A stretch of DNA of 64,000 bases, taken from Octopus vulgaris (lineage: Eukaryota). The notes below the pieces were generated by a model. That model did no database searches. It was not told the origin of the DNA and saw only the letters and a program-made list of their open reading frames with translations. This document shows, in pieces, positions 1-64,000 of this stretch. The translations under genes and the position numbers were made by a program. Location of the stretch: positions 744,001 through 808,000 of the forward strand of contig OX597825.1 in assembly GCA_951406725.2 (NCBI GenBank), read 5' to 3'. Positions within the stretch are counted from its first letter, which is position 1, and every line of letters begins with the position of its first letter.

Positions 1-1175
1 AATTAGTTACCCAATAGTAAGAATTCCAAAAGTAGCGCTGAAAAAGGCTTTAATGCATTTCCAGGGTATATAGAACATAGGAGGAAATACTAGTAAGGTA
101 TGTATACTAAAATTGTGAAGCATGTTATGTAATAACAGGCCAATCAGGTATGAGATAATAACAATTCAAAGTAAATAACTCTGAAAAGGGCTTTTGTGTG
201 TTACCAGAGAATATTACCCTCAGGGGCGCTAGTGTTGGTATATTCGTGAATAAGTCACTAATCAAAATAAGTGGATCTATTGTTTAGGAAAATACTATTT
301 ATTTGTTTAAGGGTTGTACTAGATAAATTGCAAAAATAACTCTAACAGTTCAAATACTAAGAAATAAGCATACAATTTCATTTTTACCAAATAATTTAGG
401 AAAATGAATGGGTTAGTTCCCTTGGCTATATATAAGGATCTCTTCCAGGGGCCCTGGAAATTGAGCTCAAATAAGTGGATTAGAGCTTCATCACTCTTAG
501 CAATAAAAGTTGATGACGAAATCTGTGACTTAATCTGTTGTTAAGATAATTAACAGAGATATAAATGCAACATTAAAAATGTATTTAATAAAAAAGCTCA
601 AAGACACTGTATGGGATCTGGAAAATAATGATGAAACTGCAATATTTGATTGTGATGAGAAAAATCTGTGTTATTTTGAACTAAACTAAACAATCTATTA
701 TGTGGCAACAGCCATGTTGCTTTACTATTCCTGTAGGAATCACCAACCCCACCGGGAAAGACTATTATTTTAGCATTCAAAGGTAACTTTGGATAAAGTG
801 AAGCTTGAGAATAAATAAGTGTGGTGCTAATGGATGCAGAAATAGTTTTTGCCAATATTGTGGTGCTAATAATACAAGAAACAGTAAAAACTAAACATCA
901 ACATTGCAAAAAACAAATATTCTAAATGGCTTTGTTTCTTACAGAAAATACTGCAATGTGTAGCAATGAATTTATTTTTGCCGATTCCATCACTAAACCA
1001 CTCTAGTAATGTATAAACACAAGCTTTTTATACAAAGATCTGTCAACTCAACTTTGGCAAAGTCGAATTTTTCAGACCTAAATTTACAGCGAAGAAAGAT
1101 AGGTCAACTTATACACCAAGACAACTTTGGAAGACAACAAATTTCATGTGAAAGGCAGCAGGATTTGGGAAGATA

Positions 1176-1751
1176 GTGATGCTGTTTGGGGTGATCGCTA
1201 GGGATTGTGACGTTATGCATCTATTCATCTTCCCACACTGCCTCAAACTCAATACAGAGGCATACATCAAGTGCCTGGAGGTAGCAATGCTGCCCTAGGT
1301 CAAGAGGGTGGTTGCTGGATGACACTATATCTGGCAACAGGACTCTGCACCATGCCACACAACCAGGAGAACCCAGTCATGGCTGTCAGAAAATTTCTGC
1401 GACCACGTCACCCCTAACATCTGGTCACCTAACTCCCCAAACTGCAACCCCCTTGATTATTATATGTGGGGCACCAACACAACTCCTTGCAACATCAAAG
1501 ATGAACTGAAGGCAAGGATTATGACAGCATTGACCAACTTAAACAAGGAGACCTTCCAGAAGAGTTTCAAGAGATTCCAAAGTCGTCTGAAGGCCATGTT
1601 TGAAGCCAATGGCGATTTTATTGAATAAATTTACTGTTTAGTATTTCAAGATATTTTAATGTAATTTTGGTAAATATATCTGTTAAAATTAGATGTCAGT
1701 GTTATCTTCATTTTTGTGTAATTCAGACAATAATTTATTCACTGCACCCTG
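1176..1751 (+). mobile_element. Degraded Tc1/mariner-superfamily (DD37D/maT-like) transposon, 3' half with right TIR
   Basis: Translates with stops to VMLFGVI...YIWQQDSAPCHT...WLSENF...IWSPNSPNCNPLDYYMWG. Ends in TIR-like ...aatttattcactgcaccctg followed by TA. Confidence 0.85.
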
Positions 1752-1849
1752 TATGTATGTATATATATCATCATCATCATCATCATTTAGCATCCCCTTT
1801 CCATGCTGGCATGGGTTGGGTTCTGATACAATTCTTGCATTCAAACTTC

Positions 1850-2430
1850 TTGAACATCAAGGGTTAATTTGACCTGACACAAATAGCAATTGATTTCCCT
1901 TCAAAATGTACCCTATCATCTTTGAAAAAAGATAGGATGTTCAGGGCTGGAACACTTTTGAACAAAGCTTGCTCAGTCAGGATTGATCTGGGGCTAAGCA
2001 ACAATAGCAATAGTAGCAACAATAAACAACAATAACAACACTTTCTAATTCTCTTTCATTTTCTCACATGAATACCTAACTATTTCATGACCCCACCAAC
2101 TGCAATACCATCCATTCTCTTCCATTGTGAGCTAATCTTATGTTGGAGACTTCAATGTCCAAGATTCCATTTGGAACTGATCTCTTACTTAACCCACATG
2201 AGCCAACAAGAGGAACCCCCGATGCAGTTGCTCAATCTGCTGGAAATAGCAACCGAATATGCCCTCAGATTACACTCTGCCATATTTAAGAAAAAGATAT
2301 ATAAATTAAAAGGAAGGATAGTATTTGACATTGTAGTCCTTGATATATAGAAAAGAAAGGATGGTCATGGTTGAGATGTCTTTGATTATAAGCCAGCTTG
2401 ATTACAGTTGACCTGGGGTTAAGCAACAAT
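1850..2430 (+). repeat. Old interspersed repeat fragments (tagaaatagcagccaaat.../ttgacctggggctaaacaac family)
   Basis: Same motifs recur diverged at about 3300, 3880-4060, 9940-10320, 28050-28370 (-), 37700 (-) and 63580-63750. Confidence 0.55.
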
Positions 2431-2476
2431 GTAACATTAATGACTTTTGTGTAAGCACAAGGTCACAACAACAGCA

Positions 2477-2528
2477 ATGATAATAATAATAATAATAATA
2501 ATAATTACAGTAATAACAATAACAATAC

Positions 2529-2577
<49 letters not shown>
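2477..2577. repeat. (AAT)n microsatellite
   Basis: Direct reading. Confidence 0.95.
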
Positions 2578-2578
<1 letters not shown>

Positions 2579-2649
2579 GTTTCTGATTTAGGCACAAGGC
2601 CATTAATTTTGAGGGGTGGGGATTAGTAAATGTCACCAACTGCAGAAGT

Positions 2650-3006
2650 TGTGACGGGTAAGATACAAAAGAAAATAAGAAACAAGAAACAGTGGTGGGG
2701 GCTCACGTTGAATAAAACAGTGAGAGTTATTTCACAAAAGCAATAAAGACACATTAGTGATAGCAATATAAGAACAACAGATGTGTATCTATTCTAGAGA
2801 CAAAGGCTAAAAATATCAGAAGGAGAAAACCGGAAAAAAAATAAATGATAAAATATCATCTCAATTTTCATCCAGAATGTCATCTAATCAGAAATGCTAG
2901 AAGAGGTAGACTATCTAAAGAGGGTTTCTGGTAGTAAAAGCTGTTAAACAAGTTCAGAATTTTGGTGAGAGTGTGCATGGGAAAGAAAAGAAGAAAAAAT
3001 GCCACA
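2650..3006. mobile_element. Possible solo-LTR-like insertion
   Basis: About 355 bp bounded by TGTGAC...GCCACA short inverted termini. No clear TSD. Confidence 0.25.
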
Positions 3007-4368
3007 CAATCTATAACCTGTATTCTGTTTGGTGTAATATAAGAATGTTTAGTAGATGTAGTTTTTTAAAAATAAGATATACAGATGATTGGTTAATTGG
3101 GTAAAGTTTAATTAATTTGTAAAACAGGTTGTTTTACCTGGTGATTCAGTCTATAAAAATAGCATCAGATTCTTTACGAAACTATACACTGCCACCTTAA
3201 GAAAATATAGTTCTTCGAGGGATCATAGAATGGTTTTCATCATTTGGCTTTTCATTAGGGTTAAACAACAATAACAACACATATGAGCCAAAGAAAGAGC
3301 ATCTACTTGGCTGCTACTCTGTTATTTAAAATAGCAGCCAAATCTCCCTCTGTCTTAACTCTGACTGCAGAAATTAGATATATCCACTTAAAATTTCACT
3401 ACACTTAACAGTGGAAGCAGTTTCATTTACCAATGTATTTTTAGTTAAAGAATGTCATGTTTGAATTTTTTTGTCTGTTGAAATGTCTCAAATTTAGTGA
3501 GGCAATATGACTTGCAGAAAATACCAATTCTATTTTTGGTAGATATTTAACATCATTACTAGAATAACCATAAAGTTGAATTTCCCAGTGAAAGGGTTAA
3601 GAATAAAGCACAAGGGGATAACTGTGGTGCTAGACAAAGTGTCACAATAAAAAACCCCACACAGGCTGGTCACTGTTAGAATAATTGATTAGAGTTGAAA
3701 TGGGTTAAATAACAGTTTGTGATAAAGGGTTCAAAGCTCTGTGGCAACCTTGTGGAAGAGAATTGTAATATCAGTGGATTTCTGAAATTTCTTGCTAAGC
3801 TATGAAACTTAAAATGGTAAATGCTAACTTTTGAAATTCAGCAGCTTCTTTATCAATGCCTCTTTATGAAGGGTGAGCCTCTACATGGTCATACTGGAGA
3901 AAACATGCAGATCTCCACCAGATCATAATCCACTGTTTAAAAAGGAGAAGGGCAGATTATGTGGTGTAGTCTTAGACACCCCCATAATGACCGGATGATT
4001 ATGGCTTAACCCTTTCGTTACAGGTTTGCTCAGTCAGAGTTGACTTGGGACTAAAAAACAATAATATTCCCCCTTATTTTACATATAGGTATCTACATTT
4101 ATTCCTCCATCTACACATACACACATACACACATACACACATACACACTCGTGTATGCACATGCACACACACAATCATTTAAACAAGTGGTGCAGTAATG
4201 CTACTATTCAGAAGAAAGCATTGTGGAAAAACGCAGGAAGAAATGCCATTTGGAATCTAACTAGAGAAGAAGAACAAAACCATATCAGAGATAATTTATT
4301 TGGAAATTTAGATTTTGTAAAGTTTTTATAGTTCTACACTTTAGTTGTTAAAAATAGAAACACACACA

Positions 4369-4415
<47 letters not shown>

Positions 4416-4846
4416 ACACACACACAGACTATTACTTTTGCAAAAAATATTGCCTTAAAATTTTAATGCATCCCCAACTCATTTTTGCAGAAAATAATCT
4501 AAAAAGGTATCTGAGTGATTAAATTAATTGATGTAAAATTCCTAATTAGTTTCTTTCATATTTTGTTTGTATAACATGATTGTGAAACATTAATGGAGAT
4601 CTATTTACATAAATCACAATGGTTTATTATAATCTTTATCATTCTAGACTTTTTCATGCTGCTATGAATGAGACAAGGTTATAATTTAGCAAACTGCTAT
4701 TCAGTTTCCTTTTGTGAGCAAAATATTTTGAAATCTCACCCATCACCACTGCTATTTTCAATGATTTTCCTCGGCAATAAGTACATTAGATAATAAATAG
4801 ATTTTAAAATCCTAGGCTGTCTTCAAAAGTAATGATGATGATGATG

Positions 4847-4882
<36 letters not shown>

Positions 4883-4885
4883 GTG

Positions 4886-4961
4886 TTCTCATGGTGGCTC
4901 AATTGGTAGCACATAGTAATCCTTATCCTTAGGTTGTTGGTTCAAACCCATGCCATGTGAA
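4886..4961 (+). pseudogene. tRNA-derived pseudogene or isolated SINE head
   Basis: A box TGGCTCAATTGG, B box GGTTCAAACCC, acceptor-like pairing ttctcatgg/ccatgtgaa. Anticodon arm degenerate. Confidence 0.6.
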
Positions 4962-4975
4962 CTAAATTAGCTAAC

Positions 4976-5190
4976 AAGGCAGTGAGCTGGCTGAATTGTT
5001 ACTGAACTGGGTAAAATGCTTAGTAATATTGCATCCATTTTTATGTTCTGAGTTCAAATTCTACTGAGGTTGACTTTACTGTTAAAATTTTCAGGATTGA
5101 TAAAATAAGTACCAGTTGAGCGTTGGGGTCAATGTAATCGAGACTTATCTCTCCTCAAAATTGCTGGCCTTGTGCCAGAAATGGAAACCA
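4976..5190 (+). mobile_element. tRNA-derived SINE with Nin/Deu-like central domain (old copy); another at 5407-5570
   Basis: ggcagtgagctgg...gagttcaaattc...gataaaataagtaccag, followed by an (ATT)n tail. Homologous to the young copies at 13572 and 55232. Confidence 0.85.
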
Positions 5191-5352
5191 TTATTATTAT
5201 TATCATTATCATCATCATCATCATTATCATTATTATTATCATTAGTATTATTATCACTATTATTATTATTATTTTCATTATTATTATTATCATTATTATT
5301 ATTATTATTATTATCATCATTATTATTATTATTATTATCATCATTATTATTA

Positions 5353-5406
<54 letters not shown>
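5190..5406. repeat. (ATT/ATC)n microsatellite
   Basis: Direct reading. Source of the poly-I/L/N ORFs. Confidence 0.95.
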
Positions 5407-5407
<1 letters not shown>

Positions 5408-5566
5408 GGTGGTGAACTGGAAGAATTGCTAGCTGCATTTCAACCAACTTTACATTGTGAGTTCAAATTCCACTCAGGCCAACTTTAACAGTTGAGCCCT
5501 GGAACCGATGTAATTGACTAGTTCCCTCCCAACAAATTTCAGGCCTTGTACCTATAGCAGAAATAA

Positions 5567-5597
<31 letters not shown>

Positions 5598-5839
5598 GGA
5601 TTAGTCAGATGAGGTCAGAGTATGGCTTCTGACACTAATTGGGTGTGAGAAACTACAAAGCATTTGTTATTGATGGTCATACTGGAGGCCTGGTTTGCTT
5701 GTGACAATGTGAACTTCTTCAAGTACTCAAGAGCTAGGAGGTGCTTTTAAAGTTGTCGATGGATTACATTGACCCTATTCCTGCTTAGGGTATAATTCAA
5801 TCAATCTCAGATGACTTTATTGGAATTTTCATAACTTGG

Positions 5840-6282
5840 TGACTGGCATCAGTTGCTAGTGGAGCACAAAGAGTACCATATGAGTGAGATCGTTGCCAGA
5901 GCAACCAGCTGGCTTTCATGCCAATGGCACGTTAAACACACCATTCAAGCGTGGTTGTTACCGCGTCATTTTACAAGCACTTGTGCTGGTGGCACATGAA
6001 ACATTCGAGCGAGGTCATCGCCAGTGCCACTGGACTGGCTCCTGTGCAGGTGGCACATAAAAAGCACCATTTGGGCATGGCCGTTGCCAGTACCACCAAA
6101 CTGGCCCTTGTGCTTGTGATATGTAAAAGCACCCACTACACTCTCGGAGTGGTTGGCGTTAGGAAGGGCATCCAGCTGTAGAAACTCTGCCAGATCAGAT
6201 TGGAGTCTGGTTCGCCAGACCTCAGTCAAATTGTCCAACCCATGCTAGCATGGAAAGCGGACATTAAATGATGATGATGATG
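5840..6282 (+). mobile_element. RTE-LINE 3' UTR-derived repeat with (GAT)n tail
   Basis: tggcacgtaaaaagcac subrepeats, then ggttggcgttaggaagggcatccagctgtagaaac...catggaaagcggacattaaatgatgat. Same family as 20655-21311. Confidence 0.8.
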
Positions 6283-6432
6283 TTGTCTGTGTCTGTAATT
6301 AGATGTTGAGCTGATCCGGTAGGCATAATCTAATTACACAACTCATAACTTTTAATTCAAACCGTATCAAAAGAGTGATTTTAAGATATGCCAGGCTTTG
6401 TAGTTTTTGAAAAGGGAAATAACCTCCAAATA

Positions 6433-7298
6433 TGAGGTCTGATTAAAAAGTATCATGACTGGTGTATAAAAAGAAAACCACAACACATAACAATTTAGCA
6501 TTTCATCTCCTTTGAAGTAGTTCCCTTCTGATACCACACACCTTCTCCAGTGTCATTTCCACTGCTGGAAGCATTCCTGGAACTTCATTTTTGGCATCAT
6601 GGGCAGCTGCCTCATCATGTTCTCTTTGATTTCCTTGATGCCTTGAAATCTTGTTCCTTTCAAGAAGTGAGATCTGGGGAATATGGTGTTTGTCAGATCA
6701 AGGGGTCGTTGTGTTTGGCCCAAAACTACTGCAACTGAAAGTAGCTCTGATACAAACTTGATAGACACATGTCTCATACACCAATCTTCAATGAGAATTT
6801 GCTGAACTGAACTGTAACTCGTGTTCACATCCTCCAACAACTCTCACACGATGATTCCATGATTCTTCTGAACAGCTGCACACACACCTGTGATGTTTTC
6901 ATTAGTTTTGCTGGTTGTGGGTCTCTCAAAACATGTGTCACTGTCAATATTATGGCAGCCATCTTGGAAACATTTGAGCCACACATACTCCCGTGTCCGA
7001 CTCATGCACTCTTCTCCATACACTTTCTGCCACTTTGCTTAGATCTCTGTGAAGGTGTCACCAACCTTTTGGCAAAATTTGATGCAGATTCTCTGCTCAG
7101 TTTTCTCGGTGAGTCAACCACACACCACACACTTTACTTCTAAGCACTGCTATAAACAATGGAAGTGAGCAAGAATGTTATAACTTAGTGGCCATGTGTG
7201 ACAGAGTTCAAGGGTGAAACTATGCCAAGTGGCTTCACTTTGAGCACTTTAGCTCTGTTACCATGACATCAGTCCCAGGACTTTTTGATCAGACCTTG
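6433..7298 (-). mobile_element. Degraded mariner transposon, internally deleted, both TIRs present
   Basis: TA+tgaggtctgattaaaaagt and actttttgatcagaccttg TIRs. Minus-strand remnants SYSSVQQILIED..MRHVSIKFVSELL and LKGTRFQGIKEIKEN...FQECFQQWK. Same family as 60.8-61.7 kb. Confidence 0.85.
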
Positions 7299-8348
7299 CA
7301 TATCTCAACTAAAGCTTTGTAATGAATTAATCAGTTAAAAAAGTAATAACCTGTGTGAAGGAAACATAATCTAAATAGTTTACATCTAATATTAGTTTTA
7401 TACAAGAGGTTACTGGATGGTATAAATTTCAATTTATTTTGAAAGATTACCAATATAATTTTACTATATGAATTAGGAGCTAAAAGGAAGCTTCTTCCTC
7501 TTATCTCTTTATGGTAACTTGACCTACCAGTATTAGCAGCCAAATATTCTTAATATCACACACTATAATCTTAAAAAACAAAATGAAAGACTCTATTAAT
7601 AATGTAGTTCTAAAAACACTATAACTTCTGAAAGGGTAGCCATGGCTGGAACAATTCATTCAGGACTAGCCTGATTACTAAACAGCATGAGAAACAAAAG
7701 CTACATGACTGACCATAGACTATGAATTGTTAAAAAATTATATATTATACTGTTAAGCAATATTTTATTTAAAAGATGTGTTTATTAATATTAATATTTT
7801 ATGAAAACATTGTTTGGTGCTAAAACAACTAATTATCATTTGTGATAGAATCTTAAATACAATCTTTCTGAGTTGAACTTTGGTGAAGAGTCAAGTCCCA
7901 CCGAAAGGAATAATCAAGAGGGTTCAGAGAGTTTGAGGGCAGGAGTATGTTTATTTATTTGTTTTGATATCAAAGGAATTTTATAAAGTTTTGAGAACAT
8001 GTGAAGTAATTCATTTTTAGAATAATGATTCTTGAAGCACATCATATTCAGTTATAAAAAATAGAATGGAAATGTGGGGTTGAAAACCTGACATTTACAT
8101 AATATTCTTCACAGCTGTTTGTGAGGTGCTTTGAGAACAGTTAATCTCAAATAAAGATTTATTTATCTACTTACAAATTTCATTAATTACTGTCATAACC
8201 TAACAGTGATTGTCATCTGAAATTCAACTGATTGTTATTCTAGTTCTAAGTGAAAGCTATCTGACTGCTACTTTCCCTCTCCATTGAATAAGGATGCTAT
8301 GAGTTTTGCTCTTCTTTCGGTGTGCTGGATCAGTTGTTCTATACTTAC

Positions 8349-8456
8349 AGAGTCTATAGTCATCGGTTTTGCCGTAATTAATGATGGCTTGCAACAAACA
8401 ATTGAACTTCACAGAATTCTGTTCAAGCTTAAGTGTGACAGCTTCAAATGGAAGAC
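8349..8456 (-). CDS. Candidate isolated 108-bp internal exon of an unidentified host gene
   Basis: Unique sequence with GTAAGT donor, weak AAG acceptor, open symmetric phase-1 frame LPFEAVTLKLEQNSVKFNCLLQAIINYGKTDDYRL. Confidence 0.3.
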
Positions 8457-8921
8457 CTTAAATACCAATAGGATATGATAAAGGAATCAATCTAAATTTA
8501 AGGCTCACCATATTTGTGCAGATTGTTGTGCTACTTATTTTCTAAATATTACATTTTTTAGTGAGTTTCAAAGCTGAGATCTTGCAAATTTTGGCTTATT
8601 TGTGACAATAAAAACAAGAAGTGATAAACCAGATTATGCACATAAGATTATTTAGAAAAGAAAATGATTATATACAACCTATTTTATATAAAAGATAATA
8701 ATTGCACACAGATTATTCAGAATGAAAAGAAAATGCATTTCCTAAAAAAAAAAAAAAAAAAAATTCCAATATTTAATCTCAAAACGAATACAAATTTGCA
8801 AGAATTTTCTGAAAAAGAAATCATACAAAGGAAATTTCACTAATGAATAAACTACTGGAGATAAACAATAATAATTTCTTCTTACATATATCAGATGGAC
8901 AAACAGAATTAATTTACACAA

Positions 8922-9176
8922 CATACACACATACATACATACATACATACATACATACATACATACATACATACATACATACATACATACATACATACAT
9001 ACATACATACATACATACATACATACATACATACATACACACATATATATATGCTTCATTTTTGTATTTGGTTTGCAAGATTCTTAATGTCAATTTGTAT
9101 GTTGAAACAAATTAAACCAGTGTGTGTGTTATTAATATTGATGAAATAAATCTCTGTAGACCCAACAATACAATAT

Positions 9177-9265
<89 letters not shown>
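8922..9265. repeat. (TACA)n and (TA)n microsatellites
   Basis: Direct reading. Confidence 0.95.
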
Positions 9266-9269
<4 letters not shown>

Positions 9270-9727
9270 CACATATACATAAATTCAATCTTTTTACAAT
9301 TTCACTGCTGCCATGATGCAAATATGTCCGATGGCATTAACTTATATTTTTGAATAATACAGTAAACACAGGGCCATCATGGCTCTTTTTTCACAAACTG
9401 TATCTAGCTTTAAAAATTGACCCCAAAATTAACTTTCTTTAAGATCCCCATCATCATCATCACCACTATAATCATCATGATGACCACCACTGCTGTCACC
9501 ATTGTCGTTGTTATCCTCCTCCTCCTTTTCTCTTCATTGTTATTTCAACATCCACTTTTCTAGATAGAATTTGTGGAGAAAACATTTCTATGACCAGTTT
9601 CCCTCGTCCGTTTCCAAGGAAGGTGATTTTTTCCCCCCTGGCTGGACTCACTTTCATAGAAGACTGGAAATAAAGAACCCCGTAAGATAGTGATACTTGT
9701 TTACAACCACCATGCTTGTGAGGACAA

Positions 9728-9770
<43 letters not shown>

Positions 9771-10819
9771 CAACATATTTGTCTTTCCTTCTTCACTGAT
9801 CAATAATAAACCCCTGCCCACCCTCCCCCCATACATACACAGGTGAGGGGTCAAGCTAGCAATGAAGCTTCTATAGAGCTGCTCAAAATCACACTTCAGC
9901 ATTGTAGCAGAACTAATTGGCTAGTTTAGTCCTAAATATATTCATTATGTCTAAAATGAAAGAAAGATTGGATGGTCACTGTTGGAATGTCTTTGATTAT
10001 GGTTCTGCTTGATAAACACATACCTGGGAATAAAAACAGCAACTAAGGAGATGACTACCCATTTGTTAGGAATGTTAAGATCAATAGAGCAGCAGGAAAT
10101 ACAAACAAACAAAAAACAAAAGAAAAAAACAATGAAGGCTTCTCCACACTGTCATTTGGATGCTAGAAATAACAGCCAAATCTTCCTTAAATTGTTTGCC
10201 ACAGTTCTTTAAAAAGAGAAGGATCCATTAGATAATACCTATAAAAGATTGGATGGTCACGACCGGAATACTTTTGATCATTAATCTACCCAATCAGAGT
10301 TGAGCAATAGCAACAACACATGGCTAAAGGTACCTAAAGATAACCTAAGGACACACAATCAGGATGAGAAAACATTAAGAAATGAAATGCTAAATACTGA
10401 GCTATAATGAACTGACACAAACATATAGGTTTTATACATATGAAAATAGATGTGTATAAATATAAGAGCAATATACGCAAAAGTATTGGAAGGTCACAAA
10501 TGTGAATGTTTAAAAAAATTGCTGAGTAATCAAGTTTCAGAGCTCTGAAAACTAATTAAAAGTCATTAATATTTCCAATAAAATAAGAGACAGAAAGAAT
10601 TGTAACAATACTACCAAATACAAAGTACAAGATACATTTATAACTATTTATTTATAGTGCTCGAGCACTGCCTTTAGTTGAATAAAGCGACCCAAGGACT
10701 TAGTCTTTGAAAGCTTAGTACTTATTCTGTCGGTTTCTTTGCCTGAACTGCTAAGTTATAGGGACATAAAGACACCAGCACCGGTTGACAAGTGATGCTG
10801 GGGTCAAAAACAAACACAA

Positions 10820-10854
10820 ATACATACACACACACACACACATACATATATATA

Positions 10855-10896
<42 letters not shown>

Positions 10897-11040
10897 CATA
10901 TATATATATATACATATATATACATATATGTACATATACATACATATATATACATATATATATACATACATATATATATATATACACATATATATATACA
11001 CATATATACATATACATACGTATACATGCGTATATGTATA

Positions 11041-11098
<58 letters not shown>

Positions 11099-11199
11099 TA
11101 TACATATATATATGTATATGTATATACATCATCATCACCATCATCATCATTTACATATATATACATATATATACATATATATGTATATATATACATGTA

Positions 11200-11251
<52 letters not shown>

Positions 11252-11383
11252 TATGTATATATATACATGTATATATGTATATATATATATACACACACAC
11301 ATATATATATACATATCTATATCTATATCTATATCTATATATATACATATCTATATCTATATCTATCTATCTATATATATATA
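10820..11383. repeat. Compound (TA)/(TACA)/(CAT)/(TATC) microsatellite
   Basis: Direct reading. Confidence 0.95.
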
Positions 11384-11575
11384 TACCGGAGTAAACACAT
11401 AAATGTGAAACAAGGTGGTAAAAAGAGTACTCAATTACCAGTGGTAGAGTAATATGCTATATTTTAAGCAGCAGAAAATTCAACAAAATCTGTTACTCTG
11501 AGTTTCTTGTTGCCGTTCATCAGACAAAAACTCAGAGTAACAGATTTTGTTGAATTTTCTGTTGCTTAAAATAAA

Positions 11576-11578
<3 letters not shown>
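11384..11578 (-). mobile_element. Non-coding fold-back element carrying a hammerhead motif (family C)
   Basis: About 45-bp inverted arms at 11461-11505 and 11528-11572. Related copies at 21318-21460 and 40376-40470. Confidence 0.75.
11490..11526 (-). ncRNA. Minimal type-I hammerhead ribozyme (stem II partly decayed)
   Basis: rc: TGT CTGATGA acggcaacaa GAAA CTCAGAG TA ACAG. Confidence 0.7.
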
Positions 11579-11629
<51 letters not shown>

Positions 11630-11658
11630 GTGTGTGTGTATCTATCTATCTATCTATC

Positions 11659-11690
<32 letters not shown>

Positions 11691-11827
11691 TGATGGGTTT
11701 CTTTCAGTTTACGTCTACCAAATCCACTCGCAAGGCTTTCGTCAGCCCTAGGCTATAGTAGAAGTCACTTGCCCAAGGTGCCACACAGAAACATGTGTGA
11801 TTGAAAGGCAATCTTCTTCCCACACAG

Positions 11828-11869
<42 letters not shown>

Positions 11870-13571
11870 ATATATATATTTTGCCAAATTGATAAGTTAT
11901 GGAAATGTAAACACACCAACACTGGTTGTCAAGCATTGGTGGGCAACAAATACAATCACGCACACACACATACATATACATGTGTGTGTGTGTGTGTGTG
12001 TATGCCAAGCTTTCACACAATTCCTGTTTATCAAATTTACTCACAAGGCTTTGATTGGCCTAGGGCTATAGAAGACGCTTGCCTAGTTGCTAAACAGTGG
12101 GATTGAACCCCAAACTTTATGCTTGCATAATGAGCTCCTTTACCTCACAGTCATATTCATGGAGAATTAAATTTGTGCAGAGCATAATTCAGTTCCACTT
12201 CATGGAACCTGTACTTATGCAAATATTTCTGGTACAAGACAAAGCCATCATGAATGCATGCATGGCTTTTCTTTTTAATGTAAATATACAATCTGCACAA
12301 TGGTTGTTGCATGCTACATTTCTGTAATCCAAGAAGCAAATGGTATCTGCTGCATTACAGAAGATTGCATTCCTGAAAGTCTTGCAGTTATGTGAAAGTT
12401 TGTGATGTGCAAAATATATTTTTTATTTCGTTGGCTTCCGTGCACCATGGCAGTCAATATGAAACAAGTTTCATGATATGGAATTTTATGGAACAACAAG
12501 ATTTTTCAGTAAAACAATGCTTTTGTAACGTGGGATATGTCTGTAGTTTTGTCACATAACCAGAAGTAGAAAGGTGGTTATAGTGAACTTAGAACCATCT
12601 CCGTTCTATGTAGGAGCGATCATCCTTCTCAACAGGATGTTTTCACCATACTTGGGGAACACAAGTATCTGCTGAAAAACAAAACTGAAAGACAGAGAAG
12701 CAGGACAGCAGAAGAGATGAAGAAGAAGCTGTGACAGAGTACCAAGAGTGCAAGAGATGAGAAAGAAAGGAAAATAATTTGGAGCAATTACAAACGACGA
12801 AAGAAAGGAAGTAAAAAGTTAAAAGTAATGAATAAAGAAAAGAATAAGTGTGAGAGAGGAAATGAGTTTGAAACGAAACAGAATCTAATGATGCAGGGAC
12901 AAGAAATAAAGAGTGATGATTAAATGAGACTTAAAACTACTCAATTTCTGCTCCATTTCTAAACATAAAAGGAATGAAGAGTAAGAAATAAGTTGCTATA
13001 TTCTTGATAAATGATGACAGTGTGACGCTCACTAAGCAACAATTTTGGAAAAAAGATGTTTAAGATAATTATAAAGAAATGAAATGTAATGAAGAATACT
13101 CCCTTTTCCTCTCCCACATAAATTGAGAGAAAGGATGAAGTAAAGATGAATCCAAGGACATTGTCTATAATGAGATCACAATAACAAGTGTTAATTACAC
13201 CGAAATAAAAGCAATCAATAATTATTCAAACAGAAAAAAATATTTTGACTCGAAAGAAAAATTGCACCATAAATAATGACATACAATGAAGATAATGATA
13301 TAAAGTGATTTATAAATTAATTTATCAAATAATTAAGATAAATGATTAAGTGTAATCACGTGGGGCTTTAGCACTTACAAGATCCTGGATTTGCTCCCAC
13401 AGGGAGTGAAATTTGGTTGGCAGAAACTGTGGTCAATTTTCGCGTGCGCACGCATGTGTGTGTGTGTAAGTGTGTATATCTATTATTAATTAGCAGAAGT
13501 TTCTTACAATTTTTAATTAAGAGCCTCTAAGTGGTTTCTGGACCTACTAGAAATAGCTGACAAATTTTTAA

Positions 13572-13802
13572 GGTGGTGAGCTGGCAGAAACGTTAGCACG
13601 CCGGGCGAAATACTTAGCAGTATGTCGTCTGCCGTTACGTTCTGAGTTCACATTCCACTGAGGTCGACTTTGCCTTTCATCCTTGCGGAGTCGATAAATT
13701 AAGTACCAGTTACACACTGGGGTCGATGTAATCGACTTAATCCATTTGTCTGTCCTTGTCCGTCCCCTCTGTGTGTAGCCCCTTGTGGGCAGTAAAGAAA
13801 TA
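13572..13802 (+). mobile_element. Young Nin/Deu-domain tRNA-SINE with 19-bp TSD
   Basis: CpG-rich; gcctttcatccttgcggagtcgataaattaagtaccag. TSD agaaatagc(t/a)gacaaattt at 13549-13567 and 13803-13821. Confidence 0.92.
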
Positions 13803-14633
13803 AGAAATAGCAGACAAATTTCATCAAATTAAATAAGGGAAGATACACAAGATAATGTAATCCTAGATATTTCTAAAAAAATGACAATGATACTGTCACA
13901 GCTGGGAACCTTTTGCCCAAAGGTTCAGTGGCTGAAGATTGCTCCATAGTTAAACACCAAAGATACTTCAACTACACTGCTGTGGGCTAATGGCTAATGT
14001 AGAAATAATTCAAAAGAGCAGTAAATTAATTGCTTTCACAAAGGGAAGTCTAACACTTTCAGCCTCAGCTTCTGACAAAAGCTTACTACCTGCTGTGTCA
14101 GACATTTTCTCTTCCCCATGGCAAACTAATTAGTTTTGGTTTTAAACTGTTCATGCTCTGAATGGTGACACAGACCATCACCAGTTTCCCCAGATTCCAC
14201 TATTTTCTTTTGTAGGAAATTTACTAAAGGTTTTCCCTCATGATTTCAAGAAGATCCTGCGGGTCGAAAACTGAGAGGGTGATCGTGGATAGACATAATT
14301 TCTCTTCATGAACATTTGGTTGAAGAGAACTGACGCTGTTACTGTTTGTTTCTAAGTACCATACGACTGCAGGCTACATTCGACAACAGTTTTCTATAAC
14401 ACCAGGTCGACAAATGATTCGTGAGTAAAATTTGTAAGAAGGAAACAACAGAAGCGTGCAATGTGTGGGTGTGCGTTGTTATGGTTTTGCTGAGTGGGAA
14501 TTCAAGTTTTGTCTTAATCGTTGACTTTGCTCTTCGTATCGAGTTACCCCATCAGTAAATGTTACGCTCTTATTTTGAACTAGCTTTGAAATAAAAAATT
14601 CCAATTTAACACACACACAGAACGTTGGTATAC

Positions 14634-14665
<32 letters not shown>

Positions 14666-15320
14666 GTAAACCAGTTCATATATAGAGATGTTACTGAAGG
14701 GAGGTAACTCTCAACCCCTCCTATTAACTCTGTGAAGCTCTTATTTCTCTTGATGCGTTTATTTCTTTACAGATTTCTTAGCTTTCTTTTATAAACGATG
14801 TTTTTGTTCCCTAAATTATTCTAAATAAACATACGACTCTGTTTTACGAATTGAGACAGTGTAAATAGGGATCGGTTAAACTGAGAAACAATAAAAAAAA
14901 TTTATTTAGAGTCTAGGTGCCCCAGTATGGCCATAAATCCCATAATGAAGACCAATAATAAAACAAACAAACATCAAAAAATAAAATTCACTCAAAACTT
15001 GTATATTTGCCTAAAATTTAAAAACCAATAAATTCCCAGAGTTATCTTCCTTGAATATTTGAAGCCAGGGGACTTACTTCCCTTTTTACACTAATTTTTA
15101 TAAGTTAAACCGAAAAAAAAGAAGTTTTGAAAGTTCAAAAAGGTTCTTTATAACGACTGGAGTTTTATTATTTTTTGATCCTTTAAAAGTGAAAAGAAAA
15201 ACTAAATTGACGAAGGCATGAATAGAACTCAAAATGTAAAGAGATGCAACACAGTATTGCAAAGCATTTTGATCAACACTCGTCCAAGTTTACGAATCCA
15301 CTTATTGGACATAACTACAC

Positions 15321-16085
15321 AAGTGGGCCCCTGCACGCAAATTTGTTTCCTCATAACTTTTTAAAGAATGGGTATCTTTTGATGAAATTTTCTACAAATG
15401 TTTCAGATGTGTCTATGATAATTATTTTGGAATTTGTTGCGGGGAGAGAGAAGCGTTTCAGATAACTCACATGCCTCGACTTTCTTCATGACTTTTAGAA
15501 AACTGGATATTTTGTAATGAAGTTTTCTCGATAACTTTCAGGTGGTGCAGATTACAATTATATTGAAATTCAATGTGAATAAAGCAAATTAGTGGGGGAT
15601 GGTCATTTCACTCACCTCAACTTTATTTCTTCATATGTTTATATGCAAAAAAAAAAAAAAAAACATGCAAACTATTCCACCCTTTCTATGAGTAAAATGT
15701 TTTTAATGAAAGAGATACTGGCATAATTTGAAGGAAAAAAAACTAACAGAGGAATTTGTTAGTATTGCTGGTTAGTATACAATAGGCCTAGAAAATTTCA
15801 TTCTTCAAAAAAATTTCATTTAATAAATTCCAGAAAGGAAAATATGGTATAGTCCTCAACATAATTGTTATCTACATCTTCAAAGCATATAAGAAAACAA
15901 AGTTGAGGTATCTGAAATTATCCCAAACTACTCTCACCCACCAGCAAATACTGATATAATCTTAATCTACAGCGTTTGAAATGTATTTTCAGAAATTATC
16001 ATTAAAAAATATCCATTTTTCAGATTGTTATAAGCAAACAAATTTAGTGTGATGAGAATAGACACATGTGTAACTGGACCTACTT
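15321..16085. mobile_element. Non-autonomous DNA transposon with long diverged TIRs
   Basis: Termini aagtgggccc / ggacctactt. About 140-bp degenerate inverted arms and an internal repeat of the arm motif near 15480-15580. Confidence 0.6.
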
Positions 16086-16329
16086 ATATGATCATAATAT
16101 TCATTCACACAAACACAACAGCTTTAGTAAGTGGAGAAATACTTAGATTTTGTTGAAATTGTTTATATATATAAACAAACAGAAAAAATGCCCTCCAAAC
16201 AAAATCAGTCATTTTGTAAATAATAAGTGCAAAACATATACTGCAATTGAAAGGAAAAAGTAAACATACAAAAATATGAAAAAAAATAGATGCCAATAAA
16301 ATATGAGCACAAAAGAAATCACTTGAAAA

Positions 16330-16430
16330 CATATGTGTATGTATATGTGTATGTATATGTGTATGTATATGTGTATGTATATGTGTATGTATATGTGTAT
16401 GTATATGTGTATGTATATGTGTATGTATAT
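16330..16430. repeat. 12-bp unit tandem repeat (ATATGTGTATGT)n
   Basis: Direct reading. Confidence 0.95.
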
Positions 16431-16555
16431 GCATGTTGTGAGTTTTTAGCATTGGCCTGAAGAATTATGCCTCTACATACATTTGGTAGTTTGGTTGTAT
16501 GTTTATAAGTACATGTACATACAAATGAAAAAGCTATATATGTATGAGTGTGTAT

Positions 16556-16812
16556 ATTGGGTCATCCCATAAATAATGCAGTTTTTCCAATTGCATGAAC
16601 AAAAAGTCAGTGGGGGATGCAATAAACTACCCGTATCATTTTGCTATAAAAGCAGGTAGATATTTTACCATGTCCTTATTCTTAGTGCAAGTTTTGAAGA
16701 GTGCAGTTCGATTTTAACAGTTATTTTTCCAAAGCTATAATGGAAGTGACAAAGGAGCATATTCGGCATATTTTGTTTTATGAGTTCCATAAAGGCAACA
16801 ACGTAACAGAAA
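16556..16812 (+). mobile_element. Mariner 5' end (TIR plus transposase start), cut off by the Tx1 LINE
   Basis: ta-ttgggtcatcccataaataatg TIR. ATG at about 16740 gives MEVTKEHIRHILFYEFHKGNNVTE. Confidence 0.8.
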
Positions 16813-19800
16813 ATGAGAAGGAGGGAGGCCATTAATTGGAAAGGCCACACCCTGGAAATTGTCGTACATGCCCCAAATGAGGTTCTGGAATCAAGGTCAG
16901 ATCAAATCTTTATAGGGGAGGGACTAAGTGCCCATGTTTCGGTGGAAGGTCAAAGACCGAGGTGTTTTAAGTGTGGTGAGAAGGGACATGTGAGGCCAGA
17001 CAGTGAAACGGCAAAAAAAGTAGATGTCCCTCCCCGAAAAGAAAAAGGTATAGAAACCAACAAGATGGAGGAGAAAAAAAACCGGGAAAACCAGAGAAAG
17101 AGACTAAGAAGAGGAGAATAAATCCCAGAAAACAAAAGATGGCAATAAAGGAAGTGAACGAGATAAAAGGGAAAAGATGGATTATACAGTTGTGACACAT
17201 AAAAGGTAAAAAACCCCAGCCCCTGACTCCCCTCCTCTAACAAAGAAAGCAATAACAACACGCATGCAGATACACAAGAAAAAATTCCCCAGTCCATTCC
17301 CAAATCGAAACCCCAGATCCCACCCCCCAATCAAAAGAAAGATACATAAAGTACAATGAAAAGAACCAAGTAATGGGTAGAAGACTCCCGCAGGTGTTCA
17401 TATCTAAGCAGGTACAACACATGCCAGCCCATATCCGGTTGGCAAAAGTTATTGACAATGAACTGTACGAATCATGTAAAAAAAAAGATATCCCAATGAT
17501 TTGCTGGATGTGACTAAAGAAGTGGTCCAGGAAATACTAGAGGCTGCACCCCAGAGAGAAAAAGAAGGAGAGACTGCCAAGATTAGTGCAGCCCTTCCCC
17601 AAAACGAAAAAACTTAAGTTTCTTTCTCTGTTTTAAATTCTTGCATGGAGATTAAAGTAAGGTGTATAAATGAGATGGAAACAAATTTGTCTCCTGAACG
17701 ACTTCAGGTCACTAAATTTGGATATATGAGTGGTAACTGAGTCCAAGTTGAATGAGCCACATATGTTCTCACCTCTTCTAGGAGGCGCAGGTGTGGTGAT
17801 TTTGTTCAGAAAAAGCTTGGACGTACAGGTAAGTACAGTCTTTCTGAACCCAGAAGGTAGGCTGGTAGACCTAGATGTGACACATGTAAGTAAGCAGTCT
17901 TTCAGGTTGGTAGTTGTCTATGCTCCGAATGAGTGTAGGCAAGCTGGGGTTTTTTTGTGACTTGGAGAATTTCTTAGTAATGTCTAAGACTCTAGTTTTA
18001 ATAGGAGACTTTAACACTAACTTTAACTCATTCGATGCATGAGTGGATAGTGTTGGCTCAGCAAAATGAAGGGGAAATCCTGGTCTGAAAAGGCTACTAA
18101 CAAGGTATGACTTAGTAGACTGTTATAGGTTGGATGAACCACTTGTTCCACAGTGGACGTGGTCTAATAATGACAGTTCACAAAGGTCTTATCTCGATAG
18201 AATATTCATTAGAGATAAGGATACTGTTAGTTGTCCATGTTTCTATTGCATCCCTTACATGGATCACAAATTTGTGACGTGTAAGGTGTACTTAGTTAAG
18301 TGCCATAGACGGGGACCAGGGTACTGGAAGCTAAACAAGTCTATTTTGACTTGTAAAACCTTCTGTGCCCGGATTAAGGAATTAGTTCAGAGGGCATTAT
18401 GTGGTGCCATCATCAATAATAGATGGTGGTGGGCCCTCAAAAGAGCCATTTGTTCAGAGTCTGTTAGATTTAGCAAACAGCTAAGTTTAGAAAAGACTAG
18501 AATAGAAGGGAAATTAGTTAAGGAATTAGAAGAGGCCATGGAATCTGGCTCTGTATCTAGAGTGACAGTGGCGAGGGCGGTCTTGTTTCGCCACCTCAAA
18601 GCCAAACACGAAGGGTGTAGAGTCAGGGCTATGTTATGTGCAGTGGGGAGAGTTGCCGGATGGGATTGTCATGTGGAGAGTCGTAGAGGCAGAGAAACCT
18701 CTATAAAGTCTTTAATTGATGAGCAGGGCTTTTCTGGGACCTGGAGAACTTCTTAGTGACGTCAAAAACTCTAGTTGTACTTGGAGACTTTAACACTATT
18801 CTCGATGCATGGGTGGATAGTGTTGGGTCGACCAATAGAAGGGGAAACCCTGGCCTCAAAATGCTACTAGAAAGCGAGCCATTCATTCTATATTCTATTA
18901 GATTTAGTAAACAGCTAAGTCAAGATAAGATTCAAATAGAAGGGACCTTAATTAAGGAATTAGATGAAGCCATGGAATCCGGGTCTGCAGCCAGAGTGAT
19001 GGCAGCAAAAGTGGTTTTTTTTTCCATCATCTCAAAGCCAAACACAAAAGGTATAGAGTCAGAGCTAAGCTTTGTGTGGTGGGGAGAGAGGGTATTAACA
19101 TTGCCGGACGGGCACATCGTGTGGATATTCTTTAATGGACGAACATATGCGTATGATGGAAGAACAGGAAGAGATGCAAAAGGCTTTTCACCAGCATTTT
19201 GCTTGGTTGTTTGGGGAGAGTGCCAGGCTGGACTGTGGGGAGTCCCCCTAAGGAACTCCCTTGCCAGTGGGCCATGACTCTTGGCACAGGAGGTGGAATG
19301 CTGTGAAGGGCTGATTATGGCTATGGAGGTTGAAGAGGTGCTGGCTGAGTGCACCAGGGACAAGTTGCCGGGGCTGGATGGTCTGCCCTATGAATTTTAT
19401 TGTAGCATGCCAGACTTATTCGGACACTTGCTGGCCTGCATCTACACTAACTGGCAGCAGGATAGGAGGATTCCCAGCTCTGTGAGTCAGGGACTGGTGA
19501 CGCTGATCAGAAAAGACTTGAGCAAGGGGGACCATATTAGTAATTTTAGGCCCATAATTCTACTCAATGTAGAGTTAAAGATTTTGGCCAAGGTGTTAGC
19601 AAAGAGGTTGGCGAGTGTTGCGAAGAAACTTGTTGGGAGAGTGCAGACATGCACCATCCAATTCAGGTTGATCCAGGACAATCTCCATCTCCTGCGCTAC
19701 ACCTTAGAGAGGGTGGGTAAATTATCCAGTAAAGGTCGGGCACTGGTCCATTTAGACCAGAGTAAAGCTTTTGATAGCGTAGACCACTAGTACCTGGCGG

Positions 19801-20650
19801 CGGTCCTCGAAGCAGCTGGGCTAGGTCCAGACTTCTGTGGTTGGATCACTGCCATTTATGGTGGCATCAAATCCACAGTCCAAATAAACAGTTACCTTCA
19901 TTAAAAGACATAACATGACTGAATGGCAAAAGGAGTGCTGACAGGCACTTGTGCTAATCCATAAGGTGGACAAGGTTGGCAGTGGGAATACCATCTCGAT
20001 ATTCTATAGAGGGCTGGTAGAATTTATGAGGGATGACGTCCTAGGAGAAGCTCCGGGGCTTGATGAAGGCCAGCTAGCCAATCTGTTTCAAAGAACTTTC
20101 AGGCCAGGGTAGCTGGATAACTACCAGAAATCCCTGACTTGGCAGTGCTATAGAATTGCGTTACCTGTTCACAACAGATTGTCTCAGCATAGAATGTCTG
20201 TGTCACTGACATGCCCAAAGTGTGGGCAGGGCGATGAAACTGTCCTGCAGCTCTTATTCAGGGCCCAGAGCTTTTGGGCTGATAATTTATGTAGAACACA
20301 TGATGTCACATCTAGGAAGAGTACAGCTCACTGCTGAGTCCATGATCGAGATTGTACCACCACCTAGACTATCAAAGGAAAGTGAGGCATGTTTTTTATG
20401 CACAGTCGCCGTATTGAAAGAGTGTATAAGGAAAACTAGAATAAAAGGAGTCATGACAGGAATTCTCATCTCTGGCCCTGGTTTGCTTTATTACTTCAGA
20501 TATCATCTGAAGAACAAGATAGGGCTGGAGAGGCACCTGATGCGAAGTATATTCGGGAAAAGATGGAAGGATGTGGCAAGGAAGTTGGGTATGAATGACC
20601 CTACATAATCTCATCCATGGTAGAAAAGTATGGTGTAGCTGTTGGGGTTC
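16813..20650 (+). mobile_element. Degraded L1-clade (Tx1-like) LINE: ORF1 zinc knuckle, APE endonuclease, partial RT, C-terminal Cys domain
   Basis: CFKCGEKGH; GVVILFRK, VYAP, IGDFN, WTW..SYLDRIF, DHKFV, GYWKLN; KLPGLDGLPYEFY, NFRPIILLNVELKILAKVL, LDQSKAFDSVDH. RT core absent and many stops. Confidence 0.92.
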
Positions 20651-20654
20651 ACGC

Positions 20655-21311
20655 TGGGCCTCACAGAGGCAATGATGAAAGACTGAGACCTCTGGAGATG
20701 TGCTGTGACTGAGAAGACCTGGCAAATAAAGTGAGACCACAGCTGTAGTCCATACCAGTGTCGCATAACCAGCCCACTCAAAAGTACCTTGGATCGTAGG
20801 GTGACCTGCTGTGCTTGAGGAGACTTATTGAGTCAAGTACATCAACATCAAAATCAAATCAAACCACAATCAAATGGAAATTCTAATTGTGACTGATGCC
20901 AGTGCCACCTGTCTGGCTCCCTGTGTCGGTGGCATGTAAAATGCACCATCCAAATATGGTCGATGCCAGATCCCCCTCACCCTGATTGGCTCTGGTGCCA
21001 GTGGCACATGAAAAATACCATCTGAATGTGGCCGATACCAGTGCTGCATTGACTGGCTCCTGTGCCAGTGGCATGGAAAAGCACCATCTAAATGTGGTCG
21101 ATGCCAGCCCCCTTTGGCCCCTGTGCCAGTGGCACGTAAAAAGCACTCACTACACTCTCGAAGTGGTTGGCGTTAGGAAGGGCATCCAGCTGAAGAAAAC
21201 ACTGCCAGATTAGATTGGAGCCTCGTGCAGCCTCCTGGCTTCCCAGATCCCCAGTCGAACCGTCCAACCCATGCCAACATGGAAAAAGGATATTAAACGA
21301 TGATGATGATG
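20655..21311 (+). mobile_element. 5'-truncated RTE LINE (C-terminus, 3' UTR with internal subrepeats, (GAT)n tail)
   Basis: LGLTEAMMKD*DLWRCAVTEKT followed by UTR. Shorter copies near 34250-34415, 37100-37320, 40490-40680 (-), 42450-42570 (-), 48890-49135, 50310-50500, 53140-53250, 53495-53630 and 59920-60140 (-). Confidence 0.8.
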
Positions 21312-21717
21312 ATATATATACCAGAGTAGGCACATAAATGCGAAACAAGGTGGAAAAAATAGTACTCAAATACCAGAGGCAGAGCAATATACTTTATTAA
21401 AAAGCAGCAAAAATATCACAAAAACTGTTATTCAGAGTTTCATGCTCCCGTTTGTTTAGAATGGAACAAAAATAAGGTGATAAGCAAACATATACAATTA
21501 GTTTAATAGATACATATTAGAAAATGGTTTTGTTTCATTGGTCCTTTCAACTAACAGTCTTTACAATGACCGGTTGCTTGCAATGAACAAATTTCGGTAT
21601 AAAATCATCTGATTATAAAATTGAAGAAAACCTTCAATCAAAAATAGCTTTTAATTATTTATCCAGGGTAAATAATTATTTGTAAAATATTAATCAATTA
21701 ATACATTAAAAGTAGGA

Positions 21718-21849
21718 TCAGTCCTCATCCACCTCTTATTCATCAGAGTCCTCCAGGCAATAACAGGAATTCAATAGAGGCTGCCCCTGGGAGCTCCTCT
21801 ACGCTGATGACCTTGCTCTAATAGCTGAGTCAGTATCAGAACTAGAGGG
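21718..21849 (+). pseudogene. Isolated RTE-type reverse transcriptase fragment (YADD motif)
   Basis: SVLIHLLFIRVLQAIT..GCPWELLYADDLALIAESVSELE. Confidence 0.85.
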
Positions 21850-22052
21850 ACAATAAGAAGGGTATAGAGTAATGGAATGATGACATAGAGGAGAGGAGAG
21901 AAGGAATAAGGAGATGAAGAAAGGGAAGAAAAAAAAGGCATAAAAGTTCACAGTTCAACTTTCTGATTGTGTAGATTTAAGTTGGACTTCCTTCTCTCCT
22001 GTCCTCTATCTCATCAGTTCATTGAGCTGTACCCTCCTCATTTTCCCTATTT

Positions 22053-22108
22053 GTCTCCAATGATGGAATATCACATACTCTGCGATATCCCAGAAACAGC
22101 TGTAAGAC
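22053..22108 (+). ncRNA. Degenerate type-I hammerhead ribozyme (family B)
   Basis: GTCT ccaATGA tggaatatc..gatatccc aGAAA CAGCTG TA AGAC. Preceded by inverted repeat 21848-21906 / 21988-22047. Confidence 0.65.
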
Positions 22109-22260
22109 TTTGAATTTGTTTCCAATAATAATAATAATAATGTATTTGACTTGAGATGTTTGCCTTGCCTCAACGTTTGTTGTCCTCTTTAACAATTATA
22201 TATGTCTATATGTATAGATAGATATGTGTGTGTACATATATGCACACACACATCTATCTA

Positions 22261-22298
<38 letters not shown>

Positions 22299-23844
22299 AT
22301 GTATAAGTACATACACACATACAGTATACACACACACACACATATTTATTTATGTACACACACAGATATGCATAAACTATATATACACATACATACACAT
22401 ACAAACCTGTATGCAGCTACCTTTATGTAAAAAAAAGCAAATGATGCCCTTTGGTTTTTCTTAATACTCATAAGAAATTGCTTATCTCACCTCTCAGCTG
22501 CCAAAGTGAAGAAGAATGGAGACTCTTATGAATAATGTAAAGAACCTATTACAAATGCAAATATTATTATTTACATAATGATGCAAGGCTGACAGCCAAG
22601 AAATCACATACAATATAAACCTGTATTTGTTTGCTAAGAAAATATAATCTATGGATAAACTTCTGGAGCTGTTCCATCATATTAATTTCTTTATGTCAGT
22701 GGTATTGAGTTTGTGTATTTCGTAAGAAGATATATTGTTGACTTTGACAGTTGAGAGGCATCGTAAGCAATCTATGAGGAGTCTTAAAACATGAAACCAG
22801 ATCCTCTGTAAAGCTGGGGCATCAACAAACTAATGTGCTACCATAAATGAAATATATAAAAAAAAAGAATTTTGAAATTACTCATCAAGTGCTGCCATGC
22901 TTTGAATGTTTAGTTAGGTGAAGGGTAGGATGAAGAATTAAGAGCTGTTTGCTTATGGCTACATGGACACATAAAACCATTATTTAAAGATGCGGTACAA
23001 GTCACACTTGATTGCTATTGAACATAGTGTTATGTACTATCTTTTATCTTTCATTAGACTGTGGCCATGCTGCAGCACTGCTTTGAGGAATTTTCTTAGT
23101 TGAATGAATTGAACCTAGTACTGACTTTTTTTTTTTAAAGCCTGGTATTTTTTCTGTTGGTCTCTTTGCTAAACAGCTATGTTACAAGGACATAAACACA
23201 CCAACATTGGTGGGGGACAAACACTGTCACAAAGACACACACACACACACAGGGTTTGTTTCAGGTCCCTCCAATCAAATCCACTCACAAGGATTTGGAT
23301 AGCCCGAGACTATAGAAGACATTTGCCCAAGATGCCATGCAGTGGGACTGAACCTGGAACCATGTGGTTGGGAAGCAAGCTTCTTTCCACAACACAGCAA
23401 TGTCTGCACCTATAACGATAATACTATAAATGCACATGCATGCACCCACACTCACACATATTTATACACATGCTTATGTTTTATATATTTATATGTGTGT
23501 GCTTGAGGGTGCTTGAGGGTGTGTGTGTTATGTGTTGTATATTATAGCTGGCCATGGCCAAAAGAAGTAACACACCACCCCATTAAAGTATTCAATAGTG
23601 GTATGAAGGCACATGTCAGTGTAGGTCACAAAGTCTCTGAACACCTGCTGCAAGAGGTGCCCATCATTGCTACATCTTTTGAGAAAGATGTGTAAGTCCT
23701 GAGCAGGATTGGAAAGATACAGCTCTGACTTTTCACTTTAAGAGAGAGTAATCAAGTGATAGCATTGCTTGAAATCGATTTGCAATAGTCATCTTTGTCG
23801 TCGTCATCATCGTCATCATCATCTAAATATATATCATATACATA

Positions 23845-24081
23845 CAAGGGGGTGCTGAAAAGGTCCTGGCTTTAAGGATATTACAAAAGGCCTGGGGTTG
23901 GAGGCCCAACCTTTCAAGGTTTTTTACAGGGCTCAGAAAAACTGAAGAACTGCTGCAGTAAGTGTGTGAATCTGAGAGGGGAACCTGAGAGGGTGGGGGA
24001 TATGTTGAATAAAATCATAATTCACTGATCCTCCCATTATTTTCTTTTACCCAAAGCCAGGAACTTTTCAGTACCTCCTCA
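23845..24081 (+). mobile_element. Mariner-derived MITE
   Basis: TIRs caagggggtgctgaaaaggtcctggcttt / aaagccaggaacttttcagtacctcctca. Internal remnant of the transposase C-terminus (KCVNLRGE..YVE*). Confidence 0.8.
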
Positions 24082-25184
24082 TGTGTGTGTGTGTATGTAT
24101 ATATATATATATATAGTATATATATATATATATATATACATATATGCATGCATACATGGTGACTGTGTCTTCATGTCTGAGAAAGACCATTAAGAACCCT
24201 AGGCACTCAGACAGAAATCCTACTTTACACTTGTGGCTCTGTCGATGACCAACAAGCCCAACTCTTGAGAGACAGAGACATCAGCAGACACTGTAGACCC
24301 AACTTACCCCACTCACTACATTGGCTGGGCACTTTTGAGTAGCTCACTTAAGTTCAGCAGGAAAAATATGTATTTCCTTGGAAATAGCCCCCCCTCCTTT
24401 ACTTGTTTTCTCCGTTGGTGGCGATGAGAAGCATTGCTTTCCCAATTGGCCTTCCATATCTGATAACACACACACATATATAAAGCATACACATATATAT
24501 ATGTTTGAGTGTGGGTGTATATGTGTGTATGTGAGCATATGTGTATTTATTTTTTGCTAATATATATTGGTGAAAGATGTAAATATCAGTGAGCAATCAA
24601 AAGACCCTCCCCCACCAGCTTCTCCTTACCACCCCCACCAACACACACAGAGAAAAGCAGGTGCTTTATAAAGTTTACGAGTTCTTTGTGCTATTTATTC
24701 TCCATGAGTTACTCTCATCATCAGAAATGCAATCAAGCGTTGACTGACTCAGCAGAGACTTCTTCTAACACACAACCTTTTCATTCACCAATAATGAAAT
24801 TGTGATATTAAGTTAAAAACTCAAGAGAAGATTGGAAAATTCTTCAGCTTGTCATGTAAATGTCTTTGAGTGGCCTTTCTGTACTGACTACACTATGACC
24901 AGACTGCACCGAAGAATAACAAATGTTTTAAAGGCATTTAGAGAATTCTGCAAAGAAATATTTGCAAAGGTTAAAGTGATGTTATTGCAAAAAATGGAAA
25001 ACATGTAATCCCTAGACTTAGGAATACAAGGGAATAAGGGAGCCTCAAAGTGGATGGTTGATGTGCTAAAATATCTTCAGACTACTTCATCTTAAAAAAA
25101 GCAAAAAAAAAGCAGATGCATTGGATAATGTGGATTTGGGGTAGACTCTAGGTTGGCTAGAAGTGCTTTTGATCACAAGTCTTG

Positions 25185-25405
25185 TAATATTGGTTTCAAA
25201 TTTTGGCATATGGTCAGAAATTTTTGGGGAGGGAGTAAGTTGATTACAACAACCCCAGTGCTCAACTGGCACTTACTTTATCGACCCGAAAAGGGCAAAA
25301 GCTGACCTGGGTGGGATTTTAACTCAAACTATAAAGAAGGACGAAATGCTGCAAATCATTACTTTACCCCGTGCACCTGTAATTCTGTCAGCTCACTACC
25401 TTGAT
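25185..25405 (-). mobile_element. Nin/Deu-domain SINE (old); further copies at 44110-44290 (+), 47815-48030 (-) and 62545-62745 (-)
   Basis: Reverse complement matches the 13572 element. Confidence 0.8.
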
Positions 25406-26084
25406 AGGTCTTGTAATATTAACTGCTTCTAATATAGGCCTGAGGCTGATGCAGAAGAAGGTCTTAGTCAATTAACTCAACTCCAGGACTTAACTGGTCC
25501 TTTATTTTATAGATTTTGAAAAGAGGGAAAGGGAAGTAGACTCAGTGAGATTTGAACCCAGAATCTAAGAACTCAAAAACAAAATACTGCAAAGCATTGT
25601 TTTTTTACCAACGTCCCAAATGATTCATCCAATCCACTTCGCTAGTAACAATAATAATAATCATCATCATTTTGAATGGTAAAATGTAGGAGGACAGTCC
25701 TACATTTGAAAGATGCAAACAAAGGCATCCCAGCTGTTCATTTCAGGATTAAAATGGGTCGTATTTGTAGATGTCTGAATGCAGAGCGTCTTCCTTCTTT
25801 GTTTAGCACTGTCAGGTCAATGGGTGCACCCTGGTGACTTAGTTGACAACCACAATATGCTTATCATGGAATTTTCATGGGAGAATACAAAGGTGGTTTC
25901 CTTCTTTTAAGAATTTTAAGATTTTATTTGTAAGACACATTGGCTAAATGCACATTTGCTTACATGGGTAGTTAGAGCTTATAAAACTGGAACAGTTGCC
26001 ACAAAGCATTATGCTCAAGAGACTTACAATTCCACCAACCCACTCCTTTGGACTGGCACTTTATTTTACTGGCCTTGAAAGGAT

Positions 26085-26313
26085 CACCCCTTTGGCATTC
26101 CCATTATTCTGACAAACAGAATGCCTATCTATTCACATTCTTTTGAATTATTCATGCATTATGTCGTGGGTTTGAGATTATGATGAGGTAACTGTTAATT
26201 GTAGGTAACTGATATTGTAGGGTTGGTGTGAGAGACCAGATCTGGCCAGTTTAAGCATAAAAATGGTAGAGTATTTTGGCTGGACATGGCTGGTTTAAAT
26301 GCTAATGGGTTAA
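26085..26313. mobile_element. piggyBac-like MITE; a similar TTAA-bounded MITE lies at 34522-34724
   Basis: ccctttggcatt ... aatgctaatggg-ttaa inverted termini. Confidence 0.5.
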
Positions 26314-28453
26314 AGGCAAAGTTGACTTTGACCAAATTTGAACATAGAATCTAAAGAACCAGAACAGACAACACCTTGAGCATTTGATCTGATGTTCAAA
26401 TGGTTCTACCATTTAATTTATCTTACAACTGTATGTATTACTTTGTTTGGCAACAGGTGTAGGTTGGCAACCAGAATAACAGCTGGAAGCATCGGAAACT
26501 GGATTTCAAAACAATGATGATAATATATTTGCTTTCAAAGTTTTAGTCAGAAAAAGAAGAGCTGTGTCTATTGAGAGTTCCTGAAACTGGTGGGAAGAAG
26601 GTAGGAAATTATCCTTAGAGCAGAAACATGACCCAAAATGCTTGCAACAAAATGGACTCAATCTGATTCTCCTTATTCCTGGAGAGCAGAATGCTAAAAG
26701 AAGATAATGGCAACAGAAGTAATCTATTGATGTTGGTTGTAAGGAGTATGATTAATTTATTTGGAAAAACATGCGTAATCTTGTTGATTAAATGTATAAT
26801 CTTGTTGATTAAATGTCTAAAATGAGTTGTTGATATTATGATCCTAATTTTTTATTTTATTAACCTCAGCTTTATAGAATATATTTTCAACATTTATACC
26901 TACACTATGTTGCAAACAACTTAATCTGCAGCCATCTTATTTCAGAATATATAAATGGTTTTGGACCAAATTTGGAATAAGATGCTTATTTCTGAATTAA
27001 GCGTTCCAATGTCTTCATATACTATGCCATTGCTTCCTGTACAAGTTCATACTTCTTAGTTTAAATCCAGCAGATATCCAAGAACTGAAGGACCTAATGA
27101 TGACTAGGGATCAAGCTAATTGAAACAGAGTGCAGAAGTAGACATATTATAAAAGTACTTTTTGAGATATTTCATAGATAATAATATAAGGGTGTATAAT
27201 GAAAGAGAAGCAGAATAGAACAATTACCAGGGTAGTTAAACATGGCACAAGGACAGCTGGGTGGGAAGGAATCTGCTTCCCAACCATATGGTTTTGGGTT
27301 TAGTGCCATTATATGGCACCTCTGGCAAGTATCTTCTAGTATAAACCAAGGTCTTGAGAGTGGATTTGGTAGACAGAAACCTGTCGTATGTGTGCGTGTG
27401 TGCGTGCATGCGTGTGTGTGTGTTTTCCTCCTGCCATTGCTTGACAGCCAATATTGGTTTGTTTACATGACTTTGTCGTTCAGCAGAAAGAGACTGATAG
27501 AATACCAGGTTTTAAAAATGAAGTACAGGGGTCGATTCATTTGATTAAAACCCTTGAAGATGGTGCCCCAGTATGGCTGAAGTCCAATGACAGAACCAAG
27601 AGAAAAGTGAAAAATGAACAATGGCTTGACATTGTGAAGAAGAAGAAGGATAGCAAAGTGTTTCTTTCTCTACGCAGATCCCTCATTATTCTCTAAGCTT
27701 GGACACAAGATGGGAAGCTGTGCAGGGGAGGTTTCTCTGCTCTTAATTAAAACACCTGACTGAAGCCAATTTTGCTTTCATCCCTTTTGGTCAATAAAGC
27801 ATCAATCAAGGACTGAAGTTAACTTTACCCCCCACCCCCTCTCATGCACCCCCCCTATCTCTCTCTCTTTCTCTCTGTCACATACACACAGTTTCCCTTT
27901 CTTTTCAATCTCTCTTCATGTCCCTCTTTAAATAGGATATATGAAGAGAAACAAGACTATTCACATCTTGATGGTACCAATTCTTTAACCTCTAGTCTGT
28001 GGACTCAATAAAAAAGCAAAACAAGCTGACCACCACCACCAAGATTATTCAGTGCATTGCTCCATTTTTTAAGATGGCAGAATGTGATTTGAGAAAAGTT
28101 TACTTGCTATTTCTAGCAGCTTGAGTAATGGTATGCAGGCTGTGTGATTTGTAGTGATGTAATTGTTCAGTCCCAGCTCAGCTCTGATCAAGTGGATCTA
28201 TTAAAGGCATTTCCTCTCTGACCATCTCATATTTCTTCCAGTAATAATGTGCCCAGAACCTTATTATCTAAGATGTTCTTCATTTCAGGATGGTTTTTTT
28301 TCCTCATTTTTTTTTCAAAGATGGTTGGTTGTAATTTGAAAGAGATTTGAGATTTGGCCACTATTTCTATCAGGTCACGTGATCACTTTGACACTGTGTT
28401 CTTGGCTCATAATGAGAATTGTTTTGATGGAATGGGATAAAAATGATGCAAAT

Positions 28454-28568
<115 letters not shown>

Positions 28569-29539
28569 AAACACACCCACCCACAAAATCAAGGAAGTTA
28601 AGCACTAATTCTCGTTCTTGCAGAGCTGGAAAAAGCTTTAAGGACAAATTATATCAAGTTGCACAGAGATGAGGTAGCTAAGTCATCATTATGAAGAATA
28701 TGTGAGAAGAAATAAAAATGTAGCAGATTTGCTAAGTGAATGCTGTAAAGTGGTTGAGAGAGAATCTAAAAGAAGACGTAATAATGTTGTGCAGATTTGT
28801 CCATTGAGAATTTTGTGGTCAGGATAATTTGAAAGAACAAGAAAGTGGTTAGAGCATCTGGCTTTTGGATATAATTGAGTCTAAATGTATCAATATATAC
28901 ACTTTTATTTCATTTCTGTATCCTAATACAGCTTTATGGTAGAGACAAGTTGACCAAATACAACTGTAGTTGACAATCAGTTAAGAGCAGGTAAAATTCA
29001 TCAATTTAATAAAATTCAGGAATGCTAGAATTGGATTTCAAGAAAAATCTAAAAAAAAAATCTAGAAATATCAGGACTTCAAATAAGACATTTCACATAT
29101 ATATTCACTAAAGAAGATAAATGCAATTCCAGTAATGTTAGGCTCCCAAGGAATGGTATATTAGAGAGTTGCTGAAGTATGGAGCACTTTGGGAAAATAT
29201 TTTATTGAGAATAGATAAACTATTGCAAAAAGTATTAGGAGAAGATCTTCGGTAAAATGTGAGATGAAATGGGAAGGAAAGAAATGGAATCCAATTGCAG
29301 ACCCCCTCCTTTTAGAGTAACAGTTTCCATAAAACTGAGCAAAGAAACAATGACGCCGCCAACGCCGCCGACGCCAATGAGGTCCTTGTTGTGACTTGGC
29401 AAACAGTACAAACCCTCAGTAGATAGAATATCTTCTATCAACAACCTCACGATATTGTATGCTGTGCAACATCAATAATAATAATGATGATGATGATAAT
29501 AATATCATCATCATCATCATGTTTGCCACTGATGCGGAA

Positions 29540-29998
29540 ACTGATATAAATATACAGTGCGACCAAGTCATACAGGTGAGAAGGCCAGATATCATGATCA
29601 TCCATAACGATGAAAAAGAAGTAAAGATAATAGATGTTGCAATACCAGGTGATTCGCAGGTGAAATGTAAGGAAACAGAAAAGTGTGAGAAATAGCAGCC
29701 ACTGCGGGACGAGATGGGTAAGTTATGGGGCATGAGGAAAGTAATGGTGATGCCAGTGGTAATTGGAGAATTAAGAGCAGTTTCTAAGGACTTTGAAAAA
29801 TATATTAAGAATATTGGAGCTGCTGACAGGCTCAGAGTGATCCAGAAGACAGCATTGTTGGGTACAATTCGCATTCTAAGGAGAGTATTGTCTCTGAGTC
29901 ACAGGAGAAGGCACCACTTGAAACCTTTGGTGATTTGTTATTGTCTGCTTTTAAGTAAAGAACAACCAGTCATTAAGAACTATCCGAGAGTCTTCCAG

Positions 29999-30052
<54 letters not shown>

Positions 30053-30055
30053 AAC

Positions 30056-30087
<32 letters not shown>
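29540..30087 (+). mobile_element. 5'-truncated Dong/R4-clade LINE (restriction-like endonuclease) with (CAA)n(TAA)n tail
   Basis: RRPDIMII...IIDVAIPGD...KETEKCEK*QPL...PVVIGELRAV...IQKTALLGTIRILRRVL. Confidence 0.88.
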
Positions 30088-30090
<3 letters not shown>

Positions 30091-30649
30091 TAAATGCCCT
30101 GATGCAGTACCAGGCAGTGGTTCTCATGGCTTCTGATCTTAACTGGTTGGAAGTGTTATCATGTACATTGTTTTGTCTTGGTATAAAAGATGGGCTACAG
30201 CAAATATTCTGCCCAATACCACAGATTTGCTTGTCAGTTGTTTGACCATAACCAGTTGAGCAAGTCCCTTAGTGGCTGATGATATGTGCATCTCTGATCA
30301 CGAGCAGAAGTAGTGGAGGAGCATCATAGCCATGTGTTGAGAGGGATTCTTTGGGGTTTGAATGATTCACCTCTGGAAACATGGGTGTTTCGTTCAACAT
30401 CCTTAAACAACCCTTATTCAGGGACCTTTTGAGTGGGTTGGATTACTTGACCAGAAGAAAATTCTAACTGGGCCCCACCTGCAAGGTCATGCGCTGTTTA
30501 TCTTGATATGAGATCACCATGTCGTGCACATATGGCTGTGATGCATGTGCCTGGTGTACCCTTATCAGATGGGTAGTCATGATGGGTATACTGGGCTTTG
30601 TATATTTTACCCCAGTGTCACTTTGATGGCATGCACTGCTCTCTCACTC

Positions 30650-30650
<1 letters not shown>
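30088..30650. repeat. Unclassified ~560-bp sequence embedded between (AAT)n tracts
   Basis: Higher-complexity non-coding block bounded on both sides by (AAT)n, like the neighbouring Dong/R4 insertions. Confidence 0.5.
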
Positions 30651-30701
<51 letters not shown>

Positions 30702-30703
<2 letters not shown>

Positions 30704-31800
30704 CCTTTCTACTATAGGCAAAAGGTCTGAAATTTTGCAGGAGGGGGCTAGTTAATTATATTGAGCCCAATGCTTAATCGATACATATTTTGTGAACCCC
30801 AAAAGGATGAAAAGCAAAGCTAACCACAGTGTAATTTGAGCCCAGAACATTAAAGACTGTCGAAATACCCCTAAGCATCTTGTTTGACATGCTAATGGTT
30901 CTTCTGCCAGCTTGACACCTCAATAATAATGATTTCAAAGTTTGGTTTAAGGCCAGTAATTTCAAGGGGGAGGGCAAGTTGATTATATCAACCCCAGCGC
31001 TCAACTTGTACTTATTTTATCAACTCTGAAAGTATGAAACGCAAAGTTGACCTCGATGGAATTTGAGCTCAGAATGTAAAGATAGATGGAACAGTGCTAA
31101 GCATAGCTTTCCACCTGAATAATCCTTTCTACTAAAGGTACAAGGTTTGAGATTTTGGGGGAGCGGACTAGTTGATTACATCACTGGTACTTAATTTATT
31201 GACCCTGAAAGGATGGAAGACAAAGTCGACCTCGGAAGAATTTGAACTCAGACTGTCAAAATGGACAAAATACTGCTAAGCATTTTGCCCAGCATGCTAA
31301 CAATTCTGCCATCCTGCCGCCTTAACTTGCCACCTTAATAATTGATGATGGTGATGATGATAATGATTACTATAGGTACATGGTGTAATATTTTGGAGGA
31401 GGAGTCTAGTCAATTATATTGACCCCCCAGAGCTGAAGTGGTGTTTATCTTATCAACTTTGAAAAGATGAAAGGTAAAGTCATTCTTGGCTTAAGAAATA
31501 CCACAAAGCATTTTGTCAGGTGTGCTAACAATTCTGCCAGCATTTTGTCAGGTGTGCTAACAATTCTGCCAGCTTGTCATCTTAATGGTTTCAGATTTTG
31601 GCACAAGGCCAGCAATTTCAAGGGAGGTGGGTTAGTCAGTTACGTTGGCTCCCTAGTTCTTAGCTGGTACTATATTTTAGTGACCCCAAAAAGACAAAAG
31701 GTAAAGTCAACCTCAGTGGAATTTGAACTCATAATGTAAAGAGCTGGAGGAAATGCCACTAAGTATTTCGTCTCAAGTGATAATGATTCTGCTAGGTCAG
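30702..31800 (-). mobile_element. Tandem cluster of about five Nin/Deu-domain SINEs
   Basis: Repeated rc motifs gaatttgaactcagaa, aaagtcgacctcgg and ggtacttaatttat. Copies start near 30702, 30928, 31120, 31365 and 31586. Confidence 0.8.
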
Positions 31801-31821
31801 AACAATAACAACAATAATAAG

Positions 31822-31898
<77 letters not shown>

Positions 31899-31899
<1 letters not shown>

Positions 31900-33008
31900 C
31901 GAGGCCTGATCCAGTTTGAACTAGCTTACAAAACAACCACAATTGGACTGGCCAAATATCTTGAAATAACAAATGACTGGATGCTAAAGCTTGTGGAAAA
32001 TCATGAGAGACGAAAGAAGCTTCATTCTATCATAAAGGAAAGCAAAAAATTTGCTATTGATCTCGTGCAGGATACCCAAACTGAACAACCCGAGGGAAGT
32101 ACGGCAACTATTGTTGCAAAGAAGGTGAAAATAATGGCAATGAAAAAAGCGCACGAGCAATTGGCTGATAGGTGGGAGGAGAAACCTCTGCACGGCAAAT
32201 ATGTGGCTGGCTGCTGAAGATCAAAGCCTATTAACCCGGAACTACCAGGCCAATGTGATGAAAAATGGAGCAGACCCCAAATGCTGATTCTGCAACGACA
32301 TGATTGAAACAGTGGACCACCTAATCTCTGGATGTAAAGTCTTAGCACCAGTGGAGTATAAATTAAGACATGACAGAGTTGGCCAATATCTACACTGGCT
32401 AATAAGTCGGCATTGCAATATCAAAACTGCTGACAAGTGGTATAATCACCACCCTGAAGCTGTAACTGAAGGAGAAAATGTAACGATTCTGTGGGACTTT
32501 CCAGTACATACAGACCGAACCATCAAAGCCAATAAACCAGATATTGTTGTGAAAGACCAAAACAATAAAGTTTGCTTATTGATCAACATGAGCATCCCCT
32601 GTGATCATAATATCTCGGTGAAAGAGTTTGACAAGCTCAGAAAATATAAAGACCTGCACATTGAAATTGAGAAAATGTGGCATCTCAAGGTGGTTACAGT
32701 ACCAGTGATCGTAGGAGCACTAGGAATGATCAAGAAGGGAACCGAAAATTATATGAGAATGATCCCTGGCTTACCATCCCTGCAAGAAGTGCAAAACATT
32801 GTCTTAACTGGTACATCACATGTATTGAGAAGAGCATTGTCGATGTGAGAATTATTACTACCCATGTATTTTAATTTAACTTTATTTCTATCAAAAAAAA
32901 AAATGAACGAACTAGTGAGTTTAGTTTAATGGCCTACCAATGTATACTATGAGTTTCTTTGCCCTAGGAGTCAGGAAGACACTTGGCAAGAAATGGAAGC
33001 AAATTTGA

Positions 33009-33010
<2 letters not shown>
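31899..33010 (+). mobile_element. 5'-truncated Dong/R4-clade LINE inserted in (AAT)n
   Basis: RGLIQFELAYK...WEEKPLHGKY; CCHC-type C*FC..ETVDHLISGC..Y..RHD; ILWDF..NKPDIVV; VPVIVGALG. (AAT)n on both sides. Confidence 0.92.
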
Positions 33011-33253
<243 letters not shown>

Positions 33254-35627
33254 CTGAAAGCCAAATATCTGTCAGAAAATGAAACAGAACACTTGAAAAA
33301 AAAAGAATACACAATGGAAACACAAGTTACAAAACAGAAAACAAACAAGAAAAATAATAAACATTTAAGACATAAATCATGAAGACAGAACTAGAACACA
33401 GAAAACAAAGAAATAACACAAATTCTAAAACCTATATAAAAACTGACCAACAAAAATGAGATCGAACAGCACCAACAATAATATGCATAAAAGAGAATAA
33501 AAAGAAAGAGGTTTACGAATATAGAGCAGCCAGCGTAAATTAGAAAGGTAATTGGGTACTAAAGTCATACAACAAAATCCAAATCAAAACAAACAACATG
33601 GAAAATAAACAAACAGAAAAGAATTAAGAGGAAAAAAGAGAGAAAGAAGACAACAGAAATACAACAATGAAAGAATGAAACCCCACAAAAAAAAAAAAAG
33701 GATAAATAAAGCTTAAAAAATTGCTAAATCACAAAGAATCTGGTAGTTTGAAAAGTGGCAGTGATTCTTTGAACAGTTAGAATCCAGTTCCAAACAAGTT
33801 TATCAAGAATTAGGTAAAAACAAAATGGAAATCAGCACAACACAAATGGCAAACGAAATCAAGGAATTTTAGAAAGATAGATTTATGGAGAGTGAAGTAA
33901 TTGTGACAGAGAAAGGATTTACTCAAATAACAAATATTATCTGAACAATTGTTGATGGGATATAACAATACAAGAGGTACCTCAACCACTACAAACAACT
34001 GGAAGGCACCAGGACATGATAAGATCCCAAACATCTGGGTAAAATATTTAACAGGAACATAGGTGTAGGCATGGTAGTAGAGTTGAGAAGCATGCTCAAT
34101 AGCAGTGTGCAGAACCTTGGACAAGTGTCTTCTAATATGTCCCTAGGCTGACCAAAGCCTTGTGAGTGGTTTCATGGTTGTAAATTTGAATGAAGCTAAA
34201 TTGTGTGTGTGTGTGCGTGCGCTTGCCTTGATGGTTGTAAATGTGCATCGTACAAGTAATATTGTTCATTTCTAGTTTTCTGTATGAAACATATCTGGCT
34301 TTGGAAACAGGTCAGGATTGGCAACAGGAAAGGCATCCAGCTGTTGGGAATCTGCTTCAACAAATTCTGTCTCATTCGCAAGTATGGAAAAGTGGACATT
34401 AAATGATGATGATGTGAGATATGAGCAGAGATACTTAATAAGATACTGACGAAGCTGTAAAAATACCGAATTGGCTCAGTGAAGTAAAAAATAAAAAAAG
34501 ACAAAAGCAAAAAAAAAAACGTTAACCTTTTTTTTTTACTATATATCTGTTGAAATACATTATTGTTGCTTTAATTCAATTTTATAAATTAGTAAAATAC
34601 CTTGTCATTATGAAGGTGGTATTTGAAACATAACATGACATTTTAATGGAAGGTTTTGAAGTGCACTTTCTGTGCATCCTGCAGCCAGGAGCAGCATCAG
34701 GTGAGTTGGTATGAAAAGGGTTAATTTGTAAAACTAAGAGAAACAATAGAATCTAAAACTTACAGACCTATAAGCTATCATTCTACTACTTACAAAGCTT
34801 TAACTGAAATAATATCAAAGAGAATAACTAAAAATCTAGCAAAGAAAAACTAACCAAAAAGAAATCCAACTCGTTTCTGAAAGAGCAGAAAGGTTGTTGC
34901 AAAGATTCATATGGCTGTCAAAAGCAATTACTGATCAACTGTAGGTTTTGTTACATTTTATATGGTTGCAAGCACAACAAAATATATAAAAAAAATTGGT
35001 TTCTCATTTTCAAAATAGCAAACAAGTACAAAAGAGAGGCTGAAATAATATAAGTAGTTGTGAGGAGAAAGGAAAAAGAGCAGCAGAAGTTGTGAAAAAC
35101 TTAAGTTAGGAAAATGGTCCGTAGAATGTTATGCTTAGGTGATAGCAAAAAAAGCCCCTAGATGAGTTATGCCTGAGAAGAGAAACTGAACAAGGAGGAA
35201 ATAAACAAAGAGAAATCATAATACTGATTAAGAAGGATTCAAAGTTAAAACTGAAAGATTCTTTATTCTCTTGGAGTTAGGCTGGCATAATGAAACAGCA
35301 GCAGAAAAGAGGTGGAATGAGTCTGAAAGAATGACAAAGCAACCATACTTTGGGATATGCCAATCCATTCAGGCAGGAAGAACAAGAATAATTGGCCAGA
35401 TATTGCTATCAATGACAATTAGGAAAGAAAGTACCCCCTAATGGAAGTGTTACCTGAACAAATAATAATGTATCTCTAAAAAAGATGGAGAAATTATGCA
35501 AACATTGATATCTGAAAATAGAGAACATCAGAAGATGAAAACTGTAATAAGTTTTATATTGAAGAGATGAGGAATTATTTACATTATTTACAATTGATGG
35601 ATATTTGTCCTCATCTTGTTCATTGTT

Positions 35628-35673
35628 AACACAATGTTTTGCCTGATATACCCTCCAGCCTTCATCAGATGTC
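35628..35673 (-). ncRNA. Type-I hammerhead ribozyme (family A, GAAA mutated)
   Basis: rc: GACAT CTGATGA aggctg gagggtatat caggc AAAA catt GTGTT. Confidence 0.65.
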
Positions 35674-36308
35674 TTGGGGGAAATTTCGAACCTGGGCTCT
35701 CATTCCTAAGGTATTTTTCAATGTTGTTATTATTATTATTATTATTGTTATTATTATTGTTATTATTATTATTATAACTATTATTATTATTCAGGTCACT
35801 GCCTGGAATCGAACTCAGAATCTTGGGGTTAGTAGCCCGTGCTCTTAACCACTAAGCCAATTCACCTGACACTGCTCCTGGTTGTATGATGCACAGATCT
35901 TGTTTTAAAGTATGCTTTAAAAACCTTCCATTAAAATTTCATGTTATGTTTCAAATAACCACCTTCATAATGACAAGGTATTTTAATAATTTATAAAATT
36001 GAATTAAAACAACTATAATGTATATCAACAGATATATAGTAAAAAAAAAAGGTTAACACTTTTTTTTACTTTTGTCTTTTTTTTATTTTTTACTTCACTG
36101 AGCCAATTAGGTATTTTTACAGCTTCGTCAGTATCTTTCATCATCACTTAATGTCCACTTTTCCATGAGCCCATGGGCATATGGTGTAGTGGTTAAGAGC
36201 GCGGGCTACTAACCCCAAGATTCTGAGTTTGATTCCAAGCAGTGACCTGAATAATAATAACATCAAAAATACCTTAGGAATGAGAACCCAGATTCAAAAT
36301 TTCCCCAA

Positions 36309-36350
36309 GACACCTGATGAAGGGTGGAGGGTAAATCAGCCGAAACGTTG
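36309..36350 (+). ncRNA. Type-I hammerhead ribozyme (family A)
   Basis: GACAC CTGATGA agggtg..cagcc GAAA CGTT G. The 3' strand of stem I is lost by deletion. Confidence 0.7.
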
Positions 36351-37999
36351 ATCAGCTGTCAATTGCAAATAATGTAAATAATGAAAACTGTAAACAAAAC
36401 AACCTGTATACATGCTTTTGGAAGGATCAAAAAACATGCAGACAAATATATAAGCAAAACCAAAGGATTTACTAATGTGCACAACATTAGTACTACTAGA
36501 CACCACACACATGGTACTGTTAATATAATAGAAATTACAAAACCAAAACAAGTCACTACACGTAGCCAAGGCATAGTGTTGTATTGAATAGTACACTGAA
36601 AGCACGTAATAAAAATAAGAGTACCGAATAATAATAATAATAATGATAATAATAATAATAATAATAATAATAATATGAAGGAATAATTATAAGAAATTAC
36701 AAGGAGGAACATAACATCATGTGATGTTCTTGAAAGTTAGTCCAGTTATATCTGAACAATTAATGCCTTATTTTCACTGGAAATCAAATACACATTTCAT
36801 GTAAGAAAAAAAGGGACTAGAAGGGGTCAGATAATGAACTGGATAGGAAATGTGAAACTAAGAAAAGAAGTTGAGGGTCATCTGCTCATTGTTATTTCTC
36901 ATGCCACACCAATTCACACATCTTATTTGAGCTCAGCTTCAGTCCCACTCTGTGGGAAGTTGGGCAAATGTCTTCTACTAAAGCCCTAAGCTGACCAAAG
37001 TGTTGCAAGTGAATTTAGTAGACAGAAACTGAAAAAAGCTAATTGTATATCTGTGTTTGTGTGTGTTTGTGTGTATTTGTCTTGACATCACATGAAGTTG
37101 TAAATAAATGTTATCCTCATACAAGCAGTGCCCTTCATTTCCAATCTTCATCAAAAAACATTATTCAATCAAAGGAAAATATTAGCTTGCTTGGAAACAG
37201 GTGAAGGTTGGTGACAGGAAGGGCATCCAGCTGTGGAAAATCTGCCTCAGGGAATTCCACTTGACCAAAGCAAGCATGGAAATGGGGGATATTAAAACGA
37301 TGGTGATAATGATGATGAGTCTGTATAATTTGTTGTACAACACCAAAAACTGAGGAAGATAAATGTCAAAACTAGAAATGCCTCATTATGCATAATATTC
37401 ATTACACATAAATATTACCATCCTTCATTATATCTAATATTTGCCATCCTTCAATGGACATCCTTCACAGTCTATTTTGCCAAGAATTGAAGATGGCAGC
37501 GAATAATCTCAGGCATAAATAAATATAAAGTAACAACAAGTGGCTTAGAAAGAGACAACCAATAATTGGATTCTTTAACTATTTTTCTTGTTTTTCTTTT
37601 TCTGTGGTACAACATTAAGTAAACATCTTTTGTTAGCAACCGGCTGAAGTAAGCTAGGAATTGACATTGTAAATATCTCTGAACAAATGAATACAGTCAA
37701 TATTGTTTAGCCCAAGGCTGGCCCTCACTGAACAAACCTATGATCAAAAGAGTTCCAATTACAATCATCTTATGTTATTTTTAAGAACTACATTATCCGA
37801 TGTGCATTTTCCTTTCAAGCTGATAGAACTTAAAGATTTGACAACTAGTTGTAGTAAATAAATTTCTCTGGGTATATATTAATAAAAAACATGAACTCAT
37901 ATGATACTGTTACAAGAAATATATGCTTTTGGCCACTGAATATTTTGGTTGAATGGTAATAATATTATTGTGAGAGTATATACTCTTATAGTCTATATC

Positions 38000-38251
38000 A
38001 GTGTTTCTCACCCCTCTTTTGCTTATGGGTCCCATCGATTCCAATTTCACTATACTGGACCTTCTTACCCATTCAGTGTTTAAGAAAAAACTCCTATTAT
38101 ATTTTTTATAATCAAACATTAACAATTTTTTATGCAATTCCGAATAAAATATTTTGTGTAGAAACATAACCGATTTATTGCACATAAACTTTAACAACAA
38201 AATTTTATTTGGGCTCTCAAAGGTCATACGGACCCTGACTAAGAACCACTG
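38000..38251. mobile_element. hAT-like MITE remnant; a similar element lies at 50831-51254
   Basis: Terminus taagaaccactg (rc CAGTGGTTCTTA). The 50.8-kb element has cagaagttatcaa / tgaagaacaactg ends. Confidence 0.35.
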
Positions 38252-38558
38252 GTCAATATGGAAACTTATTAACCCTAATCTACATCAAGAAATCTATCAT
38301 GAGCATCATGGTCATCATTTTACATTAACTTCTCCATGTTTACATGTCTCAGATGGAGTTTGTAGAAGCAAATTTTCTATAGCTTGGTGCATTTCTTGTT
38401 GTCAATTCTCACCTGTTTCCAGGTAAGATAATATTTCTCCATGGCCAGGCATGCCTTCACAGAATATTGGAAACAAACGACATCCTTCGTATGATGGTGA
38501 CACTTTGTTTACAACTATCATGTAATGTGAAGACACCAACACACTAACACACACACAC

Positions 38559-38589
<31 letters not shown>

Positions 38590-39099
38590 GCTGCAGATTC
38601 TTTCAGGCTCTGTCTGCCAAATCCCCTCACAAGGTTTTGGTCAGCCAGATGCTATAGAATAAGATATTTGTCCAAGGTGCAACAGTGTGGAACTCGGAAC
38701 CTGAAACCATGTGGTTGTGAAGCAAGCTTCTTAACCATATAACTGTGCCTGTCTCTAACCCATGTAAACAGAAGAGCAAAGAGAGAATACATTATCATCA
38801 CAACTATTGCCAGGGATGTCAGCATTATTTTAACACGTTTCTTTCCCTTTTCCAGGCTGAGCTGAACTAGAAAAGCCTGTCACTCTTCGTTTTTCTGTCA
38901 TTTGGTCTGTGAGATTCATCATCTTGATGTCTGATCTCATGAACTCTGCCCAGATTCTGTTGGTACCTTCCATTGTTCCTATATGAGAGCAATGACTATC
39001 CTGCATGCACACACCCACACACAGACACCCTACATCACGCAAGTGTAATATATTTGTATGTGCATATATCTGTAAGTGTATCCATCTCTCTCTCTATCT

Positions 39100-39133
<34 letters not shown>

Positions 39134-40069
39134 GCCCTTCCCACTTCTTTCTCTGGAATCTCAAATCTGAAGAAGCTTTTGTAGCATGCAGTATGTCTTG
39201 AGAATTTTTAACCTGGTGGCACTTGATCCATTCCAAGTCTCTATCCTCACATATAGGTTTATGTAAATAAAACCAGCATCTTCAGAGGAATGATTGAGTT
39301 TTGTATATATGTGGAATGACATTCGTTGCTTATGTCACCACAGTTCAAGTTTGGATTTCTGCTTTGTTATGCACAGCACAAACAATATTTTGCAGATGTG
39401 AAAGGAAAAGTTATCATCCATACATTAAATGCTTTTCAATTATTTATAGTTAATACACGTATTTTTTAAATATATTTTTCATATAATTATTTGTTTATTT
39501 GATAATTAGTACAAGTTAAGACAAGGACATTTATTCTATTTCCAGTGTGGTGGTATCTCTCAGATACCCTAAATTATAATTTTAATAATAATTATTACCA
39601 TTGAAGGTTTTTATTCCCATGCTGGCCACTTGATACGATTGATATTTAAATTAATGATCTTATCCTTAATTATATAATATATATATATAAGGTGTGCATG
39701 AAATTCAGACATCACTAAATATATCCCCAGTAGTTATGTATTTTTGATAACATAATAGGTTAGATAGGATGATGTCTAGATTACAATATTACAATAACCA
39801 ATGATATGTTGGGCATCTATAGTAATATTACGATCACGAAATTAGCATTAGCTTATCTCACTCTGTCTAGGGTTCCAGAGAACCCTGGCTGAGAAATGCT
39901 GCTTTAGAGTATCTAAATCATGGAGTCTGCAGCTAATATGGAAAATGTGGATCAGAGATTTTTTAAAATGGAAACTCATACATCATAGGATGCCAGCCGC
40001 ATGTGTTGCATGTGATGTAATGAATTAAAAAAACAAAACAAAACAAACAACAAAAGTAATGTTAACACC

Positions 40070-40260
40070 TGCACCAGGTGAGCTCTACATTAACGCCAGA
40101 TAAGCAGTTGGCGATACAGCTTTGTAGCTTGAGATCACATTGTCAACTAATGGATCTCTAAGGCTGAGATTTAATCCACAAATTCAAAAAGCTTGTACAG
40201 CCTTAAGTAAGTTAGTAAAGTAGGACGCAGTTAGACAACAGCATCAGTATCAAGTCAGTG
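40070..40260 (+). pseudogene. Ancient RTE-LINE ORF remnant; another RTE C-terminal remnant at ~38890-39000 (-)
   Basis: With frameshifts: TLSTNGSL.AEI..IQKACTALSKL. At 38.9 kb: WAEFMRSDIKMMNLTDQMTEKR. Confidence 0.5.
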
Positions 40261-41018
40261 ATGCTACCATCTAACAAGTCTTTAACATTTGTTTTCTCAC
40301 ACTCACTTTTTCTCCTTCCCTCCTTCTCCCTATGACTATATGTATGTATATATATATATATATATACACACAGGTGAGTACATAAGTGCAAAACAAGGTG
40401 GAAAAAATAGTACTCAAATAACGAAGGTAGAGTAATATACTTTTTGCTGCTTTAATAAAAAGTATATTTCTCTTTCTATATATAAATCATCATCATCAAC
40501 ATCATCATTGTCATCATTTAATGCCTGCTTTCCGTGCTGGCTTGGGTTGGATTGTATGACAGGAGCTGACTGGGCAGAAAACTGTACCATGCTTTGCTGT
40601 CTGTTTTGACAAGGGTTTCTATGATGGGATGCCCTTCCTAACACCAACCTCCCAGCAGAATGGACAGAGTGCTTTCTACATGGTGAGTTTATATTATTAG
40701 TCCCTACATACATTTCACCATTATAGTTGCTTGGAACTTTGCCCTGGATGTTCCAAGTGCATTTGGGTGCTTAACCAGAATGGATCATCAGGGAACACTT
40801 AATGGCATTAAGTTACAGAGAACTAATGTCAGCAGATGGGCAGAGGGTGAGGCATTTCATAAATTATTTTCAGAGGAAAATAAAAAGGAAGCAATCCTCT
40901 TTCTCTTCTCTCTTCCTTCTTAGTCATCCCTTTTCTTTCTCTGCCAGTAACGCATACAAGTTTCAACTTCTTCAAAATGAATCTTTTTCTCTTTCACTGA
41001 TTTTCTAGCTCCTTTTCT

Positions 41019-41072
<54 letters not shown>

Positions 41073-41276
41073 TACACACTTAACAATTAAAGTTTGTCAA
41101 CAAAACAGCAACAGAGGACTCGATATATTATGTAAAATATATTGCTTATTCAAACTGAATTTTTTCCTCACAACTCAAGTTTCATGCTATCGTGATTGGC
41201 AGGTGGATAATTTTTTTCTTTTTATTAGTAGCATGATGTTCACAAGTAATAAAGAAGCCAACAGTTTAAATACACT

Positions 41277-41311
<35 letters not shown>

Positions 41312-41950
41312 ATATAAAGTGTATGTGTATAAAAATATATGTATCTAAGCTTTCATACTTGCTGTGGCACCCCTCTTACTTGACTGGACATCAGACAGGT
41401 GCTTTGCCAGAGATTGCACAACCTAAAATTTTAGGTCCTATAAGTTCTTGTGTCTACAAATGAATCCCTTGCTTTGTGCCTCGAAAGGCAAAAGTGGTAC
41501 AAGAGATCACTCACATAAACACAGTGACAGGGGTGCATCCAGTTGTAAAGCAATAACATATTTGTTAACATGCGCAAGCATGGAGAAAAGAATGTAAAAT
41601 AAATGAATGAGAATGAATGATACAGGCACATATGCATATATACATAATACATACATTATATATATATATATATATATATACATGCACACACATATATACA
41701 CATACACATACTCTTATCTTTAGCAAAAGTGGTGTTAGACAGTACCTTCTGTCAATTTTGTGACCTCTGTTCAGTTTGCCTTCAGGTTCTAATTACTAAT
41801 AAGCCACCCTTTTTAATTTGTTTTAGCATGGAAAACGGATGCTAAACGATATACACATACATATATATACATATATACATAATGAACACACACATATTTA
41901 TATATATATGCATATATACTTATACATACACACACATATACATATATATT

Positions 41951-42011
<61 letters not shown>

Positions 42012-42094
42012 ATAAATATTAGGAATGAATCCAAAATTACAGGGAAAAATCAGATTTAGGGTTAAATCCAATTTTATAGTAAAATATTATATAT

Positions 42095-42379
42095 TATAAT
42101 TCGAGACAAAACCACTATTTTAAAACCAAACAAGGAAAGACTTAATCAATACATAAAATTTTAATATAAATTAAATAAACCACTACAAATGTTTCATGTC
42201 TGCTACCGACAATCTTCAAATTTTGATACTGATTAGAAGATCGAAAATCCACCTGAAGATTGTTGGTAGCAGACATGAAACATTTGTAGTGGCGGTTTAT
42301 TTAATTTATATTAAAATTTTATGTATTGATTAAGTCTTTCCTTGTTTGGTTTTAAAATAGTGGTTTTGTCTCGAATTAT

Positions 42380-42382
<3 letters not shown>
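42095..42382. mobile_element. ~290-bp near-perfect fold-back element with hammerhead (family D), flanked by (TA)n
   Basis: Arms about 42095-42218 and 42254-42382. Confidence 0.88.
42249..42292 (+). ncRNA. Type-I hammerhead ribozyme with intact core
   Basis: CCAC CTGAAGA t tgtt-ggtagca-gaca t GAAA CATTTG TA GTGG. Stem I ccac/gtgg; GUA cleavage triplet. Confidence 0.8.
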
Positions 42383-42426
<44 letters not shown>

Positions 42427-42664
42427 AATATATATATATAAATATATCATCATCATTTAACATCTGGTTTCCATGCTAGCATGGGTTGGACGGTTTGACC
42501 GGGGTCTGGGAAGCCAGGAGGCTGCACCAGGCTCCAGTCTGATCTGGCTGAGTTTCTACAGCTGGATGCCCTTATATATACATATAAATATACATATAAT
42601 GTATGTACATATATATATACAAATACATACATATATATACGTATATATGACAATGAGGCCATGA

Positions 42665-42987
42665 TAAGAGCACTCCATCAGTTATGACAATGAGGGTCCC
42701 AGCTGATGCAATCAATGGAACAGCTTGCTTGTGAAATTAACATGTAAGTGGCTGAGCACTCCACAGACATGTGTACCCTTAACATAGTTCTCAGGGAGAT
42801 TCAGCATGACACAGAGTGTGACAAGGCTGGCCCTTTGAAATTCAGGTACGACTCATTTTTGCCAGCTGAGTGGACTGGAGCAACATGAAATAAAGTGTTT
42901 GCTCAATTACACAACACATTGCCAGGAATTGAACTCATGACCTTAGGATCGTGAACCAAATGCCCTAACCACTAAGCCACACACCTT
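42665..42987 (-). mobile_element. tRNA-derived SINE with CORE/Meta-like domain; relatives at 43090-43325, 47680-47775 and 56760-56965 (all -)
   Basis: rc: A box TGGCTTAGTGG, B box GAGTTCAATTCC, then ttgagcaaacacttt..ccagtccactcagctg. Confidence 0.8.
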
Positions 42988-43899
42988 CACATATACATAT
43001 AAATACATGCACATATATATATATATGTATATACATATAAATACATATATATATATATGATTATATTATATATACAAAAATAGGATCGAAGGTGTTTTCC
43101 AAGCATTAGGCTCATAAAGCTGGTTTCTTGGACTGTGTGGAGATATTTCTTCTCTGGGTTGGATACCAGCCTATTACAGGAACACTCATTTTTGCTGTTT
43201 GGAGAGGAGCTATGTGGAATGAAGTGTTTTGGTCGAGAACATAATGCAGCACTTGGTCCAGGAATCAAAGCCACAACCTTACCATCATGGCTGCAATACA
43301 CTAAGCAATAAGTCACACATCTCCACACACATATACATACATACATACATACATACATACACACATATATATATATATACATTTTATACATAAATATATA
43401 CACGCACACACTTTATTCATAAATACACATTGACACACACACATCTACATCCACACACACACACACACACACACACACAAATATACTGATATGATTCTAG
43501 GTATGTTCATTGAGAACATTTATCAAAATAATTATTAGAAGAAACATAATTTGTCAAAGTTATATTTGTAGAAAAACATATTCCTAGAAAAACAAACTTG
43601 TTGAAAGACAAATTGGTAAAAAAATTATTAGTTGAAAAAAGAAAAAAAAGAAAAACCAAACAAAAGCAGAATAAATGTTGAAATATAACATTTTGCAAAG
43701 AAATTGGCAAAAATAATTATGCGTTATATTTGCAGACAATAATACTTAGGACTGATACATTAAAATTGCTTAGTCTTCAAAAGGCAACTCAGTAAATACA
43801 AACTTGTGCATTTGATCAATGGTCATTTGTTAATGAATAAAGCTTAAAATCAGTTAAAACCTGCTCTGGGGATGGACGGATGGACGGACGGACGGACGG

Positions 43900-43930
<31 letters not shown>

Positions 43931-43963
43931 CACACACATACACACACACACACACACACACGG

Positions 43964-43997
<34 letters not shown>

Positions 43998-44772
43998 TCA
44001 TTGTATTCAATTAGTAACAATTATAATGGATATTTAGGACACTAAATTGATATGTACTAAGGGAGGAAAATGAAAGTTATCTTAGAAAGAATTTTACTGT
44101 AGCAAACAAAAGACTGGTAATTCAGTAGAATCAGCAGAGCATCAGAAAAAAGTTCCTTGTTGTATTTGTCATGGCTCTTTGTGTTTTGAGTTCAAATCCT
44201 GATGAGGTCAATTTTACCTTTCATCCCACCAGGGTCAATAAAGAACCAATATAGTACTGGACCGAATGGAATAAACTGTCTTTCTCCTCAGTCTTATGCT
44301 TAAATTAGAAATAATTGTAGCTAACAACACTAAAGCACTGATTCCCACAACTACAAGCAATGCACAGTTAAAAGATTTTCTGGATTGTCCGTTATATAAA
44401 AATGAAAGAGAGGGTCATATGTGTTGCTGTTTGTGTTTAATACATGTTGGTTATAAAAGATGTTGTGTCATAAAAGTATCTTTTACAAACTGCAGCTCCC
44501 CTTAAGCCAAAGAATTGGAACTGGCGTGATGAACTATGTAAATGGAGACATTATTGGATATTTTTGAGATATTGCATATAATCTTGGATAAAAATTAATT
44601 CTTTTATCTTCTGAATATGCATTTTCTTATAATTACATTTATTGTCACCTAATTAGAATATTATATCTATTAAAAAAAAATGCCTGAAAATAAACTGAAA
44701 ATATGCAAATCCTGTATGAATTAGGAAATGGTGGCAATTGAAACTTTTTTTGTAAACAGAATTAAAAGCCCT

Positions 44773-44880
44773 CATCATCATCATCATCATCACTGTTCGA
44801 CCGTGGTCGAGACAATGGAATTTACCATGCTACGCCAGACTTCACAGTCCATCATGGCATTACGGAGGTCCTGTTGCTGT
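44773..44880 (-). mobile_element. Very short 5'-truncated RTE-type LINE end
   Basis: rc QQDLRNAMMDCEVWRSMVNSIVSTTVEQ* followed by a (TGA)n tail. Confidence 0.65.
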
Positions 44881-44948
44881 ATAATGACTATAGAAAATAG
44901 TGTAGCAAAAGGGCATATAAATCCCCATCATGAAAAAAGAAGGGTATC

Positions 44949-45020
44949 AATATGTGTAGGGATCAAACCCACACCTCTTATTTTCATGATAAGTGTGCTG
45001 ACCAACAAACCCACCCATTT
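44949..45020 (-). pseudogene. tRNA-like pseudogene or SINE head
   Basis: rc: anticodon-like stem cttat-catgaaa-ataag, T arm gtggg-tttgatc-cctac. D arm and acceptor stem degenerate. Confidence 0.5.
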
Positions 45021-45276
45021 TTCTGTAAAATTTAGGAAGTGTGATTTCATAGTGCTAAACATGTAAACATCTGTGAATTCTGCATGAATTAGAAAATTAT
45101 GGTGATTGAAAATTTTCTTTGTAAGGGGAATTATCAATTTACATAAAATAATTTCAATCACCACTGTTTCCAAAGTGAGAATGTGTTTCATTTTGCAATT
45201 TGTATTGTCTTCATTAAATTGCAATAAGCTGCTTGAATGGATAAGTATAGATGTGTGTGTGTGTGTGTGTGTGTGA

Positions 45277-45317
<41 letters not shown>

Positions 45318-45689
45318 AAGGAGAGGTATGGCAAACTTAATCTATAAAAGATCTTTATATATATATATATATATATATGCACACAAACACAGTTATCTAG
45401 CAAAAAACAAAGAAAAAGAACTCAACACATTTTAGAATGTAGAGTATATAATAAATGATATATAAATTATATAAAATTTAAATATAAATCCCATGATGAA
45501 ACTGATGTTTCATTTCCCACGATGTCTGTAGAGTACAGGTATAAAAACCATGTAGCTTTCATGAAAGCTGTGAGACTTGAAAAGCTCTTATCATTGTAGA
45601 AGAGATATTCATAATAAAAATACACACAGACACACACACACAAGCATACACATATTTATTATACAAACTTATATATTTGTGGGTGACTG

Positions 45690-45731
<42 letters not shown>

Positions 45732-45779
45732 CATCTATATATACAAGAATTATACACATATATACACAATATATATATG

Positions 45780-45814
<35 letters not shown>

Positions 45815-46039
45815 ATACAGACACACACAATATATGCATACATACATATATATCTATATACATACTATATATATATATATATACATACACACACAATATG
45901 TATATATACACGCAAACATATATACATATAGAGAGAAAGACGCACACACAGATACACAAATGCACATATATATGTCTTCTATGTAAATATATATATGTGT
46001 GTATCTATGCATTTATACAGGTAACACCTTTGTAGCACT

Positions 46040-46598
46040 GGTGTGAAAACAGTGGTAGCTGCCAAGTTTGTTTCCCCAGGCCTACATGCAGCAGTAAAAA
46101 CCTGGGAGCTGGAAATCACTCTGGGGAATTAGCTGAAGTTTCCAGAAACTGTTACTGCAGCATCATCACTAAGGCTGGAAATGGTGCTGACCTTGGAAGC
46201 ATCCAAGCACATGGTTCTATTAGATTTCTTCATTCCCTTGGAGACCCGAATTAAGGAGGTAAACGAGAGAAAATAAATGTAATATGCTGAGCAGGTAGCA
46301 TGCAAGGTGTGATCCCATTAAGGTGGGATGCTCAAAGTTTGCAGGCCGATCTCTCTGCAGAGCCTACAACATACTGGGCATCAGAGAGGCCAGTCATTGG
46401 AAGCCAGAGGATGCTTGAAGGTGGCTGTGGATCATGAGGTGGTGAAGGAGGAGGGGCTGACAGGACACAACCCTGGGCTTGATCAATCCCAGCTGGGTTG
46501 TTCGAGTGAGGAAGTGTTATGTTGAAAGACCCAAAATGTCTAATGACCTCAGTGGCCATCATTGATGGTCAGCCCAGGTGCATGCCCAGCCCATGATG
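46040..46598 (+). mobile_element. Degraded Hero-clade LINE 3' end (restriction-like endonuclease)
   Basis: WELEITLGN*LKFPETV...LRLEMVL...IPLETRIKEVNERK...DPIKVGC..FAGRSLCRAYNILGI. Confidence 0.75.
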
Positions 46599-46860
46599 TA
46601 TGGCAAAACTATATAAACATACATACATACACACATACATATATGTGTACATATACATATATAATATATATATAAAAACATTCTCTACACACACTATGTG
46701 TGTATGTTTATATATACATATATATGTGTGCATGCGTATATATATATATATATATACACACACATATATATATACAAACATACATACATATATGTGTACA
46801 TATACATATATAATATATATAAAAACATTCTATACACACACTATGTATGTTTATATATAC

Positions 46861-46909
<49 letters not shown>

Positions 46910-49900
46910 CATACATACATACATGTATGTATGTATATATATACCAATGTAGTTGTTAACTGAAAATGCTTTCAACCTCCCCCATTTTAAGAAGCAATTT
47001 TATAACTTAAATATTTTAGGGGAATATAAAAAAAAAGCAAAATTTACGAAGGGGGGATAACTGAGGTAAAATTTCAATGCAAACAAAAAAGAAAACACAA
47101 TATAGAAATGAATGAAACAAAGTCCCATGCGGAAAATAAAGATGAAAATAAAAATAAAAACAAATGAAAATTCGATGCAAAGGAACAGAAAAGGTTTTGC
47201 TTACCGCGTCGGATATTGTTGGTTGTAGCTGTGCATGCAGATGCGAGAAAAGAAAAAAAAAGCAAATAATTAGATGTGAATTGGGCTGAGAACAAGGTAA
47301 AATATAATTTGGAGAAAAATAATTCACAAATAATGACAAGAGCATAAGAAAAATAACAACAACAGGATAATATCAGGGTTAACAGAAATAATTGTTAATA
47401 ATAAATAAATACATAAATAAATAAACATATAAATATATATATGTAGGTTTGTCCATCTCTCTGTATGTGTAAGGTGTGTGCTTGAGTATATTTGTATGTG
47501 TTGTTTATTTATAAATACTCCTTATATATATTTGTGTGTGTGTGTGTGTGTGTATATTGTCATATCTATGTGCATGTGTGTTTGTATGCATGGATATGTA
47601 TGTACAGGTTATGTTAACCTTGAACCCCAGGACCCATAAAGCCAGAGTTGAACCTGCTTTCTGCAGTGTCTAATGAAGTGTCTTGCTCAAGAACACACCA
47701 TCCAGTCCAAGAACTGAGACCACGATCTTATGACCGTGAGTTCTACACTTAAACCACTGGCAACACACCTTCACAAACATGTGAAGAATCTTTACAGAGC
47801 TTTTGATGAAATATTTGTCTCAAAATTTGGCACAAGACCAGTAAGTTGGGGAGGGGGAGGGGTAAGTCGATTACATCAACTCCAGTATTTAACTGGTACT
47901 TATTTTGTCAACCTCAAAATGATGAAAGGCCAAGTCAACCTTGGAGGAATTTGAACTCAGAATGTAAAGATAGAGAAAGTACTGCTAAACCTTTTGCTGG
48001 TATTCCAATGACTGAGTCAGCCCACTGCTTTGGAACTGGACCGAAAATATTACAAGATATTCCATTCAACACCGAAGCAATTCCGATTATGTCTCTTTAC
48101 TTTCTATGTTCAAAACCCTTGGAATATAGAAAGTAAAGAGGCCCATTTTGCATTTTATCCCACCCCCATGGTCAACAGAATTAGGGTCAGTGTAATTGAC
48201 TCTGTTATAGAAACTACTGCCTTAACATGACCACACGCAAGTAAGTGTAACCACTTAAAGAATATGTTACAGTCCCATGGCAACCAATTTATGTTGTAAT
48301 CAACTGGTTTCATGCTGAAACTGGGGAGGCAAATTCAACAATCACCAGACATGGCTAAATGGAAGGTTATGGCTGAGTTTGGTTTGTAATATGAAGTTCA
48401 GGGTTTGATATCACAGTGTCACAGTATAGGCAAGTGGCCCCTACCTAGCTTTGGATTAACCAATGCAAGTAAGCAGACACACACTGTGCTGAAGCTTATC
48501 AGACAGAGTGTAGCAGCAACTTAAGAATCCAACTTTATTACATATTGTGTCATGCTAATCTGGCTTCAGAGTTGTATTACAGCTAATTGCTCATTAATTT
48601 TAAAAGCAATTAACCAGCTTCATTAAATAACTGAGACAGAAGCATGAGCCCATAGCTGTCTTCCTAATCTCAAACAATCCAACTGGACTTTTCTTTAATG
48701 TCTATTTTGGAGCCTGCTTGACCCTTGAGGTGATCCTTCTCTTCTCATGCAACAAGGCAATAGTTTGCTCTTCTTTTGAAGGAAAAATAATTTCAACAAA
48801 CCAATAATTCATCTTCTTTGGTATTTGATATCATTGTACTCAGGAGGACCTGTCCTCCACAGCAGAAGTGTTAAGGCCACTGGCTGCTGATGGAAAGGAA
48901 TGGCCTGCAAGGGCCCTGTGCTGATGCCATGTAGAAAGCATGTGTACTGGCACCACATGAAAAACATTCAGCACACTCTGTAATGGGGTTGATGTTGGGA
49001 AGGACATCAAGCTGTAGAAATCAAGCCAAATCAGACTGGAACCTGGTGAAGCTCCCCGACTTGCCAGTCCCCAGTCAAACCAGCCAACCCATGCTAGTAT
49101 GGAAAATGGACATTAAAGGATGATGATGATGATCATCATCATCATCACTTAATGACCACTTTTCCATCCTTGCATGGGTCAGCTGGAATTTGTTAAGGCA
49201 GATTTTTATGGCTGGATGACCTTCCTGTTGCCAACCCTCACCTGTATCCAAATAAAGTAATATTTCTCCATATCAAGATGTTTCACTGAATATTAGAAAT
49301 GTACGGCACTGCTTGTATAACAGTGACACTCATTTACATCTAATATGTGAAGTCAAGACAAAGAGATGCACACACACACACACTTACATACACATATATA
49401 CACACATATGTATACATTGGGCTTCTTTCAGTTTCTATTTACTAAATCCATTTACAAGCCTTTGATCAGGTTGGAGTTATAGTAGAACACAATGCCTTTC
49501 TCTTTTATCCTCATTAACTTGATGAATTAATACCAGTCAGGCAGAAATGACTCTCATCATCGTGTTAGAGTCCACTTTGCCATGTTTGCCTGGATTGGAC
49601 CGAGTCTACTGAGGCAGATTTTCTGTAGCTGAATGATTTTTCTGTTGCCAGTCCTTACCTGTCTCCAACAATGGGCTTCTTTCAGTTTCTGTCAACTAAA
49701 TCTACTAACAAGGCTATAGTAAAAAAACCACTTGGCCAAGGTGCCATATGGTGGGATTGACTCCAAAACCTTGTGGTTGGGAGGCAAACCTCTTAACCAC
49801 ACAGCCATACCTGCAGCATTTAACAGAATTAAAAAATTTGTTTTGTAATCATATATTTCTGGATTCAATCCTGCTATGGGCAAGTGCCTTCTAGCTTAGC

Positions 49901-50037
49901 CACAAGTTTATGCATACATATATATATATATATATATATAATTTAAAGTTAAATAGATATCATTACCATTATCAATAATAATAATGATAATAATAAAGTG
50001 GTCAGCAAGTTTATGCCTTTATAGGTAAAATGTTTAT

Positions 50038-50236
50038 AAAATACAACAGGGTATTAAAATACCACTTACTATAAACAGAGCCATTGCTCTAAAACCACAA
50101 ATTACTCAGAATTAAACATAGCAGAAATGCGCTTACCTTGTATGAACTACGGAAGTAAGGAATGCGTATATTTGTGGTTTGAGAGCAAAATGGCTCAGTA
50201 TGTAGCAAGTGATATTTTCATACCCTGTTGTATTTT
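50038..50236. mobile_element. Old fold-back element with a decayed hammerhead-like loop
   Basis: Arms about 50038-50101 and 50170-50236. Loop contains tgtATGA actac-ggaa-gtaa GGAA tgcg TA. Confidence 0.6.
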
Positions 50237-51284
50237 GTTTATATATAAATCAACTGGCACCCAGTAGGTTACTATGCACCCCACTCAGGTGAAGAGTTTT
50301 GTCTTGCAATGCACTTGGTGACCCTGTTGGTGCTGATGTCATGTAAAAAGCACCCAGTACACAATGTAAAGCAGCTGGCATTAGGAGGGTATCCAGCTGT
50401 AGAAGCCATGCCCAACAGACAATAGGATCTGGTGTGGCTCCTATCAAATGCTCCAATCCATGCGAGCATGGAAAACATAGGTTAAATGATGATGATGATG
50501 TTTCAAAACAGGAAATGGAAAAAAAACAAACTTTGGTATCATTTATTCAGCATTACTCAGATTTCAGTTGCCAATTGGAGATACAAACCTGCAGAATGAA
50601 CATGTAGAACATTCTCTGTTTGAGGAATTTATAATTGAAGATGTCCTACATGTTTGTACTAAAGGTACAGCTTTGTAACTCCTATTGGGAAATGAAACAC
50701 ATGTAATGCCGAATAAATAATACCAAATATTTTTCCAATCTCCTATTTTGATAATTACTCAGCAAAATCTATTTTTCAATATTTTTCAACACTTATGCAT
50801 GCCCCAAACAAATATAATATCTACATATAACAGAAGTTATCAATGTGGGAGGTACCAGCCCCAAGGGGGTACTGGGCATGTCAAGGGGGGAGTTTGGCTT
50901 TGGGGGTGAGGGAACATAATTAACATGCTAAATTTTACCTATAGTATTAATTACATTATAGATCATAACACTAGTAATAGTCATTAAAAAAAATTGAGAT
51001 TTCATCAGGCAAAGGAAATCATTAACTTGTGATGTTTTAAGTAAATTTTACAAATTTGTCTTTATTCATTCTTTATGACTTCAATGATAAAAGCTTATAC
51101 AATCCTTATTTAGAGTAAAATTTATAAATCATCATTCACGTTAAGTTAGTTTAGTCATGATACGTCACTCATCACTTAGGTGGGCACTAACCATGACAAC
51201 TATTTAAAAGAGTGCGGGGAGGGGGTCTCTACAAAACGTGGTGAAGAACAACTGACACACTCGTATATATATAAATTATTTTTT

Positions 51285-51552
51285 TTCAGAATGAGATAAA
51301 AAAACCAAGGCAGTGAAGGTTTTAGAACTTTTATAAATAGGAGGTCTTACAGCTGTTTCTGAAATATTTATTATATCCTTTCATTGGAGATGAAGGGATA
51401 TAATTTTTATATATACACATGCTGATATATGACCTACGTTGGACTCCTCATTCGCATAATCACCGAACCTGGAGCTTAACTATAGTCTGTCCATAGCACT
51501 TACTCAGCATTACCTGATACCTTTGGGGCTTATTGACACCATTACCTCTCAT
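51285..51552 (-). mobile_element. Family B hammerhead element (decayed HHR at 51344-51390) plus ~140-bp partner module
   Basis: rc tctccaATGA aaggatat..atatttc aGAAA CAGCTG TA AGAC. Module 51415-51552 is the rc of 53697-53835. Confidence 0.7.
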
Positions 51553-51923
51553 AACCTATATATATATACACACGCACACGAATATATGCATATATGTACC
51601 CACAAATCTATAAGTTGTGTACCAAGAAACTTACACAAAAATTTAGAAATACAAGTTTGTTTGAAGAAAGAGCAAAAGAAGCTGATGTGGATTCTTTGAA
51701 TCATCCAGTCTGTTAGTAGCAGAAGGAAGATTTGTAAGGCATTCCAAAGATTCTCCATCTGAGATTCTTTTGGTGAATAGATGCACACACTTGGGTGTGA
51801 GCAGTGGCAGCTCAACCAACACACCAACACTGCCACATATCTACCCAAACTCAAACAGTTTTGTTTGTTTACTAGTGACTGGCTTGAACTCTTTTAAGAG
51901 GAACTTAAACAAAACTCAAAGGA

Positions 51924-52167
<244 letters not shown>

Positions 52168-53906
52168 GCATAAAATTCAGAAAAGGATTACCAAAATACA
52201 CCACTAATATTTTATATGCTGCCATCCTAATTCCACAAGAAAACAAATATTATGAAAAGAGAAAAAGACATTCAGTAAATTATCAGATCCATCCTCTCCA
52301 TTTATCAACAAATCAAAATTAGAGAAAGCATTCAGAGATGAGAGTTACAGAGAAAACAGATACATTTAGAAACAAAATAACTAATGAGAGAATTAGTAGC
52401 GTAATGTTTTGCCATCTGAATGAAACTTATGGTGAAGATATAGAAGAAGCTTCTAATATAGAAACACATTTTTGTTCTACTCAAATACATTTAGAAACTA
52501 AGCTGAGCCCATCTTATTTTCATAGACTTTATACGGTGCCTCTATATAGAAATACTACATTTTTTAATGCACACAACATTTTCTATTTACATTTGTTTCT
52601 ATTCAAATTTATTTCTATACACACACTTTTGCTATGAATATCTTTACATGCATCTTTTTTCTACCCCAAGTTATTGAATTCAGTCAGTCTTTATTTCAAT
52701 CAACTTTTTACTGTGACCGTGTTTAGGATTTGGTCTCCCCATTTGCTTCATTTCCCTCCTGTTTCCTTTCTAATCCCTTCCACCCATCTGCTTAACTATT
52801 ATCAGCACCACAGAACAACACTACATCACATACACAAATGTTTCTCCTAGTTTTTCTCTCTCTTTCTTTCTTTCTACTCTTAACTTCTATGGGCTCCTCT
52901 TTCTCCTGTCTTCTTCCACAACTGCAATTTCCTCCTCTCTTATTGTAAGCATATTTTAAATTTATTTACTTATTTATTTTTCAGCAATAAATATTTACTT
53001 TTGTATTTATTTTAATTTTGTTTTCTATTTTCATTTTAATTCTAATTTTTGTCATTTGACACATTTAATTTCTGATAGGATATTTCTCACTCTCTGTATG
53101 TATGTACCCCCCACCCACATTCTATATTATATACAAACATAGAAGTCTGGTGCAGGCTCCTGCCTGGCCAGTTCCTGTCAAACTGTTCAACTCATTCCAG
53201 CATGGAAGGCAGATGTTAAACAATGATGATGATAATGATGATGATGATGATGATATATATACATTTACACACACACACACACCAAATGCACTCGGAACAT
53301 TCAGTGAAGGGTTCCAAGCACCAGAATGGTGAAATGTACAGACAAATTAATAATATAAACTTGTGTTTATCTCAACTTTTCCTACATTTTCCTCTGAATT
53401 TCATAGAATACATACAACTAAGAATAGTTGTTATTTAATCAATGGAAGCAGACTGGAGCATGGAAATCCATGTGGATCTCTGAACATAATATCAGCTGGG
53501 TGTTAGGAAGTGCATCCAGCTGTAGAGACCAAGCCAAAGCAGACAATGGAGCTGGGTGCAGCTCTCCAGCCTTGCCAGCTCCTGTCAAACCATCCAATCC
53601 ATGCCAGCATGAGAATGGATGTATGATGATTATGAGGATTTTGACTGATCTCAATTTGTATTCAATCCTTTATATATATATATATATATAATGCATGTAA
53701 GAGATAACGGTGTCATTGAGACCCAAAGGTGTCTGCTAATGCTGAATAAGTGCTATAGACAGACCATAGTTAAGTTCAAGATTTGGTAACATTGCGAATA
53801 AGGGGTTCAACGTTGGTTCCATGTCAGAGTGTGTATATAAGAATTTTATGCGTAATAAGATAAAATACCAAGGCTGTGTAGATATTAGAGCATTTATAGA
53901 TAGAAG

Positions 53907-53958
53907 GTTTTACAGCTGTTTCTAGGATATTTATTAATAATATTCCTTCATCAGAGAC
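53907..53958 (-). ncRNA. Type-I hammerhead ribozyme (family B), intact core
   Basis: rc GTCT CTGATGA aggaatatt..aatatcct aGAAA CAGCTG TA AAAC. Confidence 0.8.
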
Positions 53959-54005
53959 GGTGTGAGAGGAAAAATGAAGTCAAAGTTAATTTTCCCTCTC
54001 ACACT

Positions 54006-54057
54006 GTCTCCGATGAAGGAATATTATTAATTAATATCCTAGAAACAGCTGTAAGAC
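54006..54057 (+). ncRNA. Type-I hammerhead ribozyme (family B), core CCGATGA
   Basis: GTCT CCGATGA aggaatatt..aatatcct aGAAA CAGCTG TA AGAC. Confidence 0.75.
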
Positions 54058-54559
54058 CTTCTATCTATAAATGCTCTAATATCTACACAGCCTTGGTATT
54101 TTATCTTATTTCGCAAAAAAAATTCCTATATATGCATGTATATAAAAGTGTATGTAGACATATATCTGTTTATATATTTGTTTGTGTATTTGTGTATAGA
54201 GTGTGTCTATATATGTATAGGTCTGTAACTCCTCTATCAACACTCAAACAGAAAAATTAAGACTATATGAAAAGAACTCTGATACCCACCAAAAAAATGA
54301 AAACTGTTTGAAATTGCTTTTAAGCAAGAAACCCAGTCCCAAATCAGAGACCCCACCACCATTTTGTTTTATTTCTTGTAAGAAACAACCTCTGGTTACT
54401 GGAAGGAAAACAGAGTCACAATATGATTTATGAACATCTAATCATCAAAGATGAAAAAAATCATCTGAAAATTAATTCTTATTCCTTTATCAAATATATA
54501 CTACTGTACCAAAGATTTTCAATTTTTCTGTTCTGTTTGTCTGTCTCTCTGGATATAAG

Positions 54560-55890
54560 AGAACTACGACATGACCTTTAAAAGACATATCGAGGATACA
54601 TGGAAAAGATACCTTGATGACTGTTTCCAAATTTGGACCAAATCCCTAGAAAATCTGGAAGAATTCAGCACCCTCCTCAATAATCTAAACCCTGGTATCA
54701 AATTCACAAGAGAAATGAGCAACACACGATTCCCATTTCTTGACAAATGGTAATTAAAAACAACTTCACAACCTCAACTGATATTTATTACAAAAGCACA
54801 GATACACACCTGTACCTAAATTTCAAATCATGCCACCCAACACACACAAAACACAACATCCCGTACTGTTTAGCCAGGAAAATTTGTATTATAGTCGATA
54901 ATCCAAATACCAGAAACACACAACTTATAGAACTCAAAGGGTTTCTGCTCAAGCAAAATGACCCTCCCCTACTGATAGAAAATAGCATACAACGAGCAAA
55001 AGAGATACCTATAGAACAACTTAGAGCAACAAAAAAAAGACAAACCCATCAAAGGAACACAATACCATTTCTAGTAACATACAATCTACATCACCAAAAC
55101 ATTTTAAACATCATCAAAACAAATTTGCCAATCATAAAACAAAGTGAAAAATTAAAAAAACATAATAACTAATCAAACACTTAACTTAAGCAAAAGGCCA
55201 CCACATAACCTGAAGGATCTATTAACAAAGGTGGGGTGAGCTGGCAGAAACGTTAGCACGCCAGGTGAAATGCTTAGCGGTATTTCGTCTGCCGCTACAT
55301 TCTGAGTTCAAATTTCACCAAGGTCAACTTTGCCTTTCATCCTTTCGGGGTCGATAAATTAAGTACCAGTTATGCACTGGGTCGATATAATTGACTTAAT
55401 CCGTTTGTCTGTCCTTGTTTGTCCCCTCTGTGTGTAGCCCCTTGTGGGCAGTAAAAAAATAAGAAACTATTAACAAAGGCAAAATTCAACATAAACAAAT
55501 GAGAGAACACATTCACAGTATCCATGTGTAATGGTAACAGATGTGGAATATGTCCCTACATGTGTACGGGTAGATCCATTAGAACAGATTTTCGCAAATA
55601 CAAATATGAACTGCAAAAGCAGAAATTTTACCTACTGCATTAAATGCCCAAATTGCAAGGAATTATATATAGGCGAGACAGGGAATGCATTATCGGAACA
55701 CTCATGAATCCACAGACAACATATCTGGAACTCCAATGTCCACCAAATTCCATTGAATGAACATAAAGAGACATGTGGTCAAAAAATGCTTCTAATTTTT
55801 CCTTTCCACAAACTACAAGACACAAGTGAAGTTGGAAGAAAGATAAACGAAAAACGGTTCATTAAAATGATCAAACCGGTTCTGAACGGA
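54560..55890 (+). mobile_element. Degraded Penelope-like element (RT C-terminal half, Cys linker, GIY-YIG endonuclease; Neptune-like)
   Basis: WKRYLDDCFQIW, IKFT, FPFLD, TDIYYKSTDTHLYLNFKSCHP; KRPPHNLKDLLTKA; CNGNRCGICPY; NFTYCIKCPNCKELYIGETG. Confidence 0.92.
55232..55466 (+). mobile_element. Young Nin/Deu-domain SINE nested in the Penelope ORF, 13-bp TSD
   Basis: TSD ctattaacaaagg at 55219-55231 and 55467-55479. Highly similar to the 13572 copy. Confidence 0.92.
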
Positions 55891-56223
55891 AATAACAGCA
55901 ATAATATAACAACCAGGTAAAGATGTGGATGAATAAATATAAACAAGTTACAAAATATTGGTATACCTGGCAAACCATGATGTTTAAGAGTATGTGGATT
56001 GGTTAAAAAGGTATTCAAAAAATTCAGCTGGTTGGAGAGTTCTAAGAGGTACTAAAGTTGTCAAGAACTCTCCTGTCAGTTAAATACATTTGAAATTTGA
56101 TGATTACACTATGTATGGAAGCATTAATTTTGTTAAAATACGATAATAAAAAAACATGAAAACCAGACTGTTTTAACTTTATTCAACTGATATATTATTC
56201 TACACACATTCACACACATTCAA

Positions 56224-56684
<461 letters not shown>

Positions 56685-57067
56685 GTGGCCTATTGGATGT
56701 TATACATTGCTAGTTACAATGCACTTGATATCACTTTTTAGCTTCTGAATGATGGCATCCTGCTGGTTAGCGCAGTAGGCCAACATCCCCACCCTGATCA
56801 GAAGGCTGGTCCAATGCAGGGTCACTCATTCACAGCTGAGTGGACTGGAACAATGAGAAATGAAGTGTTTTGCTCAAGAACACAATGCACCACTCAGTCT
56901 GGGAATTGAACCCATGATCTAGCAATCATGAATGCAAAAACTTAACCAATGGGCCACATGCCTTTACATACATGCACACACACACACATGCATATATACA
57001 TATTAAAACATAATCATTGTTCATTATTTACATTCGACGGATATTTGTCCTCATCTTGTTTGTTGTT

Positions 57068-57113
57068 AACACAATATTTCGGCTGATATACCCTCCAGCC
57101 TTCATCAGGTGTC
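57068..57113 (-). ncRNA. Type-I hammerhead ribozyme (family A)
   Basis: rc GACAC CTGATGA aggctg gagggtatat cagcc GAAA tatt GTGTT. Confidence 0.78.
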
Positions 57114-57390
57114 TTGGGGAAATTTCGAACCTGGGTTCTCATTCCTAAGGTATTTTTTGATGTTGTTGTTATTATTATTATTATTATTATTGTTAGGTCA
57201 CTGCCTGGAATTGAACTCGAAACCTTGGGGATTAGTAGCCCGTGCTCTCAACCACTACACACATTCACACTAATTTGAAACAATATATATATATATATAG
57301 GGAGAATTCACAAAAAAAAACAAAAGATGAAGATGGGTGGTGTAGAAAACAAACAGATGTATTAGTATAATGCTTGGGAATTGAAAAACT

Positions 57391-57426
57391 CTTTAATGTT
57401 TCGAGCCTACGCTCTTCCACAGAAAG
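57391..57426 (-). ncRNA. Hammerhead-like motif (family E) in a secondary insertion at 57300-57475
   Basis: rc CTTT CTGTGGA a gagc-gtag-gctc GAAA catt AAAG; variant core. Confidence 0.6.
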
Positions 57427-57575
57427 AAACAAGGAGAGAAAAAAAAATGCGTGTAGTGGCTACTGATCTGTCATGTATATAAATGTTCAAGTGGCGTAGT
57501 GGTTAAGAGCATGGGCTACTAACCCTAAAATTCCGAGTTTGATTCCAGACAGTGATCTGAACAATAATAATAATG

Positions 57576-57623
<48 letters not shown>

Positions 57624-57670
57624 TTGTAAAATACCTTAGGAATGAGAACCCAGGTTCGAAATTACCCCAA

Positions 57671-57716
57671 GACACCTGATGAAGGCTGGAGGGTATATCA
57701 GCTGAAATGTTGTGTT
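57671..57716 (+). ncRNA. Type-I hammerhead ribozyme (family A)
   Basis: GACAC CTGATGA aggctg gagggtatat cagct GAAA tgtt GTGTT. Confidence 0.78.
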
Positions 57717-58431
57717 AATAACAAACAAGATGAGGACAAATATCGTCAAATGTAAATAATGTAAATAATGTAAATAATTCCTCATCTCTTAAATATAGAA
57801 TTGTATAATCATTGTTGTATTTTTTCTTCTTTATTTGTATGATGTCCTTTTATTTCATAATAGCAGAGCTCAGATAGCTTGACAGGACCTATTCTCAGGC
57901 ATCTCAAACATCTTTGAATCCCTCATTGATCGCTTTTTAATATGCTTAAGTCTCTTAGACCTTCTTTAAATATTTATTCGTGGTTCACTCTATGCCGGGT
58001 TCTTTTCTTTCTCAACACCTTCTATTTCCCAAAGAGCATATACAATATATGACCAGAAGGCAATGAGAAATCCCCTATGTTATTCTCCCATAAAAATTCT
58101 ACAACAAGCACATACCACTCATCAAGGAAATCCGCATCAGGGGCCGCCCTTCAACCTGACAGCATAAGAAATGGAGGAATACATTGTATATTCACACGAC
58201 ATGGCTAAACTAAATCTATCAACTCTTGTTAAAACATTTATCTCCCAATGGCTTTTATAACTATTCACTTCACAGATTCTGTTTATCAGATGTTATAATC
58301 AAAGTATAATCCAGTGGATTATACTCAATTTGTTCCTCTTCAATTCAAATATGATCTTTAGTTTTCTATTCTCAGAATCATATAACCAGTTGACTAACCC
58401 CTAACAACAGTATCAAACAAGGAGAATATAT

Positions 58432-58955
58432 ATCATCATCATCATCATCATCATTTAGCGTCCGTTTTCCATGCTAGCATGGGTTGGACGGTTCAACTGG
58501 GGTCTGGGGAGCCCGAAGGCTGCACCAGGCCAGTCAGATCTGGCAGTGTTTCTACAGCTGGATGCCCTTCCTAACGCCAACCACTCCGAGAGTGTAGTGG
58601 GTGATTTTATGTGCCACCGACACAGGTGCCAGACGAGGCTGGCGAACGGCCACGCTCGGATGGTGTTTTTATGTGCCACCGACACAGGTGCCAGACGAGG
58701 CTGGCAGACGGCCACGCTCGGATGGTGTTTTTATGTGCCACCGACACAGGTGCCAGATGAGGCTGGCGGACGGCCACGATCGGATGGTGTTTGTTACGTC
58801 CCCAAAGCACGGAGGCCAGTCTATGCGGTACTGGCTACGGCCACGTTCGGATGATTTTCTTGTGTGCCACCGGCACTGGTACCACAAAGATACAAATTCC
58901 ATTGATGTTCATCTATTTTGATTTGTTTTGATGAACATCAATGGAATTTGTATCT
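58432..58955 (-). mobile_element. Young RTE 3' UTR copy with 62-bp tandem repeats and terminal hairpin
   Basis: CpG-rich; (CAT)n tail at 58432-58454; about three 62-bp units at 58606-58790; 26-bp inverted repeat at the 5' end. Confidence 0.85.
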
Positions 58956-60151
58956 ATATATATATATATATATTCTTGACTTAGATTTAGTTTTTCAATT
59001 TTGATATCATTTTTATCATTCGTTTTAAAAAGAAAAATATTTCAATAATAAGATGATTCTAATAAGTATTTTCTTTATATTTTAAAAACGAGGAAATTAA
59101 TAATTAAATTTCCAAAAGAAAAACAAGGAAAGATTCGCCCACATACATGAATCCTTTTATTTCTTGAAACATTCGTTATTAGAGAAATTGCTTCTATCTC
59201 ACTCTAAATCAATCTTTCATGTTATTACTTGCTCATCGAGCTAGAAGAAAATATTACTTTCAGAAAATTATCCGAGTAATCCATAGTAATAAGATTATGG
59301 TCACTCCTCTCCTTATTCTTATACTCTCATGCAGTGATTCTCAGACCCTGTGTAAATATGTATGTAGCTATACACACACACATGCACACATTGTTAATAC
59401 CTTATTATATATTAACATGGTGTATGGCCAAAATGTTATCAGATGGTTTTTGAATGGAGCTAAGATTACCAAAATGGAAAGAAAATTGAGTAAATTGTTC
59501 TGTTCAATCATTTTATGACTGATCTTTTTTTTATACAAGCATGGCTTGGATGGGAATTTGATTTTGAAGCAGAATTTTGGGGCTAGGTGCTCTCCTTGTT
59601 TTCAACTCTCAAGCCATCACCTGATGTTTCACACAAAAGGGTCTTAAACAGGCACAGGTCTTCAAAAACACACATAAACCAGTCATAAAGTCAAAATCAG
59701 CACTGCTAAGCTTACATCGTGACAACTGACACACAAAAACATGTATATGTATAAATCTATATTAGTAATTCTTTATAATTTCAGCACAAGGCTAGCAGTT
59801 TTATAGGTGGGTGTTTAGTTGATTATATTGACCTCACTATTTGGCGGGTACATTATTTTATTGAGAAAAAAAAAGAGTATAATGCATATATAAAATAAAT
59901 ATATATATATAAACCCTTCTCTTCATCACTTACTGTCCATTTTCCATGCTGGAATGGGCTGGCTGTTTCAATAGGGGACAACAAGCCAGAGAACTGCACC
60001 AAGCTTCATCCTGGTTTCTATGGTTGGATGCCCTTTCTAATGCCAACCACTTTACAAAGTATACAGGTGCTCTTTATATAGCACTGAAACTCAGTAAGGT
60101 CACTTGGTAATTTGCAAGACAAGACCCCTCAACTGAGTGGGTGGGGGTGTA

Positions 60152-60227
<76 letters not shown>

Positions 60228-60384
60228 AATAATTAAGATTCAGTTGAATTTGGTACTTAAGTCGAGGCACCAAGTCAGTCCAGTATTATCCGCACAGCTC
60301 GAAGTAAGGTGAATAAAGTCAAATAAGTAACAGGATGTCAGGTATTAATGCAATATGACCACTTGACATGCTGTTGCTTATTTG

Positions 60385-60437
<53 letters not shown>

Positions 60438-60472
60438 ATGTGTGTGTGTATATATATATATGTGTGTGTGTG

Positions 60473-60503
<31 letters not shown>

Positions 60504-60814
60504 TTGTATGTATATACAATAAATAATAAAATGGGATACACAAGACAAAAGGAGACACGGGGTACAGAAAGTTGCTGAAGAGATCATAGAAAAAGTGACA
60601 AAAGAACTCTGACAAATAAACTACCAATGATAATAGAAAAGCTAAAGTGAAAATCAAATATATAGTGTGTGTGTTTAATTAGCAAAAGGTGACCATCCCC
60701 AAATATAACAATATCCGATTCAACACTCAATTTCACATCAAGAATATTGCATATGTAATGTATATGTAAATATGTATGTACGTATATACTTCTATCTATA
60801 TATGTGTGTATATG

Positions 60815-61707
60815 TATTCCGATCAATAAGTATCTAGACTGTTGCCATAGTAACGAAGCTAAAGCACACAGAGTGAAGCCACTTGGCACGGATTGACCTT
60901 GAACTCTGCTGTGCATGCACACTAAGTTTTAATGTTCTAGCTCATTTCAGCTGTTTACAGCAGTGCCTGGAAGGAAGGTGTGTAGCGTGTGATTGCCACA
61001 TTGACCTTGACAGAGAAAGTTGAGCAGAGAATCTGCATTAAAGTTTGCCAAAAGCTTGGTGATACCTGCTCAGAGGCCTACACAAAATTTCCAAAACGTT
61101 TTCACCGTTCTTAACACAATCAAGGAGATCTTGTGCAACTGAAACCCGAGTATCTTTTTGGTTAGCTGAAAGCAGTTTGGGCACAAACTTGGGAGACACA
61201 CGTCTCATACCCAAATCTTCAGTGATAATGGACTGAACTGAACCGTAACTAATCTGCACATTCTCTGACAACTCACAGATGGTGTTTCGACAATTTCCCC
61301 TTGCAATTGCATGCACATCTGCAATGTTCTTCTCTGTTTTGCTGGTTGCAGGTCTCCCAGAAAATTCGTCACTATTGACATTTTTTCGACCATGTTGGAA
61401 GCATCTGAACCACCTGTACACTTGTGTGTAACTCATAAACTCCTCTCCATACACTTTCTGCAACTTTGTGTTGGCCTCTGAGCAGGTGTCGCCATGACAA
61501 CTTTCTCTGTCATGGTCAATGTGATGATCACACGCTACACACGTTCCTTCCAAGCACTTCTGTAAAAAGCAGAAGTGAGCTAGAACATTAAAACTTAGTG
61601 CACATGCACATCAGAGTTCAAGGTCAATTTGTGCCAAGCAGCTTTACTCTGTGTGCTTTAGGTTTATTGCTATGGCAACAGTCAGGATACTTATTGATCA
61701 GACCCCT
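60815..61707. mobile_element. Mariner derivative with two inverted 5' ends; minus-strand HTH transposase remnant
   Basis: 60815-61090 is an inverted copy of about 61460-61705. ORF reads VYGEEFMSYTQVYRWFRCF..SGRP..ISYGSVQSIITEDLGMRRVSPKFVPKLL. Confidence 0.88.
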
Positions 61708-62124
61708 TAAACACCCATTATATATATAATGGGTGTATAAGGGGTATGATCAATAAGTAAACAAGGGAAAAATACACACATTATATATATATATATATAT
61801 ATACATATACATAACGTAGAATATATGTATATGTTTAACTTTTATCTTTTACTTGTTTCAGTCATTAGACTGCAGCCATGTTGTGGCATCACCTTGAAGA
61901 ATTTTTAGTTAAAAGAATCAATCCCAGTACTTATCTTTTATTAAGCTCAGCCCTTATACAATGGGCTTCTTTTAGTTTCTGTTTACCAGATCCACTCAAA
62001 AGGCTTTGATGACCCAGGGCTAGGCTAGAAAACACTTGCCCAAGATGCCACATAGTAGGACTGAACCTGGAACCATGTGGTAGGGAAGCAAACATTTTAT
62101 CACATGACATGCCTACATATATTT

Positions 62125-62496
62125 TAGACAAAATGAGATAACAAAGCCAAGGCTGTGACGAGTTAAATGGTTAAATAGAGGTCGATATTTACCTCTATTT
62201 AGTGAGCTCAAATATTTCCCTCTTTTTAACCATCTCACATCATCACTGATGAAGGGATATCCATAATATCCCAGAAACAGCTGTAAGGCTAACTTTCTCT
62301 TTATAAATGTCCTGAAAACTCCCCACAGCCTTGGCTTTCTTGTCTCATTCTGTCTAATATATATATATGCATGCTAATACAAGACCCACATTAGACTCCT
62401 TACTATTGAACCAAGAGTTTAACTACAGCCTGTCCATGGCACTTACTTAGTGTTACCTGCCACTCTTTGGGTCTTCTAGATACCAATACCGCTCAT
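62125..62496. mobile_element. Family B element (partial fold-back, HHR at 62241-62289 on +, partner module 62365-62496)
   Basis: CTGATGA a gggatat-ccata-atatccc aGAAA CAGCTG TA. Arms ..aaagccaaggctgtg / cacagccttggcttt. Confidence 0.75.
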
Positions 62497-62808
62497 ATAT
62501 ATATATATATACACATACTTTTATATATATATATGGTGGCATGATAAATATTGGTACATGGCTTGCAACTTTAGGGAAGGGGCAAGTGGATTACCTTGAC
62601 CCTAGAGCACATCTGGTATTCATTTTATCAACCCTACAAAAGCAAAGTCAACTTGGTGGCATTTGGACTCAAAACATAAAACTTGAAAGATATGCTACGA
62701 AGCATTTTGTCTGGTATATTAATGATTCGGCTAGCTTGCTGCTTTATATGTGATAAATATTACATATATTGATATACGATATATATATATGATAACTACA
62801 ACGTGTAA

Positions 62809-62843
<35 letters not shown>

Positions 62844-62931
62844 TAATCCAAACAGGAAAACACAACAATGTGAGGACGTGGAACAAGTATAGTGTTATTG
62901 GATGCTCAGGAAAGGAAAGAAAGAAGGAGGA

Positions 62932-62964
62932 TTTAATGTTTTGAGCAGATCTTGTCGTCAGAAA
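62932..62964 (-). ncRNA. Decayed hammerhead motif (family E-like) in element 62840-63020
   Basis: rc TTT CTGACGA caagatctgctc AAAA catt AAA. Confidence 0.45.
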
Positions 62965-63033
62965 CATAGAAAAAGGAAAAATCCAAGGAAGGGAAGATGG
63001 AGGAAAAAAAATTGCCAACAATACACACACAGT

Positions 63034-63067
<34 letters not shown>

Positions 63068-64000
63068 ATATAGGTAGCCCATATTTATCAATGCATGATA
63101 TGTACGACTGTATAAAAAAAATAAGACCACTTTCAATTAAATACTCAATGTATTGTCAAATACAGAGTTCTATAATTTATTTGTGGGTCTCTCTACACAT
63201 TGTACTTCATTCCCGTGGCACTGCATCTCCCCCTGGTGGGGATTTGATTTGCAAATGAAGTCTCTCACTTCAGAAAATGAATTGCTGCAGTTTTAATGAG
63301 GAAATGATAATGAATTGAAAAAGCCAAATGCTGGCCAGTTTGTCTGATTCCCAATTTAGATGAATCAGTTTTGAATAAGGGTTCACTGTGCTTGTTTACA
63401 TATATTTAGAAAGCTCATAATGGATGTGCTTGCAAAAATACACGACATTGGTGGTATAGTAAAGAGGGGGACACTTCATATGAGAAGAAAATGATACTTA
63501 ATACATGGGAAAAGAGAAATACATGATATGTGAGGCCATAAGAGACAACCATGTGGACATTCAGCTTGCTAAAAATAGCACCGAAATGTTCCTTGAATTG
63601 CCAATTGCCACACCTTATCTTAAAAAACATAAAGGAGACATTGAATATGTGGTGTCTGTTGCAATACACCTGAAAATAAGATGTTGTGGTCATGGCTGGA
63701 ATACCTGACTACAGGTCTTCTTGACCAAGGCTGAACAGGATGGTAAACAGCAGAAATTAGAACAGTAATAGAAATGTGTATACAAATTATTTTTGCCAAA
63801 GAGTAATGGTGTCTACAAACAACTGGAATATTAAAAGAAAAACATAAAACAAAGGAAAAAAAGAACAAAAAAAAACACCCAAAACTCAAAAATAATTGAA
63901 ATAGGTTTAAAGTCAATAAATTATAAACAAAATCAAAAACAGAAATATCAATGAGTTTTCTTTCACAAGTTTATATCAGAAGTTTAGACGAACCAAATAT

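What the first reader, a model, noticed from the sequence alone, without database searches (positions are those of the whole stretch)
35535..36393. tRNA-headed, hammerhead-bearing retroelement that integrates as a TSD-flanked head-to-head inverted pair
Seen: each arm is a tRNA-like Pol III head (A box TGGYGTAGTGG, B box GAGTTYGATTCC), then (AAT)n, then a minimal type-I hammerhead (GACAC CTGATGA..GAAA cgtt GTGTT), then (AATGTAAAT)n. Two arms point outward and the whole ~0.8-kb unit is bounded by one direct repeat (13 bp here, 12 bp at 57010-57816), so each pair looks like a single integration. In both composites only one arm has the full terminus (cctcatctctt.aatata.aa); the other stops in the AATGTAAAT repeats. 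Known: minimal type-I hammerheads with palindromic stem III and inverted pLTR insertions are typical of Penelope-like elements and retrozymes, whereas ordinary SINEs use LINE 3' tails. Inference: a non-coding SINE/retrozyme hybrid, transcribed by Pol III, self-cleaving and mobilised by Penelope-like RT/GIY-YIG machinery.
Basis: partly seen in the sequence, partly recalled or inferred. Interest (0 to 1): 0.9.

Follow-up and report, generated by a model that had tools for sequence, protein, structure and literature searches.

The report
Penelope transposon end with tRNA promoter
These paired repeats are the truncated ends of a protein-coding Penelope-type jumping gene, inserted head-to-head as such elements are known to be; the unusual part is a tRNA-like promoter sequence built into that end, which may let it be copied on its own like a SINE.

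Summary
The anatomy is real: 13- and 12-bp target duplications, head-to-head arms, one long and one short end. It is the rule genome-wide: 43 of 68 sampled units are divergent pairs, 40 of 43 are long+short, and 21 of 43 have a ≥12-bp duplication against 0.6% in controls.

The arm is not a separate non-coding SINE. It is the pseudo-LTR (pLTR) of an autonomous Penelope/Poseidon-type element. It follows the RT–GIY-YIG ORF in 25 of 30 ORF loci, and its 'body' is the ORF's own 5' end, read in frame through the hammerhead. Inverted pLTRs, the one-sided 'tail' and the minimal hammerhead are all published Penelope traits.

I did not find in print the tRNA-Arg-like A/B-box head, which sits inside the pLTR just upstream of the start codon. 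Arms end sharply near its +1 (24 of 38 within -7..+4), which fits a short Pol III template; snap-back at a small hairpin there is an unexcluded rival. RNA reads were uninformative.

Both window units also captured 140-300 bp of DNA from about 1 kb away at their junction; none of 100 other junctions convincingly did.

Verdict: new variant of a known kind.

The parts
35535..35547 (+). left target-site duplication (13 bp)
   Evidence: exact repeat of 36381-36393
35548..35703 (-). left arm body: first ~52 codons of the PLE ORF (ATG at 35703, +1 frameshift soon after), long end including the 'tail'
   Evidence: BLAST to arm 1-179; frame 35409-35699 reads ...PKTSDEGWRVYQAKHCVNNEQDEDKYPSIVNNVNNSSSLQYK; same region in ORF-linked copies
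35628..35673 (-). degenerate minimal type-I hammerhead (G12 and stem III mutated)
   Evidence: sequence, fold, family columns
35725..35791 (-). (AAT)n tract between head and ATG
   Evidence: TRF
35792..35859 (-). left tRNA-like head with A and B boxes, 5'-truncated at about +8
   Evidence: sub-threshold Rfam tRNA hit
35860..36166 (+). junction insert: inverted copy of window 34384-34706
   Evidence: 88% over 274 nt plus 97% over 29 nt; CCAA microhomology at the left join
36169..36249 (+). right head: starts at -6 of the tRNA-like sequence (+1 = 36175); A box 36182-36192, B box 36227-36235
   Evidence: closest to genomic tRNA-Arg among 8 tRNAs compared
36250..36380 (+). short (AAT)n, ATG 36280, hammerhead core 36309-36349 (stem I 3' strand lost), short end in the AATGTAAAT repeats
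36381..36393 (+). right target-site duplication
34384..34706 (+). local source of the junction insert of unit 1
35330..35523 (+). older LINE fragment hosting unit 1, left part (continues 36425-36669)
   Evidence: collinear 68-71% match to the LINE 3' end in L029; 'R4/Dong-like' label is recalled from motifs, not tested
57010..57816 (.). second unit: TSD 57010-57021/57805-57816; left arm (-) short end 57022-57258; junction insert ~57253-57493; right arm (+) long end 57492-57804, ATG 57642
56200..56344 (+). local source of the junction insert of unit 2 (direct copy)
   Evidence: 41 nt at 90%, E 8e-11; far end and CTACAC/TGGC microhomologies by eye

Best explanation
The two arms are 5'-truncated pseudo-LTRs of an autonomous Penelope/Poseidon-type retrotransposon, likely inserted in one event by that element's RT/GIY-YIG protein and probably copied from a short RNA that would start at the tRNA-like promoter inside the pLTR. 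SHOWN: the element order is tRNA-like head - (AAT)n - ATG - hammerhead (codons ~10-25) - NVN repeats - tail - rest of ORF (RT, C-terminal GIY-YIG with CCHH) - ~45-nt spacer - head again; pairs have one long and one short end and often 12-14-bp duplications; 5' ends pile up near tRNA +1. INFERRED from the published PAc biochemistry: the endonuclease cuts both strands with a 12-14-nt stagger; each end primes cDNA inside the ORF start, at one of two sites ~30-45 nt apart (short and long ends); the two cDNAs are joined at their growing ends by microhomology or by snap-back at the TGCCC-AC-GGGCA hairpin. INFERRED and weaker (about 50-55%): the template is usually a Pol III transcript from the A/B boxes, so any pLTR with an intact head can act as a SINE-like source. 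The hammerhead would cleave at GUU only as a dimer or with protein help.
For: Head directly follows the ORF 3' end in 25 of 30 ORF-selected loci (five share one duplicated block and one is the query locus). The arm's long end abuts the ORF continuation in 13 of 30 loci selected on the ORF 5' part. ORF followed by head+body in 11 of 15 long copies; L172 and L185 read from the arm's ATG through the hammerhead into the N-terminal domain, L185 with one early stop. That reading aligns with an intact 847-aa homologue, TLDEGWRVYQPKRCVN vs TPDDGRRSNWPKRCVN, E 3e-20. RVT_1 hit, E 6e-8; C-terminus aligns with a Pfam GIY-YIG domain, E 2e-13, with invariant Y, C, Y, G, R, H, H, E. Census: 43 of 68 units are pairs, 40 of 43 long+short, 0 long+long; body ends 59 at 128-156, 52 at 175-182, none at 157-174 (n=118); TSD >=12 in 21 of 43 vs 0.6%. 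34 ORF-linked vs 71 ORF-free arms differ at one column only, inside the search pattern. 5' ends: 24 of 38 arms reaching +4 stop within -7..+4; 19 of 30 in a partly overlapping head-selected set. Published match: inverted pLTR + TSD + 31-bp tail on one arm + ORF start inside the pLTR (PMC3846280); two RT start sites define the tail (PMC11167929).
Against: No intact ORF copy was found; 12 long copies are 91-96% identical to column majority and those translated carry stops. Direct Pol III evidence is missing. RNA reads from three runs of another species label lie equally in both directions, rise toward the 3' end as the copies do, and show no start pile at the head. Palindromes at pLTR 5' ends occur in PLEs without tRNA heads, so the pile-up need not mean Pol III. 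22 of 43 pairs lack a >=12-bp duplication, and 25 of 68 units are not scored as pairs. Lack of T4 runs in the ORF is shared by unrelated LINEs here. Only 15 of 67 hammerhead copies keep all elements.
Confidence: 0.8

Rival explanations
1. The tRNA-like head is a passenger: a tRNA-(AAT)n retrocopy fixed in the UTR of the founder. All arms are ordinary 5'-truncated copies of the full Pol II RNA, with RT stalling or snapping back at the small hairpin.
For: 5'-terminal and junction palindromes are known in other PLEs; known PLE promoters are Pol II-type within the pLTR. 13 junction arms read (T)ATGCCCAC, the fold-back form, and 0 the genomic TTGCCCAC. The head's T and acceptor stems no longer pair. 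(AAT)n also ends a LINE family in this genome.
Against: Snap-back needs the cDNA to end at -6/-7, and a 5-bp hairpin is a weak stop for RT (own knowledge). The truncation hazard falls from ~0.04/nt at the head start to ~0.001/nt in the ORF. A box (23 of 35) and B box (30 of 35) are retained.
Confidence: 0.4
2. One reading: an independent non-coding SINE/retrozyme family that only borrows PLE enzymes.
For: 58 of 68 units carry no ORF piece; 5' ends at tRNA +1; a few solitary head+body copies have their own duplication (L227 21 nt, L207 11 nt). An HHR-bearing SINE-like family, SMalpha, is described in schistosomes.
Against: The same head lies in the ORF-linked pLTR; the body is coding; no diagnostic differences and mostly the same frame class, 13 of 20 vs 8 of 10; only one direct double of the body without ORF (L012) was seen and no arrays.
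Confidence: 0.07
3. The whole 2.7-kb autonomous element is a Pol III transcription unit translated from uncapped RNA.
For: No T4 run is shared by even 3 of 12 long copies, against 27 A4 sites shared by at least 6; some upstream pLTRs begin within the head (L067, L173).
Against: Only ~3-4 T4 runs are expected, so the absence is not significant; RLE-type LINE pieces are as T4-poor (1 in 2,764 nt).
Confidence: 0.12

Closest known systems
Penelope/Poseidon-clade PLEs (Pen2a_Av of Adineta vaga, PAc of Anolis carolinensis)
   Same: Single ORF RT + C-terminal GIY-YIG; pLTR contains the ORF start and a minimal hammerhead; inverted 5'-truncated pLTR, TSD, 30-40-bp tail on one end only, palindromic junctions (PMC3846280 passages; PMC11167929 parts 1-2 of 4; PMC8557442 passages).
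   Different: The pLTR here begins with a tRNA-derived A/B-box segment and (AAT)n; the described pLTR promoters are TATA/Inr or intron-associated. Most copies here are pLTR-only pairs.
Minimal hammerheads of metazoan PLEs (Cervera and de la Pena 2014, PMC4209133)
   Same: 5-bp stem I, unpaired A before stem II, palindromic loop-less stem III; opposite-strand pairs 100-700 bp apart already noted in Schistosoma as probably truncated PLEs (part 1 of 4 and passages).
   Different: No tRNA head reported in the passages seen.
SMalpha/Sjalpha hammerhead-bearing SINE-like repeats; non-LTR retrozymes
   Same: Short repeat with type-I hammerhead; retrozymes are argued to derive from PLE pLTRs (10.64898/2026.07.22.740005, part 1 of 5 and passages; PMC8490949 and PMC7229834 passages). 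The tRNA-like promoter of SMalpha is recalled; that paper was not held.
   Different: Those are tandem, non-coding and use canonical hammerheads. This arm is dispersed, inverted, coding-derived and still attached to its autonomous element.
TRIMp3 elements Cassandra, Helenus, Ajax (Kojima 2024, PMC10886601)
   Same: Small-RNA-derived Pol III promoter embedded in a terminal repeat, possibly from a SINE insertion (passages).
   Different: LTR class and non-autonomous; the paper expects autonomous partners not to share the Pol III repeat, whereas here the autonomous element carries it. 'Penelope' occurs 0 times in its text.

Membership tests
EN+ Penelope-like elements | single ORF with RT and C-terminal GIY-YIG endonuclease | tested here: met
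   the direct Pfam GIY-YIG hit is weak (E 0.23 on P0019, none on L059), support is by alignment to scoring relatives
EN+ Penelope-like elements | CCHH motif with two Cys between GIY and YIG | tested here: met
   YSIPCSCGRLYKGET...EH...DH in natural copies; motif definition
EN+ Penelope-like elements | pLTRs flanking the ORF and containing its start | tested here: met
EN+ Penelope-like elements | inverted 5'-truncated copy, TSD, tail at one end only | tested here: met
Penelope/Poseidon clade | no CX2-5CxxC finger in the RT-EN linker | tested here: met
   none seen by eye in translations
Penelope/Poseidon clade | RT phylogeny with reference clades | not tested
   no named reference proteins among the hits
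Minimal type-I hammerhead | CUGANGA, GAAA, NUH, stems I/II, palindromic stem III | tested here: met
   met as the commonest state in 67 copies; 15 of 67 fully intact; Rfam gives no hit; not met in the two arms at 35535-36393
Minimal type-I hammerhead | self-cleavage | not testable with these tools
   needs an in vitro assay
tRNA-derived SINE | tRNA-related head with A and B boxes | tested here: met
   49/75 and 51/75 identities to genomic tRNA-Arg, z 8.8 and 7.2, best of 8 tRNAs compared out of 30 fetched; not all isotypes held
tRNA-derived SINE | non-coding family distinct from its autonomous partner | tested here: not met
tRNA-derived SINE | Pol III transcription from the head | tested here: inconclusive
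   5'-end pile-up; RNA lay uninformative
Non-LTR retrozyme | head-to-tail tandem non-coding units with a hammerhead each | tested here: not met
   inverted pairs dominate; no arrays seen

The most novel reading that the evidence does not exclude
An autonomous Penelope-like element that carries its own SINE: a tRNA-derived Pol III promoter inside the pLTR makes each pLTR a short transcription unit containing the hammerhead, the protein-binding region and both RT start sites, and this short RNA, not the mRNA, is the main template for the tens of thousands of inverted pairs. This would be a PLE-mobilised, SINE-like amplification mode and a visible intermediate in the birth of SINEs/retrozymes from pLTRs.
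Probability: 0.45. Interest if true: 0.65.

Novelty: new variant of a known kind. Interest (0 to 1): 0.42.

Why it matters
Most of the structure is textbook Penelope biology, but this family gives a large natural data set for it. The strict long+short asymmetry (40 of 43) constrains how the two internal RT start sites are used at the two target ends. If the Pol III step holds, it links PLEs, SINEs and retrozymes within one element, and some repeats annotated as SINEs in such genomes would be PLE ends. The captured local DNA in both window units shows the inversion joint can template-switch onto sequence about 1 kb away.

Tried and rejected
Rfam and ARAGORN: no hammerhead or tRNA call. Random census of 800 kb gave only 3 sites, too few, so a pattern-ordered census replaced it. 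An intron in the AATGTAAAT/tail region was considered and dropped: the frame is open and homologous without it. A separate ORF-free subfamily was not found. A free head+(AAT)n SINE was not supported: 25 of 30 heads have a body downstream, and two more have a body remnant or an inverted body. T4 depletion as Pol III evidence was rejected after controls. Sequencing runs: no RNA holder listed. No solved PLE structure in the PDB by sequence; only weak group II-like RT hits. Local templating as a general feature: 16 of 100 junctions have a >=20-nt non-simple insert, 2 gave short local hits that are unconvincing (flanks only 1.5-2.5 kb). No host exon was recognised in the window, so the strand of any host transcript is unknown. 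Base composition of target sites and a full tally of duplications around solitary arms were not obtained. Earlier scan findings: none. Ohshima and Okada 1994, Ferbeyre 1998 and Lunse 2017 were not held.
Full report
1. Observation. The window holds four arms in two head-to-head units. Unit 1 is bounded by ATGAAAACTGTAA at 35535-35547 and 36381-36393, unit 2 by ATAATCATTGTT at 57010-57021 and 57805-57816. Unit 1 splits an older LINE fragment that matches the LINE end in L029 collinearly on both sides, 68-71%, so it is one insertion. Each unit has one long and one short end, as reported. The quoted hammerhead is a composite: in unit 1 the left arm has lost G12 and stem III and the right arm has lost the 3' strand of stem I. 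Rfam and ARAGORN call neither a hammerhead nor a tRNA.

2. Abundance. The genome is 2.8 Gb; its repeats resemble those of an octopus (recalled, not tested). A 26-nt core pattern has 6,481 exact matches and a 32-nt head pattern 2,155, with reversed controls at 0. At about 6% divergence this implies roughly 20-30 thousand arms (my estimate). 800 kb of unselected sequence held 3 sites, about 10 thousand genome-wide with wide error.

3. Census. I took the matches in genome order over the first 25.5 Mb of contig C1: 70 loci fetched, 3 overlapping ones dropped, one listed match skipped because it was already held as L040. This left 68 units; two of them are halves of one split insertion duplicated elsewhere. 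43 units are divergent pairs: 40 long+short, 3 short+short, none long+long. Of 118 body ends, 59 fall at 128-156, 52 at 175-182 (182 is the query end), none at 157-174 and 7 are shorter. A direct repeat of at least 12 nt (one mismatch allowed) flanks 21 of 43 pairs against 0.6% of shuffled flank pairs; two or three of these are low-complexity. 10 of 68 units carry ORF pieces.

4. The arm is a pLTR. L010 showed a GIY-YIG-like frame directly upstream of a head. In 30 loci selected on that ORF piece, the head follows about 45 nt after it in 25, and head or body in 27 (five share one duplicated block, one is the query). In 30 loci selected on the ORF 5' part, the arm's long end runs straight into the ORF in 13. 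Of 15 long copies, 11 end in head+body, and L172 and L173 have arms on both sides. The ATG just after (AAT)n opens the frame: L172 reads MRIQVRNFPKTLDEGWRVYQPKRCVN...HLTFLCRCRD, which aligns with an intact 847-aa protein from another source, including the codons that overlap the hammerhead (E 3e-20). The 9-nt AATGTAAAT repeats keep frame (NVN). The left arm of the finding itself still shows this reading (only E 0.01 alone). RT is RVT_1. The C-terminus aligns with Pfam-scoring GIY-YIG domains and has the CCHH motif and no extra linker finger, which is the Penelope/Poseidon architecture. No tree was built. 34 ORF-linked and 71 ORF-free arms differ at one column, inside the selection pattern.

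5. Known biology explains most of it. Arkhipova et al. 2013 (PMC3846280, passages) describe an inverted pLTR completing the insert, a TSD, a 31-bp tail on one arm, the ORF start inside the pLTR, palindromic junctions and foreign DNA captured between pLTRs. Frangieh et al. 2024 (PMC11167929, parts 1-2 of 4) show both-strand cleavage, RT starting at two sites inside the ORF start that delimit the tail, and a protein-assisted hammerhead not needed for insertion in vitro. Cervera and de la Pena 2014 (part 1 of 4 and passages) define the minimal hammerhead and note opposite-strand pairs. The family's commonest letters give all core positions, a GUU site, 5-bp stems I and II and the AACGUU palindrome; 29 of 67 copies keep the core and 15 keep everything, with much of the decay at CpG positions.

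6. What is left. The head is tRNA-derived, nearest to tRNA-Arg among 8 genomic tRNAs compared (z 8.8 and 7.2). A and B boxes are kept in 23 and 30 of 35 copies, while the cloverleaf stems are broken. It is tied to the element: 25 of 30 head-selected loci have a body downstream. 5' ends are not spread as simple truncation predicts: 24 of 38 arms that reach +4 stop within -7..+4, and the hazard then drops about 30-fold; only 4 of 30 head-selected arms continue into the true spacer (about ten loci overlap the census). Among 82 head matches, 13 junction arms read (T)ATGCCCAC and none the genomic TTGCCCAC; 6 are full palindromes, 13 continue into the spacer, 5 are other and 45 lack the motif, a few of these being unrelated SINE heads. 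So the cDNA often ended at about -6/-7 and folded back, or came from an already inverted source. Both suggest an RNA 5' end there, 13-17 nt before the A box, as Pol III would give (inference). Against this: similar palindromes mark pLTR starts in PLEs without tRNA heads; three RNA runs of a different species label show both directions equally, depth rising with copy number and no start pile at the head, though fragmented cDNA libraries would hardly show one; and T4 poverty is not specific. I put the short Pol III template at about even odds.

7. Junction inserts. The 300 bp between the heads of unit 1 is an inverted copy of 34384-34706 (88%, with a 27-nt skip). In unit 2 the insert matches 56200-56344 directly, with microhomology at both joins (41 nt by BLAST, the rest by eye), and was later interrupted by a piece of another repeat carrying a different hammerhead-like motif. 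Read in the long arm's sense, both inserts are the window + strand and lie 0.7-1.15 kb to the left. A jump onto a nascent host RNA or resected flank would explain this (inference). None of 100 other junctions showed it convincingly, so its double occurrence here is unexplained.

8. Literature. Searches for a tRNA-derived Pol III promoter in a PLE, or a PLE-mobilised SINE, returned nothing that describes it: searches had 0 hits; some searches were seen as listings. Passages were read of the papers cited above and of PMC10886601, PMC8490949, PMC7229834, PMC3531059 and PMC13282606 (with a search of its one supplement), and part 1 of 5 of the 2026 retrozyme preprint, whose supplements were not seen. 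Repbase, Dfam and the 1994 octopus SINE paper were not available and could already list this repeat, possibly as a SINE.

9. Verdict. Real feature, mostly known mechanism, and not a stand-alone SINE/retrozyme. It is a PLE family whose pLTR contains a tRNA-derived promoter-like head: new variant of a known kind, interest 0.42.

Noticed in passing
window 35860-36166 and 57253-57493: Both units carry DNA copied from 0.7-1.15 kb to the left at the inversion joint, in the same sense relative to the long arm; not seen convincingly in 100 other junctions.
   Followed up: partly
window ~57300-57460 (-), motif at 57422: Piece of a different repeat inserted in (TA)n inside unit 2, with a hammerhead-like CTGTGGA...GAAAC motif; probably the pLTR of another PLE family.
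   Followed up: no
window 54744-55172 (+): ORF fragment resembling the post-RT region of another PLE family (by eye).
   Followed up: no
window 31910-32848 (+), 35100-36670 (+), 29423-30093 (+); L029, L012: Fragments of a LINE with REL-type motifs ending in (AAT)n (R4/Dong-like, recalled). Such LINEs and other repeats are often found inside the (AAT)n tract of the arm, separating head from body.
   Followed up: partly
window 18070-19790 (+): Degenerate L1/Tx1-like ORF2 fragments with an internal duplication (by eye).
   Followed up: no
window ~56810-56960 (-): A different tRNA-headed SINE just left of unit 2, with an unrelated body.
   Followed up: no
L046, L052, L053, L054, L060 (contig C31); L232/L233, L296/L297, L306/L308 (contig C1): Copies sharing flanks: segmental duplications that inflate copy counts.
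   Followed up: partly
L012:1004-1183 and 1501-1680: Two headless long-end bodies in direct orientation within AAT tracts, without ORF between them.
   Followed up: no
window 61038-61610 (-), 6553-6843 (-), 1323-1628 (+): Mariner/Tc1-like transposase fragments (by eye).
   Followed up: no

Follow-up and report, generated by a model that had tools for sequence, protein, structure and literature searches.

Endonuclease-positive (EN+) Penelope-like elements (PLEs) of the Penelope/Poseidon type, as described in passages of PMC3846280, PMC8557442, PMC11167929 and PMC4209133, encode an ORF with a reverse transcriptase (RT) plus, at its C terminus, a GIY-YIG endonuclease and carry a pLTR with a minimal hammerhead. 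Their inverted, 5'-truncated copies have a tail of ~30 nt at one end and a target site duplication (TSD) of about 10-14 bp. The formation of these inverted insertion units is stated as open in passages of PMC8557442 and PMC11167929. A PLE protein, in this case that of an Anolis PLE, cuts both strands in vitro and extends both, with two sites of RT initiation marking the bounds of the tail (PMC11167929), and passages of PMC3846280 describe unrelated sequence captured between solo pLTRs inside TSDs, as well as host-DNA spacers in Pen1. Copying of nearby DNA into a junction is described for two further systems. L1 templated insertions and twin priming (bioRxiv 10.1101/2024.08.27.596794; PMC11702581) involve a microhomology-closed inversion junction and preservation of the TSD, and the passages of these sources considered here give 22 instances among 3,598 insertions, with typical lengths of <250 bp and typical distances from the site of no more than 15 bp. 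SD-MMEJ (theta) insertions, as far as the relevant passages of PMC5728401 describe them, yield inverted copies by snap-back and direct copies when priming is in trans or by loop-out, microhomology being involved in both priming and resolution, the repeats lying within about 30 bp and the insertions being short.

We analysed a 64,000-nucleotide stretch of the Octopus vulgaris genome (the window), in which two arms of a Penelope-like family lie head-to-head with a filler at their joint, all within a 13-bp TSD (Table 1). Because this one TSD surrounds both arms and the filler, the locus represents a single insertion. The tail-less right arm, which starts at the element's own palindrome, extends 13 nt further 5' than the tailed left arm, and only one derived variant in 148 scored sites is common to both arms. 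The insertion is old and dead, and there is no evidence that it has a host function.

Table 1. Positions in the window of the insertion, its filler and donor, and a second insertion of the same family
Feature	Position	Strand	Description	Basis
Donor	34384..34709	+	End of dispersed SINE/LINE-tail repeat, linker and part of old dispersed repeat	Alignment, genome search
Left TSD copy	35535..35547	+	13 bp	Exact repeat of 36381-36393
Left arm	35552..35859	-	5'-truncated pLTR, reference 2203-2466; ~30-nt tail at outer end; expanded AAT array	
Minimal hammerhead-like motif, left arm	35627..35675	-	GAAA core altered in this copy	Sequence; architecture compared with passages of PMC4209133
Filler	35857..36166	-	Inverted donor copy	Local alignment
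Right arm	36169..36383	+	5'-truncated pLTR, reference 2190-about 2440; tail-less; internal deletion near 3' end	
Minimal hammerhead-like motif, right arm	36307..36350	+		Sequence
Right TSD copy	36381..36393	+	13 bp	Exact repeat of 35535-35547
Second insertion of the family	57010..57816		12-bp TSD, 57010-57021 and 57805-57816	
Arm of second insertion	57022-57258	-		
Arm of second insertion	57492-57803	+	Tailed	

The arms are 3' ends of an EN+ Penelope-like element and not SINEs. Searching with the right arm identified copies whose upstream sequence continues into the end of an ORF with a GIY-YIG-like motif; ORF pieces lie directly upstream of arm sequence in L044, L050 and L053, and longer copies add RT motifs. 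We take the DKG, YVDD and GIY-YIG-like motifs of these pieces to represent RT and GIY-YIG endonuclease. The top Atlas matches of an ORF piece (0.96-0.97) carried HTH_animal at 90-98% and GIY-YIG at 13-19%; Pfam gave no match on either of two element ORF pieces, and no intact full ORF was seen among the element copies examined. A pair of tRNA-derived SINEs was ruled out, as the arms run upstream into the RT/GIY-YIG ORF, and the segment that the first-pass annotation had called a tRNA head proved to be an internal piece of the pLTR, continuing upstream into the ORF in other copies. The octopus arms resemble tRNA-headed SINE pairs in that the tRNA-like segment marks the usual 5' end of short copies; they differ from such pairs by running into an RT-endonuclease ORF, by their 3' hammerhead and PLE tail, and by having one TSD per pair.

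In the arm sequence a tRNA-like segment is combined with an AAT array and a minimal hammerhead-like motif, and one arm carries the ~30-nt tail. The tRNA-like segment, with motifs that we take to be A- and B-box-like, sets the octopus family apart from the Penelope-like elements described in the passages above; ARAGORN found no tRNA in the 64-kb window. The hammerhead-like motif consists of CUGAUGA, helix II and GAAA with a palindromic ACGU, as in passages of PMC4209133, and its core pattern is intact in 81 of 128 arms. Rfam returned no hammerhead match (its sole match was a chance sRNA on the AAT array), and folding energy was unremarkable in all three hammerhead regions, with z ranging from -0.54 to +0.90 over five segments. 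The 5' ends of short arms cluster between reference positions 2189 and 2217, peaking at 2189 and 2196, and 66 of 71 scored arms reach no further upstream than 2189, where the tRNA-like segment starts (36169-36240 in the window). This pile-up, for which a literature search found nothing comparable, could reflect either short transcripts of Pol III type that start within the pLTR, giving SINE-like short copies, or an RT stop at the palindrome.

Since the 200 kb beside the window held no copy of the family, further loci were chosen by motif, and 139 pairs were obtained from 191 loci after removal of 25 duplicate or replaced loci. One arm was tailed in 125 of the 139, neither in 13 and both in one, in a sample that was partly tail-picked, and the TSD score was at least 9 in 86 pairs relative to 3 of 139 mismatched control pairings. 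A chain rule paired 70 of 95 tail-picked copies, the other 25 including some that nested insertions interrupt and some that the short flanks truncate. In L121 the tail runs on into ORF-side sequence, and the tail 24-mer has 4,478 exact genome matches. Arms are 4.6-6.1% from the consensus and 90-94% complementary to each other today, often meeting without a spacer. Both head 14-mers are exact at a gap of 40-70 in 119 pairs; at long gaps, both head motifs are exact in no pair at 250-280 and in one, the present locus, at 350-380. The AAT array is a frequent target of later repeat insertions of 200-1800 bp (L012, L054, L093, L098, L103, L134, L146, L155, L161, L166, L176 and L177). One insertion with shared flanks occurs at six places on contig C31 (L048, L059, L060, L064, L066 and L067), which suggests segmental or tandem duplication.

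The filler is a copy of nearby DNA. The first-pass annotation had described it as the reverse complement of DNA 0.8-1.2 kb upstream, and local alignment of the two segments bore this out, giving 278 matching and 18 mismatching positions plus 44 gap columns (93.9% identity ungapped; the gaps include 27 nt absent from the copy and ~12 nt absent from the donor); the donor lies 826-1151 bp from the left target duplication, on its left side. Against the 2.8-Gb genome, among the best 40 of 578 candidates, the filler matched itself first and the local donor second (E 2e-92, 88% over query positions 3-278), and the remaining 38 matches were partial, at 69-83% identity to an old dispersed repeat (best E 5e-21); no other match among these 40 covered the whole mosaic. 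The filler scored 371 against its own locus; at 16 control 20-kb loci its highest score was 99. These results uphold local copying over independent repeat insertion, and the genome search, over the candidates scored, ruled out the spacer being a common repeat mosaic. The donor is thus the locus-specific mosaic that had been proposed, with the exception of its supposed truncated TTAA MITE, which we could not confirm; that part is an old repeat with 68-75% identity to its copies.

The left end of the donor lies inside a repeat that continues upstream, and its right end lies inside an old repeat that runs to ~34736 in other copies; the filler halts at the arms. Because the donor repeats extend past both copied ends and the filler ends at the arms, copying proceeded from donor to filler. 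At the left junction CCA (35857-35859) is common to arm and donor, which is the microhomology noted at first pass, and at the right junction CCAT is common to donor and element, followed by 2 unassigned nt. The sequence gcccatgggc, formerly read as a product of the right junction, is ordinary element sequence (36169-36178) present in most copies. Contigs from organism X3 contained both a donor-specific piece (34384-34491) and a spacer-specific piece (35943-36115), and those from organism X7 likewise (34469-34588 and 35874-36004); an X7 contig also runs from the left flank to the tail (35335-35578). Neither filler junction is crossed by any of the X3 or X7 pieces listed here, and no empty allele of the locus was seen in four sequence runs. 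As donor-type and filler-type pieces were found separately in two other organisms, one of which also spans flank to tail, an assembly artefact is unlikely.

Local capture recurs among insertions of this family. Pattern searches with two head motifs yielded 20, 14, 14, 5 and 7 loci at gaps of 90-120, 121-151, 152-182, 183-213 and 214-244, respectively. Among 48 loci of the first four gap classes, 15 had a non-element run of at least 40 nt and 33 were element-only; of five further matches, one was fetched and four were judged element-derived from their ends. We aligned 16 non-element fillers to ~10 kb of flank per side, with the flanks of other loci as control, and found a local donor for 11 of these long fillers (10 clear, at ≥2x the best control, and one moderate, at 1.3x); for the other 5, no donor was found within ~10 kb. 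The 214-244 class held three non-element fillers among its seven loci, and one of these three had a donor in the ~1.2 kb of flank available: the filler of L289 matched at 159 of 166 positions, inverted, 273 bp away, and those of L286 and L288 had no donor within ~1.2 kb. A 22-nt filler in L130 matched at 21 of 22 positions a donor 540 bp away, with no separate control.

Fillers with donors span 20-310 nt, and the 15 donors lie 0, 108, 109, 184, 249, 273, 309, 540, 765, 842, 950, 951, 1389, 3692 and 4722 bp away (median 540 bp, range 0-4.7 kb). Mapping of spacer origins at other loci, which the first-pass annotation had proposed, gave the outcome in favour of its reading, local donors for 11 of 16 other long fillers; the whole set of 15 donors ruled out any rule by which the copy is always inverted and upstream: 10 were direct and 5 inverted, and 7 lay to the left and 8 to the right (left-direct 4, left-inverted 3, right-direct 6, right-inverted 2). 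No rule tying donor class to the side of the tail was seen by eye in this small set. Short microhomology was present at most filler junctions, as read by eye with no null. C13:74.91 lacks the 3' end of its left arm, and C14:69.40 has no detected TSD. Two single-arm copies have inverted flank matches near their 5' ends, one of 178 nt at 91% in L284 (4172-4349 and 4629-4805) and one of 67 nt at 84% in L186 (4432-4498 and 4819-4885); these may be captures or pre-existing inverted repeats and were left out of the counts. When loci were picked by tail only, 2 of 70 pairs (L130 and L170) had a local-copy filler, 30 of the 95 loci having 1.5-kb flanks only. By extrapolation from the exact-tail count and the 4.6-6.1% divergence of arms from consensus, the genome would hold ~14,000-20,000 insertions and several hundred captures.

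The filler of the second insertion in the window opens with a ~44-nt direct copy of 56200-56244, which has moderate support (score 46, compared with 31 in the control). Beyond this copy and a TA run lie ~180 nt that, on the minus strand, look like the hammerhead region of a different Penelope-like family and that probably entered the TA run later; a control locus has a repeat resembling them. Besides the pair at 57022-57761, which belongs to this second insertion, the window contains further inverted repeat pairs at 60793-61728 and 15339-16045, formed by repeats other than this family, and a decayed segment at 55560-55900 that by eye looks like the GIY-YIG end of another Penelope-like family.

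The explanation that we favour, and to which we give about an even chance, is that the locus is a single Penelope-like insertion whose joint was filled by microhomology-primed synthesis on DNA 0.8-1.2 kb away while the cDNA ends were being joined. The GIY-YIG endonuclease would nick both strands ~13 nt apart, and each 3' end would prime reverse transcription of the element RNA, one where the tail begins, the other ~30 nt further in. Both cDNAs would stop near the palindrome that starts the tRNA-like segment, leaving two free, non-complementary 3' ends. The left cDNA end, terminating in CCA, would anneal at 34707-34709 on its own strand, in single-stranded flank exposed by resection, and would be extended by 310 nt, heading away from the break, after which the new end would pair with the right cDNA end via ~4 nt and the gaps would be filled. 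Copies would be inverted where an end annealed to its own flank and direct where it annealed to the opposite one, which would account for all four side and strand classes. A template switch during integration had been suggested before; the evidence supports copying that was local, ran from donor to filler and was tied to integration (the 13-bp TSD encloses the filler), and does not support the SINE framing, the palindrome as junction product or an inverted, upstream rule. The copying enzyme may have been a host repair polymerase acting on resected DNA, which we favour, or the RT.

Arm extents bear on how the two cDNAs would be primed. Among 69 tail-picked pairs, the tail-less arm extends >20 nt further 5' in 34 and the tailed arm in 21, with the two within 20 nt of each other in 14. 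Since fold-back can yield only a copy that lies within the extent of its template, simple fold-back is excluded in 34 of the 69 pairs and is largely refuted as a general route, and both target ends were therefore most likely primed separately, as happens with the Anolis PLE protein in vitro. Derived variants are shared at 1.27% of sites by arms of the same pair vs 0.63% by arms of different pairs (0.71% vs 0.24% at non-CpG sites). Donor-filler divergence, 6.1% at this locus and ~9% summed over loci, is like the pooled arm-arm divergence of 9.5%. Several points count against the favoured explanation: the 5 of 16 long fillers lacking a donor within ~10 kb, and the two of three further ones lacking one within ~1.2 kb; the length of the fillers (20-310 nt) and the distance of the donors (up to 4.7 kb), which exceed the SD-MMEJ events described in passages of PMC5728401; the similar ages, which fit repair soon after integration as well as capture during it; the element-derived pieces at other joints, which point to template switching by the RT; the single derived variant common to the two arms of the present locus; and the missing left-arm 3' end of C13:74.91 and missing TSD of C14:69.40.

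We weighed several other readings of the filler. The element's own RT might have jumped from its RNA onto nearby genomic DNA before cDNA joining, within the same integration event; we consider this unlikely, since a PLE RT would need duplex DNA up to 4.7 kb away as its template and resected ends explain the four side and strand classes simply. RT may nevertheless switch templates at the joint, because the joints of L137, L138 and L291 hold pieces from distant, non-contiguous parts of the ORF region of the element, and these lie in either orientation (reference 36-66, 257-305 and 582-628, respectively), and extension of ends on DNA templates by L1 ORF2p has been invoked for templated genomic insertions in passages of PMC11702581. 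By reading, the joints of L147, L192, L204, L219 and L223 also hold distant ORF-region pieces. Repair of a broken palindrome centre is a known process, and a near-perfect palindrome could have formed first, its centre breaking later as a hairpin or cruciform and being patched from a local template. The high complementarity of the arms, which often lack a spacer, is in keeping with such an origin, and an early secondary event would be compatible with the ages. We nonetheless hold it to be quite unlikely: unbroken near-perfect pairs persist (the 119 with both 14-mers exact), the same position holds element-derived pieces in other copies, and the filler is as old as the arms.

If the RT switched to a host transcript being made at the target locus, the template would be a local RNA. 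Kilobase distances would then need no resection, both orientations would follow from the ability of either arm to hold the copy, and RT would be on site at that step, but the mosaic donor consists of decayed repeats and shows no signs of processing, which makes this reading improbable. Least credible, and in our estimation very improbable, are a self-primed fold-back of the cDNA with the filler as a detour, two insertions flanking a local inversion, and an assembly artefact. Self-priming has been put forward for PLE inverted units in passages of PMC3846280; the arm extents in octopus favour two primed ends over it. Fold-back copies of 10-30 nt at the palindrome before the joint (L019, L021, L024, L025 and L028) indicate that self-priming occurs as a minor step, those of L019, L021, L024 and L025 speaking for it, but as the main route it requires that one arm lie within the extent of the other, which holds neither here nor in the 34 pairs noted above. 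Two insertions do not agree with the one TSD that surrounds everything, and an artefact does not agree with a 6% difference between donor and filler, nor with both versions being present in independent samples of two other organisms.

Microhomology-primed synthesis at the cDNA joint, our preferred explanation, can be compared with the described systems. The octopus family shares with EN+ Penelope-like elements the ORF, pLTR, inverted truncated copy, tail and TSD set out at the beginning; it differs in that its captured DNA can be traced, the passages of those papers giving such DNA no local source, side, strand or distance. Like L1 templated insertions, the octopus captures are copies of nearby DNA within an intact TSD and at a junction with microhomology, but their templates reach 310 nt, lie 0-4.7 kb off on either side and strand, and were copied between two arms that each start at the element 3' end; the present filler is 310 nt long with its donor at 826 bp, and one of the 15 donors lies within 15 bp. 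As in SD-MMEJ, local copies occur both directly (10) and inverted (5), with junction microhomology read by eye; the octopus cases exceed the events in the cited passages by one to two orders of magnitude in length and in distance, the 15 donors lying at 0-4722 bp and not within tens of bp of the break, and the ends involved would be cDNAs. Inverted Penelope units and L1 templated insertions are thus already known, and capture over kilobases at a Penelope joint is without a literature match: we found no tracing of PLE joint fillers to local DNA in a search that was thin for older Penelope papers and subscription journals, and the supplements of PMC3846280 and PMC8557442 may list such captures. 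Insertions by polymerase theta are generally shorter and nearer than these fillers.

The value of the locus is as a fossil read-out of an integration step and not as a functional locus. The extents of the arms fit priming from both target ends better than fold-back, and the local fillers indicate that free 3' ends at the joint reached templates kilobases away with the TSD still intact; both fossil signals lead directly to predictions that the existing in vitro system and cell assays can address, namely on the class of template, its distance and the dependence on resection or polymerase theta. For annotation, there is the warning that such Penelope-like arms are easily mistaken for SINE pairs. 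More tentatively, and at somewhat less than an even chance, PLEs may integrate via an intermediate in which two cDNA arms, each primed independently, have free 3' ends that search DNA to ~5 kb on either side, with tens to hundreds of bases copied into the joint at a few percent of insertions. As a genome-wide fossil record, the fillers would then document this intermediate, and they would have given this genome several hundred small local duplications from a recurrent, undescribed source, made possibly by the telomerase-related RT itself.
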